Source: Patellaria atrata CBS 101060 (taxonomy: Eukaryota). From it: 64,000 bases of DNA. Below are positions 1 through 64,000 of this stretch, piece by piece (positions within the stretch are counted from its first letter, which is position 1; every line of letters begins with the position of its first letter). The notes under the pieces were generated by a model. It saw only the letters and a program-made list of their open reading frames with translations, had not been told where the DNA came from and made no database searches. The translations under genes were made by a program, and so were the position numbers. The DNA is taken from assembly GCA_010093705.1 (NCBI GenBank), contig MU006089.1, forward strand, positions 2,715,561 through 2,779,560, written 5' to 3'.

Positions 1-1615
1 GATGTCTACTACGCCAATTCCTCCAATCTCAGCATCCTCTTCCGTTCGTACTCTCCTTCTTATTTGTGCTTTGTCCTTCGTATCCGCCATCTGGTGCAAC
101 GCTCCTGCTATATCTCCACCACCTTTCGCTTTCTTTTAATGACTCCAGTTGACTCTCAATGGTGTTCTTTTCGTGAATGCCCCAAAAGTAGAAGTTAAGA
201 AGTGGATAGTACGGGTTATGGGATGGGGGCGTAAACTCGAAAAAGCAGATTATAGCCGTACATTTGCTTTGCAACAACCCAAAGATGGACAAACACCGAG
301 ATTCCGCAAAGTCAATTCCTATCTCGCAGAGTGGGCGAAGAAGGTCAAAGAGCCACTGGCCTGGTGGTGGCTGGTTCATTATTTATGAGGTCAATTCTCG
401 GTTTGTTAATTTGAACCAGCCGAAAGCCAAGCAACAGCCTAGAGCTCTAGGCGGGGTGAGCCAGGGGTCTTTGGGCCTGATGAACAGAATTTCTAAGGCA
501 CGGGTTCAATTGATACCTTATTTACTAACGAGATATCTGTCTTCTCACTATCGAGGCGTCGTGGGCGTTTACGCGGTATAACCCTCAACCCCACTACCCT
601 CATCGACAAGAAAGGGAATTTCGATATCGTATGGTAGAAAGACGCTCAGGGATTTCGTTTCGTTGACGTCTAACATAAGGGATAAGGTTATCAATGTCCA
701 CCTAGAGAAAAATACCTTCCATAGAAGTTTCCTGTTGGCTTTTGTCTCGTTTCTTCCTCTTCTCTTCTCTCTGTGCATTCTTCTATCTCCTTTTGTCGTT
801 TTCTTGAAGAGTGGAAAGAGTTAGAAGAAACGATAAGAATTCTGTCAAGCGTTGGTGCAGATATTTGACTTCTGGGCGTCCGAATAGTGGTCAGTAGAGG
901 TGGTAAGGTGTCTAGGGGGGGATCGATGAAGGTGTTGGATCCTAACGAGGAGAGGAAGGAAAGCATCAACACTTGAGCGTCTAGAGTCAAAACGGAACTG
1001 CGTACGGTATGTTTTGTGCTGGATTATGCTCAGAGGGACTTCTTGAAGTAGTCACAAGAGTGGAAAAGAGCAGTAGGTCGACTGCGAGCAAAGTTATGCG
1101 AAGAACTGGGACTTTTGTATTTACGTAGCAAATGCAAGGGATACGATATAGATATTCGCCATAGAGTTATCATTATCGTTGCTTCAACCCTTTTCTTACA
1201 AATCAGATACATTAGGGAGCCAACAATGATTTGAATTCGAGATTACGCCCGTATGCGTACAGAAAGCGTAAAAATAGGCAACGGGCATTAAACATAGGTA
1301 AGCCTTTGTTGTTGGATATATTAATCAGCTGGCGAATTTGAGGCTTTCGCGTTTTCGTACGAGTGCAAGGGATTGGATAGTGTATTTGTGAAGTGCTTTG
1401 TAGGGCTTTTACGTTATTTTACATTTTGCACCGAATCTAATATTTAAACCCAGTAGGTTTACTGGCTGGGTCTTGAGCCTTAGGACGAATCAGTGCATAA
1501 ATATCACATGGACTCCTTCTATGCTATTCTACAATATGCACATCGCTTGTTGCGATCAGGGAGGATCAAAATTCCTTTCCCCAAAATCCCACCGTCCTGA
1601 GCGGACGATATCGAA

Positions 1616-3004
1616 TCATGTAGTGGTAGCGTTAGTGCCATTCGAGAAGGGAAACACTTGCGACAATGCTTTCTGGAAGACACCAACATTGTAATCGATC
1701 AATGCCTTCTTTTCCGCTGGGCTGTCGTCACCCATTAGACAGACAAGCGCGAGATATCTGATGTTGATATTAGTTACAGATCAAATCTGTAAACAGTCAA
1801 ATGCATCCTGGTATCTTACTTGTTGATTTCCTTTAAGTAAAGGTAGTTATTTCCCTTCCTTTCCATTGTTATTAAACTTTCGCAGTCAGTACCACCTGTC
1901 TCCTCAATCTCGCTTTCACTTTCACCATTCTCATTCGGGCGTTCCCATCCGTAAATCTCGCCAATATCAACCACTACATCAATATAGTCAGAACATATTT
2001 CGTAACTGCCTATATCAGTGGGACTGGTATCCGTGGCAATGTAAATCTTGCTCAACACATCGAATAGGTAAGCCTTTTCAATGCGACAATTAGCACAAAG
2101 ACTGTTCAACAAGCTTTCAAGCGTTGGTAGCTGTGGTATCAACTTTTGGATGACTTTACTGAACGCCTCAAAAATTGAGTGGTCATATATGCTCGTTTGA
2201 TAGAAGCTGACGGGGGCATTTTCGTATCCCGCGTCTGAGAGCTCATCTTGCACGCGCTGTATGATGTCACGAAACGTGTCCATCTTGTAGTCCTCTGACA
2301 AGCCATCAACTTTATGAACGAAGACCTCAATGTTAATGTTGGGATACGAGTTCTGTAGGTTGAGTATAGTGGCGTTGAGGCGGTTGATCGCGTCAAGGTA
2401 TTCGTCTTGGGCGTCTATGACCCAAATCAATGCGCCAATTTCGTCGAAAATCTTGTCGACGTCGAAGGCAGGATCGAAGTAGTCAAGATGACCCGGGAAA
2501 TCCCAGATCTGGAAGTCCATGAAAGAACTGTACAGATTGTTGAGTTAGCATAGGGCACATGATGTAACCGAGTATTAGAAGCGGGAGGTCCCATGTAGTC
2601 GGCGGAGAGAAAAGTATGAACTTACTGCATGGATTCCTTTTTCACCCGTATCGTAGTTTCGATGTACAGCGTTTCAGCAGGTGGAAGCTTATGGAATACA
2701 ACGCCAGATATGGAGGACTTGCCACTCCTACATCTAATATCAGTACCCATTAAAGTCAGACGGAGCCACGTAAGACGCACCGACGCTGCCCCATGAGCAA
2801 CAAACGTGGTTTTCCATCTCCAGCCTTGCTGTTGGGAACTCTCCCAGTGTGATACTGTTGCTGGAGAGGGTTTGGTGGCCTCTCGGCATCCGGTAGTTCC
2901 TGGAGATACTTCATCAGAGTCAAATTCGTAGGTGTTCTGAATCCTTCTTGGGAATCATCATGAGAGTTAGATTGCGCAGAAGAAGACTCCACAGAGGACG
3001 TCAT
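1616..3004 (-). CDS. GTR2: Rag GTPase RagC/D orthologue (Gtr2), TORC1 signalling; 4 exons
   Basis: Spliced translation reads [17 protein letters not shown] (G1), [16 protein letters not shown] (G3), VHKVDGL (G4), [23 protein letters not shown] and ends ...NATTT* at TGA 1618-1616. Start is ambiguous (ATG 3004 or 2914). Confidence 0.93.
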
Positions 3005-5302
3005 CGCGAGAATTAATAATGGAGAAACGAGTAGGTGAACGCCGCAAAACACCGAGTACCGAAGAGTGTGAAGAGTAAGGAGTTAGGTTGTAGTTTGATC
3101 ACCGGGTTTCCGTTTGAATACAACGCGTGGTTAAGAGGGGAACAAGTTGTCAGGACAGGTCAGGGGCCACAATCCTCAGAATGATCTTCACACAAGACAT
3201 ATTGAAAAGATGACAAACGATGAATTATACACGTGAAAGGTAAATTTTGTCGAGCTGGAGGAAAGAACAGAACGGAAAAGTGCGGGAAAGTCACAATTAA
3301 GGGTTCGGTAAGGTACGCAACTTGAACATACAACAAATAGTAGTTACCAATTATAGAAGGAGATAACAACAATTCAAAAAAAAAAGTGATATACCAGCAA
3401 TCCGTTTTACAATGGTGATACAGAACCGTGTTTCTACAATTTTATAATGTGTGACTGGAAAATGATTGGACAGGATATAAGAGCTGGATTCTATACTGCC
3501 GTCTGATGGCGTACAAAGTAACAGAGAAATCTCCGGTCTAGAGACTGGATGGTAGACAGACAAGATATCACTACGTCGAGAAACGTTGCAAAACGTGAGG
3601 CGTCCGCCCACAGAACAGCATAGATCCCGGGAGGGGGTTCCAGCAACGCACGTTTTCCGAATACGTGGACGTGACGGTCCAGTTGAGGAGGGGTTATGAT
3701 CTTATTTGTGGGAATTGGGATGTGTATAGGGTTGGCTGGGTCTGGATGGTGGGACGTGGTGATGATGTTGCGAAAAGGAAAAAAGTTGGGCATATTTTCA
3801 CGCACCATTATTGTTGTTTCTTCTTATATGGATTGCTGCCCTACCAGTATGGGAACAGCGTCCCGACTGTGTCCGTTCTAATAAGTTGCTTTCGAGCAGG
3901 ACCAAGGACAGGTCGCTCTTCACCCCCTTCGCTGGGCCTCCCGGGCCCTTGATTGCTGCTTACTTCAGTCCGTTATGGAACGCTTTCGATGCATTCGGTC
4001 GATTTACAGCCTGGATATTAGTACTTGTCCTGAATCGTCTCACAAATGACGAGGATGAAAAATGCGACCAGAAGGCGGTGGACAGATGGTAATGTCAGGC
4101 AGGCAGAGGCAGCGCTGAGCAGCCGCTGACCAGGATGTTGATATGACGGGAGTGAGACTGCGAGAGCCTGCGAGAACCTGAGAGAGACGCTTTTGCAGCG
4201 GGCGGAATGGCGGGATCGAAAGCCAGGCGGATCTAGTGTTACGGTGTTTTCAAGCAGTCTAAGCAATCAAGAAGCTTTAAACCATCTCTCATACAGCCCG
4301 GACACGATGGGAGGAGCAGGCACTGACGGGAGCACCCAGTCAGGACGATAGGTACAGAAGCCGGAGGTTACAGAGGAAGAAGGATAAAAAGGAAGACGTT
4401 GAAAAGCGCAGGGATGAGGGATGATTGAATGATTCAAACTTGTCTCGTCTGATAACGTTGCTGATAGTGAAAGGCGACGGGCGATTGTTCTTTTCCTACT
4501 TTAGAGCTAGAACACCAAATATCATGTTTTTGGTTGTCAACATGTATCTTTCCTTTTGTCCTCCCTCTGTACCGGGAGTGGAGAAGATGCTCGCTTAGTT
4601 CTAATTTTCACACGACAACTTGGTACTGTACCTTAATCATATCAGGGGACTCTTAGGAGGAAAAGTAAGGCTTATATTCTACGAATATTATTATTATAAT
4701 ATGATGCACCACTCATGCTTTAGGCGGTCTATCCGATATCCCAGCGATCTGTGCTCTGCTTTAACGAAGGAATAGGCTGTTTGTATATCCATTACCTGTT
4801 CCTCGCTGCTGTCGTCGCGGGATATTTAGCCTTACCTTGTCGTAGGGATGGAGCATGAACTATACTACAACTACTATAGCCCTAGGCATCGTGACATCAA
4901 GTTAGCGATGTAGGGGAAAATCAAGAAGCGCGCGACGGCACTGTTGTTCTGCGGACAATTGACGGCAAAATACGTCAGGCATGGGCTTAATTGTACAGTG
5001 CGTACTGTACTTTAAGATGTCACAAGGTAAGTAAAGGTACATGTTACTGAAAATCCTGATACGTGTAAACGCCGCCAGCAACATAACCAAGGGTATCATG
5101 TCGTAACACGTTCCGCCCTGTATTGAAACGACGTCCCATTCGAAAACGCCAATATCCAACTCTCGCAACCATCGCGCAGTGACGATTTCCGTTCATAGAA
5201 AGAAAATTTCCGAGTGCCGTCAGACATGATCCGTGGCACCGCAGAGCACTAGAAAGGTTCCAGGATACCGGTTACACTAAGAGGACATCACAGACCATCA
5301 GG

Positions 5303-7117
5303 TTATGCTAGAACTTCAGCGCCGAGCACACCAGCACTTGCCATACCTAATCCTCCAAGAACGAATAGTCCCCATGATAATGCAGCGCACTCTCCTGCGT
5401 CCGAGAACTGCTCGCTGTCATGCACTTCATCATGCTCTGTATACGCAGTCTCTTCCGCTATCGAGGGTGTGGGCTTGAAGCTGTCGTCGGAGTCCGAATC
5501 TAATTGAACAGATGGCTTGCGCCGGGTGCTTCTTCGTAATGATGACTTTGTCTTTCCTGGAGAAGACTCATCCTTCCTTGGTCGGCCTCGTCGAGTTCGC
5601 TTGGTAGTAGGACTTGATGGGGGCGGTGTCTTTCCGTTCGTACCATCACCATCAAAAGTAACATGCTTTTCTTTCTTTGACTCTAATTCTTCGTCGTCCG
5701 AGGTTCTCATCCAAGGAACCAGTGTCAATTTCAGAATTTTATTGATGTCACTGTGTCTCGCCACAGCCCACAACGCTAAACTGAGAGAGCAAAGGAGCAC
5801 ATCCCATCCAATCATACTAATGTACGGATCGGTTGAGAGTACCCCAAGTATCCTTTCAATGATGGTTATCGCAATTTCAAGATTGGAACGCTCCTTTTTG
5901 CGGTGCATATTCCACACGTATTCATGAATACGATACTCCTTGGGGGGTCTGGTATCAGCTGCTGCTGTATATGCTTGTAGCGCATGCAACAAGAATGATA
6001 ATCCCGAAATAGTGGAGAATACCGTAGTATACGAACGGTGCGCCTCATGAGTATCCTTGTGAGAACTACCCAAAGAGATGGGAACAATCTGAACAGGTAA
6101 GCAAGTGCCAATAAGTGGAAAAAGACTTACGTACCTGTGACACAAGCGTAAAGAACGCTGGGACTAGAAAGTGTGCAATTTTGAACAAACTCCCGTTGAT
6201 CAAGGCGTTATCGCCAAGTAAAGGGAGTCGATGTATCCCAATAAGGGAGAGCAGCGTGGGTATTATGTAAATTGCCGGATGAGGTGTCCACGTCGAGCTT
6301 TTCCTCGATCGAGATGATCCCAAGGGCAAAGGCGTAGAAAGAATTGCCACAAAAAAAAGGTTTTGGGCGAAACTTAGTCCCACAAGTTGAGCAAGGGCAA
6401 CGAAAGACAACAACTTCAGTTTCGGAAAATTACGTCGATGGCCTAGAGTCCAGTTAAGTCAGTATGAGGGACGCATTAAACACTGATTCCAGGACTATGT
6501 CGTACGCTCGACACAACAATGTCGACAGCAAGCGGTATACATACAGAGCGACACCAACTATAAGCTCAACTCGCTGATTAACCCAACTCTATACAGCGAT
6601 TGATACAATATATTATAGTGTTATACATACCTTCTATTCCTACAAATACACTCCATGCTATGATGGCAATATATTGTTGCTGTACCCACCAGAAACCTTT
6701 GCTCGATAGAACCCCTTCCTGATATGCGGTTGCGTCAAGTCCCGCGTCCTTCATCCAGTTCCCAAGCTGCCACCCAGTTGCGCCTTGCTCTTTAGCGTAC
6801 CAACCAGTCCACAGTGTGTTCGGCAACGTCTGATTCTTTTCATGTGACCAAGCAAGATACGAGAATACCCTTCTCACTATCGCATGGTATGAGACTGCGA
6901 CAAAGCTTCCCGTCGCTGCGGAGGCAAAAACCCAAGTCTGCTTCGTGCGTTGGGCTTTAGATAAACGGGTATCTTGCGCAGGAGGTAGTGTACGCCATGT
7001 ATTACGAAGTGTAGGAAGAATCTGGCCCAGTGAAAGGCCAATGAGAAGAATGCGACTGTAAAAATGCGCGAGAACGTAAAGGTTCGAGATTGTTGTATCT
7101 CCTTCTACGGGAGCCAT
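5303..7117 (-). CDS. Uncharacterised multi-pass membrane protein with an AT-hook-like basic loop; 3 exons
   Basis: ORF pieces 6578-7180, 6066-6413 and 5303-6145 join through GT..AG introns (~6630-6443 and ~6134-6090). Several hydrophobic segments; RRGRPRK near the C-terminus. Confidence 0.75.
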
Positions 7118-7523
7118 CTCTCTGTTTCTGAGGAGAGTGACGTCGATAAGCGTACTAGCACAGTAATGGTAGTTTAGCAAGCTAGGGTGCCGAGTAGCGA
7201 AAGGACATAGAAATCAGAATGATAAAATAGCCAGAGCTCTAGGAGAGCCTCAAGGCGTTCTTATGTTGACTTAGGACGATATGTTCTTGGGGGTAATGAA
7301 TCGCATTCTTGTCTCGAGTTTGTTATTATCGTCTATCCTAACTGAGTCTAGATGAGATGGATGGAGGGTAGTCAAGAAGCTCGGACCACTCATCGCAGAT
7401 CGGCAATCTCCATGACCTAGTTTAAGGTACGGATTGCTACCTTACCTACACATCCAGTAGAGCTCCCATTTCTTGTCAAGACCCACCTCCTGGACTCTTG
7501 CGCTCAAATAAAGTCCGATAAAT

Positions 7524-8236
7524 ATGTACCATCTTATGAAGGGGATCTACTTGTATGCAACGAGTAAAGAAGGTCAGTTCTGGCGGTTCCTCCTTTTGAG
7601 CAAGATACTAAGGCAAGCTCAGAATTCTCTGTACTCCTATTAGGACTCGACAACGCAGGCAAGACTACTCTCTTAGAACAGATCAAAGCAGCTCACGCTA
7701 CCCATGGCCACCCAAATTTAAAGACTGTTCCTACGGTCGGTCAAAATGTATCCACTATCACTCGGCCAGATCTCTACCTAAAAATATGGGATGTGGGAGG
7801 CCAACACTCCTTACGGGGTCTATGGCAGAAATACTATGCCTCATGTCATGCTATAGTATTTGTGATTGATAGTACAGATATTGGTGACGGTGATATCATG
7901 AGACTGGCTTCTTCCGGTGCGGTTAGAGACGAGGAGTTTGGCCGGCTGAACGAGTGTCAGATGGTATTAGAAGATGTCTTACAACATGAAGATACAGAAG
8001 GAGTTCCATTGCTCGTACTGGCAAATAAACAAGATAGGGAAGATTGCGTTGAGGTCGTCAGGATCAAGGAAGGGTTCGTACGAAAGGTCTTCGAAGGAGA
8101 GAAGGGAGGGAGCGTAAGAGACAGTAGAGTATTACCCTGCAGTGCACTCACCGGGACTGGAGTGCAAGAAGCAGTTGAATGGTTGTGTAGCAGGGTGAAG
8201 TGGAACAAAGAGTCGAGGCCACCAGTCATGCGATGA
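7524..8236 (+). CDS. ARL3: Arf-like GTPase Arl3/ARFRP1
   Basis: MYHLMKGIYLYATSKE, intron (~7573-7623), then FSVLLLGLDNAGKTT, WDVGGQ, LANKQD, CSA. MY N-terminus without a Gly2 myristoylation site is typical of ARFRP1/Arl3. Confidence 0.92.
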
Positions 8237-8728
8237 AGATTATTACCTCTTCCGATACAGCAAACGGATTCCTTTGCCTACTCCTCCCGGTTGTTAGTAA
8301 ATATGCCACGACACGCGTGTGATTTTCTCGAAACATATGGGCTCAGTACGGTGCGCATTTGGGCTATGTACAATTTGAAAACACCATAGGATACGCCCAT
8401 ACCAAACTTCGGAATACATGATCAGGACAACCCCCGGAGACTACTCAAGCGGGAGAATATATCTATGAAGCGACCTTGAGACATATACCGGAAGAAAAGA
8501 TATTGCCTCAACACTCCCGAGTAAAGGATTATTACCACTCCTGCAAGGCCATAATATGGTACTCGGGCCTATCGTCAGAGACCAGCACCGTAGAGGAGAG
8601 ATGAATTTTGATACGTATTATTGGTGGAAAGGAAAGGTCTAAGAGATGGTACGAAGAATTTGACATGCAGGAAACGCTCGACCCTGTGGTGCTTTGATGA
8701 AAAAGTCTGTGCTGAAGATACCGGCTGG

Positions 8729-9076
8729 TCAAAAAGTGGAAGCTTGCTCACTCCGAACACCGCCATGGTCTGATAGTTCGGTTTGCGTTCCTTGCGACCC
8801 CGACGTAGCGGATCGATCGGATCGACGGGATCGAAGGGATTTCTTATCCTCTTGCAAAGCCGCTTCATAGGACGGTGGAGGTGAATCTTCTATGTGTGGA
8901 GTCTGCTGCCGGCCGACACTCTTTTTGGAACCCGATAATCGCTCTGATCTTCTCTTGTTTTCGACTTTTTGGTCTTCATAGAACTCATCATACGCCTGTT
9001 TGGCTCTCTTCTCCTTTCGCTTGGTGTTGATTTTGTCATATACGTAGGCGCCGCAGCCGATAACAAATGCCGCCAT
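8729..9076 (-). CDS. Small hypothetical protein (115 aa) with a PPxY motif
   Basis: ATG-initiated ORF with a short hydrophobic N-terminus, basic coiled-coil-like segment and SPPPSYE. Confidence 0.55.
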   Translation of the reverse strand: MAAFVIGCGAYVYDKINTKRKEKRAKQAYDEFYEDQKVENKRRSERLSGSKKSVGRQQTPHIEDSPPPSYEAALQEDKKSLRSRRSDRSATSGSQGTQTELSDHGGVRSEQASTF

Positions 9077-9856
9077 AGTGAGTTAAAAGGTTTCAAGGGG
9101 CGAAATCTGGACTGAATGGTTTCCTGGGAAGACCTTGATGGATCTTTGGTCTCGTTATATATCTCATCTTTGGAGAGAATGCTTGCGCAATAGACCGGCT
9201 GTGAAGCTGTCACTATTTGTCAGGATGGGGCCAAGCAGTTCGTCCGATGCGTCATTCGCTCGACGACAACCACTGACAAGGCTAGGCAGTGCAGGTCTCA
9301 ACGTGCATTACTGCATCAGCCGACCATGCCGATTTCGCGTCTTCGAACTATATTTTGACTTCTCCGGATTGAGAACTTTTGATGTTCAGTTACTCAATCT
9401 TCCCGCTCCCATTACACCGTACGACTGTAAACGCTATCCGGGTCGGTGGGGATAAAAGCAATAAGGTAGCGCACGGATCACGAACCACACGTGACATCGT
9501 TACTGCTACTAACCGCCGACTTGCGGGATGACGCGACAATGCGCGCCAACCGGCCCCTGACGTAGCGGTAAGTCTGCAAGCCTTTCCATTTCGGGCCGTG
9601 GGGGTTATGTACCTGAGGCCGTGAGGCAGTCGACTGTAACTCATCACAGCCTTCTATAGTCTTTCAGAGCCTTTCACAGCCTTTTAGAATTTCAAATATA
9701 TTTATCTTCTCTTGCCCTTCAATTTCTGAATGAATGATTCTTTAAGAGAAAAAAACTGAGCATAGTTCTTGACTCTATATCATTAACAATCTCGAAGAAG
9801 CTCTAGTCTGCTAGCCCCAAGTTCGCAGTCTCGGACTGGTTGCATAGACGAACCTC

Positions 9857-12800
9857 ATGGCGCCCCCATCAACCCCATCTGGAAAGACTCATGAAGGTGT
9901 CAACGAATATATCACCGCGATTGAGAGACAATGGAACCTTGGCTTGACTATCCGGGGCGAGACATGGTCCCCATTGCAGGGAAAAGCCGACCACAATTGT
10001 CATATCTGCGTAGAAAGCATCAAATACCTATTTTGGATGGACAAACCTCAACTTGACAGCGTTTATGAAGCTTTCGAGAAGCGCGCTGCGCATATAAGGC
10101 AACGACAAAAAAAGTTAGAATTGTTGATCGATCTATTAAAGAAGAATTATCCAACACCAAAGAGCGGAAAGGGACTAGCCTCGCCGAAAGTGCTCCGCCC
10201 TCAAGGGAGGATACCACCACCAGATTTTACTGGAGAAGCTAGGGCTGGAGCAGTCAGAGACAGTGGAGAACATTTGAACAAACACCTAGAAGACATGTTT
10301 AATAGAGCTTCAACGATGTCGTCAAATCATATGACCGCATACGCCACGGCAGAAGATACTCCACCTTCCACTCCACGTTCTGCTGAATCATCAGATGAAG
10401 TCTATGGGACCCCGCCAGAGTCACCATCTTTGGACCGCTCCATTCGTCAACAAAGAAAACGAAAGTCATTTGATAGGACCGATGGGATGCACTCACCGAA
10501 GTTGTCGCGAACATCAGCAGGAAAACAGTGTATCGAGAGCATATCTCAGCGACCTCGCGTTGAGACTGAATTTCATGATTGCATCGAAGAGGGCTATACT
10601 TTGCCCAAGAGTCCAACACGTTCTCCTAGGTCCTCTATATCGACTCAGCCAGATGATTATGGCTTTAATTCTACTGCGCAAGCATCTTTTCAAAGTAATG
10701 TCCCAGTTGTTGATACGGCACAGACATCTTTTGCGAATAACGTACCAAATATAGAGCTTTCATCTGCGCTCGCTGAATCATTAGACGAGGAGATGGATGA
10801 TCTCTTACGGAAATACGAACGAGCCCAAGTGGTTTCACCCGGGACGCAAAGCATAGTACAATCCAGTACCCCTCCAGTTTCAACCAGACGTCAAGAGCCG
10901 GAACATTTCCAAGTTCGTGACCTTCCAAATCAAGGCCTTTTTGTGAGCTCACCTGGAGCATGGGTAAACAGCAGTTCTCCGTTCAGATTTCGATATGAGT
11001 GTCAACGTGTTGCGCTCGTTAACTCGTTACCGGTCGAAGAAGTAGCCCCAAGATATCATAGCCGGTTCGATGATATCGATACTCTCTGGGCCCATTTTAA
11101 AGAGGATAACCTCATTCTACCTAAACAACCCTCACAACAAGCTTGGGGCGCATCAGTCGGTGACTTTCGTGAAGTAACCTTGAAAGGAAGCTTATCTATC
11201 AATCCGAAGAATACCGGTTCGCTTTTCAAACTGTCTCTTGAACCCCTACATATCGACATCTCTTCTAGGTTTCAACGTGCATGGGGCGGAGATAGATTCT
11301 TATATCTTAACGTTCCTTCGTTCCAGGGTTTAAAAAACCATCTCTCTGGACCAAAACAACAACAACATCTCCATAATAGGTACCACGAATGGCTACTTAC
11401 AGAGAAACAGTTCCTCGGGAGAACTTGGAGAGTGCTCCTCTTGGAAACAAAGAAGCCCAAGAAGTGTGGGAAGCGTGATAAGGAAAGTGCTGCGCAGCGG
11501 CTAATTCTATTTGCAACTCATGGTTGCACTCTCTCACCGGCACCAACTGCAAAACGTAATGATGCAAGCATCCGAGATCTAATTCATTGGTTCATGCCAT
11601 TAGACAAGAACAGGGACCAACCGTACTGCAAAGCGTACGCTCGCCTCGAATTGGGATTCTCTCGAACTACTCCTGCCATTACTCTTAAACCAAGTCAAGT
11701 GCTGTATGTGCCAGACAAACTTCCAAGTCCCAAATTCGAAGAAGCGACAGAATTCGACGACCACACACTATGGAGGCCGTATAAGGTGGACCAGAAAAAT
11801 GTCATGAACGACGGATGCTCTATAATGTCTGTTGGAATGGCGATTTACATATGGAAAACAATGAATCTTCCAGGGCAAATCCCGAGCGCATTTCAAGGTA
11901 GGATAGGTGGTGCGAAAGGAGTGTGGATGCTTTCCGCTGCAGTAAATACAGCGGACGCACATCATCGGGATATATGGATCGAAATCACTGAAAGCCAGCG
12001 TAAATTTCAGCCTCACGATGAAGATCAAGACCGCTGTGATGCCACTTTCGAACCCCACAGATTGACCTTTGATGTGGTGGCATATACAAAGGCAACCCAA
12101 TCTAGTACCTTACATGTCGCTTTTCTGCCGATCTTACTAGATAGAGGTATCCCAGCAAAGGACCTCAAGAGTCTGATGGACCATTATTTGGAAGCGGAAA
12201 GGATTGATCTCCTCGAGAAAATGCGGAATCCCGTGCAGACACGTCAGTGGATCAGTTCAGAGTTCTCAGATATAACTGGTCAGCATGGCATCACCTGGCA
12301 AGCAGGATTACCTGAGGGAATATCGCAAAGAGCCAAATTTTTACTTGATTCGGGATTCGACCCGAAACAGCTAAAGACTTTAGCTGCTGACATGATTTCT
12401 TTGGTTGAGACGCACTTGACGAAACTCAAACAAAGCCTTAGCCTTCAGGTGAGTAGATCGACCTACACCATGGGCGTAGCCGATCCACTGGGTGTTCTAC
12501 AGCCGGGTGAAATCCATTTAGCCTTCTCTAAAACTTTCGTCGATGAAGTCAACCAGGAGAGCTACCAGTTCTTGAAAGATGTAGATGTACTCGTAGCCCG
12601 CCACCCGGCTCTTAGACGATCTGACATCCAAAGGGTCCAAGCGGTATACAAAATTGAGCTTGCCCATTTGGTGGACGTCGTTGTATTTCCATCGACCGGA
12701 AGCTTTCCCCTTGCGTCTAAACTACAGGGTGGCGATTATGATGGCGACACCTTCTGGCTCTGTTGGGAGCCTATTTTGACGAGGAACTTCAAGAACGCTC

Positions 12801-13846
12801 CTGCCCCATATACATCGCCCTCGCCCCATCAGTACGGAATCAGTGTGGACAAGCGTGAATTGAAATCTCTTCTTGGACCGCAGCACTCGGTCGATGGATT
12901 TCTCTCCAAAGTTTTCGAATTCAGGGCTCGTCGTGGCGTACTTGGAATCGCGACAAATTTCCACGAAAAGGTCTCTTATTGGGAAAACTCGATTGCATCT
13001 CCCGGAATAGAACGATTAGCCGATATTCACGATCTCCTTGTAGATTCCTCAAAGAACGGCTATACGTTCGAAGAATCAAAGTGGCGGGAATTTGTAAATA
13101 ATTGCGAGGATATAGTTATCAAAGCACCAAAGGAGCCAGCTTACAAATCGGCTGTGCAATGGAATGCACAACGACATAGTTCCGGTCCTGGAAGCATGAA
13201 CAACCAGTATAAAAAGGACCACATCATAGACCAGATCTACTTTGAACATGTGTTACCTAAATGCGACGAGATCCTCAAAGATATTGGGATTGTATTCGAG
13301 AACACCGTTGAGAGCGATGCTGATCTAGAAAGTCTGTACTTAGAGGAAAATCTGCATGCTGATCAAGCAATCAATGCAGAACTCGCAGAGCTTGTGAAAG
13401 CCTTGAAGGATCTTCACGCATTTTACGTGAATCTCGTCAGACCGCGTCACAACTTCAACGGATCAGAGGTGGAGCGGGATAGTTATGCTTCCAGCATACA
13501 AAAATGCTTCGAAAAGTACGAAAATATTTCTCCTAGTCGAACGGATGATCGGGTCATTAGGAGCTGGTTGAGAAAACGTTCCAAGGGAAGCTTTACCTAT
13601 TGGTCATTGTTGAAAGCTTCTGCGCTGTGGAGTAAACGGAAGGAGAATCAAAGATTTGTGCTCTCTATTGCCGGTAGAGAACTTGCGCAACTGAAAGCTG
13701 AGAGTGACGACAACTTCAGAACGGTTATTGGTGCCATGTATGCAAACATGAAACCAAGAAAATTCAAAGCTTCGCCACCAACTGAGGCTATTTCAAAAAA
13801 TGAGGACTCCGATTATGAAAGTGCCCTTGAGGATCAAGGGGTCTGA
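9857..13846 (+). CDS. qde-1: Cellular RNA-dependent RNA polymerase, QDE-1-like (quelling/RNAi)
   Basis: Intronless 1329-aa ORF with NDGCS, PSAFQGRIGGAKGVW, VARHPA and catalytic LQGGDYDGD. DYDGD rather than DLDGD points to the QDE-1 clade. Confidence 0.9.
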   Translation: MAPPSTPSGKTHEGVNEYITAIERQWNLGLTIRGETWSPLQGKADHNCHICVESIKYLFWMDKPQLDSVYEAFEKRAAHIRQRQKKLELLIDLLKKNYPTPKSGKGLASPKVLRPQGRIPPPDFTGEARAGAVRDSGEHLNKHLEDMFNRASTMSSNHMTAYATAEDTPPSTPRSAESSDEVYGTPPESPSLDRSIRQQRKRKSFDRTDGMHSPKLSRTSAGKQCIESISQRPRVETEFHDCIEEGYTLPKSPTRSPRSSISTQPDDYGFNSTAQASFQSNVPVVDTAQTSFANNVPNIELSSALAESLDEEMDDLLRKYERAQVVSPGTQSIVQSSTPPVSTRRQEPEHFQVRDLPNQGLFVSSPGAWVNSSSPFRFRYECQRVALVNSLPVEEVAPRYHSRFDDIDTLWAHFKEDNLILPKQPSQQAWGASVGDFREVTLKGSLSINPKNTGSLFKLSLEPLHIDISSRFQRAWGGDRFLYLNVPSFQGLKNHLSGPKQQQHLHNRYHEWLLTEKQFLGRTWRVLLLETKKPKKCGKRDKESAAQRLILFATHGCTLSPAPTAKRNDASIRDLIHWFMPLDKNRDQPYCKAYARLELGFSRTTPAITLKPSQVLYVPDKLPSPKFEEATEFDDHTLWRPYKVDQKNVMNDGCSIMSVGMAIYIWKTMNLPGQIPSAFQGRIGGAKGVWMLSAAVNTADAHHRDIWIEITESQRKFQPHDEDQDRCDATFEPHRLTFDVVAYTKATQSSTLHVAFLPILLDRGIPAKDLKSLMDHYLEAERIDLLEKMRNPVQTRQWISSEFSDITGQHGITWQAGLPEGISQRAKFLLDSGFDPKQLKTLAADMISLVETHLTKLKQSLSLQVSRSTYTMGVADPLGVLQPGEIHLAFSKTFVDEVNQESYQFLKDVDVLVARHPALRRSDIQRVQAVYKIELAHLVDVVVFPSTGSFPLASKLQGGDYDGDTFWLCWEPILTRNFKNAPAPYTSPSPHQYGISVDKRELKSLLGPQHSVDGFLSKVFEFRARRGVLGIATNFHEKVSYWENSIASPGIERLADIHDLLVDSSKNGYTFEESKWREFVNNCEDIVIKAPKEPAYKSAVQWNAQRHSSGPGSMNNQYKKDHIIDQIYFEHVLPKCDEILKDIGIVFENTVESDADLESLYLEENLHADQAINAELAELVKALKDLHAFYVNLVRPRHNFNGSEVERDSYASSIQKCFEKYENISPSRTDDRVIRSWLRKRSKGSFTYWSLLKASALWSKRKENQRFVLSIAGRELAQLKAESDDNFRTVIGAMYANMKPRKFKASPPTEAISKNEDSDYESALEDQGV

Positions 13847-14866
13847 CAGAGTTCTTCTTCGAGAGTAAGGCAGCATATAACATATCTAAAGTTTCTACGT
13901 TTCCTACATCCAGGACGTCGCGATTGCCAACTGCAAACAGGTTCTCCCCTTCTATTTAGTTGCTACCCGCTTTTTTGTTTTTTCCATGTTCGACACCCGT
14001 TCTGTTATGAGGTCTATCCCCTTGGCTCTGCGTACATCTCGGTTCGCTTGGAATTTTCGTTCCTGGTTTAACTTTAATAGAGATAGATCATTTTAGGCGG
14101 ATTGTTTTGGACTGATGGACCTGTAGCTCATGAAAATGAGCTTTCTCTTGTAACGTGAACAGTATCTCTTGAACGGGCATTTGCATTTAGTGTCTCAATC
14201 AAAACGTAGGGCTCTTGATTTCAACATTTGATCTTGACAGATCGTCGGGATACCTTAGAATTGATACAATTGCTTGATTGTTCTGCGTCTGGGGAGTAAC
14301 ACTCGTTATATACCAGAGCAAGTGGTAGTCTGTTGAGTCGTTGAGAGATATACCCTGTAGGTTCCGTGGTAATACCATACACTCCATCTTTCAACATCTC
14401 CACTCGATTTACATTCCCCTCTTACATGATCCTCGCAATGTTGCCTGACTTTGAACTACCCGACTTGCTGTTCTCTTTGAATTGATTATCTTCTTTGAAA
14501 AATCCTCGGTCCTATAGCGAAAAGGGATCTTTTAACGGATTAGTCGATTCTCTTGGATTCATTCTTTTCTCAGGGGCTAGGCAACAATACGGTCCGCCTT
14601 CGACAAATTATCCGTTCAAGGATTTCTATGTGATCAATCACGCTATTCCAACATAGGAAATAAAAAGGATCACATCTTGTGCGACCTAAGAAATACCTTG
14701 GATTATGCAATTTTTCTTATTTCCGTACCTTTGATTTTCAGCTAAGCGCGGTAGCCCCTTTTCAACAATTATTTAAACCCCGCAACTCCCGCCCCTCTTC
14801 CGATTCCTCTTGTCCTGATTTCCTCCTGTTAAGTACTTTCTTTTTGGGTCATCATTTGTAGTAAAC

Positions 14867-16165
14867 ATGCTTGACGATGTTGAGCTCGCGATTCCTAAAC
14901 AGGCGAGAATTCTTGTGACAGGCGCAAATGGGTTCGTTGCAAGCCACATTATTGACCAACTACTTTCGGCCGGATATAATGTTCGAGGTTCTGTAAGAGA
15001 TGTGAACAAGAACGCGTGGGTGGGGGCGCTCTTTGAAGAGAGATATGGTGCCAGAAATTTCGAACTTGTTAGCGTTCCTGACATGTCTAAGGATGGTTGC
15101 TTTGATGAAGCGGTCAAAGGTGAGAGTCAAGTTGTCCTCAAGGGCTCGCAGAAGCTGTGCTGATCAAGTGCTCGAAGGCTGTGCCGGCGTCGTCCACGTT
15201 GCGTCTATCATGTCCGGTAGAAGCCCTGAAGAAGTCATCCCGACCGTTGTTGCAGGAGGATTAAATGCCCTAAAATCTGCAGCAAAGGAACCAGCGGTCA
15301 AGAGGGTTGTTTATACATCCTCCTCGATCGCCGCAACATTTCCCAAACCAGATGAAAAGTTCGTAATTGATGAAAACTCGTGGAATGAGGAGTCCATCAA
15401 AACTGCATGGGCAGCTCCAGGAAAAGAACTTGGAATGTACAGAATGAATGTCTATGGTGCAAGTAAAGCTCAAACGGAGAAAGATTTGTGGAAATGGTAT
15501 GATGAGACTAAGCCGGCTTTTGAGTTCAGCACTGTGGTAAGATCAGCCTTAACTTCTTCATAAAAAGAGAAAAAAAATTCAACGCCTTGAGCACTCCAAT
15601 CCAAGTCAATGATCTGTACCTTTCATTTTACGAATGGAACCACAAATCTTAACATTCTCAGCTTCCTAACGTCAATTTCGGTCCCGTCCTTTCCCCGGAG
15701 CATCAAGGCTTCCCCTCCACCGTGGAATGGGCCCGCTACGTCTTCCTCGAGAAAGATATCTCCGGGCAAGCGAGCGCACTCCCTCGTAAGCCGCCCTTCT
15801 CACCCCGTTACTTTTGCCTGACCCCTTTTTCATGAACCCCCTATCTCTAACGAAAGCCCATAGAACATTTCATCTCAGTGCTAGACACCGCCAACCTACA
15901 CCTCGCCGCACTCCTGAACCCCTCCGTGCAGCACGAGCGCATCCTCGGCACCGCCGCACCGTATACCTGGGATGAGGTCATCGCTATCTTCCGCAAGCAT
16001 TTTCCGGAGAAGGAGTGGAAAAAGAGTTTTGCCCACCTGGGCCGGGATATCAGCGTAGTTAGGAACGAGAGAGCGAAGGAGCTGCTGGGCTGGATGGGAC
16101 GCAAGGAGGGGTTTAGGGGCTTGGAGGAGAGTGTGGATGAGATGGTGAAGGATTGGGTTGTTTGA
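14867..16165 (+). CDS. NAD(P)-dependent aldehyde reductase II / Gre2-like extended SDR; 4 exons
   Basis: ILVTGANGFVA Rossmann motif, VVYTSS, YGASK catalytic motif, LPNVNFGP. Introns at ~15120-15177, 15537-15661 and 15786-15862. Confidence 0.88.
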
Positions 16166-17158
16166 AGGGGTTGGTGACTTTCTTTTGGTGGCTACTCCAT
16201 GGCTTTTGGTATCGGAGCGGTTCTGGTGCCAATCAACTAGAGGTTGAATGTTCTATTGGACGCATGCGATGGAAATGGGTTGGCGAACGCTCGGTAGACT
16301 GATAAGGCTGTGCATTCCTATGATTCGGACGGATCAACGAGGTTGAATCCAATATGTAAGCGCGGCTTAGCCAGTCAGGCTGTGCACAAGTTATACGTTT
16401 AAGGTAGTCGTATACAGAGTACTTGTATGACGGACGCTGGGCTGAATCTATTGGTTCTTAATCATATGTACGGTCAGTCTTGTGATATTACGTGAACCTG
16501 TGTGGTAGTACACGATTATGAGTTCCGCTCACTCATCAGGTAGACGTAAGGAGACCTTGGCGGGCGATTTGAAAGGAGGTAATATAGCTAACAATTCTTA
16601 TTACTGGATATATACTACTCATTCTTCAGACGAAATCCCACTGTGACCGAATATGCAAACTTCTAATTAATTGGAAAAGTCTTGGCGTAAATAGTATTGA
16701 CTCAACTCTGCCTCTATCTTCTTGCTTTTCTTCTCATGACCTCGGTAGCTTGGGCCTCCCACAACAAGCATGGGCGATAGGCCCTGTTACACGGGCAGAT
16801 CATGACTGAACAGTTAGTTAAGCTACAAGTTGGAAATCCCTTTTCGGATGGTGTGAAATATATTGAAGAATCTAAAAGATATAGCAATGACCAACTTACA
16901 TTTCATGGATCCGATATTTATAACTTAACCGTCTGCAATTCGTTAAAGATGATTGGTGCCTTCATCTGGAAACTTATATATTAATCCGAGTAACTGGAAT
17001 TTTAAAACCACGTTCCGGTAGTATGTTACCGTGCATCGCGAGATAGATAAAGTTCGGGTACTAGCCACTATAGCTACTTTTCAGACCTGGAGCAATGCTC
17101 GAAGGACTTTCGTTCCGACCTAGACGTATTACTGAAAGGTGCGTCGGGGACACGACAC

Positions 17159-18201
17159 TTGAAGGCTGAAATTCGAAATTTAAAGACTTCAGCTAGAACT
17201 GAGGAAGAAATTATGACATCTGTGGTCCAGTCGCACCCAATTCAGATGGGCAAAAGAAACCCTTGGTCACCTTTGACGATTACTCGACCATCATTAAGGA
17301 CTGCGAAACCAGATGACCAAACCCATATTTTTCAACCGATTGATCCTGTCGGATCGTGGAAGTCGGAACGCGCTCGTATCGGCCCGGATAATCGCGTAGA
17401 ATCAATACTGTATACTGAAGTCCGGGGTACCGGTAATGACGAAACCGATATTCCAAGAGTACATTATGCGCTTCAGTATGAACCCGGAGCACAGTATAAT
17501 ATGACTCTGGTGACACCAGGATGTGAGGACATCGACAATGGTTTGAGTTGCGAGACAAGGGGTCAAATCAATGCTACCGTCTCTTCAAGAAGGATGGAAG
17601 GGGCGATAAGTTCTCTTGACTTTTCTGTCCGCATACTCAACCAGTCGAGTAAAATTAATAGATACGATGTTATATTCCAGGGCATCCTACCAGATGTCTC
17701 GAATCGTGGATCATTGAATGTGTCGGTAGCAGCACCCTTGAATATAGCAAAGTCATTTACAATGATAGCACCGCTGCTGCTGTTGAACCGAAGTCAATCT
17801 CTTACCGCTTCGTAAGTGTTCTAGTGAGGATTATCAGTGCATCCTGTTAACTGAGCTCGTACAGCGAAACTCTGTTATCGACTCCTGGATTGCAGATCAA
17901 CTTGCCTAAAACTCTTGCTACGGCTATTCTAAGCTCGACCGGGCTGCTCATCGTTCTCATTTCGTTGGGTCTTACTTATGAACGCTATGAACTCCGCCAG
18001 AGAAGGAGAGTAATGAAGTATGGAGATTCTGAGAAGCCAGAATTACATGGTAACTCGGCGGGGAGGATAGCGGGACGAAAGGAACTTGCTGAATCTGGGA
18101 TTCAGGAGATAGATTCGTTTACTCCGGTCTTCGTAGAAGCACCAGCGGAGGTTCCAATTAGTGAGATGCCGGCAACGAGAGATGCGGCAGAGTTAGCATG
18201 A
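17159..18201 (+). CDS. Putative single-pass membrane protein; 5' part uncertain or degenerate
   Basis: ORF 17159-17815 joins 17866-18201 via a GTAAGT..CAG intron. TM helix followed by basic residues and an ELHG..ELA..EMPA tail. Upstream signal-peptide-like text near 16700 is interrupted by stops. Confidence 0.5.
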
Positions 18202-18694
18202 AATGTGAGAATTAAAGAATCCGTTCAATGCTTTGAAGTATCAGATGAAGCTGATAGTCTCTTGAATTGATGAGAGAGGATGAATTTGAACAAACCTAAG
18301 GAACTAAAACTAGCTTAGTCAGGCAAAAGCCGAGCGGGCGAGACGGGAACCGAGATGGTTCAGCAGGAGCGAGGAGCAATTCCGCTTCTGACAAAGGACG
18401 AACATCTAACCATCAAATGCTCCATAAACCAGAGAGTGAGAAATACCTTTACGGCTTCTCAATATCCCAAAATGCTCGGTCAATACTGGTCTTTCTTGGA
18501 GATGCTTCCTTTCCTTACTTACTATGCGCCTTAAGTATCCTTCCCCCTCCTGGATCTACATTTCACAACTAGTCTTCTCTCCACGAACAGCTACAGCTTC
18601 TAAAGCCATCCTCAGTCAGACGTGTACACCGTATAGGTCTCCCTTCCAGGCAAATACCCAAACACAGTGTTTTGGCAATTGGACACGGTCCACA

Positions 18695-19579
18695 ATGCCA
18701 CGCGCTCCCGTTATCGCCCTCTCCCATGGTGGTGGCCCAATGCCTATCCTAGGCGGCTTCGGTCAAGAAGAGATCGTAAAGAGTCTAAAGACACGGGTGC
18801 CACAGGTCCTCAAGCTCGGAACTCCGGAAGAACCTCGTGCCATTATTTTGATTACAGCACACTGGTCTGAGAATCAGCCTACGATTTCGGGTGGGACCAA
18901 TCCTTCACTCTACTACGACTACTCCGGCTTCCCCCCTGAGGCATACCAATTCAAGTATCCTGCGCCCGGCTCACCGGAGATTGCTCAACAGATTGCCCAG
19001 GAACTTAAGGATGTAGGGTTCAAACCTGTTATGGATAAAGAGAGGGGATGGTAAGTGTAATGCTTAGAAGCCAGCAGAGACCATCTATACTAATGTTATC
19101 TCTGATACAGGGATCATGGCGTGTTCGTTCCAATTATGCTCATCAATCCCAGAGCGGACGTTCCCATCATTCAGATGTCTGTCCTCAAATCCGAATCTCC
19201 CACTGATCACTTCAAGATGGGACAAGCTCTCTCCCGTCTGCGTGATTCCAACATTGCCATCGTGGGCTCAGGTTTCGCATCCTTCCACAATGTACGCTTG
19301 TTATTTAGTGGCATTGCTGAGGAACCCTCGTTCCAACCGAAACATAGAGAATGGAATCGTGTTGTCACGGATGCCGTCGAGGCGACAGATCCTAAGCAAC
19401 GTTTAAGCAAATTTGATCAATGGCGAAATTGGCCAAGTAGCTACGATATGCATCCTAGGGGAGGTGCGGAGCATTTCTTACCGCTGGTTGTTTGTGCTGG
19501 AGCTGGGGGAGAAGGTAAAGCGAAGAGTTATACGGATGACTCGTGGGGATTGAAGATGTATTCTTATTACTGGGATTGA
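18695..19579 (+). CDS. Extradiol ring-cleavage dioxygenase class III (LigB / 4,5-DOPA dioxygenase-like)
   Basis: ALSHGGGP, ITAHW, YYDYSGFP, RGW-DHG across intron 19051-19109, GSGFASFHN, HPRGGAEHFLPL. Confidence 0.9.
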
Positions 19580-19928
19580 TATCGAAATCGGCCATCGATT
19601 TGACTTCCTTATTTGTTCTTAATGTAAATCGATTTTCTTAATCGTCTCTACTTACACAAGGTACTGGGGACCATAGCACGTATGACGATCATCATCACGT
19701 ATAGGTAATGTTGTGCATAAGAGGTAGTATGCAATTGATTTCAATTCAATTATTCGAGAAGTTCCTCAACCACTTTTCCTCCTTCGCTCTGCAGATCTTC
19801 GCAAGTCTCATTTCCTCATTCAACCATCAATCATAATTGTACATTCAGAGACCTCCGGCAGCTCAATTCAACTGATACCATATTAGCAGTTTTCGCAATA
19901 TAGGAATTTATCATCTTCAGCTTACCTC

Positions 19929-20636
19929 TCAGATAGTCTTGTCTTCTTCACCGTCATTCTCAAAACCTGGAAATGCATCCTCCTCGTTACCGAGCGGATC
20001 TGTAGAGCGCACACGGGAGTCAGTCTTATGTCCTTTTAATGTAAGATCAAAGAACAAAGACACACCCTCATACTCCTCCATCTCGGGCTTTGCGGCCTTC
20101 TTCTTAGCTGGTGACTCCTTGACTTTATTTCCCTTAGCCTCTTCATCATCGTCATCATCTATGGCGTTAGCCTTACGCTTCTTGCCTCCCGCACCGCCGG
20201 CAGCGGCAGCACTCCTCTTCACGGGAGTCTTCCTTGGAGTGTTCGGACCGGGGGTGGTGGACTTCTTAGGGGTCGAAGGGGTGGAAGCGGAACCAGCGAC
20301 ACCGAGTCCAGCTCCAGCGTCAGCGACAGCGCACATCTTCTTACGAATGGCGGCCATGGCATTGCGGGCGGAGCCGACGTTGGTGAAACCAGCGAGGGGA
20401 GCCATCTTGGCCCAGTCGATCTACGAGAGAAAGGCATGTGAGTCATTGTTTTGATTGCATGAGAAGAGCAAGGAAATTTTGGGGGATCGAGTGTAAGACG
20501 CGTAAGGATCAATTGGACTGAAGAGAAGAATGAGATGGAGGGTTTGTTTTGGTACCTCTGGTGGAGTCTTCAGGCTTTGGAACGCGCACGCCATGATTTT
20601 GGACTCGCGCTCCGTGAAGGTGATGTTCTCAGCCAT
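19929..20636 (-). CDS. Small basic fungal hypothetical protein (Myb/SANT-like N-terminus, low-complexity tail); 3 exons
   Basis: MAENITFTERESKIMACAFQSLKTPPE/IDWAKMAPLAGFTNVGSARNAMAAIRKK followed by a Lys/Pro/Ala-rich tail with KKRK. GT..AG introns at ~20555-20422 and ~20069-20001. Confidence 0.7.
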
Positions 20637-21529
20637 TGCGTTCTGTCAGGAGATGCAATTGGGGTTGTGCGGTGATGAAGATGCGTTATGCGATGATGTT
20701 GATCAGTGAATGCAGAAGATGGAAGATTTTGTGCGATTGACAGCGTTGCGTTGAGAAGTGTGTGTGCGTCCGAAAGAGTGAGTCAAGAAATAAGGAGCTG
20801 CATGCACGGCAGATGTTGTGTTGACATGCACATGATCATGTTGGATGCAAACAAAGCGGATGATTCACATGTGGAGCGGGCTCAGCATGTGTGGTGACTG
20901 TTCATGAATGTGATATATTTGATATTTTGTGAATATAAAGTTGAGTTTGATACGGCTTTTTTCAGACATAACATACATCTTATGCTACTTTCAAAGCGAA
21001 ATATACTCGTACACAGGTGAGCAGATACTGGGCATAAGCTGTATAAACCATTCTGAAGAAGAATTATATAAAGTCATATAGCGTAAAAGCTTCCTTCTAA
21101 GCTATGGGATCTATTTCAGACGACGCGCGTGAGTATACGACGTCGAGCTGCAACAGACAACGTGAAGCTCCCATCTGCCTACTACCTTACCAATTCGGGA
21201 TTCCGCCCACCAATCACCTCTCTCTATCCCAAACGGCACGCTCTACCTAGCGTTAAGGCAATCCTTTACTATACATATATAATGCGACACCTCACAACTA
21301 CCCCTCAATCTTCCAACCCACGTTCTATTCCTACTGAATTCCAAAAAAAATAAAATAAAATGTACAGTACTGTTTGATAGCAGACACCATACCTATTTCA
21401 TACACTCCCACTCCCTCATCGCCCAGTTGGCAAGGCAACCATTGTATCCTATCTCCATAAAAACCTCAAATCTCACAGTAATCGAAGACAGAAAGTAAAA
21501 CCAAATCCCCCCCAAAGAAAAAGATAAAC

Positions 21530-22401
21530 ATGAAAATCCGTCCCCCCCGCCGCCCCGACATCCCCGCCGTCGCCGCCATCAGTACCGCCGCATTTGGCGA
21601 CGACGACCTCCACAGATGGTTATTCCCGAACCGGCACCTCTCGCCGAACGATCTGTACCGGCTGCAGCTGCTGAAGGCCCGGCGCCGCTTCGTGGAGCCC
21701 TCGCGCTTGTGCATCGTCGCGGAGACGGAACCGGGGGACGCTGGATGGAGAGGGAAGCCGGAGGTGGTGGGGAAGGCGGTGTTCGAGCTGCGAGGGGGCG
21801 CGGGGAAGGGGGAGGGAGGGTGTGGGAGGAGCGACACGCTTGGAATGAGTATGTGGTTTGTCCCCTACGTTTGCTATATAGGACGTGGTGAGGGTGGGTG
21901 GATGAGGGGTTCGTGTGAGCCATATAAGATATAAACTGATCCACCCCAGAATTTGAAAGAGCCCTGATCGACTTAGAGATGGAGTACGAGAAACGGGTCA
22001 ACGACCACACCTCCTCCCCCTCCCGTATTGCTGCCTTCTTCAACGCCATGAACTACAATCTCACCATCGACGGCGGGTACTGGTACCTTCGCTCGCTCTC
22101 CGTTTCTCCGCAAAGCCAACGTCAAGGCGTAGGTGCTGAGCTCTTGAAGTGGGGGCTCAGGCATGCTGATGCGGAAGGGGTGCCGATGGAACTGGAGGCC
22201 AGTCCGGCGGGGGAAGGGTTGTATCGGAAGTTAGGGTTCAAGCTGTTTTATGAGAAGCGGTTCGTAAAAGACGGGTTTGGTCATACGATTGTTGCAATGC
22301 TTTGGGAGCCGGAGAGATTGAGAGGTAGATGGATTAACGAGGATGACCAGGGCAGGTGGAAGTTGAATGAGAAGTACGGTAAATTCACTGTACCTCAATA
22401 G
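21530..22401 (+). CDS. GNAT-family N-acetyltransferase
   Basis: WYLRSLSVSPQSQRQGVG (acetyl-CoA motif A) and LEASPAGEGLYRKLGF (motif B). Intron ~21848-21949. Confidence 0.85.
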
Positions 22402-22963
22402 GGATTTTTAGTAATTTTCTAAACGTTATACCCATATCTCTTGGTACTGCTCGGGCTGCTATATTCATCCCATAAGCTCCCCAGAGGAGACGTAAGGCTT
22501 CAGTAGATCCTCTGAGGCATATCCGTTGGACACTCGCACCTTTGTAGTTCCTTTGCGCACTCTGGCTCATTACGTACAGCTAAGCTAGGGATATATTTGG
22601 GAACAACAGTATAGAAACTGTAATAATGCCATAGCAAGGAAAAGATACCATAAAATGATTCTGAATCATGCGAAGAAAGGAAGAGAAGCTTGTATGGTGA
22701 CGTATTTTACGAAAGACAAGTTCTTGTTAACCTACGAAGTAACTTTCTGCATTGCATAATAATGTTTGTCTCGCGCATACATACACGGTAGACCATTTCA
22801 TACAAATCGGTCTTAGAGGGCATCGAAATTAGGTTAAAATGAGGGTATCGATATGGATTTGCATTTCTTCGTTCCAAAACATAAACCTATCCACATCATC
22901 AAAAGGGTAACTAACGTAGAATGTCCGCTCGCGGACGTATCTCCAACTCTTTAGACTTGATAT

Positions 22964-25853
22964 TTACACCGTGCTGTACACCGGCGCTTTGACAAGTACA
23001 CTCTTCCCTCGGATCTGTATCGCGAGACCCGCCGCCATGCGAACACGTGGAGGTTGTTGGTCCTCCTTAGGTCCGTTAGAGCTTCCTGGGGGTTGCTGAC
23101 CCTGCGTGAGTGAGACTTGCGATCCTCCAGCACCAGCAGCTTGTTTCTGTTGCGTAGACGGAGGCCCAGTTTTCTTACTACCCATAAAGTTCCCAAACAT
23201 GCCACGACGACTTTTATCTTGGTCCTTTGAATTCGCAACATTTCCACCTGCGCTCACAGGAGTCTCACCACCTTCACGTTCCGAAGGCGATTCTTTTAGA
23301 TCGCTAGCAGTACTGACTAGGGAAGCTCTATCCGCATCGTCATGAGGGTTGGTTAATGGAGGAACCCCTGATTCTATGCTCATGACGTCCGGTAAAATAG
23401 GATGCCCTGGGGGAAAATACTCTATCAGCACATCTCTGCTTTCAAGAGGAAGGTTCACAGCAAGTTTGACCGCCAGCTCCACGATCATGGGTACTCCGGC
23501 ATCCAATTCGCGTGGCGGTGGTACTTGCAAATGCATCTGGAGAGAAGCCGTTAATTTCTCAATTAGAATTTCCACGAGTCGTTCACGATTAGCTGCAGCC
23601 TGTGGCGATCTTAGGCTTTCTTGCAAGCCTTCCAAGGTTGAAAGACGCCAACTGATAATCTTCGATGCAAGCGATTCCTCCTCTTCGCCAGATTGAAAAG
23701 GTGGCGCAAATTTTCGGATGTTTTGCTGGATTAACTTCAACTGCGTAGAAAGACCAACTTCAAGATCGGGATGGAAGTATTTGTCGAAAAGTTCGTCCAC
23801 AAGCCAAGAAGCGATATAAGAGCGACCAACGCAGGTCATTTCCTGTTTACCAACAGTAGTGGCATCTTTATTGACAGCTGGTTGAAGTAAAATTGGAATC
23901 GTTTTCCAATCCTTCCGGATCCCGAATGACAGATTTTGAATTAATCCATGCAGACGTAAAAATCTTTGAGCATATTCACTATCATCGAGTGAAGTACGCG
24001 ATGCCGCCAGACGAGAGTGAGCTATCGTGTTTTGCAAAGCATGTACTTGGCTCTCTTTTTCAAAGTAGTACTTCTTTACCTTTTGGTATTTCTCACCTAA
24101 GGTGCACGAATCAATAAATGAAATGGTTTCGAAATCCCAAGAAAAGAAATAAAAAAAAAATTACTTACGAAGTTCCTTGTAATCTTTTTGCATCTGCGTA
24201 TAAGCATTAGCATCTTCTTCAGTCATATCGCTAATGGAACGTGCGGGTGGAGGTGTCGCACGACCGGTATCCCCTTCCTGTTGGATTGATTGCTGATCCT
24301 GTCCTTGTTGACCCCGGTAAGGCTGACCTTGAGCTCCAGGAGGGACAACATTGGAATTGAATGTGGTTAATCCTGGAGTCTGCGATCCTTGGCCTTGCTG
24401 CATACCGGGAGGCACCTGCTGTTGACTTTGCCGCTGCTGCTGGCTTGGGGGCATGCTGGCCGTTTTGCCGTCGCCAAGTCTGCGTTGCGCTGCGGGCATA
24501 GAATTTCCCAATTGCTGTTGCGCACCTTGATTCGGATCGTTGTGTGGTTGAGATTGTCCTTGGGGATCGTACGCTTGGTAGCTCTCGGTCTGTGGTGAGG
24601 GAGGCACGAATTGCTGCTGCGAGGGAGGTCGGTTAATCTGCAAGTGTTGTTGATCCTGCAGGATCTGTTGTTGAACTGGTAGTCGGGTAGCTTGAGGATG
24701 TTGAAGCTCCGGATATTGCTGCTGAGCAGAAGGTGGCCGCGCTGACTGCGGGTGTTGAGAGTCCTTTTGCTGCTGGGACGGAGGACGGCCCTGCTGGATA
24801 TATTGATTCAGATCTTGCTGCTGTTGGTGCTGTTGTTGATAGGAATAATCAGTACGGTTATTAGCGTCACCCGGGTGTTGTGACTGTGGAAGGGTGGCAG
24901 TATTTGGGCTGACAGGTTGACCTTGAGGGATAAAAGCTTGGTAGTTGGCGTTTGATGGTGTCTGCAGCTGCTGTTGATGATATGCTATGTATTGGGGTGG
25001 TTGCTGGCCAATATGCTCTGGACTGTAATGGTCTGTAGTTGTTTGAGTATGGTGACTATGGTCTGTGTCCACCCTTGCTATAGTCGGTCGTTGGAATTGA
25101 CTTGGATGCGACTCTTGCTGGTAAGCTTGATGAGGAAAGTCCTTAGCAGGAACCACTGGGGGTTGTTGAGAGTTAGGGGAGTGGTCCTCTGGCCGTTGTA
25201 GGAACGGATCGACGTCTTCGTCCGCTTCGTTAGATGTTGTTAATGGCTGGGCAGAGCTTCGTCTTGCAGGCCACTGCTGTTGAGATTGCGGCTGATCCTG
25301 GTTGGGATATCTAGCGCCGTCTGTGACTTTCTTTCGTAGGGATACCGTACGTGCCAGTCCACTTGCGTTTGCGCTGCCTGTTCCCAGATTGCTAGAGCTC
25401 TCACGAGTCGAATGTGAATGGTGTCCTAGACCCAATCGACTTCTTATAGACCTCTTCTCATGTGTATGTTCCTGACCCTGCGGATTATAGGAGTATCGTT
25501 GGTCTGGAGGTCTTTCACTTGAGGGTGAGGTGATTTCAGCCGCGTTTACAGACGCTGCAACATTGATTGGGGGCCGGTCTAACGAAAGGTTCGTAGAATG
25601 TCTATGGCTTGTGGAACGTCCTATGGGACCTTGTGATTGATTCGAATACCTCTGCTGTTGTTCTTCAGCTTGTCTGTAACGCTGCTGTTGAAGTGCAGCC
25701 TCATGAGCTAAGTGGGTGTCAGCGAGGGGGTGGGACCGAGACGAAGGAGCTTCTTTCTATAACACAAGACGTACCCAACGCAGCGTTCTGATCAGTAGAA
25801 CTTCCCAATGAAGCCTGCGACCTATTGGACTTGGACCAGGGCAAAGATGGCAT
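22964..25853 (-). CDS. Conserved-type fungal hypothetical protein with a Gln-rich low-complexity N-half and helical C-terminal domain
   Basis: ATG at 25853 (MPSLPWSKS), intron ~25773-25708, long Q-rich exon, intron ~24167-24097, then EKYQKVKKYYFEK...LVKAPVYSTV*. Confidence 0.8.
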
Positions 25854-28608
25854 CTCAGAGCAACAGGAAAGCCAGCAAAGGCTTCTTGAACTAGAGGAGA
25901 GGTTTCTGGTCTTGGTGGGGCTGAGAAACGATAAGTTCTAGGTATGGCGATCAAGCGGTCAATCAGGATTCTTGATTCTTTTCGGAACTGATGGTGCTCC
26001 TGGTTCTAGTTCTAAAAACAATTTCTAAATGAGATGGGCGCGTACATACGAACGAGGATATCAGAGATTGAAGCACAAAAATAATGCACGAAGGATGGGT
26101 TGAGGTTCAGTCAAGGAGGCGTAGGTAGAGCCCTACTTTGCAGTTTGCACTGCTTCTCCCCCAGGTTGCCGGCTCACGCTGATCTAGTTTTCAAAAGCTT
26201 CGATAATAATTTGCTCCTAACGCAGCCGCACGCATGTCAGCGGAGGTTCTCTTCCTAGTAGACGTCCGTCTACAGTACTACCTTACTAGCAAGCAGAATG
26301 GGGTGCAATAATGGGTGCAATGGGGGAGGGGAAGCTATAGGCGTGAAACCCCAGCAGGCCGTAACGAATTTCATGGTTGGTTAACAACGTGCTAATCTTT
26401 TTGCTGCAGGTAACTGTATGTACATTACAGCCGATGGTATATTAATAGGCGTGGCAGTGCTCTTAAAAGGCGACAGTAAAACCCACACACTTTCTACCAA
26501 AGTAGATAGGCTTCCACCGCTTCTCATCAGTTCTTTAACCCAGCCCTGTCGCAATGAGCCATTTCGGCTACTCGCGTCGCATCCTACATGGATAGAGACA
26601 AACCATCATATCTCAAACGGCAGAGAGTCGGGAGGTTGAAGAGATCTTCCCCTGACCGGGTATTACAGTACACCCTGAGGGATGGGATGAATACTGTACT
26701 GTACCATGTCGGCGTACCGACCTCCGATGATGCCCATGGTCTTGTAACAAGCAAAGTTTACAATAAAAATCTGGGGTTCATTTTATGAAATTTGAAGTTT
26801 ACAAGCCTGAGTTATACTATTTTTGGTCAAGTATCAGGCCCGTACTGTACCAAGCACGGTGGCACTAGCTTCCGCAGCTTCACAGTCTGAAATTCTACCT
26901 TACTGCTTCATGTTTCTGATCTCAAGCAAATGTGTTCAAGTTGATAGTCTAACACATGGCAAGTGGCATTTTGCAATCTTAACGCATGCAGATGGGTTGT
27001 ACTGTATGTACCGTACAATACAGTACGTTTGTACCTACCTATGCTCAATGCTCGGCTATAAGTCCACATTCAGCTCGCCGTGGAATTTCCTTTGAGCAGC
27101 TTGACATCAGTTACGCAACTCCATTACGGACCATATCAGACGAGGTAGAAAATGAGAGATCTTTCAGAGCATTCTAGTATGCTGCATACACAACACTTTG
27201 CCACCACATTCTTAAAACATCCCCTGGCCCAGTAGAACGAGGAATATACTACCGAATCAAGTGCGATGCGGGAGATGATATCTCAAACACTCATCCCACA
27301 TGTATAGGCCTTAGAAGTCATGCATATAGCTCTAAGAATTTAATCAATGATTGTAATTTTTCTTATCATAGGTTGCTGAGATATTTGCTAAGCAGGTATT
27401 CAGAGCTCTTACGGAAGTAGTCCACCGCGAACGCCACCGATCTCCCTCAGCTTTTCCGAAAGTCCTTTGTCTAGATATCGCGGCTCAAACCTCGTATGAT
27501 ATCTTCTCTCGAGGAAGCCTTGTCAAAAGTTTGGACGTTAACGAATTCTTCATCATGTCCTAATCACTGTATTGCAGTGATATGAGTCTTTCCCTCGTTG
27601 GATCAATTGAGTTTCCGTACTACGCAGTCGTACATAAACGGTAGACCTAGCCAATATATCAATCAATATTGGCCCAGGCTATGAGATTGCTGATACATCG
27701 GCGCGTATTGACACGTCATCAGGTGACAGCCAAAAAGGTAACGACAAGACGGAAATGGCTCTTGGCCGCTAACGATATTGATAGTGTGACACATCGTGTG
27801 TTGTCTTTACTGAAATGCAGATGGTTGCCTCTGTGAATGTGGTATATGTCTAGTCAACCACAAGGCGGCTATCTAGCATTTGATTCAAGTGGCAGGGTTT
27901 AAACACCTCTTTTTACAAGTCCTTATTGTTATCACCTACGAAAGACGCATGGGAACTAGCTTTCACACTGCTAAATTCGTGCTATGCGTACCATCCGGGT
28001 GTTATTGGGAGTTTGGCTGCATTTCTTCAGTCAACCGAACACCTGTTCTACCTTAGATATGAGACCTTGGCGAGGTACATTCACATGTCACTCATGGAGG
28101 TAGTGAGAAGGCTATGTCTCTTGTTCCGGAACGAATCCGCATTGCTCTCGTGCAGAGTATGATGGGTTTAATGGCAGATGCATTCTGGATACGGTATGTA
28201 AATGGTATATGCATAGCCCGTTTCGGACGAAATTCCTTGAACAATTCAACATACAGCAGATTCATGCGTCATCTGCTTTGAATTGCCGTTGTGCTATTCC
28301 TCTGAAGGTGTGTCGGGTGGTGAGTATTGAGGCTTCGACGTTCAAGGTGGCTATGCGTTACAAACTCCAAAGTACTAGAACCATCTTATGATGGTCCGTG
28401 CAGACATGACTCCTACCCAGCTTCGGTTACGATTTCGCATCTGTGACTCAAATGGATCATATGACTGATATCTGGCGTAGAATTTCTCACAACGGTTGCA
28501 CATATAAGTACTCTTCTCTTCAACCATAATGTAGGTCTCTTTTTCACTCCAAGCCTCGCAGACCTTCTGCGTTGGGCGTTATCTCACACCCTCAGCATCC
28601 CCTGAGCA

Positions 28609-28992
28609 ATGGGACAGCGCCATAACCGAAAACGAACCAGAAGTCGTCCTAGAAATCGCAATACTCGTTCTCGTACAGTCATCCACCCGTACGATTCTTA
28701 TTCTATACCAATTTCCCAAAAATCTCCTATATTTCCTTCGCATTTTTCACTCTACTCTTCGAACCGCCCAGTCAATCTCGGTTACGTGCAGCCCTCACCA
28801 TGGCAGGGAAACGGATTTTACCATCAGCACAATTCCCAGACAAAGGCTCGGGTTCGTCAAGGTGAAGAGGATGAAGAACAAACTCGCCTTCGGATCTTTG
28901 GGGGCGAAGCCGGCGATGAAGTAAGCCTCTGCGCACCGATGCTCCGCGTCGTGCTGTCTCTCTTTAACGACATCGACTACATTGACCCCTGA
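28609..28992 (+). CDS. Small hypothetical protein with an Arg-rich N-terminus
   Basis: 127-aa ATG ORF (MGQRHNRKRTRSRPR...), preceded by TATAAG at ~28503. Confidence 0.55.
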   Translation: MGQRHNRKRTRSRPRNRNTRSRTVIHPYDSYSIPISQKSPIFPSHFSLYSSNRPVNLGYVQPSPWQGNGFYHQHNSQTKARVRQGEEDEEQTRLRIFGGEAGDEVSLCAPMLRVVLSLFNDIDYIDP

Positions 28993-31018
28993 CCGTTCCC
29001 GCAATCTGTCTACTCCACATTAAGAACCATTTGGTTAGATGGATCAAGGCTTGTTTTTTAACACTCTCCCCTCCAAATGAAGAGATGAGCACAAATTTGT
29101 ACAAGTAGCAAGTAATCGAAGCCATGCTCATGATTACCTTGCTCTACAGACTCACTCAATTTCTTCGACAATGAGAAGACGATCCCGAATTAGACCTTCG
29201 CGATATGGCGTTTAGAGTGACGCGTTCACATTTCATACCGATGTGTCCTTCCGCTTTACGCAATCGATCCAATCTTCAAAATTTCGATTGCGTATGCCTT
29301 ATCAGTCAATTCGATCAACTATCTTTCTACATTCTATCTATTCCACACGGCATTCTCTCGAGCCTTACCCAACCAGAGGCATGGATACCACCAACTTGGG
29401 CTCGTAACAGATCGTTTTGTCAACCCAGTCATCGGCCGGTGGCTGCAGTCGGGGAAACGATTGGTCCTCAACAGTTGGCCATAGGACTCTGGGCTCTGCA
29501 TGGCGGAGGAACCAAAAGGGTAAAATTCGGTGCAGTTTCGAACGGCTTGATGCACACGACTTTCCCGAGGGTCGTTTGAGCGTCGCCGTTTGATTGATGA
29601 AGGAAGGAAAAGTCGTGGGAGATGGATGAAGCTCGGGAGATGTTAGGATCATTTTGTTTTTTTATTATCTGTTTTGCTTTGATATGCATTGATATGCGTC
29701 GAGCCTCGCTCCGCCTTAGCTTTAGTTGTTAGCGTTATAATGAATCTCTATTTCAGCTGAATAACAGGCTCATCTACCTTTGTGCATGCGACTACGTGAT
29801 GTTGAGAATGTGCAATTGCCTCCGACTCAAGTGAGTCTGTGGCACTGTATTAGAAAAGCGGGAGTTGAGGCGTATTTACAACAGTAGAACAAAGTGTATG
29901 AGCTTCATTGCATCATTATGCTTCCCCTCTAACCAAACTCCTTGCCATATCATCAACATATACCCCTTTCCACCAACGGTTTGCTTCGCAGATTATATCC
30001 CAAAAGGGCCTCTTCGGATACTGTAAACCGTCAGTCGAGGGTAAGTTACACGTAGGCCAGTAGAACTTGACATACACTAAATGTGACTGAAAGAAATCAC
30101 TCAACACCCCTTCTTTTCCCAGACGTGAAATTGTAATCATCGTCCAAATCCCGACGGGACTCCATGACCCAACCTGTGCAGAGATTGTGACGGATTGAGT
30201 GAAGCATGTTACGAATTTTGCTTGAGAAAGACATGATGTCGAATTGATACTGAGCTCTGATTGGTTGTAATAGTGCTGAGGAGGAGATCCTTTTGACTGA
30301 GAGTTGGGGCCTTCGAATAGGGATGCTGAGGAGTTGTGTTTGGATATCTATAGGAACTGAGACGTTCGTATCTTATATTCTGTAATGTCAGTATTGCAGA
30401 GGAATAAATTCCACGTTTATATCGAGAATTCTTTCATTCTGGTTGAATGCTTCGGTGAGGACTCGGACGTAATGTTGACTTGCAACTCTTCAAGCGTAGC
30501 GTCAGGGGTTAGACTGAGGAGTCCTACCTTACCTTACTGTGTACGGTAATTCTACTGGAACGTTCATCTGAGTCTGGTACGCTGCTCATATGCCATCATT
30601 GCAATACCGCTTTTCTGTTATGTATAGTGTTTGAGCTCTTTCCATCCAATATCATTCCTCCCGAAATGGTCATGAGGGTGATGTTCCTAAACAACCTAGG
30701 CGCCCAGGCAAGCTCTCCTGTGACAGGAAGTTCCCACTTCCCATCTGGTCATCTGCATACGTGATTGCTTGGAGACGTCCTGGGCTTCTATCGCAATATC
30801 CGTACCTCTCAGTACCGATAAAGTATGAAATCCATCTTTCTCCAACACTTCACTGTGAAGAAAAAATGATGTGACGGAACAATCTCCAGTTCACGTCATC
30901 TCAACCCCACCGCTGCCACCTGTACCCGACGCCAGCACGGATATCCCGCAGCGGAACAATCCCGCACATCTAACAACCATCCATCTCCACCAGTAGTCTT
31001 ACCTGTGGAACCCGAATC

Positions 31019-32734
31019 ATGGCCTCTCGACTTGAAGCAGAGCTCCATCTTGTTTCCCCAGAGATCCCATTCCGCGCATCGTCGAACTATGCTCATCACA
31101 CATGGGCGCGCACCTTCCACTCCTACCCTGAGCTCTACCTCCGTCCGCAGACCCTACTCGAGATTCAGAAGATAGTGACCCTAGCCAAACGATGTAGACG
31201 TCGCATCGTAGTCGTTGGATCCGGGCATTCACCGAGTGACCTGACCTGTACCTCATCATGGCTGGTAAACCTGGACGATTTCGCCGAAGTACTCGGCGCG
31301 GAGCCGGAGAAGAAGAGGATTACGGTTCAAGGCGGGATCAGACTCCGTGATCTGAACCTCGCGGCCAAAGAGTATGGGCTTACAATGAGAAATTTGGGCA
31401 GTATTGATGAGCAGAGCATTGTTGGAGCGATATCTACGGCTACGCATGGAAGTTCGTTAGAGCACGGATTGATGTCCCAGTCGGTTAAGAGCTTGCGGAT
31501 TGTACTCGCGAATGGTCAGGTCGTGTCCTGTTCGGAGTCGCAGAATACAGATCTATTCCGCGCGGCGCTGGTGAGTCTTGGTGCCTTGGGCATTATCGTC
31601 GAGGTCGAGTTTGAGTTGATTACACACACGAACATCGAATGGACACAGACACTATTCCCTCTGGATGATGTTTTGACAGACTGGGAAAGTACTCTTTGGA
31701 GATCTGCTGAATTTACTCGTGTTTGGTGGCTTCCATACATGAAGCGTGCGATTGTTTGGCGAGCAGTCAGGACTGACAAGCCACCACGTCCACCAATGTC
31801 CAACTGGTACGGTGGAAGCATCGGCTATCATACGTATCACATTCTCCTTTGGATGTCAAATTATGTACCTCGCATCCTTCCAGCCATTGAGTGGTTTGTG
31901 TTCGGAATGCAATATGGTTTCAAAGATTATACTTCCACAACTGGAGTTGAAGAAATGAGGACGGGACTACTCATGAATTGTCTCTACTCGCAATTCGTGA
32001 ATGAATGGGCTCTCCCACTCCACAAAGGACCAGAAACCATCACCCGATTATCCGCATGGCTAAACGGCGAGCCCGAGTCCAAACATCGAATTCCCTTTAG
32101 CGCCCGTGGACTATACGTCCATTGTCCCGTCGAAGTCCGCGTCTCCGACACCACCACAGCCCCCACCCGAGCATTCCTCGACAACACAGTAGAAGATGGA
32201 CCAACCCTGTATCTCAACGCGACTTTATACCGTCCCTACCTTCAAGACCCCCCCTGCAGAGAGCGCTACTACGAAGCATTCGAATGGCTCATGAAAGAGA
32301 TGGGTGCAAAACCCCATTGGGCCAAGAACTTCTCAACCGTGACGCAACCCGAGATCCACGCCATGTTCGGCACCAATCTGACCTCCTACCTTCGAGTCCG
32401 CAACGAAGTCGATCCCGACGGCCAGTTCGTCGGTCCTTGGCATCGGCGGTACATACTGCCCGCGGATTCGCTCGGTGGCCTTCCTATAGAGGAGAGGGAG
32501 GTCAATAGACGGCCGGCCAAGTCTGGCGGTGTGGTGTGGTATGGTGAACAGGCACCGAGGAAGCTGTCTCCCACCTCCAGCGGGAGCGAATTGAGCTTCG
32601 ATCTCATGGCTGGCGCGGAGGCTGAGAGTACGCTGCTGAATGAGAGCGATTATGAGTACTCACATGTCGAGCACTTGACTCATGGGAGTCATAATCTCAC
32701 TTACACCGGAACGGAGGTTTTCAATAAGATGTAG
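31019..32734 (+). CDS. ALO1: D-arabinono-1,4-lactone oxidase
   Basis: HTWARTF, VGSGHSPSDL (FAD-linked His), LGSIDEQSIVGAISTATHGSS, PVEVRVSD, KPHWAKNF. Confidence 0.93.
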   Translation: MASRLEAELHLVSPEIPFRASSNYAHHTWARTFHSYPELYLRPQTLLEIQKIVTLAKRCRRRIVVVGSGHSPSDLTCTSSWLVNLDDFAEVLGAEPEKKRITVQGGIRLRDLNLAAKEYGLTMRNLGSIDEQSIVGAISTATHGSSLEHGLMSQSVKSLRIVLANGQVVSCSESQNTDLFRAALVSLGALGIIVEVEFELITHTNIEWTQTLFPLDDVLTDWESTLWRSAEFTRVWWLPYMKRAIVWRAVRTDKPPRPPMSNWYGGSIGYHTYHILLWMSNYVPRILPAIEWFVFGMQYGFKDYTSTTGVEEMRTGLLMNCLYSQFVNEWALPLHKGPETITRLSAWLNGEPESKHRIPFSARGLYVHCPVEVRVSDTTTAPTRAFLDNTVEDGPTLYLNATLYRPYLQDPPCRERYYEAFEWLMKEMGAKPHWAKNFSTVTQPEIHAMFGTNLTSYLRVRNEVDPDGQFVGPWHRRYILPADSLGGLPIEEREVNRRPAKSGGVVWYGEQAPRKLSPTSSGSELSFDLMAGAEAESTLLNESDYEYSHVEHLTHGSHNLTYTGTEVFNKM

Positions 32735-33438
32735 AGAGGTATGTGAGCCTGAGCAGTCAAACTTTCAGACGCTTTTGGGTTACTATCTCGAAGAAGGACG
32801 GTAAGGGTTCGTCTGGATGGTAGATAGAAACCAATATGAAATGTTTTTCAGACGCTGCTCCCTCAACTGTTGAGTTCTAAACGCCTTTCTTGAGATTTCG
32901 TCCGTTCAGTAGTATTTTCCATGACAACTGTACAACTTGTTCGAAACTTGATTTCAACCATACGAGAGCTATCTATATCAATCCATTTCATGTAAGGGAA
33001 CGTATTCGTAGAGTATACGCGTCTACGCAATCTACGTTCTTCGTACTGACGTCTTACCTTATGGGGTACAGACCGGGGTCATTCTATCTACCCATCTCTC
33101 GAGTCTCGTAGGTCTCATTTATTCCTTCCGTACACAACACTCTCTAGGCGCATTCTGCTCCTTCAGTAAGGTACAGGTGCTGCCTGAGCGAGCACTCGTC
33201 TCCATTGGTCTGAATACCGCGGTAGCTGCTCCCCACCTTCCCTTGTTCTGGGATCGTTAATCATCAATCCATCGAGGGGGCTCGCATTTGCGCGGTTAGG
33301 ACGACTCTCATCGGATGTCTAGACGTTCGAAGTGTATGTTTTCCCCATGCTCCGGAGCGCTCCTGCGGCTACAGTCATCTCGTACCGTATAGTATTAGTT
33401 ATTTAGCCTTACTCTACCGTAGACGATGCGCTCAAGCC

Positions 33439-35324
33439 TCATCCACAAACCACACCCTCTCTCGGGATTTCAACCGCGTCCTCTCCAGGATCCTTCTCCC
33501 TGTTGATCTTTTCCTCCATTATCTTCCCTCCCGGTTCCAGCCCCGCATCCCTCGTCTCTGCATCCGCTTTCTCCAACTTCGCCTTTTCCTTCCTACTCAA
33601 AGTTAGGCTCCCCTTCTCCAGCGCCTCTTTCGGCAGAGGACGGATGTACGGCTGACAGATGAAGTACGGTCTCTTACACCGCTCCACCGCTGCAGCGGAA
33701 GACTCTGAAGCATCATCGATCTCAGTCGAGGTTGAAGTTACAAGCTCGGTAGACCCATGACTCTTAACGTCGGTTTCAGCTTTTGCGGTCCCGTCTGCGT
33801 GCTCGCGCTCATATTCCAGAAGCCCCACTTTCACAGCTTCCTCGACCATACTTAACACGTTCTCGAATGCTTCGATATCGCCGCCTTTAGAGCGGGCTAG
33901 TGCATCACGGACGTCTGTGTGTTTGGACACGAGCGAGCGCAGGAGGTGGAAGAGGTGACCTTGCATTGCAGCGAGGTTGGGAGATGTGGTTTTCTGCTGT
34001 TGCTTTTGGCCTTTGCCAGTCTTCTTGTCTTTTGGATTTTGTATGTTTTGTTCGTGGCGCTCTTTGCGCTTTTTGCGGGGTGGGCCTTCTTCCTTAGGTG
34101 TGGGGCCTCCCTGATAGGATTCTGGTATCGATGCGCTTCCATTTACGTGATTCTCGATGATTTCTTCGAGGATTTGGGGTGATTGGGCCTGCAGTTGCTC
34201 TCTTACAAGGTCCGATGGGAGAAACAAGGGCTTTCGCTGCGGAGGGTCCTTATCTAGAACATATTTATATATTATGTCCATATATCTCCTCATAACGGCG
34301 TCCATCCTGTATCCACCTTTACCATCTCTTCCACGCCAGTACTCTCGGCCACATTGCTCTGGCAAAGGTGGAGCTGCGAAAATAGAAGGATCGTAGAGGT
34401 TCCCTTCCGCACTCATGACCCCATCCGCACCTGTCTCTTCCAAGCATCGACCAATGTCTTCGTGCTGGAGTATGTTTCCATTTGCGAATATTACTGTTTC
34501 AGGAGGTAGGTTCTCGCGTAAATATCTTATCACGCTCCAATCCGCCAAACCGGTCGCATGGCCTTTCTGTTCCCGCTGCCGTCCATGCACTGTAAGAATA
34601 CTTGCTCCCGCCGATAATATCTTTTGCGCGTATTCTAATGTCTTTTCCTTTGTCTCTAATATGCGCATTTTTGCGGTAACAGGAATAGTAAGTTCGGTAT
34701 GTAACCGGTTGATTAATCGGTAAATGAGATCCTGATCTTCTTGGAGGAACGCGCCATAATGTCCTCGTTTCGCTATTCCCTGGGGACAACCTAGATTCAA
34801 ATCTACAGCATCACAATATGGCTCAACACGTCGCGCAGCGTTTAGGAGATCATCCGGGTTATTTGAACAGAACTGTACGAACAAGGGCCGGTCAAACGCA
34901 GGATTCCCATCCAGATATCTTTCCACGGTTTCACTCTTTAATTGTTCATTTGTATCTGAACCTGTTGGGGGAGGGTTCCGGTTTGCCTGGAAGTGTGATT
35001 CTCGATACTTGGTGACATCCGCAAAGAGTTTGGAGTGGAACATCGGTGTATATGCTAAAAAATTCTTGCCCTGCTCAGGGCTCATGAAGGAGCGCGTTAG
35101 TATACGCCATGCCTACGTAGAGAGTTAGTGAGAAACCAGATTGCGCTGGGAAGACCACATACGAACTCAGACTGGTCTACCATTGGCGCAAGCACAAGCT
35201 TTGGACTTCCCAAGCTCTCGTAGAAGGCACGGCCATGGAGTTTGGACGGGCGCTTCATCTGAGGGTCTGGTAAAGAAGTATGGCCATTTTGCAAGTGATC
35301 TGTAATGACAGCTTCTGAGTTCAT
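33439..35324 (-). CDS. DUS1: tRNA-dihydrouridine(16/17) synthase
   Basis: LAPMVDQSEF/AWR across intron ~35162-35114, YTPMFHS, DRPLFVQFC, VDLNLGCPQGIAKRGHYGAFL, TVHGR, ANGNI, GVMSAEG. Confidence 0.93.
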
Positions 35325-36597
35325 GGTTCCTCTTGAAAATGCTCGGAATATTTGGCGAGTTGACGAAGGCCTAGGCAAGAAGCCCGCCCGTAATGTTGAA
35401 GTGAGTTTAAGAATGATGAAGGAGAAATGGAGTTAAGTTCATAAAAGTGTCAGCACAACATTGAATAAGATAAGGTAGAGTTATGGAGCGAATTGTAGCA
35501 AGTGAAGATTCGGGATTCTGAAAATTATAATTTGACTGACTCGTGTTGAGATGACTACATTAAGGTGCTCCTAATCCCTCCCTTAAAACGGCTCTGGAAC
35601 CCTGATACCCCTTAAACGTTCAACTTCGACTTCCCCAGAATCCAAATATGGTAGACCTGGGCCAAAAAACATAGGGAGCCGGCGTCCCCTAACTTTCAAT
35701 ATTTATTGATAGCACTGCTCTCAAGAGTACCACTTAATGGTTTTTCAAGAAAGTCGCCGAATCAACCCTATATCAGCCCCCTTTCACGCTCGCGCCTTAA
35801 TAATGAATGTTAAACACCAATAGGTTCAACGGTAATTGCTGTTTATTCCCGAACTGATTTACTTATATCGAACTTTACTCTTGGTCGACTGATCTCGTGA
35901 GGATGTATTAAGGGTCCCTAGGGGCTAATGGGGAAACAGGCAAATTCGAGACAGATGGTCCGAAGGAAATGATGATGACGAGTAGTTATCCATTTCAATA
36001 AATATCCATTCCTTATCCCAGGCACTTTTGATGATGTCGTAATGCTGCTCTATTTCACCTAGCTCTACTATGGGTGTACCTATTGCTCTGCTGCGGGCTA
36101 TATTTACGGTCAGCGTCGAAGAAAACTAGTATGTTTCCTTTTCAGTCCGTAGTTGCTATACTCGTGATCCAACGGACTTACATTTCTGCTTTCGGTCAAC
36201 CTTACGGAAGGGGTGATAGATTGATAATTAGTTTTGCGTAGATCTTAGTATCGAGACTGACGCGGAGATTGGAAGCACGCTCAGCTCGGTCTATACTTTT
36301 AGAGACTACAGTAATAGTTGAGCAAGCTGTGCGCCGTGCAGAGTAAAGGCAAAACGGTGAGAGTGACGAAGGTAGAGATTTGTAGGGTCGATGCTCACGG
36401 TATCATAGTGAGTTAGAGGAAAAGGAAATTGTTCTGTGGGTTTTACTTTGGGTGCAACTTAAGAGCGCTGGGAGGACATTGACCACTAATCAGCGCCATA
36501 GATCCTAAGATAGTCAACTCTAATAGAAAGTGAAAGGGAGGTATGGAGGGGAGCATAGTCTTAATAGCAGTGCAAAAAAAAAAACTGAAAAAAAAAA

Positions 36598-36767
36598 CTG
36601 CAAAACAGTTCCCACCCCTCCGGGGAGGGCATGGTACATCTGCTGCCCTCAACTTAGGGCCCGAGATATGGGGGCTTTTTGCCCCCTCGGGGAATCGACC
36701 CCGGGGTTGTCGAGATATGCCCAGTGGTAACGACCACTGGGCTACCCCGGGAGATGGTAACTGATTG
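36598..36767 (-). ncRNA. Candidate Pol III-transcribed, tRNA-headed structured RNA or SINE-like element (unassigned class)
   Basis: GC-rich island with at least 5 stems, A-box TAGCCCAGTGG (36744-36734), B-box-like GGTCGATTCC (36700-36691), upstream TTATAA (36780-36785), downstream T10 and T11 runs (36597-36588, 36584-36574), and complementary 5'/3' ends. Confidence 0.55.
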
Positions 36768-38034
36768 CAAAACTATTGCTTATAACTCATTTGCGGAAGG
36801 AGCCATCGGGAGAGTGTTTGAGCTGTTTGTATCCATTAGGAGGTATTCACTTGGCTCTCATTATATAACTTATTCACTGACTCTTTCTTGAGATAGATGG
36901 AACATATTTCTTCGAAATGATACTTTCATATTCTCTAACCAACATTGTCAAAAATAACTCAAGAGCATACTCCGATATCTGGGTATTACAGTAATAGAAC
37001 CGATGGAACGAACAAAAAAAATAGCAGGAGTTGCGGCAATCAGTACGGTACCGCGAAACAGTTACCTTGACTCCAACTTTACAAAACGGGACCTGGTTGC
37101 TCGGCTCTCTGGATTTGAAGTCACCCTACAAAGGTATGTTCAAGCGAACAGGTTATACATCTGAACATCTCCTTTGACTGTATCAGCAAGGTCAAAGACA
37201 AAAATTTATGTTTTGGTATAGAGCCTTATACTCACATGACAATAATCTAGTACAAGAGATTCTTCTGATGGTGAACACAGTACGGTATAGTCAAGTAATT
37301 CTGTGTTAGCTGACAACTGTTCCCGCTACTGTGACTAGCGAGTAGTGGAGAAAATTTGAAGAAGGCGAGAGCGAAAAGGAGGGCCGAACGGTAGAGGAAG
37401 AGGAGCATTTATCACATGAGAGGACTGATGATAATCGCAAGCTTATTAATTACATATTCATCAGCATATTCATCTGCACGTACTTGATCCCCAACAACAC
37501 TCCGAATGACGAAGCCTGGTAGTAAATGCAATCTCATCACCCACATCATTACACCCACCGCCACCTTCAACCTATCCAAACACCTTTACCAGACAGTGAA
37601 CAGCCAAACGCGTAAATATCCGCAAAATTACCATCCAACGCCACTGCCAAACACGAAAGACCTAACACCAAATTTTCAATCCCTCACACGGGATGAACGC
37701 AGAACGAATGAGGATCTAAACGGAATCTTGAAAAAAAATAAATGCCGTCCCGACACAATATGATTAAACACCGATTAATGCTGCTGATGAAGGAGGCCGT
37801 GACAAGTCTAAGGTATCAAGTTGGCCGTAACATCTAGAAATCTAAAGAAAGATAATGAGAAACGATAACGATAGATAACGGGACGCCAAATATGGTATGT
37901 TTAATGACGCAAATGATGGATGATGATGGAGGAGATCGAATATTCATCTAATCGATGGAACCCCACCCGATAGTTAAGGTACTACAAGCCCAGTGTGTTC
38001 TTGGGATGGAAAAGGTTAGAATTTTTGAAGGGGA

Positions 38035-39422
38035 CTAAAATGTGCTCCACAACCAGTCTCTTGGTAAGCTCCCGACAAAGCTTCCAACTTTCTGATTCTC
38101 CGGTTGCACACTGCCCGGATTGGGATTTAGAAGAGGGGGTCTGACAAGCATGGTCGGCGTGGAGCTATCAGCACTACAAGCGGAGCTTTCACTGTTGCTT
38201 CGGCTGATACTTCTTTCCTGTTGCCATTTTTTATAGTCAGACCAACAATAATCGCAAGCTCTCTGTAACGTCCCTTGGGGATGGAAGGCGGCAGATTGAT
38301 TGAGTTTGACGGTATGCGAACTGTGTTGACTGCAGAAAATATGACCACATCGTCGACAATGATGACGGCGTTCCCAGAAGGAGAAAAACTTGGTGCAGGT
38401 CGCCAGGTCACAAACAGGAGTTGCCGAATCGAGCTGGTAAAAATGTTAGTGGTATTTCCTAAAAATCTTTCTTTATTCTCTTAGATATCAACGACGACTG
38501 AGATTAAATTATTGGGAAAATGATCGACAAAGGTATTTTCGCTTGGCTAGTACGGAACGCACTGAAACTAGCGGGAAAAGAGGTAAATGGAGAATGAGCC
38601 GAGAAAACATTCGTACGTGACACCCTGATGGGATGGCGCCATCTGTACCATGAACTTGAAACGCGACTCCGATTGTACAAAAACTCCATGATGCCTCGAA
38701 GAGGTTGATGCATAGAGTCAATATGCATTTCACTTCAGAGATGGAAAATCAAACAGCGCGATGAGCTCTATGCAGAAATTGAAGAAAAGTCGATTCGCCA
38801 AGACGGGAATATGAAAACAGAAGTAGAGAGAGACTGCTCTTTTCGTAATGAATTCAATTGGTACACTATACCTGAAATGCAATACACTTCAAGGGAAAGC
38901 TGACAAAGAAAGAATGAGGTCTTAACGTACCTTCCAATGTTCTCTCGTTGGTGGTCCTGTCACCGGTCCTACGACATCTGGGTTCCACTCATCGATTATA
39001 ACCCGATTTATTCCAGATATATATCCAGAGTCAGTACTAGTTCGAGATACATGTCCTCCCACGAAACCTGAACTACTCTCTCCACCGTCTATACCGTCCT
39101 GCTTGTCCTTTGGTGGCGAATTTCTAATAGGCTTCTCTGTTGGCCTTAAGACTGCCGGAACGTATAGAGGGGCCTTTGGGGGACGAATCTGTCGAGAAGG
39201 ATAGGGTAAGATGTTTGAACTACGAGGTGATGTAGGGGAGAGTCTCGTTGGTGTAGAATCCCCAGAGTGTTGAGTGGGCGCATACTGGTTGCCAGGACCA
39301 AAATATTGCTGTGGGAAAGTTGGAGGAGGAGTAATGACCCCAGGAGGATTTGCATACTCAGCTGTCATTGTGGGAAGATGTTGCTGAACTCGTCGAGTAC
39401 CAACTCTATCCTCAGACGACAA
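38035..39422 (-). CDS. FYVE zinc-finger (PI3P-binding) protein; 2 exons
   Basis: Exon 1 ends PTREHWK. After intron 38930-38434, exon 2 reads LDSATPVC...RRHHCRRCGHIFC...RACDYC...DWLWSTF*. Start may instead be ATG 39368. Confidence 0.88.
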
Positions 39423-40526
39423 TGAGGGTGTGGTAGAGGAGGTTGAGAGGTGACAGTGGTGTGGATATATCGACCAGATATCTTTTGGATCGTCCCCCAG
39501 AAAATTATATTGGGAACAGGGAGGTCTGATAACTTCGGGGAGACAAGGTTTGGGTGATCTTGACGCGGAGGGAGGGATTGGATCAGAGATGCACGATTTC
39601 TGGGGACAAGCAAACAGCGGCGGTCTTTTAGGAGTAATGATGAGAGGCTCTTAAGGAATCCAAGCGGTCTGTAATTAACACCCTTGAGCTGGTCTATACA
39701 GCTACCTCTCGCCGTCCTCCCCCGGTGCGCTCTCAAAGATATGGAATGGTCCTATGGAAATACGGCGATTGGCGCAATGTTTGGGCGCTGGGAGCAGACG
39801 CGGTGGGAGGCGATAAGGGAGGGACCAAAGACCCTTGAGTGGGTACACAAACGTCACCGTGAGAAGCACAGGAAGGCTTAAGGACAGTCCACACAACGCT
39901 CTCTCTGTGCCTTCACCGTCGCACAGGAAGTTGTATAAATAAATAATGAAAGCATGTTGAGGAGAAGACAAAAAAGAATTGAAGGTGTACGAAAAGTTCT
40001 TGGGACTTGGGTGGTGGTGGTGTCCGTTGAGGCGGCTCTACCGCTTCTGGCTTCATGGCCACCGGCCGAATCATCAATCGTCAAGGGAATTTGGCGCTAT
40101 CGGAACGGTGATCCTTGGCACTTTAGAACTAATATTCTTTTGGGGAACTGGTCTTGCTTTCCGTAGGAAAAGTAGGTGTACTCATGAAATCACCTAGTAT
40201 CTTGTTTCTACCTATACATGAAACGCGGAAGATGGTATGAGAATAATAGAAAGGATTGATCGGATACTCTGAATATTCCTAGATAAAGATCGCCAAATAC
40301 AAGTAACACAAGAGGTCAGTGTAAGGTGTTGAGAACTTGAGATCAAGGATGATGCACTCTCCCTGCTTCCTTCCCGAGTTTTGGGCATGCGACTTTGGCG
40401 TTGGACAGCGTTCATGGATATCCCAGAATATGTTCGTCGCAAAAGTGGTCTAGCGTGAACGTCTTATCTACACCCAATAAGAAATCTCAGAATTACTCAA
40501 AAGGGCCCATCCAATACGGGCCGCTT

Positions 40527-40554
40527 TTCCACGTGACCGTCTCATCACGTGGAA
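40527..40554. promoter_or_regulatory. Perfect 10-bp inverted repeat carrying two CACGTG E-boxes
   Basis: TTCCACGTGA-N8-TCACGTGGAA in the divergent intergenic region between the FYVE gene and the fatty alcohol oxidase gene. Confidence 0.4.
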
Positions 40555-40586
40555 GAGAGCCGAAAATCCTTCCCGAAGTCAAGATT

Positions 40587-40617
40587 AACCCGCACCAACC
40601 CGCACCAACCCGCACCA
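40587..40617. repeat. Tandem repeat (AACCCGCACC)x3
   Basis: Three exact 10-bp units read directly. Confidence 0.85.
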
Positions 40618-41471
40618 GTCCATTTCTTAAACGTAACATGTCCCTTTATGTTGAAGTTAAAAATGTAAAAGCGTGAAACCTACACGTTCAGACAAGCCAT
40701 CAAGGATAATTCCCCTAACTTCTTTTTGCCAGAGTAAGCCACACTGCGGGAGCCAAGATATCAGCACTTTCAAATCTCCGTAAAGGGACTTTCGGCACGA
40801 ACTGGCGAGATCTTGACAAGCCATAACATGCAGGTGGCAGCAACAACAGCAGCAGACATGGATGAGATGTTCACAACTGTCAACTGCAAAGCCTTGCCCC
40901 TCATCCCCAGATTCTGCCCCTCTCTCTACGGTACGCGTACAGTACCAATGCTATTTACCAGTTCTACAATACTTTAGCGAACTGCAGAAAAGCAAGCTGC
41001 GCATCCTCCATCATTTGTATGGTCAATTGTCTGTCTCAGATTCCATAATCTCCGCGTCTCAAACACCCTTGGGGATTACGTCGGACGGGGGGCCTTTGTT
41101 CCTTTCAGACGCTTGAGTGAAGCTTGCGTAGCCCAAAATGGCAGATCTTCGAGAACATCATGTTCAGCCGTGATAGCTAACATGCTCTGTAAAGGGGGTT
41201 TGCGTGCAGAGGAGCTTAATAAAAAGCAAACTTCGAATCTCTATGCTTATTGAGTATTTCTATTTTGTTTCTATATGGTAATAACCATATCCCATTTCTC
41301 TTCTTACAAACATCACATTGCTCTCATCTGAATTGCAAAAATACTCGTACTGTACCATTGCCTGTCCAGGCCTCGGCTCATTCATGTGCTCCCTGGCACT
41401 TCAATCTCTATAACAGTCCGCTTATACCTCCTCTAGACCATCAATCAATTCAGCCGCCATAGTCATCAACC

Positions 41472-43823
41472 ATGTCTTCCATATCAGGAACCGCTATGGT
41501 TCCTCCTACAGCAATTCCCCGTCCTCCACTACCGGACGTGGATCCTTTAACACCAGAACAGTGGCGGACGATTTTGGCCATCGCAGACTCCGTCATCCCG
41601 TCGATTAAACCGGCGGCAAGTTCGCACGAAGCCTCGACGAATCTTCCTGTTCCGGATAGCGAGTATTCAACCGCATTATCGACAATCCAAGGGAGCTCTA
41701 GTGCGCGAGAAGAACTAGCAAGGCACTATCTAGAGGAATGCCCGTCGACCAGTCAAGACTTTAAGAATGCTCTTACTGTCCTCTTTAGCAGAACTCTTCC
41801 GGAACAGGGCAGAAAGACATTACTTGTAATCTTGGATCTGTTAAAGTATGCGCTCGTAACTTGTGATGCAATAAAGTCACCGCTAACAGCTCTCGAGCAA
41901 TCGTGTATCATCTCTGTTACTTACAGGATATGCTACTCCAATTGCTGAACAGCCGGTGAATGTGCGTCACGAGATTATCAAAGCATGGGGCATTGGAAGA
42001 CTGGGGCCCTTACGGCTAATCCAGCGGTCCCTAACTATGCTTTTCAGAAATCTTTGGCTCAAGAACAGCCCCACGGTAGATCGTGTTCTATCTTATCCCA
42101 GGACTCCTGAAAATGGGAAGAGAAACGATAGTTTTCCGTATGAATTCCTCCAATTCAGCGCCGGCGATTCTCCAGTAACACTCGATACCGATGTTGTTAT
42201 CGTCGGAAGTGGGTGTGGAGGTGCTGTTGCAGCAAAGAACTTGGCGGAAGCAGGTCACCGAGTGGTTCTTGTAGAAAAGGCATATCACTGGACCTCTGCT
42301 CATTTTCCCATGAATCCTGACGATGCTGCACAGCACTTGTATATGAACAACCAGTTAATGGCTTGTGAGTCATCACCATGCATGAGTTCAAGATCTGCAA
42401 CTTACATCTAGTAGCGGATGACCAAAGCATCAGTGTATTTGCAGGTCAAACCTGGGGAGGCGGGGGGACAATTAATTGGTCTGCGTCACTGCAAACTCAA
42501 GGGTTTGTGCGTAAGGAGTGGGCTGATGAAGGTCTCACATTCTTCACATCTGCTGAGTTCCAGAATTCACTCGACCGTGTCTGTGACCGTATGGGAGTCT
42601 CCACTGATAATATCCAGCACAACCCAGCAAATAGAGTACTTCTAGAAGGTGGTAGGAAACTAGGTTACGCCGTCAAGCCTGTTCCTCTTAACACTGGGGG
42701 TAAGCAACATTCTTGCGGGTACTGCTCTACTGGGTGTCCCTCTTGCGAGAAGCAAGGTCCTGTAGTCTCTTGGCTTCCGGATGCAGCGCGTGCTGGAGCA
42801 GAGTTCATTGAAGGGTTTGATGCTCAGAATGTCGTCTTTGATACTATCGGGGGTAAGAAGATGGCAACAGGAGTAAGAGGTGTATGGCGCTCCCGGGATA
42901 AAGGCAAAGGTGTCAATGGTAGCGGCGTAATCTCCAGGGAGGTTTTTATCAACGCCAAGAGGGTTATAGTCTCTGCAGGGACACTTCAGAGTCCTTTACT
43001 TCTTCTCCGCTCTGGTCTTACCAATCCCCAAATTGGACGAAATCTCAAACTACATCCGGTTTCCTTGATGGGTGGTATTCATAAGGAAGAGACGAAACCA
43101 TGGGAGGGATCCATTATCACTGCGGTTGTTCATGAATTTGATAACTTGGACGGCGCAGGACACGGAGTCAAAATTGAGACATCGGTCGGACAGCCAGCTT
43201 CGTTTCTTGTATTCTTCCCTTGGAAAGGGGGCTTGGACTTCAAAGTTTTCGCGTCCAGACTCAAACATATGACGAGCATTTTCTCGATGGCTCGTGATAT
43301 AGGATCTGGTTACGTGTATCCGGAACCTTCAACGGGCCAAGTGAAAATAAGTTATACAGTATCGCCACAGGATAAAAAGCATATATTAGAAGGTCTTATT
43401 GCATGTGCAAAAATTCAGTATGTAGCAGGGGCTCAGGAAATCTTTACAGCAATACCCGGAGTGTCAAGATTTATCCGAGAGAAATCAAATACTAATGATG
43501 ACCACGAAGGTATCAATAACCCTAAGTTTCAAGAATGGCTCGCAGAGATAAGGAGGGCCGGGTTCCCAGCGCCTGAAACTCCGTTCACATCCGCACATCA
43601 GATGGGTACGTGCCGCATGGGCGTCAGTCCTCGCAATAGTGTTGTGGATCCGAAAGGACAGGTTTGGGGCACAGAGAGTTTGTTTGTAGCTGATGCCAGT
43701 GTCTTCCCAAGCGCGAGTGGTGTCAACCCTATGATCACTAATATGGCGATATCAGATTGGATCTCCAAAGGAATTGCAAAAGGGTTGAAGAAAGAGGAGG
43801 GATTTGAAAGTGCTCGATTGTAA
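41472..43823 (+). CDS. FAO1: Long-chain fatty alcohol oxidase (GMC oxidoreductase), peroxisomal
   Basis: DVVIVGSGCGG, GGGGTINWS, CGYCSTGC, SAHQMGTCRM, SGVNPMIT and C-terminal ARL (PTS1). Introns at ~41846-41897 and ~42366-42412. Confidence 0.9.
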
Positions 43824-46650
43824 ACGAAGGGGATACAGCCGTAATGGCTGTATAAATTGACAGGTTTCTATCAAACATCTCCTTTTGTGTGTTTTGAATA
43901 AGGTAACTGTTAGTTCAGGGGACGTCGCCCATGTTACATATCGATGTATATTCTAGCTCATTGTCACGTTGTATAGTACATCCATGGACTTCGTCTACAC
44001 TTGATTCGGTCTTTCGGTCTACACGTCAAATTCTCCGTTTTGGTCACTTCTACTATTGCTTTCCCTCTTTTTCGCATAATTAGGCATATGGCTGGATTAT
44101 GTTGAACATACAAAAGTCATTCATCTCAAACGTGGTTCATTTGACATGAAGGGTTCGAAATCTATTAAATGTGGACCCCGACCGTTTGATTCGTGTGAGA
44201 TACGTCGTTCTTCTTTATTCAGTTATATTATCTTCTCCTCTTACTCTTGAAACTTTCACATAAGTCTCCCATTCTTTGATTACGCATGACTTCTGTCTTC
44301 AATACTTGTGTGTCTTGAGTAATCATAAAATCATTGTCATCAAAGGAGAGCGGGAAGTCTCTCTCGGTGAGGATGCGCGTCAATATTCATCACTTCACAA
44401 TCCACTTGGGGTCGGTTTCTTTAACTATTCACTTTACAGATGTTTTCTGCTTCTTTAACCATCATTACCGTTCAGAACAGAACCACACGAGAATAAATAT
44501 TTCTAACTACTGACTGTGGTCGAGGATCAAGAGTGACAAGAGATCAACTCCAAGAAATGGGCTGTTGCTTATTTCGCCATCCATTCCCGTGCAGAAACGC
44601 AAGGCGGGCGTTGCTACCCGGTTCTCGTAAATGACCATTCCCGCAGAACAGTCCCATATTGTCCACAGAACTATATGTCCGAATGCTTCTGATTGGAGCG
44701 ACTGTTCAAGAGTTCCCCAGTTTTTAAAAATGCGGGGTGCGTCTTTTTAAGTTGTACCGCCTTGGCGCTCATATGAGTGGACGTAATATATCAAGGACTA
44801 CGCTATAAAAGATCTTGAAATAAGTGCGAATAGTAGGAAAAGCTAATGGAAATAGGATATAACTGTCAAAAGACGTAGAATTGTGGAAGAACTATCAAGA
44901 TTTATCGATGAAGCCAATACGGAAGCCTTGTTCATGTCAGTAGCCAGTCATCCGATTTCCACTCCAATAGGGTGATGTACGAGGTTTATTTCATTCTTCT
45001 CGGTACAGAATAAATTGCTATCAGCACACTTCGTTATACCAGTTTTTCAGCTTTAAACCATACGGGATCAATACTAAAGTGATCATGACGGCAGTTACAC
45101 TGTATCAGCAGCTCTTTTATCAACCATCGCGTCAGCACGTGTGTCATATAGTTACCATATCCTTTAGTGAATATATGCTAACAGTAGCATAGTTGCTTAT
45201 GAACTGGCCCCACGACATGTGTCTCTGGTACGTGTTGCACAGTCTCTAATAAGTGATAGTCAGTGTCTTCCATGCGCAAATGGGGGGCATGTCGTCACCC
45301 ACGAAGAAGTCAACAGCCATGGGAACCTCAACTGTGAAGCCCACAGCTACGGAACCGGTTGGCAACATTCCCACTGGTATTACCACCGTCTTTTCCCCAG
45401 GCCGAGGGTGAAAGTAGGCTGCCAGCTCCTTGGCTAGTCACTGGTGCATTTGACGGATGAAGAAATTGGGCGAATGTCTACGATCGTAGAGTCGATTTAA
45501 AAGACGTGCTGCAACGTGATAATTTACGACCCCAACCATATTGACTTGGCTCACTCTAATGTTAATGAGCTTGGATGAACACCTTGATTTTGAAACTTCG
45601 TGTTCTTGCTGACACAAGCCATATCATATCGTCATACGACATCTGGTATTCGAGGATTGTTAATGTCTCATATGTTTCTACCTTCAAGGTGCTGGATTTG
45701 TATGGATGCGTGTGTATCTATCTCTTTCTCATCCATGCACTTTAGTCTTGGCTAATTATATACTTACACCCACAAGATAGCTATAGTGAGTGAAAGGCTA
45801 ACCTTGTGCAAGCATCCTGTAGTTCTAATCTAAGGAAAGCCTGACCTACCTGTGCGCATCAGCGAGATCTGGCTAAGACCTAAAACTGACAGTACTCCAT
45901 GATGTGTACAGCAAGCGGACAAGGACCAAGAACAACCCTTTCTGATAGAGGGGGAATAAATTCGAGGTGGAGACTTCCGCAGACGTAGGACGAGCTCACA
46001 ATACTCCTCTGCAATGCCACAATCTGTACAGTGCGTGGGTGACTTTAGTAGATGCATATAGAGTTATGCTCCAAATGTATGAAAATAAAGATACTCTGTT
46101 ACTTAAATTATAAACGTACAGAAAGGTTTACGGGATGTTGAAAATTTTCCTTCAGCCCTGCCAGGCTGTTGCGGGAGACCCCGTGCAACATGCGTCATAC
46201 CGCCGATCAGTTATTCGTTTGCGGCCTTATGGGCCTGAATCGCCAACGGCTGGATCACACCTGGGAGCCTTCCGATTCGCCCTCTTCCGGAATCCAGATT
46301 CATCACTGTGATGCCTTGTTGCCACCAACGCTGCGATCAGGGTCCTTACTGAGCGCGTCTGACGGGTTTGACCAAAAATACCATACCGTGCATGACTGCC
46401 CTGAATTTTCAGGCTGTTGTCGAACCTTTGGTTGCAAGAGTCATTATTAGAATTAGCTTTCGCAATTGCTACGTCTTAAAAGCTTATTTATGACTCCTAC
46501 ACCCATCACGGCTTCCTTCCGGGCAATTGTCATACTCAAGCACCACGAAGCACCGTCGCCTTGTTCATACCACTCAATTCCGACATCCACGAGAAAGAAA
46601 CAAACCGCTTCCTGACCTTCACGGACATCGAGAAACATCACATCAACACC

Positions 46651-47490
46651 ATGTCCACCGAATTCATCTCCTTCCAGCCTCCCCCGGGCGACGTCTTCAC
46701 CCACTACGACCGCACCGCTCCCTTCTCCTCCCAACCGTCCAACATCCCCCAAATCTTCAAAGACGCTATGAAAGTGCGCGAAGAAGTCTTCGTCAAGGAA
46801 CAACACTGCACTCTCGAGAACGAGCTAGACGAAGACGACCCACGTTCCTTCCACTGGGTCGTCTACGCGTCCGTCGGACAGAAGAGCGATTCCCCACAAA
46901 ACACTCACCGCGACCCCATCGCTACGGACGGAAATGGCAATAACGGAAACGGTAACGGTGCGGGAACACAGGAGGAAGAACGCCGCAAGAGCGAGACGAC
47001 GGCTACACGCATGCCCGTGGGCGTGGTCAGGTTGGTTCCGCCACCTCACCCTCCCCACCCCACGCCGGGTAGCTCGCACGCGATGGACAACTCCGAGGGC
47101 GCTCCTCCGGTCGCGGATCCGTCGAACCGTACCTCCATGCACGACGGTGTGGAACCGTATATCAAGCTCGGCCGTCTAGCTACGGTGCCCGTGTTCCGTG
47201 GAATGGGACTGTCGAAGCTGCTGGTGAACAGCGCTTTGGATTGGGCGCGGGACAATCCTGAAGCGGTACTTCCACCACCGAGCCCAGCCGTCAAAGAAGC
47301 GGCAAGGCTCGATGGGAAGGGCGAAGAAGAGGAGAGGTGGATGGGCCTTGTACTCGTGCATGCGCAGAAAGCTGTCGAGAAGGTTTGGAAGAGGTTTGGA
47401 TTCGAGACGGATGAAGGAATGGGGATCTGGTATGAAGAAGGTATCGAGCATATTGGTATGTGGAGGAGGTTGAAGGTTAAGGAGATTTGA
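46651..47490 (+). CDS. GNAT-family acetyltransferase (ElaA/YjcF-like)
   Basis: VREEVFVKEQ..ENELDEDD, KLGRLATVPVFRGMGLS, VHAQ, EEGIEHIGM. Confidence 0.85.
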   Translation: MSTEFISFQPPPGDVFTHYDRTAPFSSQPSNIPQIFKDAMKVREEVFVKEQHCTLENELDEDDPRSFHWVVYASVGQKSDSPQNTHRDPIATDGNGNNGNGNGAGTQEEERRKSETTATRMPVGVVRLVPPPHPPHPTPGSSHAMDNSEGAPPVADPSNRTSMHDGVEPYIKLGRLATVPVFRGMGLSKLLVNSALDWARDNPEAVLPPPSPAVKEAARLDGKGEEEERWMGLVLVHAQKAVEKVWKRFGFETDEGMGIWYEEGIEHIGMWRRLKVKEI

Positions 47491-47912
47491 GTATGTTATG
47501 ACCGAACGATGGCAATGAAAATTGAGGGTAGAGGGTCATGTTAGTATAGGGCTGGAATTGCATGGTTTGGCGTCAGGTATACCCCATTCGTTACACTGAT
47601 GAGAGGATATGGCACGGATTTCTGTATAAAGGCTTATGACTTACGATCAACACCGTTATGATAGCGGTAGAAGTATGGTTTCTTCGAGATCCTAAAGTCC
47701 GAAATATTCAAAACGCATATAACAAATAAAATTGCGTTTCTTCTACCAACTCCGCCTTTAGCAAGATGTCAGAAGTAGATCTTTCAATATGTAAAATATC
47801 ACCACCACACAACCCTCCCATTCTCTCACCCGGCTCCCTTTCCTCAAGGGCCGAAATCCCCACCCTTACCAAATAAGAATCCCAAAAAAAATGTAACCCG
47901 ATAGTGGGATTT

Positions 47913-47998
47913 TGCCGAAACCCAGAATTGAACTAGGGATCTTCGCATTGACTCGAATGAAGTACAAGTGCGACGCGTTACCACTGCGCCATTCCGGC
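47913..47998 (-). tRNA. tRNA-Thr(UGU) with a 14-nt intron
   Basis: Cloverleaf: GCCGGAA/TTTCGGC acceptor, TCGCA-CTTGTA^A-TGCGA anticodon arm with intron CTTCATTCGAGTCA after position 37, CCTAG-TTCAATT-CTGGG T arm, and an oligo-T terminator about 22 nt downstream. Confidence 0.95.
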
Positions 47999-48478
47999 TG
48001 GAATATATGGTATTGGGTTAAGTAGTGGGTGAACAGGGATCAAATATATTGATAATATATTCAGGACAGGTTGGGAATATAGGTGGGGTTAAGTTTTCAA
48101 CGAATTAGGCCGAGGGGTTGAGAGGGCGGTGAAGCAGGGTGAGCGAGTACGGAGAAGTTACATATACTCACTACGGTATATATTACTCACATATCTCTCG
48201 AATATATATAATTACCTTGAGCGTATTAGTTGCTATGGAATTCGCATTGCTTTGTGCTCGTACTGATGTTGCATGTAGTCCCTACTATATGTCTATAGGG
48301 ATTGGGAGTAGATATAATTTAACAGGATAGTTATTTAACTTCTAAAATAGATAAAAGGTTAATAGCTAACAGTATAGAGATTTAAAAGTATAATCGTCCG
48401 CAGGGGTATCTTCCATCCAGCTTTCCATCTCCCAAACGCCCCATGATCCAATTGAAATGCTAGCGATTCCCACTCCTA

Positions 48479-50155
48479 CTAAAAGCATTCGTCCAAACTA
48501 TCCACAAATGTTTTTCCCTTACCCCTAAATGTATCCTCAAGTCCCTGTTCATCTTCGTCTTCGTCCTCGTATTTTCTCAGAGCAGTTTCTTCCACCAGCA
48601 CTGGCAACGGAGTTCGACCTGTTAAGATGTCATACAACGAGTCCTCGCTCTCGTCTTCTTTATCAGGAGTCTTTAGACTCTTGGGCACTTGCATAACCTC
48701 TCGACCCTCCGGCCAAACGAGCATATAACTGCGAGTGTCGCTGAACATAATCCCAGGCCGCTGCGAAGACGACCTATGGAGCCAACGAGCATCCTGACGG
48801 GGTCCAGGTTTGGTGAAATGTGATGCAAGAGATAACAATTGCGGTACGGTTTTCATGGAGTCATACAGGTAGATGATGGGTTCGTCTTGCGTGCAATGAG
48901 TCAGAAGCAACTCAGAACGCGATGGGTGCCAAAGTAGCTGTCGGACTGCGGAGTGTTGAACTAGCACAGTGAGAGGTGTCAGTCTAGTGAGATCCCATAT
49001 CCATACTGTGGTTGGGAAGGAGTCCGAGCGGGTGGCGACGAGAGTCCCGTCGCTGTTGAAGGAAATGAGGGAGACTCCCTGTTTAAGGGAGGAGTCGGAA
49101 GGCGTGGTGGGGGCGATGGGAGGAGTAAATGGTTGTGGAGCCATGGTAAGGCGACGTGGTGAGGAAGTAGAGACGGTTTCCTGCCATACTTCACCGGTAG
49201 GAAGATGGATTGTAGGGGCGTGGTCGAGAAAGACGTTGGGTGAGAACTGGATGAGACTTAGTATTAATCATAGGTTTGGGAAAGTGTACATACTGTTCGC
49301 GTACTGAGAAGCGTGAGTTTTCTATCATAGCTCCCTACTGCGAGATAGTCTCCTCTCGGGCTCCATTTGATATTCTTGACTCCAGGACCTTGTATCTCCC
49401 CATCCTGCTCTCCGCAATATGTACGATATAGGTGTCCATCAGCTGTATAGATCATTACTCTGTACCCACTACTCGATGCATCCCAAACCGCCAACCATCT
49501 CCCATCCGGACTCCAACTCAACCCCTGCACATCCACCGTTGGTAAAGTTACCGTCCTGAGCACAAAATATGTGTCTGGTGCATGCAGAGTTAAGATATCC
49601 TGGGCTGCTGGTCGCGATAGTAATGCAAAGACTCCTGAAACCCCATATCCAAACCCTTTAGTTGAAAACTTCGGGTCTCTGATCTCCACGCTCCTTCCAC
49701 TTATGAGTGACCACACAACGACCTTAGCACCGAAGTCGGAAAATACCAGAGCTTCATTCTCGTTTCTCCCAAACTCAACATTGGCTATTTTTCCCATACC
49801 CCCACTTCCATTATTGATCGTAGCGGACCATCTCTCATCGCGGAGATCGTATATGCGCGCGTTGTCTTCGTTGGAGAGGAGGATGCGGCGCGATTCTCCT
49901 CCTGTACGGGGGCATGCAGACCAACGAATGAGAGACACTTTAGAGAAACTCTCGCCGGGTATTGGTATGCTTCTTGTTATCTCCAGGGAGCTGGTCTCTC
50001 GAATTTGAAGGCGGTTATTGATAATGCTTGCGATATGCGCATTGTCTGGGGATAGGATAGACAATTGCGAGCCTATAGATTTATTAGTACCAGTATATCA
50101 GATAGTTTGCGTCGAAATTACATTTGTACATCTGAGAAACTTCTAAACCATCCAT
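48479..50155 (-). CDS. WDR8: WD40 protein WRAP73/WDR8 orthologue (spindle pole body / microtubule anchoring)
   Basis: MDGLEVSQMYK, intron, then SVEIRDPKF, SWSPDGRWLAVWD, IYTADGHLYRT, LAVGSYD, PTTVWIWDL, LLWHP. Second intron at ~49281-49228. Confidence 0.85.
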
Positions 50156-50465
50156 AGCGCGCAAAAGTTCTTCATTATGTGACTTCGAGAGTCCGTAAAC
50201 AAACCTCTACTAAGCCGGCAAAAGTTCGGCTGTTTCGCGGAAGATCTTTCTGGTCTCATCGGTGTATTTGCACGCATCCTGGAAGTACTCTTTGGAGTCA
50301 TATCCTATCACATCATAACCATGGGCCATCTTTATAGTAATTTGACCTCTTGATACTTCGTTGTACCTCGAGCCAAACTGGTCCAATTTGGTCAGCGACC
50401 AGACATACGACTCGGGAGAGTATACGGAAACTTCAAAACGTACTTTTAGACCCAAACGAACTGTA

Positions 50466-52297
50466 ACGTGGTCTACAAGCGAGCGGCGCACTTTTCCACT
50501 CCACCATAACCTTCAAACTTAATTACATAGCTACAACCCGAGAAGATTAACTGCACTCAATTGAACTCTTTTCTTCAGACATTTCTTCGTCCTCTTAACA
50601 AGTTCGTATATTATGTCCAATCTTTCCGCACCTCCTACAACGCCGTGAATGCGACAATCCTTCCTCCAACTTCCTACCCGATTGTTGTCTAACAACCTCT
50701 TTCTAGGCAATCAATTCTTGTGCATCTTATACACTAAGTGCTCCTCCTGCTCGCACACGTGTTTTTTTTGGCCCGTCGTCGCTTCGCAAGTGCCTTATTA
50801 GCCTGTCGAAGCGTTCGGACCTCGTCGCGTAGAAGTGTCATTTCATGAGCAATAAGCTCCGTACCTTTTGCTAACTACTTAACAGCAGAGAAAATAGTAC
50901 TTGGAGAACTTCCTTGGTATCGGGCTATCCGATCCTTGACATGCTCAGACTGCGAAACAGCTTCTTTGGGGTTGTTTGGTGTCTGAGAGACCTATGGGTC
51001 GGCAGCGGGGGGAAGGGGTCCGGCCGGTGTTGGCGTCCGTAACTTCATATCAAGCTCTGAAATGACAGCTTAAGGGTCGTGAGGGACTAGGCCAGCGCCG
51101 AAGAAGCCCGCTTGGATATTTCCAATCGTCATAGTGTTGACGTGGGCGTCTTTTAACCCGGTGAAGAACTCGGTTTTGGTGATATGGATAATATGGGCTT
51201 TGATGAAGGCTTCGAGTTCCCGGCCGTACATCCGCTTCAGCACGCTGAAACATCCAACATCTAAAGGTTGGGTGAGGTGCGAAGAATGTGCAGGCAGGCA
51301 GGCAAACGGTGATAATGTTCTTTTCTTTGCAGAATTCCTCGAACTGAGCCGACAGATGGCTTGCATGACCGTCAAGAACAATCATCCGATAGACACCTTT
51401 CCGCCGGGCATCTATATGCTGGTGGAAATGCTGAATCCAGTCCATAACCGTCTCTTTATCCGTCCAGCCGTTTGGCGAGGTCTTGATGACCCAGGAAGGC
51501 GGGAGACTGCATTCGGTGTACCAGGATGCGAGGTGGTTGACGCCTTGCACAACCAAGAAAGGAAGCAGCACAAAACCGTCGCTGCTCACACACTCGATTG
51601 CCGTGGCCCATTCGCGATTGCCAGGTTGAAGTTGTTTGCCTCTACCACGCCTGTCGGCACGCGTGACAACCATGCCGCCGCAGATAACGCCCATCATGAA
51701 GCCTGTTTCGTCGAAGTTGTAAATATCGGCATCTTGGATCGCGTATTTCGCGCGCATGTTAGCTACCAGACGGAACCACGCGTTTATCGCGTCCGGATCT
51801 TCGCAGAGAGCTCTCTAGAAGTTGTAGGCACGAGAAAAACGCGTTTTCAGCTCTGGTCGTCGCTTGACGAAGTTCTCCGCCCAATGCTTCCTGACGCGTC
51901 CCGCGACGCGCTCCGCGAGGAGCAGATTGGCCATCTCTTCCACATTAGCCAGCCGGGACGGAAACCCTCGCGCATCTAGGTCCAGAATATATTGGACGAC
52001 CACCTCTTCTTCGGTTTCTGTCAGCTTTTGAGCATTAGGGCGATAGTCGCGCTTGGGAGTTCGGCCGTTTATTCTCGCGCGGAGGGTAGTTTCGGAGACG
52101 TTGTAGATCGCTGCGGCTTTCCGACGGCTGAGTTTTTTGTTGCGTTCGAGAGCTTGGATGGCAAGGACAATTTGACTTTCGTTTGATTGCGTAGGCATTG
52201 TTGGTTGTGGAGAAATGCGTTATTATAGAAGAAAAAGTTATGATGCGTGGAAAAGTGCGCCGCTCGCTTGTGTGCGCCACTCGCTTATGGACCACGT
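50466..52297 (-). mobile_element. Fot1/Pot2-like (pogo, Tc1-mariner superfamily) DNA transposon, 1832 bp, TA target-site dinucleotides
   Basis: TIRs begin ACGTGGTC..AAGCGAGCGGCGCACTTTTCCAC at both ends, flanked by TA at 50464-50465 and 52298-52299, and enclose a transposase. Confidence 0.93.
50596..52198 (-). pseudogene. Inactivated pogo/Fot1 DDE transposase
   Basis: HTH_psq (RKAAAIYNVSETTL), CENP-B HTH, YNFDETGF, VLDGHASH, QPLDVGCF and C-terminal CRRCGKIGHNIRTC. Stop TAG at 51815, a 4-bp duplication frameshift near 51295, and further stops. Confidence 0.9.
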
Positions 52298-55200
52298 TAG
52301 AGGACTTTTAAACTGGACACCAACCCTACCAATTCTACTCTGTGGAGATTTTAATCTACACTATAGCTGGTGGAACCAACAAGCCACTACCTCTAAGATA
52401 GCCAAGTCAAGAACCATGGTCAAATGGCTAAGGGACCATAACTGTCAGCTCCTTAATCTATACAATACTGGCACATTCTTTAGATCTAACCTAACAAGAC
52501 AATCAATTATCGATCTAGCATTTGTCTCATCTAACTTTCAGCACGCCACCTGGGATAACTGGGCCATCACTGAAGAGACAGGGAGTGACCATAAGACAAT
52601 TGCATTCTCTATGTTTACTAGGAAGATAGAAAGGTTCCAGAACCCTCTACAAAGCCCACCATATGCTTTAAAGAAGGCAGACTGGGAGGAGTTTATAAAC
52701 ACACTTAAAGTAAGATCGCAAGATCTCAGGGTAGATCAAAGGATAAAGCAAGTAGAGGACTACACCCTAACCCATTCAATCAACTTACTGGCGTAAAACA
52801 GTCAAGAACAGCAAGGCTGGATAGACAAGATGGAAGAACTAGTAGTGGACCTTACGTATTGCCTCACAACTGCAGCAGACAAAGCCATCCCAAAAGCCAG
52901 AATCTGCGAATACTCTAAAACATGGTGGAACAAAGACATATTTAATAAGAGGAAGAAGATGACCCAACTTAGGAGAAGGCTTAAGATCTATTATCCAAGA
53001 AACCAGGAATAGCTGAACTATGCATTTAAAGCTGCACGGAATGACTACTTTCACACCATTAGAAAGGCAAAGTCTGATTACTGGAATAGCTTTCTTGAGA
53101 ATGCTAGAGGGAAGGAAGTCTTCACTGCACTAAAGTACACTAAAGATAAAACACTACGCAACATTCCCACACTGCAGTACTCTAGTAATGGTATACTAAC
53201 ACAAGCGGAAAGCTTTAAAGACAAATGCACAGCTCTCATTACCACCTTATTCCCTACACCACCAAGCACAACAGCCTGCCAATGGGAAACCTACTCACAG
53301 GATCCAAGCTGGGAATGGCCACGACTGGATAGTGTAGAAGTGGAGGCAGCAATTAATTCTAGCTCACATAGGAAAGCCCCAGGAGGAGATAAACTTTCGT
53401 TTACCATTATCTAGAAAGCGTACCCAGCAATCTCGGACATTTTCTCGGACATTTTCAATAGGCTGTATAAGCTCCTATTTCAAGTTGGCTATCATCCTAG
53501 GATATGGAGGGAGGCAGTAGGAGTTATGCTGCCAAAGCCTAATAAAGACGACTACTCTATACCAAAGTTATATAGGATCATCTCCTTACTTAACTGCCTA
53601 GGCAAGACTTTAGAAAAGATCATGGCAACAAGACTAGGCTACCTAGCAAACACCACACACCTACTTCAGCACTCACAGATGGGAGGGAGGCAACAGCGCT
53701 CTGCTATTGATGCAACACTCTTACTGCTGGAGTATATCCAGAGCCAAAAGGCTGGCAAGTCAGGGAGTAGGAAAGTTGCTACAACATTACTGTTTGATGT
53801 GAAAGGAGCGTTTGACCATGTATCAAAGAACCAACTACTATCTACCTGCAAACAACTAGGACTCCCATATAGCCTCTACCAATGGATCTCATGCTTCTTA
53901 ACTCACAGAAAGATGCAACTGATATTTAATGGGGAAAGGCAAGAAATGCATAGTATAATTTTGGCATACCTCAAGGCTCACCAATCTCGCCGATTCTCTT
54001 CTTAATCTACATTAGGAAGATATGTAAAGATAGGGAGTGGATTAACTTACTAACTTATATTGATGACTTTTCACTGACAACAGTCTCCACGTCTGTAAAG
54101 AAAAACTGCAAGCTGCTAGAACAGGCTGCCCAAGACCTGATCTTAACAGCTAAAGAGCATGGCATTGAATTTGATATTGCAAAAACGGAACTCATCCACT
54201 TTCATAATAAGAGAACACCAATCCAGGACTCAATCTGCCTCTTCAACCAAGTGGTCCAGCCAGAGCTAATGGTTAGATGGCTTGGGATGTTCCTAGACTC
54301 AAAACTCACCTTCAAACAGCATGTAGAAAGAAAGATTAAGAGTGCAGAAAATGCAATATACATGATTCAAAGGCTAGGAAACACACAGAAAGGTCTATCA
54401 ATGCAAGCGGTGCGTAAGCTGTATATTGCATGCGTCAACTCAATAGCAGACTATGGAGTACCAGTATGGTGGAACCCAAATCACAGGAACAGCCAGCAAG
54501 TTGGAAGGTATCAAACATTGCAGAATAAAGCATTAAGGATGATCTTAGGTGCCTTTAAGACTTCCCCAAGCATGGCCATGGAAATTGAAGCAGATCTACC
54601 TCCCCCAGCTGTTAGATTTGAAAAGCTATGCAATTCTTATGCCCTCAGAACTCTAAAGTTCCATAAAAACCATCTAGTTAAGAGAGTTCTCTGGGAAGAG
54701 CTTGAAAGAGATGACTTAGAAGCAACCTTAGACTCTAACTCAGAAGCAGGCAATACTCCTATCAAGTATATCACAAGACCAAACACTCAACTCCTGTCCT
54801 TATTGAAGAGAACTCAGGAGTTTATCACCAACTGGAAGATGGAAAAGATTTCCATACATAATGCCCAACCTTGGAGACCAAAGTTAAAGGCGTTATTTAT
54901 CATCTCCAGCAAGGATAAGGAAAAAGCATCAAAGCAACATGACAAAATAATTAGAGACCTAGAATCAAGCATAAAAGATGGGCTAGTCAGTGTTTACTAC
55001 ACTGATGGGTCTAAAGATGGCAACAGAAATGCTGCAGGAGCATGTCAGATAGGAAATAATCGGCGTATTTTGTTTGCCAGTAACTGGAACTTAGGGGATA
55101 GCGTTGAGATTATGGATGCAGAGCTATTTGCCATTCTCAAAGCACTTGAAAGAGAAAAGGCCCAACGTGAGAAAGGACAATCCATTGCCAAAAACCTATG

Positions 55201-55990
55201 CGTTTTTGTGGACAGCCAGGCAGCACTTAAGAGACTACAAAAGAATGCCCTCGATGGAGGACAAGAATTAAGTATAAAGATAACAGACCTATGTAATACC
55301 CTTACTAATGAATGGGAAATGAGAATTACCTTCAGCTGGGTTCCCGGTCATAAAAACATCTTTGGGAATGACATAGCAGACAAGCTGGCTAAAAAGGGAC
55401 TGGGCAGCAAGCCTATAGGCACTTCATTCACATCACTCAGTTATATTAAACGGAAAGCCAAAGAAAAGATCTTATCTGATTGGAAACAAAGCTGGGAAGC
55501 CAATAGCAAGAAACAAGGCAAACATTATACACGCATTTGCAGAGATCTTGTGCGTTTCTCACTCGGTATACCCAAATCCAATGTCCAGAAGAAGATCCAA
55601 GCAGCATACTTTCAACTTAAGACTGGTATTGGATTTTTCAAATCTTACTCTAAGGTGATTGGGAAAGATGAAGAAGGGAAGTGCTTCAGAGACTGTCAAT
55701 CACTCCAAACACCAACACACCTAATTTTACATTGTGCACACTACTCTAAGGAACGCAAGGAAATGAGGAAGGAACTAAGATCAAAGCTAACAATGGAAAA
55801 GCTTTTTTGCACAAAGTTAGGCAAACAGGTGTTATTCAAGTTTTTAGCAAAAACTCAAATCTCTACCGCCAGATGGTTAATACACGCAGGAGATATAGAT
55901 AGAGTAGAAGCATAGAGTCTACAGAAGATAACAAGATGTATGGCATAAAAATGGAAATTAGAAAAGAGATGGTGAAGAGGAAGAAAGACG
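52298..55990 (+). mobile_element. 5'-truncated non-LTR retrotransposon (Tad1-like LINE) with EN-RT-RNase H ORF2, inactivated
   Basis: Endonuclease LCGDFN, IDLAF, GSDH; RT YRIISLLNCLGK, DVKGAFDHV, YIDDF, WLGMFLD; RNase H YTDGS, AELFAI, VDSQAAL, WVPGH; terminal Cys/His knuckle. Stops at 52794, 53010 and 53412, and a frameshift near 53960. Confidence 0.92.
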
Positions 55991-56059
55991 GTTTTCCAAC
56001 AATTTCCTTTATATGGAGATTAAACGTAATAGCTTTCCTTTACATATAAATTACCAGTA

Positions 56060-56190
56060 GGTTTTCTTCCCTCTAGCATTCTCAAGAAAGCTATTCCAAT
56101 GGTCAGAATTTGCCTTTCTGATGGTGTGAAAGTATTCATTCCTGTCAGCTTTAAATGCGCAGTTCTGTTGTTCCTGGTTCCTTGGGTGAT
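56060..56190 (-). mobile_element. Inverted ~130-bp fragment of the same LINE family
   Basis: Reverse complement aligns by eye to 52990-53121 (HPRNQEQQNCAFKADRNEYFHTIRKANSDHWNSFLENARG) with scattered substitutions. Confidence 0.88.
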
Positions 56191-57276
56191 GTGAGCGGTC
56201 CCTAGTAATTGTATTCCAACTATCTAGTCCAGATGCTATCTACAATCAAGATAAAGAAGAAGAGAAGAGGCCGAGGGCAGGTTCAAGGAGAATCTTACTG
56301 GCTGATCTTCGGGTTCAGGGCACGCCCATACCATTAGGCTCTAGCCAGTTACATCGACGTGTACTGTGTCCGCAAGAGTGACGCAACGTTGATATCTTCT
56401 AGGGAATCTTCGTCTTCCGTTCCAAAAGCGATTGTTTAATACAATATCGGGGTGATAATGTCGGAAAGATGAGTTGAAACTTCGCATAGATGCTTTAAGT
56501 CCTTAAGTTCCCATGGCTGTTTAAGTTCGCCGGTCTAGCTTTACTGACTTTGGAACAAAACTACCCACTTGAAAATCGTCACAGGAATTTCCACCAGCAG
56601 ATCTAATAACATTGTCTATTATTGTAAGTCTGATCTTTTGTTTTATGGTATAGGATGTGCTTAGACGATAAATACTGGGTTGCGGTGTGATTGTAGCGTC
56701 CAAATGGAGACCGTGAGCTGACGAGGTGAACAATAAATCTTACCACCATTAACGACAGCTGGTCAACGGGCCATAGGAAGGATCGGGATCGATTACCTTA
56801 AGGGATCGCTATTAGAATGCAGTTGCCAGAAGATCGTTGTGAAATTGTAGAAGCGGGTGACATAGCAAAGACTTGACAAATCCTAAAGGTACGGGCAATA
56901 TCCCTAAGGTGCTTGCGTACCAAAGTAAAGATTTCCTCCCATCTCAAAGCGAAATGTGTCTAAAGCCACGAACCAAAAGACTATTTGTAGCTGTAAGTAA
57001 AATATATAATTATAGCACTAACAAGGCGCTTACGCGAGTGTTTATCACTTTCGTAATCCGATTGCCCCTAATAAGCGGGTTTTCGAAAATAGACTTAGCG
57101 GAAGCATTTTCGAGAACACTAACTGATTGTGTGAATTACCTCCCTTTCGCCAGGTGTTCCATGCAATAGGAATTTTGAATTGTAGTCCCAAAACTCGGTT
57201 CTTCCTGTCCTCGATTGGGGAATCTTAGATCTCACTTCCTGAATTTGCCCTGGGTGCTCTAGTTTTCGAGGAACCG

Positions 57277-59586
57277 CTATTCGAACACCTTTAAGCTGTG
57301 TAATTCAATAGCCGCTCGTCGTATCTCCCGCGTAAATACAGAACACCTGTCTCCTATCTGCTTCGTTAGACTTCTCTCCGAGTCCAATCCTCGCTTCCTC
57401 TTCCAATTTGATGAGATGATACCCAGGGCAGGCCGTGGTTCGCAAACCTGTGCCCGCTCAAAATCGATCACCATGACCTGGCTAGTCTCCTCATCCCACA
57501 GCATGTTACGAGGCATAAGGTCCTTATGTAAAACCCGCAGCTCATGGATTGCTCGGACTGCGCAGTCAACCTGTTGAGTGATGTATTGCCTGTTCTTGGT
57601 GGTGAGGTGTTGATAGATAGGTTTTCCTCCGAAACTAAGAAACATCATGTGAACAAGCTCTGTAATGCCTTCATAGAAATAGGGAGTGTCCAGATCTATG
57701 TTACCTAAATGGACCGGCACATGGATACCCTGGATTGGACGGAGGTGCTCGTAGATGGTAGCCTCCCGTTTGAGGCGATGAACGAAGTCGATAGGGGTGC
57801 ATTTAGCGGCTACGGTGTATCCGTGCGATCTCAGTCTGACACGGAATAGGACGCCGCATGCTCCAGGAACACCTACAGGATTGCAGTCGATATCTAGAGT
57901 TTTTGAGAGTTGTTGGCGAATGAGATCAAGGAAGGTAGGCGTATCAATCTGATGATAGCTCTCCCCGTGATCGCGTACGTTTGGACACAACATATCGAGC
58001 GGACCACCCTCAACTAAACCGCGCAAACAATTTTGCGTACAGTATTGTCCACTTTGTGCTCCTCGGCGGGAATTGCGACTAGGCGACGAGCTGCCGGCAG
58101 TGGCTTGGGTGCCAGACGGGCATTGGGGTGAGGATATTTGTCGACTTGGAGTGTCCGGATCAGGCTCGTCATCACTAGCTTCATGCTGATCCTGGGGTCG
58201 CGAGCAGTTAGGAGAGCCAGTTAGAGCTGGTCTTCCCCTGAGCTGGATGGGCGACGTACGAAGGAATACATCGTGCCGAGGTGGTCGGTACTCCGATGAT
58301 GGCGCGTCTTGTAGAGGAATGACATCCAGCATGTCATCGTACACAACCTCCCAGCTATTCAGTTGAGCGGCGGCCTCGGCCCGCCACTTCTGACCCCGAG
58401 GCGGTGTCTTCAGCGCCTGAAGGGTAAAAGCCAGCATCTGCCCAACGGCTGTTAGGTGCAGGCGATTCGCTCCGCCCGAATTTGGTACCCATCCTGTGGA
58501 TTCCCCGACGTCACCCTTGGGGACGGATAGGAAGTAGTGCACCGTCCTAGGATCATCGGGCACCCGTAGGAAGATGAATGCTTCGCCAGTGCACACGCAA
58601 CCATACTTTAACCCAACCTTCACTATATAAGAAAATGCTTGTGTGATGACTGCAGCCATTAGTCGACGAAAGTGGTCTCGCGGAGTATCAGTTTCGCGAC
58701 ACTGGATCACGTCCTCGAGTTCCATATCATCTAGACCCTCGTAGATATAACTGAGCGGGAGCTTGTGTGGCGCCTTATATTCAACAATGAAGGCGGCAAT
58801 GCGATTCTCTATGTTCTGAGTGCTTATGTTATAGACGCAAAATTGATCTGCACGAGGACGGGACGGTCGTGCTGCTACGCGAATTGCGGTCGATTCTATT
58901 GGGTCTGTCGAGCTTAATGGCCTTGCATCTTTGGACTGAGCCTGTAAGCGTGGTGACCGTCGTGGCTGAGTTCCCGATAGCGTCGTTTGCTCCATGCCCT
59001 CTTCGAGTAGTTCCGTGCTGAGGGTGTTGGCGTGATTCTCGAAGCTTATAGAACCTTGTAGACAAAACTTCCGTCGAAGCGATCGGTCGTTGTACATTTG
59101 TTTGATAATCAGTGATACCGGGTCCTCGACAGTGGAGCGCTGAAAGACGTTTAGGTCTAGCTCAGAACTCAACATCCTCCGTCGGACAGCCTCCCCAGAC
59201 TCTGTCAGGGTATGCACTGAGGTGAAGTGCCGCTCCGAGACAAAATCCAAACTCATAAGGTCGTCCCAGATCGCTTCCTGATGCGCCGCGAAATCGTCCC
59301 ATATAAGGACCCTTTCGGGTCGAAGCTTGTTATTCGCATTCGCAGGGCCGCCTCGCGTCGACAACGACACATTGGTCTGAACGGCGAGATTTGAGTGAAG
59401 ATGATTGTGACAGGCATCGAGGAACTCGGGAAGAGTCGTCTTGCGGGTTTTCTCTTCAGCTTTTTCCTGTGCCAGCTCTGCTTCTTCGCGTCTGCGCTGC
59501 TCTTCTTCGCGGGCTTGTTCCGCTTCTTGCCGCCTGCATTGCTCTTCAAGCCAGAGTCGTTTGTAATCGGGCGATTGTTGGGACAT
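57277..59586 (-). CDS. Spok-family (spore-killer-like) protein: coiled coil + PD-(D/E)xK nuclease + Cys/His cluster + protein-kinase-like domain
   Basis: Intact intronless 769-aa ORF: EEEQRRREE coiled coil, RKTTLPEFLDACHNHL, RADQF..IVEYKAPHK, CTQNC-x13-C-x5-H-x4-H, VAAK, HKDLMPRN, IDFE. Confidence 0.85.
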   Translation of the reverse strand: MSQQSPDYKRLWLEEQCRRQEAEQAREEEQRRREEAELAQEKAEEKTRKTTLPEFLDACHNHLHSNLAVQTNVSLSTRGGPANANNKLRPERVLIWDDFAAHQEAIWDDLMSLDFVSERHFTSVHTLTESGEAVRRRMLSSELDLNVFQRSTVEDPVSLIIKQMYNDRSLRRKFCLQGSISFENHANTLSTELLEEGMEQTTLSGTQPRRSPRLQAQSKDARPLSSTDPIESTAIRVAARPSRPRADQFCVYNISTQNIENRIAAFIVEYKAPHKLPLSYIYEGLDDMELEDVIQCRETDTPRDHFRRLMAAVITQAFSYIVKVGLKYGCVCTGEAFIFLRVPDDPRTVHYFLSVPKGDVGESTGWVPNSGGANRLHLTAVGQMLAFTLQALKTPPRGQKWRAEAAAQLNSWEVVYDDMLDVIPLQDAPSSEYRPPRHDVFLRTSPIQLRGRPALTGSPNCSRPQDQHEASDDEPDPDTPSRQISSPQCPSGTQATAGSSSPSRNSRRGAQSGQYCTQNCLRGLVEGGPLDMLCPNVRDHGESYHQIDTPTFLDLIRQQLSKTLDIDCNPVGVPGACGVLFRVRLRSHGYTVAAKCTPIDFVHRLKREATIYEHLRPIQGIHVPVHLGNIDLDTPYFYEGITELVHMMFLSFGGKPIYQHLTTKNRQYITQQVDCAVRAIHELRVLHKDLMPRNMLWDEETSQVMVIDFERAQVCEPRPALGIISSNWKRKRGLDSERSLTKQIGDRCSVFTREIRRAAIELHSLKVFE

Positions 59587-60049
59587 GGTGGTGCGATGAT
59601 AATAATGGGACGAGATTTGTTAGGTAAGGTTTGTTTATAGTGGTTGTGGTTTAGGGGAAAACACCGGCGGGATAATCCGAACCAATCGGTTGCAAGACGA
59701 ACAGTATGCATTTAATGTCCTGGACGAGAATGCTGACTAGAGGCAACCAAAACAAACTCTAAGGCGCCGCGGATTGCTTAGACAGCTTCGGCTGTAAAGT
59801 TCAATAAAAAAAAAAAGTGCAATGTCCTATTGTGGAGAGCCATCACATAAAAGTTCTTTAACACAATCTACTACTAGGAAACCGCTCCACGGCTCAATCT
59901 ACACTAGCTGGTTTGCCCTTATGTCTTGTCCAGAATGAACGAGTCTGGTTTCCACAAAATGTTTTACTATGGCCCCTAAAAGAAAACCCTACTAACATGC
60001 TCTACCCCATTGAACTCACGCATAAACCTCTCGCGCAGTCACAGCTTTG

Positions 60050-61350
60050 GAAAGGTGCGTGAACTTTACATTTCTCCTTTGTGACTAGTGCGTGGGCTGT
60101 GGGAAAAACGTCCTTAATCCAAAGGTTTTGTGGTCAGTAAATTGATACTCCGGACACGCAATTAAGATGCTCTACCTGCCCGCCCGTTGAGCCTACTACT
60201 AACCAACCGTTCCAATTCCTCATCATGGACATCCGGAGCTGCGCAGAAGGTGCGCGATCGAGAAATGAAATGGCCCTGAATCCGCTTCCTTGCGTCGCTT
60301 CCTAACTCGTCATATCCCAACATGAGATGGATTCGGCTAAGAATTCCATCGTCAAACTCGGACACTCTGTTTGTCACCAAGAACATGATTCCGTCTAGAT
60401 ATTTCAGTTTGTAGAGAAACATAGTGACGAGGCTGTTGCGACGTAGGTCTCGAGATGGACGCCGCTCGGGATAGACGTCAGCTTCATCTAGAAGAAGAAC
60501 CGCATCCCGGTGGGTGGCAATTTGAAAGATATCTGAGAGCTGACCTTCCACTACCCTTGCTTTGGTACTTGATTCGCCAGCGGAGATCTTGAGAGTTAGA
60601 AAGGAAGGTTTCATTGAAGAGGAGAACAGGTTACATACTGAATAAAGAGGTCTTCTAAAGATGTTCAGCAACAGCCTTAGCTGTGAGCGTCTTTCCTAAT
60701 CCCAGGCTGGTAATTGTAAGAGAGCGCAGACAAGAGGGTACGGGGTACCATATTAAAATAGCACAATAAAGCTGCAACCTTTCCCAGCAACAAAATCGTC
60801 CAATTTAACCCATGCGCTCGATTCGTACGGGCCTCTGCAAGAGCCATGATAGTCTCTTCATGTTCCTTGGGAATCGTTAAGCAATCCAAAGGTACAGTGA
60901 ACCACTGGATCTCCTCGATACCGGCGACGAGGTTTTCCGGTATGTATCCATAGATTAGCTTGATGGGCAGCTAGTAGGGTGATGTATTTCACCCCACAAC
61001 TTTTCGTTAAGGCTGAAACCAGCTACTGTAGGACAGCAGATAAGCAAACATTCCTCCGTTACGTCAGCGGGATCTAAGCCTGTGCTCCTGACCTGTTCGG
61101 GCAGCGACTGAGAAGGGCGTAAGAGGTCAAAAGGGAGGTTTGAACTTGCGTCGTCTTCCTCATTAATCTTTGGTCTGGAATAATTTGGACCCATTCTCCG
61201 AGAAAAAGATGAATCGACCATAATCCGGCTGTCGACAAGTGGGACGGAGAAAGGCCACACGGTACAACTGCGGGGGAAAGTCAATGACACGAAGATCACG
61301 TGACTTAGACGCAATGGACGCAGAAGGAGTTCTACATCCAACACGTCCAA
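60050..61350 (-). pseudogene. AAA+ ATPase pseudogene
   Basis: Walker A remnant GLGKTLTAKAVAEHL followed by a stop/frameshift near 60655, Walker B LLLDEADVY, TNRVSEFDDGILSRIHL, and upstream FDDFVAGKG and CCPTVAGFSL in other frames. Confidence 0.8.
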
Positions 61351-62180
61351 ACACTCGGAATAGGACTCGGAGGAGAAATGCTTAAGGACGCTCCTTTACG
61401 CTTATATTTAGATTCTTCGTAGTTCTTCTTACCAACATATCTTACTATAAGATTGGATGTTACGATCTTTGACTTAACTCACCTTTATCATACTATTTCG
61501 TACAGTATCACTTATCTCTACTGTGAAGCGTTGAGAGAGTTAAGGGGAAGCAAGTTGTATTGTCAACTTGAAGTGCAAACCTTTACACGTTCTATCACGA
61601 AGCGGAAACCTAACCCTTCTAGGAAGGAGGTCTCTCATCAGTGAGAAACCTTGCGCGTGTTTATACCTATCTGGTTCCGGCTTAGAGAAGTATAAACTCC
61701 CGTCGTTAACAAAAAACTTAAAAAAAACCATTCGAGAAATATGTGTGATGGAAGCAATAGCGTGCTGATAGTGATTCTCTCTTTTATGTTAATATGCACT
61801 CTCGACTTTCTTCTGAATAGTAAGCCGTCCCCTGTAATCCTGAATTGCTTCCGTTGTTCTATACTGAGGTGTTTCCTGTGTTATTGGTCTCTTTTGATGC
61901 AATGGTGCACCTGGGCGCCTCGATCGGCTGTCTATGCCGGCCGAGATCCTTCTTATTCAAGCACGATTGTTTTGTTGGCAATGCTCTCTTGTCAGGTTTC
62001 ACCCAAGGCTTTGAAAGAGCCATAGGGAAGTAAGTCAACACGTAGGCATAGACTTGAAAGGTACAAATATCTGAAATATCCAGCTTTCCTTTCAATCTTG
62101 AAGTTGAGCAGAACTATCTAAGCTAAACAGTGATCTATGTGCTGATCTTCAATATATTGTGCGAGCATCCATCAAGAAGA

Positions 62181-63489
62181 ATGATCTCAGGCGCAAAAAT
62201 GATTGTCAATGAATTCTTCAATAACAATATCGAGGTCAAATTCGTCCGCCTCACCTGGGTTGACTTCTTAGGGGCCCTACGTACTCGGATTATTACGAAG
62301 AAGCGATGGTTGGATTTAGCAAATGGCTCAAACCATTACTCACTAGCTCTGAACTGCTTGATTATTCCTATTTCTACAGCGCCATGTGTTTCTCCGAAGG
62401 CCCTAAAGCTTAGGAATTGCGACCAGATTGGCAAAGTCTACGACTGTGCGGCTTCTCGCCGGTACACTCATCAGTCATGTGTTTTACATGCCACTTGAGA
62501 TTCTCAAACATCTTTACAAGGTGTCCAAGAAGCTTTTTAAAGAGCCGACATGCCGAATTTCAAGCAGCTACCGCGTCTCAAAGTCTTGATGGGCTTCGAG
62601 ATTGAATTTGTCCTTCTCGATGATGTATTTAACCTCGCAACATCCATAGACCGTATAGCCGGCTATTCCATGGAATTCGAGGACAGAACTTGATAATTTT
62701 TGAGGAGATCATAGCCGCGCTGGAAATATCTCGGATCGATGTGTACTACTTCCACACAGAAATTGCGGTCCAACTCGAAATAGCGCTTTCTCCGCTCCTG
62801 CCCTTGGATGCTATTGATTGCCTCATGATGGCCTAGGAGACGATTCGTACTATTTCTATCCGCCATGGAATAAGAGTTAGCATGACACCAAACCTATATT
62901 TGACGGTCTGCAAAATGGGTGCCACGAGCATCTATCCTTGACTTCTGCTAAAACATTAGAAACCGACTCGTTTTTAGCTGGCATCTTGCAAAAGGTGGGA
63001 TCTCTGTGCGCTTTTGATATGCCGAATTTGGATAGTTACTATCGGGTTATATACGATGGGTCAGGCATGTGGATAGGCTAGGGAACGGAGAACAGAGACT
63101 TACCCATCCGTCAAATCACCCCATCCCGCTGGGAAATTTGATTTTTGGATGCTACGACCAACGTGTATCTCTTCATTGGGGCCCTGCTTTCTGCTGGAAT
63201 GGCCGGAATAAAGCGTAAAGAGCCGTTAAATATTCGCGATTGTCCCATTTTGGCCGGGAAGCTCGGTGTCGGGGAAGCTAGACGGCAGCTTGGGAAATAT
63301 GGTATCACAGAACCTATGCGTCCAAAATTGGAGGTCTCGTTAGACTCCTTGAAAGAAGACAAAGAATGTGAGACCTGGTTTGGATCTGAACTATTCGCCG
63401 AGTATGTCAAAGTAAAGGATAAGGAAGTTGAACATTTCTCGGGAATGACAGAAGAGCAGCGGAGACAGAAGTTCCTAGTCTATTTCTGA
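62181..63489 (+). pseudogene. Glutamine-synthetase-like (FluG C-terminal type) pseudogene
   Basis: FVRLTWVDFLG, GFEIEFVLL, FHTEI..QLEIAL, NGCHEHLS, G*GTENR, WEI*FLDATTNVY. Stops at 62834, 63079 and 63139 plus frameshifts. Confidence 0.82.
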
Positions 63490-64000
63490 ACCTCGGCGGA
63501 TTTATCATACCAACGCATTATCGCTTTGTTGTTTCGCTTATTCTGTAACTTTCATGTGCTAGTATGCTCTTGGGGCGGTGGAGAGGTGAGCAAAGAGCAG
63601 GTTGTATCCGGTGGAAGATGGAGTTCTCATTCGAACTTGTACTGAATTACACCGAGCATCGGTGAATAAGGAAGAAATTAGAATGTATGAGGTTAATATT
63701 CCAGTATAATTTATAAGATAAGGAAAATGTGGATAGTTTTACACATTGAACTACTATCGTAACCTGACCTGCTACCTGATGCGTTCTAACCGAAGAAGTC
63801 CAATCCAAGAAATAACCATTGGGGGTAACACCGTGAAGCTGTATAGATGTACATACCATACCCGGAATCCATTCATGAAATAGTGATCGTAATGCCGCGA
63901 AAATGCTTAAGCCAACCCGACTATCCATCGTACTGTACAATATCCAAATGCTGCTGTTTTCCCTGCGACCTACTTAGGCGACGTGGGGAGGATCAACAGG

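Follow-up and report, generated by a model that had tools for sequence, protein, structure and literature searches.

Known Pol III transcripts of filamentous fungi are, in essence, the housekeeping ones: tRNAs, 5S, U6, SRP RNA and RNase P RNA. In bacteria, Y-like RNAs contain a tRNA-like domain. Animal Pol III RNAs, as described in the part of PMC7279448 used here, are roughly 90-160 nt long, belong to small paralogous families and in some cases derive from a tRNA or SINE; their A and B boxes lie about 30-40 nt apart, a TATA-like element lies near -30/-24, and transcription terminates in T runs. According to the same part of that source, A and B boxes are about 30-40 nt apart in type-2 Pol III units generally, with longer spacing in some genes, and the type-2 genes of plants and S. 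pombe have TATA at -30/-24. For fungi, a 2015 review, in the portion of it drawn on here, reports that candidates for Y RNAs or sbRNAs were still lacking (PMC4726728). Finally, tRNA-related SINE candidates of Aspergillus fumigatus, as far as the consulted part of PMC5063351 describes them, measure 140-493 bp and occur in 1-5 copies; among them, the AfuSINE2 candidates combine a tRNA-type Pol III head with a body unrelated to tRNA, and their defining feature is a target-site duplication of 4-14 bp.

Here we describe a locus at 36574-36785 of a 64-kb window (the whole stretch of DNA that was analysed, 64,000 nucleotides), whose minus strand has the complete arrangement of elements of a type-2 Pol III unit. 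The host is a filamentous ascomycete whose closest named relatives are Dothideomycetes, with protein identities of at most 67%. Our leading reading, to which we give somewhat less than an even chance, is that the locus belongs to a small gene family, with about three copies, that encodes a Pol III transcript not described before; the family would be tRNA-derived and possibly of SINE origin. The element resembles the animal Pol III RNAs in its box spacing, TATA-like element and T-run terminators, and also in its predicted size, its few paralogues and its possible descent from a tRNA or SINE. It differs from them in being fungal, and it shows no sequence or Rfam similarity to them. With the AfuSINE2 candidates it shares a putative tRNA-type head, a body unrelated to tRNA, a length in the range of 140-493 bp and a low copy number (1-5). 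The sequence features and their geometry were read directly from the DNA, and those of the putative transcription unit are as follows.

36780-36785, minus strand: TATA-like box TTATAA, roughly -30/-25 relative to the predicted start
36755-36758, minus strand: predicted Pol III start, an A at 36755 or 36758, placed from box geometry
36744-36734, minus strand: A box TAGCCCAGTGG, 0 mismatches to TRGCNNAGTGG
36701-36691, minus strand: B box GGGTCGATTCC, 1 mismatch to GGTTCGANTCC
36688-36703, minus strand: T-arm-like hairpin around the B box, 5-bp stem and 6-nt loop, pair probability 0.91
36597-36588, minus strand: T10 run, predicted Pol III terminator
36584-36574, minus strand: T11 run, predicted back-up terminator

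Box consensus and spacing criteria were taken from the part of PMC7279448 used here. The spacer between the two boxes is 32 nt, and with the start set at 36755 the A box occupies +12/+22, the B box +55/+65 and TTATAA -30/-25. A start near 36755 is predicted because the A box then falls at +12/+22, as in the published geometry; close to it lies 36760, where high identity with a second genomic copy begins. The window holds 11 plus-strand and 12 minus-strand A-box sites with at most one mismatch, and 0 and 2 such B-box sites, respectively. The 36744-36691 pair is the sole A/B pair 20-100 nt apart in the window, against an average of 0.025 such pairs in 200 mononucleotide shuffles. An initial annotation of this DNA had called a consensus A box, a B box one base off consensus and an upstream TTATAA on the minus strand. 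Both boxes were borne out, the B box within its T-arm-like hairpin, and TTATAA is indeed present, although its coordinate had to be corrected to 36780-36785.

As in a type-2 Pol III unit, T runs of terminator length lie downstream and none lies inside. The two long runs reported previously were recovered as T10 and T11, while on the minus strand no T run of at least 5 occurs within 36598-36755, the longest internal run being T4. On the plus strand, by contrast, a T5 interrupts the unit at 36676-36680. Five A or T runs of at least 10 nt are present in the whole window. The T10 and T11 runs belong to a short tandem pattern, CAG-T10 followed by CAG-T11.

We compared the element with tRNA genes and other known RNAs. 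Like tRNA genes, it has a consensus A box, a B box in a T-arm-like hairpin, tRNA-like box spacing and a T-run terminator. Unlike them, it has neither a cloverleaf nor an anticodon arm, its T loop has 6 nt rather than 7, and a 10-bp hairpin takes the D-arm position. When it was aligned to the only tRNA of the window, similarity was found mainly at the A-box and B-box regions, and the boxes and their spacing were tRNA-like. ARAGORN at default settings found no cloverleaf and returned 0 tRNA genes at the locus, and the Rfam tRNA model RF00005 gave no match there at E up to 10, in agreement with the earlier statement that the sequence is not foldable as a tRNA. A tRNA with an intron, or a pseudo-tRNA, was rejected: at thresholds of 70% and 50% ARAGORN produced mutually overlapping forced fits on both strands, namely Gly(acc), Asp(gtc) with a 90-nt intron and Ser(gct).

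The initial annotation had also seen no hallmarks of U1-U6, 5S, SRP, RNase P/MRP or snoRNAs. This held in the Rfam check, in which the covariance models of Rfam 15, those of Y and vault RNAs and of ribozymes included, at gathering thresholds matched no known family at the locus; at E up to 10 the sole match was SNORD94, whose 12.5 bits (E 4.1) fell short of its threshold of 60. A box C/D or H/ACA snoRNA behind a tRNA-like leader, a U6 RNA and a hammerhead were set aside, their hallmark motifs being absent by eye and Rfam agreeing; an LTR primer-binding site was set aside on the absence of its hallmark by eye.

The hairpins and complementary stretches of the element are the following.

36719-36742: perfect 10-bp hairpin GCCCAGTGGT/ACCACTGGGC with loop AACG (plus-strand letters), including most of the A box, pair probability 0.95
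36700-36707 with 36744-36751: 8-bp stem, exact complement
36670-36686, minus strand: 6-bp hairpin GGGGGC-AAAAA-GCCCCC, pair probability 1.00
36664-36669 with 36636-36641, minus strand: outer stem of a two-part hairpin (pair probabilities of the two-part hairpin 0.84 and 0.86)
36645-36660, minus strand: inner hairpin of the two-part hairpin, 5-bp stem; the two-part hairpin spans 36636-36669
36616-36629: hairpin with a 5-bp stem
36612-36634, minus strand: G/C-block region, forming its own hairpin or a closing stem with the 5' end (36745-36757)
36595-36611, minus strand: 3' hairpin, 7-bp stem GAACUGU/GCAGUUU with loop UUU, pair probability 0.91

The hairpins at 36719-36742, 36670-36686, 36645-36660 and 36616-36629 and the enclosing 8-bp stem lie exactly where they had been placed before. 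The minus strand folded at -94.0 kcal/mol (z -6.6, 0/200 shuffles as good), and across the calculations z ranged from -5.7 to -6.6, again with 0/200 shuffles equally stable. The plus strand reached -89.4 kcal/mol (z -5.85, 0/200 shuffles as good); the minus strand was more stable by about 6 kcal/mol, with 5 G-U pairs versus 2. That the plus strand is nearly as structured is what a palindrome at the DNA level would give, and it counts against our leading reading. The local hairpins are robust in these models, whereas the closing stem and the global fold shift with the assumed start site: with the start at 36755, a local hairpin at 36612-36634 replaces the closing stem (pair probability 0.73). 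The core of the 3' hairpin is an inverted repeat AACTG/CAGTT in the DNA, and the hairpin extends into the T10 run.

We next consider copy number, which was read from the contigs of one sample in two runs, X1 and X2, that are probably DNA, with 16 of the 32 contig pieces listed. The contig 36666-36728 had a depth of 907.6 against 313-325 in its flanks in X1, and of 1416.7 against 442-467 in X2. These depths indicate about three genomic copies sharing a 63-nt core among the pieces listed, a count that covers near-identical copies, as diverged ones are invisible to the method. The core is identical in the three copies, as is a further 30-nt block outside the boxes. The contig 36632-36695 had single-copy depth, and its neighbours on both sides are shared among copies. 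In the 64-kb window BLASTN found no second copy of the element; the other matches were 11-19 nt long and included the A box of the window's tRNA.

Another locus, the second copy, lies where a ~5-kb contig ends and shows 2 differences from 36702-36760. Beyond 36760, 17 of 30 ungapped positions match by hand count (binomial P 0.0003-0.002), a similarity based on a single 30-nt loose end. In the hand alignment of this loose end, the one paralogue flank recovered, the second copy has TAATAA where the present copy has TTATAA, so that a TATA-like hexamer is kept at the same position. The second copy is nearly identical to the present one in the interior but has diverged in the outer part of the inverted repeat (36761-36775). 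Between copies, the contigs imply differences at 36729 and 36732, which are loop positions of the 10-bp hairpin. Altogether, the differences that could be placed fall at 36631, 36662, 36665, 36729 and 36732; four of the five are unpaired, while 63% of positions are paired, a marginal loop bias (P about 0.07 by our own estimate).

These copies bear on whether the locus is a low-copy tRNA-derived SINE or its relic, in which a transcript from ~36755-36760 was copied by a LINE reverse transcriptase and the present copy is one insertion. Such an origin would explain tRNA-type A and B boxes in a head that has no tRNA fold, and it is consistent with about three dispersed copies sharing a core among the contig pieces listed. 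Also, high identity between copies begins at 36760, near the predicted start, as RNA-mediated copying predicts. The low-copy tRNA-related SINEs of another ascomycete, A. fumigatus (140-493 bp, 1-5 copies, in the part of PMC5063351 used here), are precedents and therefore leave room for a mobile origin. However, the kept upstream flank and TATA-like box of the second copy argue against a retroposed or transposed copy, since neither would be expected to carry an upstream promoter. Target-site duplications, which define the AfuSINE2 candidates in that part of PMC5063351, were not found at the present copy, the sole copy examined; and unlike those candidates, compared here by description only, the present element has an upstream flank partly kept between copies. 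The best direct repeat in the flanks, the 8-mer TGCAAAAC (36599 and 36766), was rejected as a target-site duplication, as 58/500 shuffles gave an equal one and it lies away from the homology boundary. Furthermore, the 3' end has no A-rich, microsatellite or recognisable LINE-derived tail and is a hairpin followed by T10/T11, and only about three copies were seen. We therefore consider a SINE or SINE relic unlikely, and the tRNA-derived SINE offered in the initial annotation, taken as a classical SINE, is weakened by the small number of copies sharing the core, the lack of a significant target-site duplication and a T-run 3' end that resembles neither an A-rich nor a LINE-like tail.

The element could also be a MITE or other palindromic DNA repeat in which the Pol III-like boxes are coincidental. 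Imperfectly complementary ends had been reported earlier, and indeed an alignment of the two ends as an inverted repeat has 21 matches, 4 mismatches and 2 gaps in 27 columns, a score reached by 1/500 shuffles. The complementarity is thus real, but its outer part (36759-36770) lies upstream of the predicted start and would therefore be outside the predicted RNA. Such ends, on a short repeat of about 170 bp with few copies and a plus strand predicted to be nearly as structured, are in keeping with a MITE. In the second copy, however, it is the outer inverted repeat (36761-36775) that has diverged and the interior that is near-identical, the opposite of what is expected of transposase-bound termini. 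No target duplication was found at the present copy, and coincidence would have to account for an A/B pair expected 0.025 times per window, plus a well-placed TATA-like box and terminators. A DNA repeat of this kind is very improbable.

Two minus-strand genes, one Dus-like and one FYVE, flank the element, and the 2.6 kb between them are free of genes. This position, together with A and B boxes left intact after loss of the cloverleaf and the lack of a match to any known RNA family, would also suit a decayed tRNA-derived Pol III/TFIIIC site without a stable RNA, either a relic or a chromatin element like the yeast extra-TFIIIC sites. Against this, the three copies share an identical 63-nt core and an identical 30-nt block outside the boxes, and their differences avoid stems. 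Moreover, a long body that folds strongly, contains no terminator and leads into two T runs of at least 10 suggests a selected transcript over a bare binding site. We regard such a site as improbable, less so than a DNA repeat.

If the locus is instead a Pol III RNA gene of a small family, as we tentatively favour, its A and B boxes would come from a tRNA-like ancestor that is no longer foldable as a tRNA and would be bound by TFIIIC, while TFIIIB would occupy TTATAA some 30 nt upstream. Pol III would start near 36755 on the minus strand and stop in T10, with T11 as back-up. The product would be a G+C-rich RNA of about 160 nt, folded into five or six hairpins, with a terminal U tail such as La-type proteins bind. 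We infer this transcription, the RNA ends, the fold and any function from the features above. Y RNAs and the bacterial Y-like RNAs offer a further comparison, since the present element is likewise predicted to give a small RNA of Pol III type that has a 3' U tail and may have a terminal stem; unlike them, it has no Rfam match, and its terminal stem depends on the assumed start. The conserved Ro-binding helix motifs of Y RNAs were not seen by eye in the element.

Our best guess for a role, by analogy with the rodent 4.5SI or BC1 RNAs, is that of a stable small RNP scaffold derived from a tRNA or SINE-like element. A stronger version, which we hold to be doubtful, is that filamentous fungi would here have their first family of Pol III small-RNA genes that is lineage-specific and lies outside the housekeeping set: a ~160-nt, tRNA-derived RNA of several hairpins acting as a stable RNP scaffold or decoy, kept in about three paralogues with selection on their promoters and stems, and comparable in kind to the animal vault, Y, 4.5S or BC1 RNAs. 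If true, a structured, paralogous Pol III RNA outside the housekeeping set would be a new small-RNA class in fungal biology and would show clearly how a promoter of tRNA origin can come to serve another RNA; if the locus is a SINE-like relic instead, it would be ordinary.

We also searched for relatives. Metagenomes scanned with the twin 9-mer plus B-box pattern and with a 23-mer of the core each gave 0 matches, as did viral contigs scanned with a looser hairpin plus B-box pattern. In prokaryote genomes the looser pattern gave a single match, in a Planctomycetota MAG, which was rejected as chance: it is a bacterial terminator-like hairpin between A and T runs, near which GGTCGATTCC happens to occur, and alignment revealed no wider similarity. 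Strings of 14-16 nt from the element had no match in full-text papers, and text and sequence-string searches of the literature found no further Pol III family in filamentous fungi. To our knowledge, no Pol III RNA family of such a kind is known in these fungi.

Finally, we examined a 9-mer repeat within the element, whose copies are as follows.

36711-36719: first 9-mer copy (CATATCTCG on the minus strand), inside the 63-nt core common to all three copies
36662-36670, minus strand: second 9-mer copy; positions 36662-36665 vary in other genomic copies

As the initial annotation had noted, the 9-mer CGAGATATG is repeated at 36662 and 36711, and these proved to be its only two occurrences in the 64 kb, with 0 on the other strand. 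By our own rough reckoning, the chance of any 9-mer repeat within 180 nt is about 0.06, and the repeat by itself is weak evidence. The proposal that it forms a twin protein-binding motif was not sustained, as the points at which the contigs break indicate differences from the other genomic copies within 36662-36665, inside the second 9-mer. The exact duplication of the 9-mer therefore seems specific to the present copy.

The candidate element on the minus strand (window ~36574-36785) is, judged from its sequence, a real, non-random feature that has all the parts of a type-2 Pol III unit. As the initial annotation had claimed, its minus-strand A box is a perfect consensus match and its B box deviates at one position; the two lie 32 nt apart. 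This pair was unique in the window on both strands, with 0.025 expected (200 shuffles), under a filter strict enough not to recover the window's real tRNA gene. The standard layout given for type-2 units (PMC7279448) has box A spanning roughly +12 to +22 and box B roughly +54 to +64. With a start at A 36755 on the minus strand, TTATAA would occupy -30/-25, the A box +12/+22 and the B box +55/+65. The upstream TTATAA was present, but at 36780-36785, slightly off the place the initial annotation implied. The two long T runs proposed on the minus strand were found as well, at 10 nt and 11 nt. The longest T run on the sense strand before T10 is 4, and the opposite strand carries an internal T5. 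The predicted RNA would run from ~36755 into 36597-36590, a length of ~160 nt. The plus strand at 36563-36610 reads TGC-A11-C, TG-A10-C, TGC-A4-C, so that the terminator unit, on the minus strand CAG followed by a T run, recurs in a short tandem-like pattern, which points to local terminator duplication.

Structures noted earlier in the DNA were exact on inspection: the 10-bp hairpin at 36719-36742, its 8-bp outer complement (36700-36707 with 36744-36751) and the hairpins at 36670-36686, 36645-36660 and 36616-36629. The repeated 9-mer CGAGATATG occurs at 36662 and 36711 and nowhere else in the 64-kb window. As described, the ends are imperfectly complementary, with 21 of 27 aligned columns inverted-complementary, a score reached by 1 of 500 shuffles; their outer part (36759-36770) would precede the predicted start. 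Folding energies predicted for both strands lay far below those of shuffled controls (z -6.6 minus, -5.85 plus), and six local helices had pair probabilities of 0.73-1.00.

Helices of the predicted fold
10-bp hairpin carrying the A box
T-arm-like hairpin carrying the B box
GGGGGC-A5-GCCCCC
Two-part hairpin, 36636-36669
G/C-block hairpin
3' hairpin leading into the U tail

A long closing stem was predicted only with an RNA start at or upstream of ~36758; with the start set at 36755, the 5' end would pair with the first 9-mer instead. Over the same interval the minus-strand fold is more stable by 6 kcal/mol and has 5 G-U pairs against 2 on the plus strand, a weak sign that the minus strand is the RNA sense.

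Rfam 15 and ARAGORN identified no known family at the locus, and on these null results the element is neither a tRNA nor a recognisable snRNA, 5S, SRP, RNase P/MRP, snoRNA, Y RNA, vault RNA or ribozyme. Rfam gave no match at gathering thresholds; with E up to 10, only SNORD94 appeared (12.5 bits against a 60-bit threshold), which is noise. ARAGORN likewise found no tRNA, as anticipated, and no tmRNA, and its fits at thresholds lowered to 70% or 50% were overlapping, mismatched, on both strands and not credible. By text or sequence string, our literature search found no report of an element of this kind from a filamentous fungus; according to one review, fungi had yielded no Y RNA or sbRNA candidates by 2015 (PMC4726728). 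Metagenome scans for relatives gave no match. A pattern search of prokaryote genomes for the hairpin and B box returned L001 (301-343, minus strand), a Planctomycetota MAG sequence whose 10-bp hairpin arms (GCCCAGTGGT/ACCACTGGGC) are nearly identical to the element's; with A and T runs on either side, it resembles an intrinsic terminator of bacteria, and the similarity was rejected as chance.

Copy number, which the initial annotation had singled out for checking, was estimated from two sequencing runs of one sample (X1 and X2), probably genomic DNA. Contig breaks fall within the element, and depths and break points were used (16 of 32 contig pieces examined).

Contig depth across the element
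Flanks: X1 313-325, X2 442-467; single copy
36666-36728: X1 907.6, X2 1416.7; ~3 copies
36699-36731: X1 633.3; ~2 copies, the window's copy and one other
36632-36661 (32-nt piece, last 2 letters misfit): X1 650; two other copies
36632-36695: X1 331.8; window's copy only

Depth pointed to ~3 genomic copies; the window itself holds no second one. From the break points we infer that these copies are identical over a 63-nt core and a 30-nt block, diverged copies being invisible to the method. Differences from the window's copy would lie at 36630/36631 and within 36662-36665, with 36729 differing in one copy and 36732 in another. Four of the five placeable differences fall at unpaired positions, and two of these four occupy the opposite ends of the 4-nt loop in the 10-bp hairpin; overall, 63% of positions are paired. 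The second 9-mer varies among copies, which weakens the earlier idea of a twin protein-binding motif. A second locus, at the start of a ~5-kb contig in each run, differs from 36702-36760 at 2 positions before diverging. In its next 30 letters, counted by hand, 17 of 30 ungapped positions still match the window (binomial P 0.0003 under regional and 0.002 under local composition), and its minus strand has TAATAA where the window has TTATAA.

Most likely, if tentatively, the element belongs to a family of tRNA-derived small RNA genes specific to its lineage, with ~3 predicted copies. This reading is favoured by the conserved core, the mainly loop-located differences, the TATA-like box kept upstream of the second copy and the double terminator. 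The main rival, a SINE-like retroposon, is rather doubtful: the copies abruptly become more alike close to the predicted start, as a classical SINE would allow, and candidates described in Aspergillus fumigatus (PMC5063351) indicate that low-copy tRNA-related SINEs exist as a category in ascomycetes, but the window's copy has neither a target-site duplication (the best direct repeat, an 8-mer, was matched by 58 of 500 shuffles) nor an A-rich or LINE-like tail, and only ~3 copies are visible. A relic or TFIIIC site that yields no stable RNA is a slimmer prospect, and a MITE-like DNA repeat is unlikely, the least probable of these, since divergence between copies falls in the outer inverted repeat.

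The element sits in nuclear DNA of a filamentous ascomycete, inside a 2.6-kb interval without long ORFs.

Neighbouring genes
31019-32734, plus strand, D-arabinono-1,4-lactone oxidase
33439 to ~35432, minus strand, dihydrouridine synthase (Pfam Dus, E 8.9e-58)
~38035-39650, minus strand, FYVE-finger protein

The oxidase is the sole member of its 90%-identity cluster, and among the 120 matches listed (1464 at E 1e-50 or better; 7999 candidates scored) its best named relatives reach at most 67% identity and are nearly all Dothideomycetes; the source lineage therefore seems phylogenetically isolated. The Dus reading frame resumes in a second ORF (35097-35432), suggesting a short intron near 35100.

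Elsewhere in the window, a tRNA gene interrupted by a 14-nt intron lies at 47913-47998 on the minus strand (Rfam, 53.1 bits). ARAGORN missed it in a first run and, with introns allowed, called it Glu(TTC) and placed the intron at position 34, whereas the canonical 37/38 intron position gives the anticodon TGT (Thr).

Follow-up and report, generated by a model that had tools for sequence, protein, structure and literature searches.

An intact Spok-family gene, one of two near-identical paralogues, in Patellaria atrata CBS 101060

Background

To our knowledge, Spok genes are the only meiotic drivers that combine poison and antidote in one protein, and we know of only a handful of family members for which drive has been shown. 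The proteins described from Podospora, i.e., Spok1 of P. comata as well as Spok2, Spok3 and Spok4 of P. anserina (Grognet 2014, Vogan 2019), are each encoded by a single intronless ORF of ~750–800 aa. Features reported for SPOK3 in PMC6660238 include a domain 1 without assigned function, a nuclease domain with an additional QxxxY motif, a Cys/His cluster of the pattern C-x3-C-x13-C-x5-H-x7-H and unstructured regions at ~170–210 and ~400–490. The D680A variant of SPOK1 is reported to be toxic in E. coli and yeast via damage to DNA for which the nuclease domain is required (PMC9972908). Six Fusarium homologues with conserved catalytic residues were assayed in yeast in one published screen of non-Podospora homologues, two of them being toxic and four without effect (PMC12693581).

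The Spok family is already catalogued (Pfam SPOK2_N, InterPro IPR052396) and comprises hundreds of clusters across ascomycetes. We know of no functionally characterised member in its mostly Dothideomycete clade. Among the papers listed for Spoks of Dothideomycetes, none has either term in its title or abstract, and Patellaria combined with Spok yielded one unrelated classification review. The gene described here is located in a window of 64,000 nucleotides, i.e., the whole stretch of contig MU006089.1 that was analysed.

Results and discussion

Gene structure and family membership

The Spok-family gene occupies positions 57277..59586 on the minus strand (stop codon included) and consists of a single intronless ORF of 769 aa with an ATG start and zero internal stops. 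Both ends of the ORF coincide with those of full-length homologues in an alignment of 24 relatives. The precomputed Pfam domains of the encoded protein (P0001) include PF27653.1, whose name, SPOK2_N, was taken from the Atlas. Searching with the 769-aa protein returned 710 matches at E ≤1e-3, the best 120 of them at E ≤1e-215; the Spok-like similarity is therefore far above chance.

In BLASTP comparisons the protein shares 36 % identity with P0362 of P. pseudocomata (727 columns, E 2e-108) and likewise 36 % with P0345, annotated as putative spok spore killer (706 columns, E 6e-122), P0362 and P0345 being Podospora proteins of the spok group and not SPOK1–4 themselves. These alignments span aa 41–734 of the query and bring ADQFC, EYKAPHK, TQxFSY, the Cys cluster, AK, HxDxxxRN and DFERA into register. 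A homology search started from a Fusarium protein reached the Podospora proteins P0345, P0361 and P0362, none of which is labelled Spok1–4 and all of which differ from SPOK3 in residue numbering. Homologues with numbering or spacing like that of SPOK3 or SPOK1 were considered as SPOK1–4 candidates; of 20 such proteins, those with a source name derive from lichen MAGs, Daldinia and Fusarium zealandicum.

Thus, the intact intronless ORF and the Spok-like identity proposed in the initial annotation both hold, and the comparison with Podospora spoks suggested there proved significant, albeit with P0362 and P0345 as partners. Membership of the gene in the Spok family is virtually certain from its sequence.

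Residue conservation was assessed in two sets, i.e., 24 diverse relatives (alignment) and 232 homologues with a length of 600 aa or more (residue counts). The key residues of the nuclease, the Cys/His cluster and the kinase-like domain are invariant in 24/24 relatives and kept in 214–231 of the 232 homologues. Judged by open frame and conservation, the gene is complete and undamaged, with all catalytic residues of both predicted enzymatic domains conserved.

Domain architecture

The N-terminal E/R/Q-rich stretch is modelled as a single long helix (aa 8–47; 59446..59565, minus strand) and interpreted as a coiled coil of EEQRRRE-type heptads, the number of which differs among homologues in the 24-relative alignment. 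It is followed by the segment RKTTLPEFLDACHNHL (aa 48–63; 59445–59398, minus strand), which opens domain 1 (aa 48–186; 59029..59445, minus strand). Domain 1 is folded in the model and contains many invariant columns (T50...N187). Two segments, aa 187–245 and 427–512, are modelled with pLDDT <50; these disordered linkers and the order of the domains match, in the model, those published for SPOK3.

The PD-(D/E)XK-type nuclease domain is assigned to aa 245–425 (58312..58854, minus strand) and contains, on the same strand, RADQF (aa 245–249; 58854–58840) and EYKAPHK (aa 269–275; 58782–58762). In addition, a QxxxY motif absent from the initial annotation is present as QAFSY (aa 316–320). D247, E269, K271, Q316 and Y320 are each invariant in all 24 relatives, and are retained in 219, 221, 226, 228 and 214 of the 232 homologues, respectively. 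K271 is the predicted counterpart of K240 of SPOK3, the residue needed for killing.

The model of the nuclease domain (aa 240–425) has a pLDDT of 92.9, and its comparison by VIA-align with 48,161 chains placed restriction-endonuclease-type structures at all four top positions. The best match was BpuSI (3s1s; Z 7.1, rmsd 3.7, 104 aligned residues), followed by HsdR of V. vulnificus (3h1t; Z 4.8, rmsd 3.0, 83 aligned residues, 20 % identity), both Z values falling in the range that the tool itself grades as middling. Next were DrdV (7lo5, Z 4.6) and TT1808 (1wdj, Z 4.4). HsdR of V. vulnificus, of which 3h1t is a fragment, is also the best HHpred match of SPOK3 reported in PMC6660238. Against the PDB, Foldseek with the nuclease domain gave no match at E ≤1e-3, restriction-endonuclease-like entries appearing only at E 0.18–1.0, and phmmer gave nothing significant (best match BAX, E 0.54).

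The Cys/His cluster C516-x3-C520-x13-C534-x5-H540-x4-H545 (57952..58041, minus strand) fits the published SPOK3 pattern exactly in its C-x3-C-x13-C-x5-H core (aa 516–540; 58041–57967), whereas the next conserved histidine, H545, follows at x4 instead of x7. Since simple pattern matching in 233 sequences found x4 in 88, x3 in 63 and x7 in 11 of them, this last His-His spacing seems to be variable across the family.

The kinase-like domain (aa 567–720; 57427..57888, minus strand) contains VAAK (aa 592–595), HKDLMPRN (aa 687–694) and DFE (aa 708–710), all on the minus strand and providing K595, the putative catalytic D689, N694 and D708. Pfam Pkinase passes narrowly (32.1 bits vs a cut-off of 31.7), Kdo reaches 30.3 bits (cut-off 21.3) and APH is likewise above its cut-off. 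Sequence matches of the domain in the PDB include MAPK14 (E 2e-6), and Foldseek with the whole-protein model recovered kinases only, the top entries all being protein kinases (E ~1e-6). D689 is present in 24/24 relatives as well as in 227/232 homologues, and probably represents the counterpart of D667 of SPOK3, needed for resistance.

Every motif named in the initial annotation was found on the ORF at the position assigned to it, and the domain order, which runs from the coiled coil via domain 1 and the PD-(D/E)XK nuclease to the Cys/His cluster and the kinase, is fully supported by motifs, conservation, models and the Podospora alignment.

The marginal Pkinase score and the proximity of transposons (see below) might suggest a conventional protein kinase mistaken for a Spok or a decaying pseudogene. 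Against this stand the assignment to SPOK2_N and the N-terminal 500 residues, which are homologous to Spok proteins and not to kinases, as well as the lack of a RIP signature in the gene: its dinucleotide indices (TpA/ApT 0.70, (CpA+TpG)/(ApC+GpT) 1.14) are like those of neighbouring housekeeping genes. The frame stays open over 769 codons and matches homologues along its whole length; together with the alignment to the Podospora spok group, this effectively refutes both possibilities, leaving them a very slight probability.

A second, near-identical copy

A second copy of the gene, encoding the paralogue P0269, is present in the same DNA sample and is a new observation on this gene. The segment 56946..59502 (no strand assigned) is covered at ~1.7x single-copy depth in the runs X1 and X2, with contig depths of 556 vs 319–325 (X1) and 734–818 vs 450–474 (X2); both runs are taken as DNA since their contigs are continuous through neighbouring genes. 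This segment is the part common to the gene and its second copy. Variants at 59064, 58487/58488 and 58236, leading to C175R, V367T and G451R, equal substitutions of P0269, which is also longer by 14 residues (two heptads) located behind aa 35 of the query. Overall, these two coiled-coil heptads and about eight amino-acid changes distinguish the copies; no synonymous difference was found between them, the five coding differences visible in the contigs all being non-synonymous. The P0269 gene model appears to carry a false 3' intron. Both copies are intact and the pair is apparently diversifying, the same pattern of copy divergence being described for Spok clade II in PMC6660238.

One may speculate that each of the two paralogues is a toxin/antidote driver in its own right and gives no protection against the other, as is the case for Spok3 and Spok4 of Podospora; we consider this quite unlikely. 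If true, they would represent the first spore killer shown outside the Sordariomycetes and a natural minimal pair for mapping the residues that set Spok specificity. Provided that either copy is active, the pair would in any case be a handy natural test of cross-protection residues, since the copies differ at very few positions.

Genomic neighbourhood

Two transposable elements are located 3' of the Spok-family gene. A pogo/Tc1-type DNA transposon (50475..52271, minus strand) is recognised by perfect 25-nt terminal inverted repeats, a DDE_1 ORF (51050–51814) and multi-copy depth. It adjoins multi-copy LINE-type ORFs (52272..55915, plus strand) for endonuclease, reverse transcriptase and RNase H (Exo_endo_phos_2, RVT_1, RNase_H), likewise at raised depth; the stop-to-stop frame of the first of these ORFs starts at 52176, within the pogo element. 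A short dispersed repeat at 61432..61682 (no strand assigned) reaches ~25x single-copy depth (bin 61343–62009: 7993 in X1, 11525 in X2), has RIP-like dinucleotide indices and is bounded by contig breaks at 61432 and 61682. The remaining ~50 kb of the window contain housekeeping genes (Gtr1/RagA, Arf, RdRP, ALO, Dus, GMC oxidoreductase, WD40). The initial description of the gene as embedded among transposons is thus correct for the pogo element, the LINE and the ~25-copy repeat nearby, but does not apply to this larger part.

No repeats bounding a mobile unit around the gene were detected, all inverted repeats in the window being part of either the pogo element or the LINE region. A Starship captain-type tyrosine recombinase (DUF3435) was found neither in 25 of the 34 ORFs measuring 150 aa or more nor in 10 further ORFs, in a window that stops 4.4 kb upstream of the gene and in which intron-split genes could escape such a scan.

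The surroundings bear on a possible role as vegetative addiction module, in which a mitotic toxin/antidote would punish loss of the carrier DNA instead of driving in meiosis. Such a model has been proposed for FuSpoks on accessory chromosomes (PMC12693581), a spok on a Starship is reported to limit loss of a dispensable chromosome (bioRxiv 10.64898/2026.10.04.756499), and both Spok1 and Spok2 show vegetative expression in Podospora according to PMC6660238. However, the window looks like core chromosome, with its housekeeping genes on a contig of 3.59 Mb, a captain-type ORF is missing from the ORFs scanned, and the duplicated unit measures only ~2.6–2.9 kb, i.e., the gene itself. An addiction module is therefore regarded as unlikely.

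Phylogenetic position

In the gene tree, the gene groups with mostly Dothideomycete sequences, and the clade so formed has the Podospora/Fusarium clade as its sister. Sordariomycete sequences are nested among the Dothideomycete ones, which suggests mobility typical of selfish Spoks. An intact duplicated pair is hereby documented in the clade sister to all placeable Podospora and Fusarium sequences; the gene adds no new principle, the family being already modelled in Pfam and InterPro.

Proposed function

The gene very probably represents an intact Spok-family member, one of two near-identical paralogues, that would encode toxin and antidote in a single protein by homology. The central nuclease (D247, E269, K271, Q316, Y320) may damage DNA, and the C-terminal kinase-like domain (K595, D689, N694, D708) may neutralise this toxicity in cells that still make the protein. 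With both activities in one protein, cells or spores losing the gene would consequently be harmed. That the protein is made, is toxic as well as self-protecting and distorts meiotic transmission is what we infer only, and an active poison-antidote meiotic driver is put forward as hypothesis. We give a working toxin/antidote close to even chances, tending below them, while a demonstrable meiotic spore killer appears doubtful.

The gene could also be intact and yet non-selfish or functionally inert, with a Spok architecture whose toxin/antidote action was lost or never present, either serving another nuclease-kinase role or being a weak or neutral copy heading to decay; this is a serious possibility, if rather short of an even chance. 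With 754 clusters at E ≤1e-30, the family is huge compared to the few members with demonstrated drive, and the query is distant from the Podospora proteins at 36 % identity; yet both domains retain their full set of catalytic residues and neither copy is damaged. The four of six Fusarium homologues that were inactive in yeast had likewise conserved their catalytic residues, and separate co-option of selfishness in Podospora and F. poae is raised in the same study, although these negatives may, as also considered there, reflect low sensitivity of the assay (PMC12693581). Furthermore, the divergence of the copies in non-synonymous changes and repeat number is like that of diversifying Spoks, and the nesting of Sordariomycete sequences suggests selfish-type mobility, both of which argue against a non-selfish or inert gene.

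Comparison with known systems

The nuclease domain has the PD-(D/E)XK core fold in common with the type I, IIG and IIL restriction enzymes represented by 3h1t, 3s1s and 7lo5. It differs from them by the lack of significant sequence similarity, the low structural Z and the absence of a methyltransferase or helicase partner from the Spok-type gene; protection is attributed to the fused kinase in Spoks, whereas it is based on DNA methylation in restriction enzymes.

Homologues of Dothideomycetes (Zopfia rhizophila, Phaeosphaeriaceae sp., Corynespora cassiicola, Alternaria and others) belong to the same clade as the gene, share 64–77 % identity over the full length and have the same Pfam content. 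They are annotated as hypothetical protein or protein kinase domain-containing protein.

The FuSpoks (FuSpok1 and FuSpok2 of F. poae, GenBank PQ540985 and PQ540984; NECHADRAFT_82228) are of the same family and architecture as the query, occur in multiple copies within genomes, reside both on core and on accessory DNA, and have gene models prone to false introns (PMC12693581), as apparently also applies to P0269. In contrast, the Fusarium sequences fall into the other major clade (P0198 of F. zealandicum is 36 % identical to the query), and the accessory chromosome known for FuSpoks has no visible sign here.

Compared to Podospora, the query belongs to a sister clade and is only 36 % identical to P0345 and P0362, which are not SPOK1–4. 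The D-to-K spacing of the nuclease is 24 here vs 21 in SPOK3 (219–240), the last two histidines of the Cys/His cluster are separated by x4 vs x7, and a Spok block or Enterprise-type element is not visible within the window. Common to both are the single intronless ORF of similar length, the variable coiled-coil repeat, domain 1, PD-(D/E)XK with QxxxY, the Cys/His cluster and a kinase-like domain with catalytic Asp, as well as two disordered linkers at matching places. The likeness extends to near-identical paralogues in one genome and to a gene tree at odds with taxonomy.

Gene model and family membership

The Spok-family ORF at 57277-59586 (- strand) comprises 769 codons from ATG to stop with 0 internal stops, and full-length homologues align with its product at both the N- and C-terminal ends; therefore, the model is complete as it stands, with no intron to be assumed, as proposed in the initial annotation. 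The motifs listed there were all recovered in place, i.e., RKTTLPEFLDACHNHL (aa 48-63), RADQF (aa 245-249), EYKAPHK (aa 269-275), C-x3-C-x13-C-x5-H (aa 516-540), VAAK (aa 592-595), HKDLMPRN (aa 687-694) and DFE (aa 708-710), and a QxxxY motif (QAFSY, aa 316-320) was additionally found. The description was accurate and suitably hedged.

Among the candidates scored, 710 relatives were retrieved at E ≤ 1e-3, the best 120 of which (E ≤ 1e-215, almost all full length) all carry PF27653 (family SPOK2_N in the Atlas resource), as does the ORF product itself according to its precomputed Pfam assignment. The family is very large, since an exhaustive HMMER search over 1.84 billion cluster representatives yielded 2671, 1744 and 754 clusters at E ≤ 1e-3, 1e-10 and 1e-30, respectively. 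A second homology search, seeded with a Fusarium zealandicum relative, reached proteins of Podospora aff. communis (P0345, annotated as 'putative spok spore killer'), P. bellae-mahoneyi (P0361) and P. pseudocomata (P0362). Pairwise comparison with two of these Podospora relatives, both other than SPOK1-4, agreed with the proposed kinship, revealing 36 % identity to P0362 (727 columns, E 2e-108) and to P0345 (706 columns, E 6e-122) with all signature motifs in register. We consider the gene a soundly supported, intact addition to a family that was known and catalogued before.

Phylogenetic placement

A maximum likelihood tree (IQ-TREE, LG+C20+F+G4; midpoint-rooted for drawing only) was calculated from 40 hand-picked full-length proteins and hence provides placement rather than the full family structure. 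It resolved two strongly supported sister clades, one (100/100) formed by sequences from Podospora, Fusarium, Metarhizium, Colletotrichum and Xylariales, the other (100/99) by mostly Dothideomycete sequences together with Eurotiomycete and lichen-fungus branches. The present protein belongs to the latter, as sister to its paralogue P0269 (100/100); to our knowledge, this clade has no tested representative. Judged from the sequences compared, the gene tree conflicts with taxonomy, because Diaporthe and a single sequence of Xylaria polymorpha fall inside this clade, nested beside Corynespora (100/100). Such disagreement was also described for Spoks in PMC6660238.

A near-identical second copy

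Two sequencing runs, X1 and X2, both from a single sample, contain the stretch; they are DNA since their contigs span neighbouring genes without joints. Contig depth, a rough guide which the tool cautions not to read as a copy number, was about 1.7-fold higher over 56946-59502 (556 in X1, 734-818 in X2) than in the single-copy flanks (319-325 and 450-474, respectively). Six positions distinguish the X1 contig from the window; five are coding and all of these non-synonymous (C175R, V367T by two bases, G451R and V750E), and one is located 3' of the stop codon; the variant at 58487 and 58488 has about half depth in X2.

Independently of these runs, P0269 (785 aa), the second member of the 90 %-identity cluster, is annotated on another contig of the same strain, Patellaria atrata CBS 101060. 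It carries 14 extra residues, inserted behind aa 35 as two further EEQRRRE heptads, as well as the substitutions C175R, M198I, I230T, V367T, G451R, D554N and L740V. Three of these substitutions recur in the X1/X2 reads; therefore, both copies are present in the sample, and the matching substitutions are stronger evidence for this than depth. Contigs break near 59489-59502, close to the codons of differing heptad number. The annotated tail of P0269 beyond aa 740 (residue 754) matches an out-of-frame ORF 3' of the stop codon (57119-57304, - strand), and probably results from a false 3' intron in the public gene model, an error to which Spok annotations are prone according to PMC12693581. This second copy, nearly identical yet of different heptad number and with solely non-synonymous differences seen, goes slightly beyond the routine, as does the placement in the clade described above.

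Genomic surroundings

Domain scanning of ORFs assigned positions 1 to about 50,000 to ordinary genes (Gtr1/RagA, Arf, RdRP, arabinonolactone oxidase, Dus, GMC oxidoreductase and WD40). The RdRP ORF (9848-13846, + strand; 1332 aa, uninterrupted) encodes an entire RNA-dependent RNA polymerase domain (PF05183, E 7e-124) and looks like an ordinary gene of the RNA-silencing type. Two abutting ORFs of 398 and 531 aa (22964-25756, - strand; junction 24160/24161) have no Pfam match and lie in a stretch of strong GC and AT skew (24-26 kb).

Around the Spok gene, the order is a pogo/Tc1-type transposon, a LINE, the Spok gene, a single-copy stretch, a short repeat and a glutamine-synthetase-like gene. 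Both mobile elements are multi-copy by depth. The pogo/Tc1-type DNA transposon (50475-52271; DDE_1 ORF 51050-51814, - strand) is apparently complete, its ends forming perfect inverted repeats of 25 nt (50475-50499 and 52247-52271). It reaches about 2-4 times the contig depth of single-copy DNA, and the single-copy contig stops at its edge (50504-50510). The LINE extends to 55915 and harbours endonuclease, RT and RNase H ORFs. Most of its coding region is bracketed by a 128-nt inverted repeat (52990-53117 and 56063-56190, 86 % complementary), which may derive from LINE copies that are nested or have been rearranged.

Immediately upstream of the Spok gene, three consecutive ORFs lie in different frames (60162-61395, - strand; single copy by depth). 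The first shows weak similarity to AAA ATPases (E 5.6e-5), and together they represent either a gene split by introns or an AAA-ATPase gene in decay. They are followed by a short dispersed repeat (61432-61682) of ~25x single-copy depth in X1 and X2, with contigs breaking on both sides. This repeat is RIP-like (TpA/ApT 1.5, (CpA+TpG)/(ApC+GpT) 0.68; usual thresholds 0.89 and 1.03), which sets it apart from the remaining region. The Spok ORF itself displays no RIP signature (0.70 and 1.14, respectively), like the neighbouring genes. No Starship captain-type domain was found in the ORFs scanned, which on the upstream side reach at most to the window end, 4.4 kb beyond the Spok gene.

One short contig of low depth (about 2.7-2.8) closely matching the Spok ORF also occurs in each of the runs X3 (57656-57872; 217 nt, 0 differences) and X4 (58669-58841; 173 nt, 99%+ class), which judged by run codes stem from other organisms and studies. 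Parts of the LINE and of the repeat at 61.4 kb are likewise contained in X3. These matches could stem from mobile DNA in common or from a minor presence of the same fungus.

Enzymatic domains

The kinase-like domain recognized in the initial annotation is backed by Pfam matches above cut-off (Pkinase, 32.1 vs 31.7 bits; Kdo, 30.3 vs 21.3; APH, 26.2 vs 23.2), by a phmmer match to MAP kinase p38 among PDB sequences (E 2e-6), and by Foldseek top rows for the whole model consisting entirely of protein kinases (E about 1e-6).

The nuclease domain (aa 240-425), confidently modelled alone from 51 sequences (pLDDT 92.9, pTM 0.87), yielded no significant match to PDB sequences (best E 0.54) and no PDB match at E ≤ 1e-3 with Foldseek, which returned weak restriction-endonuclease-like rows (9y1l, E 0.18; BpuSI, E 0.22). 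VIA-align, independent of Foldseek, compared the model with 48,161 chains, and its top four were all restriction-endonuclease-type structures: BpuSI (3s1s; Z 7.1, 104 residues at rmsd 3.7), a fragment of V. vulnificus HsdR (3h1t; Z 4.8, 83 residues at rmsd 3.0, 20 % identity), DrdV (7lo5; Z 4.6) and TT1808 (1wdj; Z 4.4), where Z below 8 may reflect a common arrangement. Given this caution, a single chain at Z ≥ 5 and the null sequence and Foldseek searches, the modelled fold is supportive of, rather than decisive for, the proposed PD-(D/E)xK nuclease.

Across 24 aligned sequences from Dothideo-, Sordario-, Eurotio- and Lecanoromycetes, invariant residues comprise D247, Q248, E269, K271, Q316 and Y320 of the nuclease, C516, C520, C534 and H545 of the Cys/His cluster, and K595, D689, N694, D708, F709 and E710 of the kinase; H540 is conserved in at least 90 %. 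Among all 232 homologues collected that reach at least 600 aa, these positions are retained in 214 to 231 sequences.

Predicted mechanism and activity

From homology, we infer all functional steps: the protein would act as a single-chain toxin/antidote, its nuclease domain damaging chromosomal DNA and its kinase-like domain countering this damage in cis and in trans. Counteraction of toxicity in cis and in trans was reported for the Spok kinase-like domain, as were loss of killing with retained resistance for SPOK3 K240A, and toxicity of SPOK3 D667A rescued by the wild type (PMC6660238). SPOK1 D680A is described to damage DNA in E. coli and yeast, dependent on the nuclease domain (PMC9972908). 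Of six Fusarium homologues that retain the catalytic residues, FuSpok1 and FuSpok2 proved toxic in yeast once the kinase Asp was mutated; the other four, including NECHADRAFT_82228, had no effect, possibly due to insufficient assay sensitivity (PMC12693581). We regard these yeast results as the best available prior. A working toxin/antidote would have somewhat less than an even chance, and demonstrable meiotic drive appears rather unlikely.

Comparison with SPOK3

According to Vogan et al. 2019 (PMC6660238), SPOK3 consists of a coiled coil (first ~40 residues, encoded by a variable-length repeat), domain 1 (about 40-170), a PD-(D/E)XK nuclease (motif residues 219-240, QxxxY 294-298), a C-x3-C-x13-C-x5-H-x7-H cluster and a kinase-like domain (about 539-700, catalytic D667), with unstructured regions at about 170-210 and about 400-490. 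The AlphaFold model of the P. atrata protein (24-sequence alignment input, mean pLDDT 70.2, pTM 0.61) displays the same layout, in keeping with the Spok-like domain order originally noticed: a single helix (aa 8-47) followed by a folded domain to about aa 186, a folded part at aa 246-425 and a folded C-terminal domain after 512, with low confidence at aa 187-245 and 427-512. The second His of the Cys/His cluster follows the first at x4, whereas it does so at x7 in SPOK3; a pattern search, whose counts are only indicative as it picks the first His met, found x4 in 88, x3 in 63 and x7 in 11 of 233 sequences, suggesting that this spacing varies within the family. The HsdR of V. vulnificus, a fragment of which was recovered for the present nuclease domain, is the protein reported as the top HHpred match of the SPOK3 nuclease (PMC6660238).
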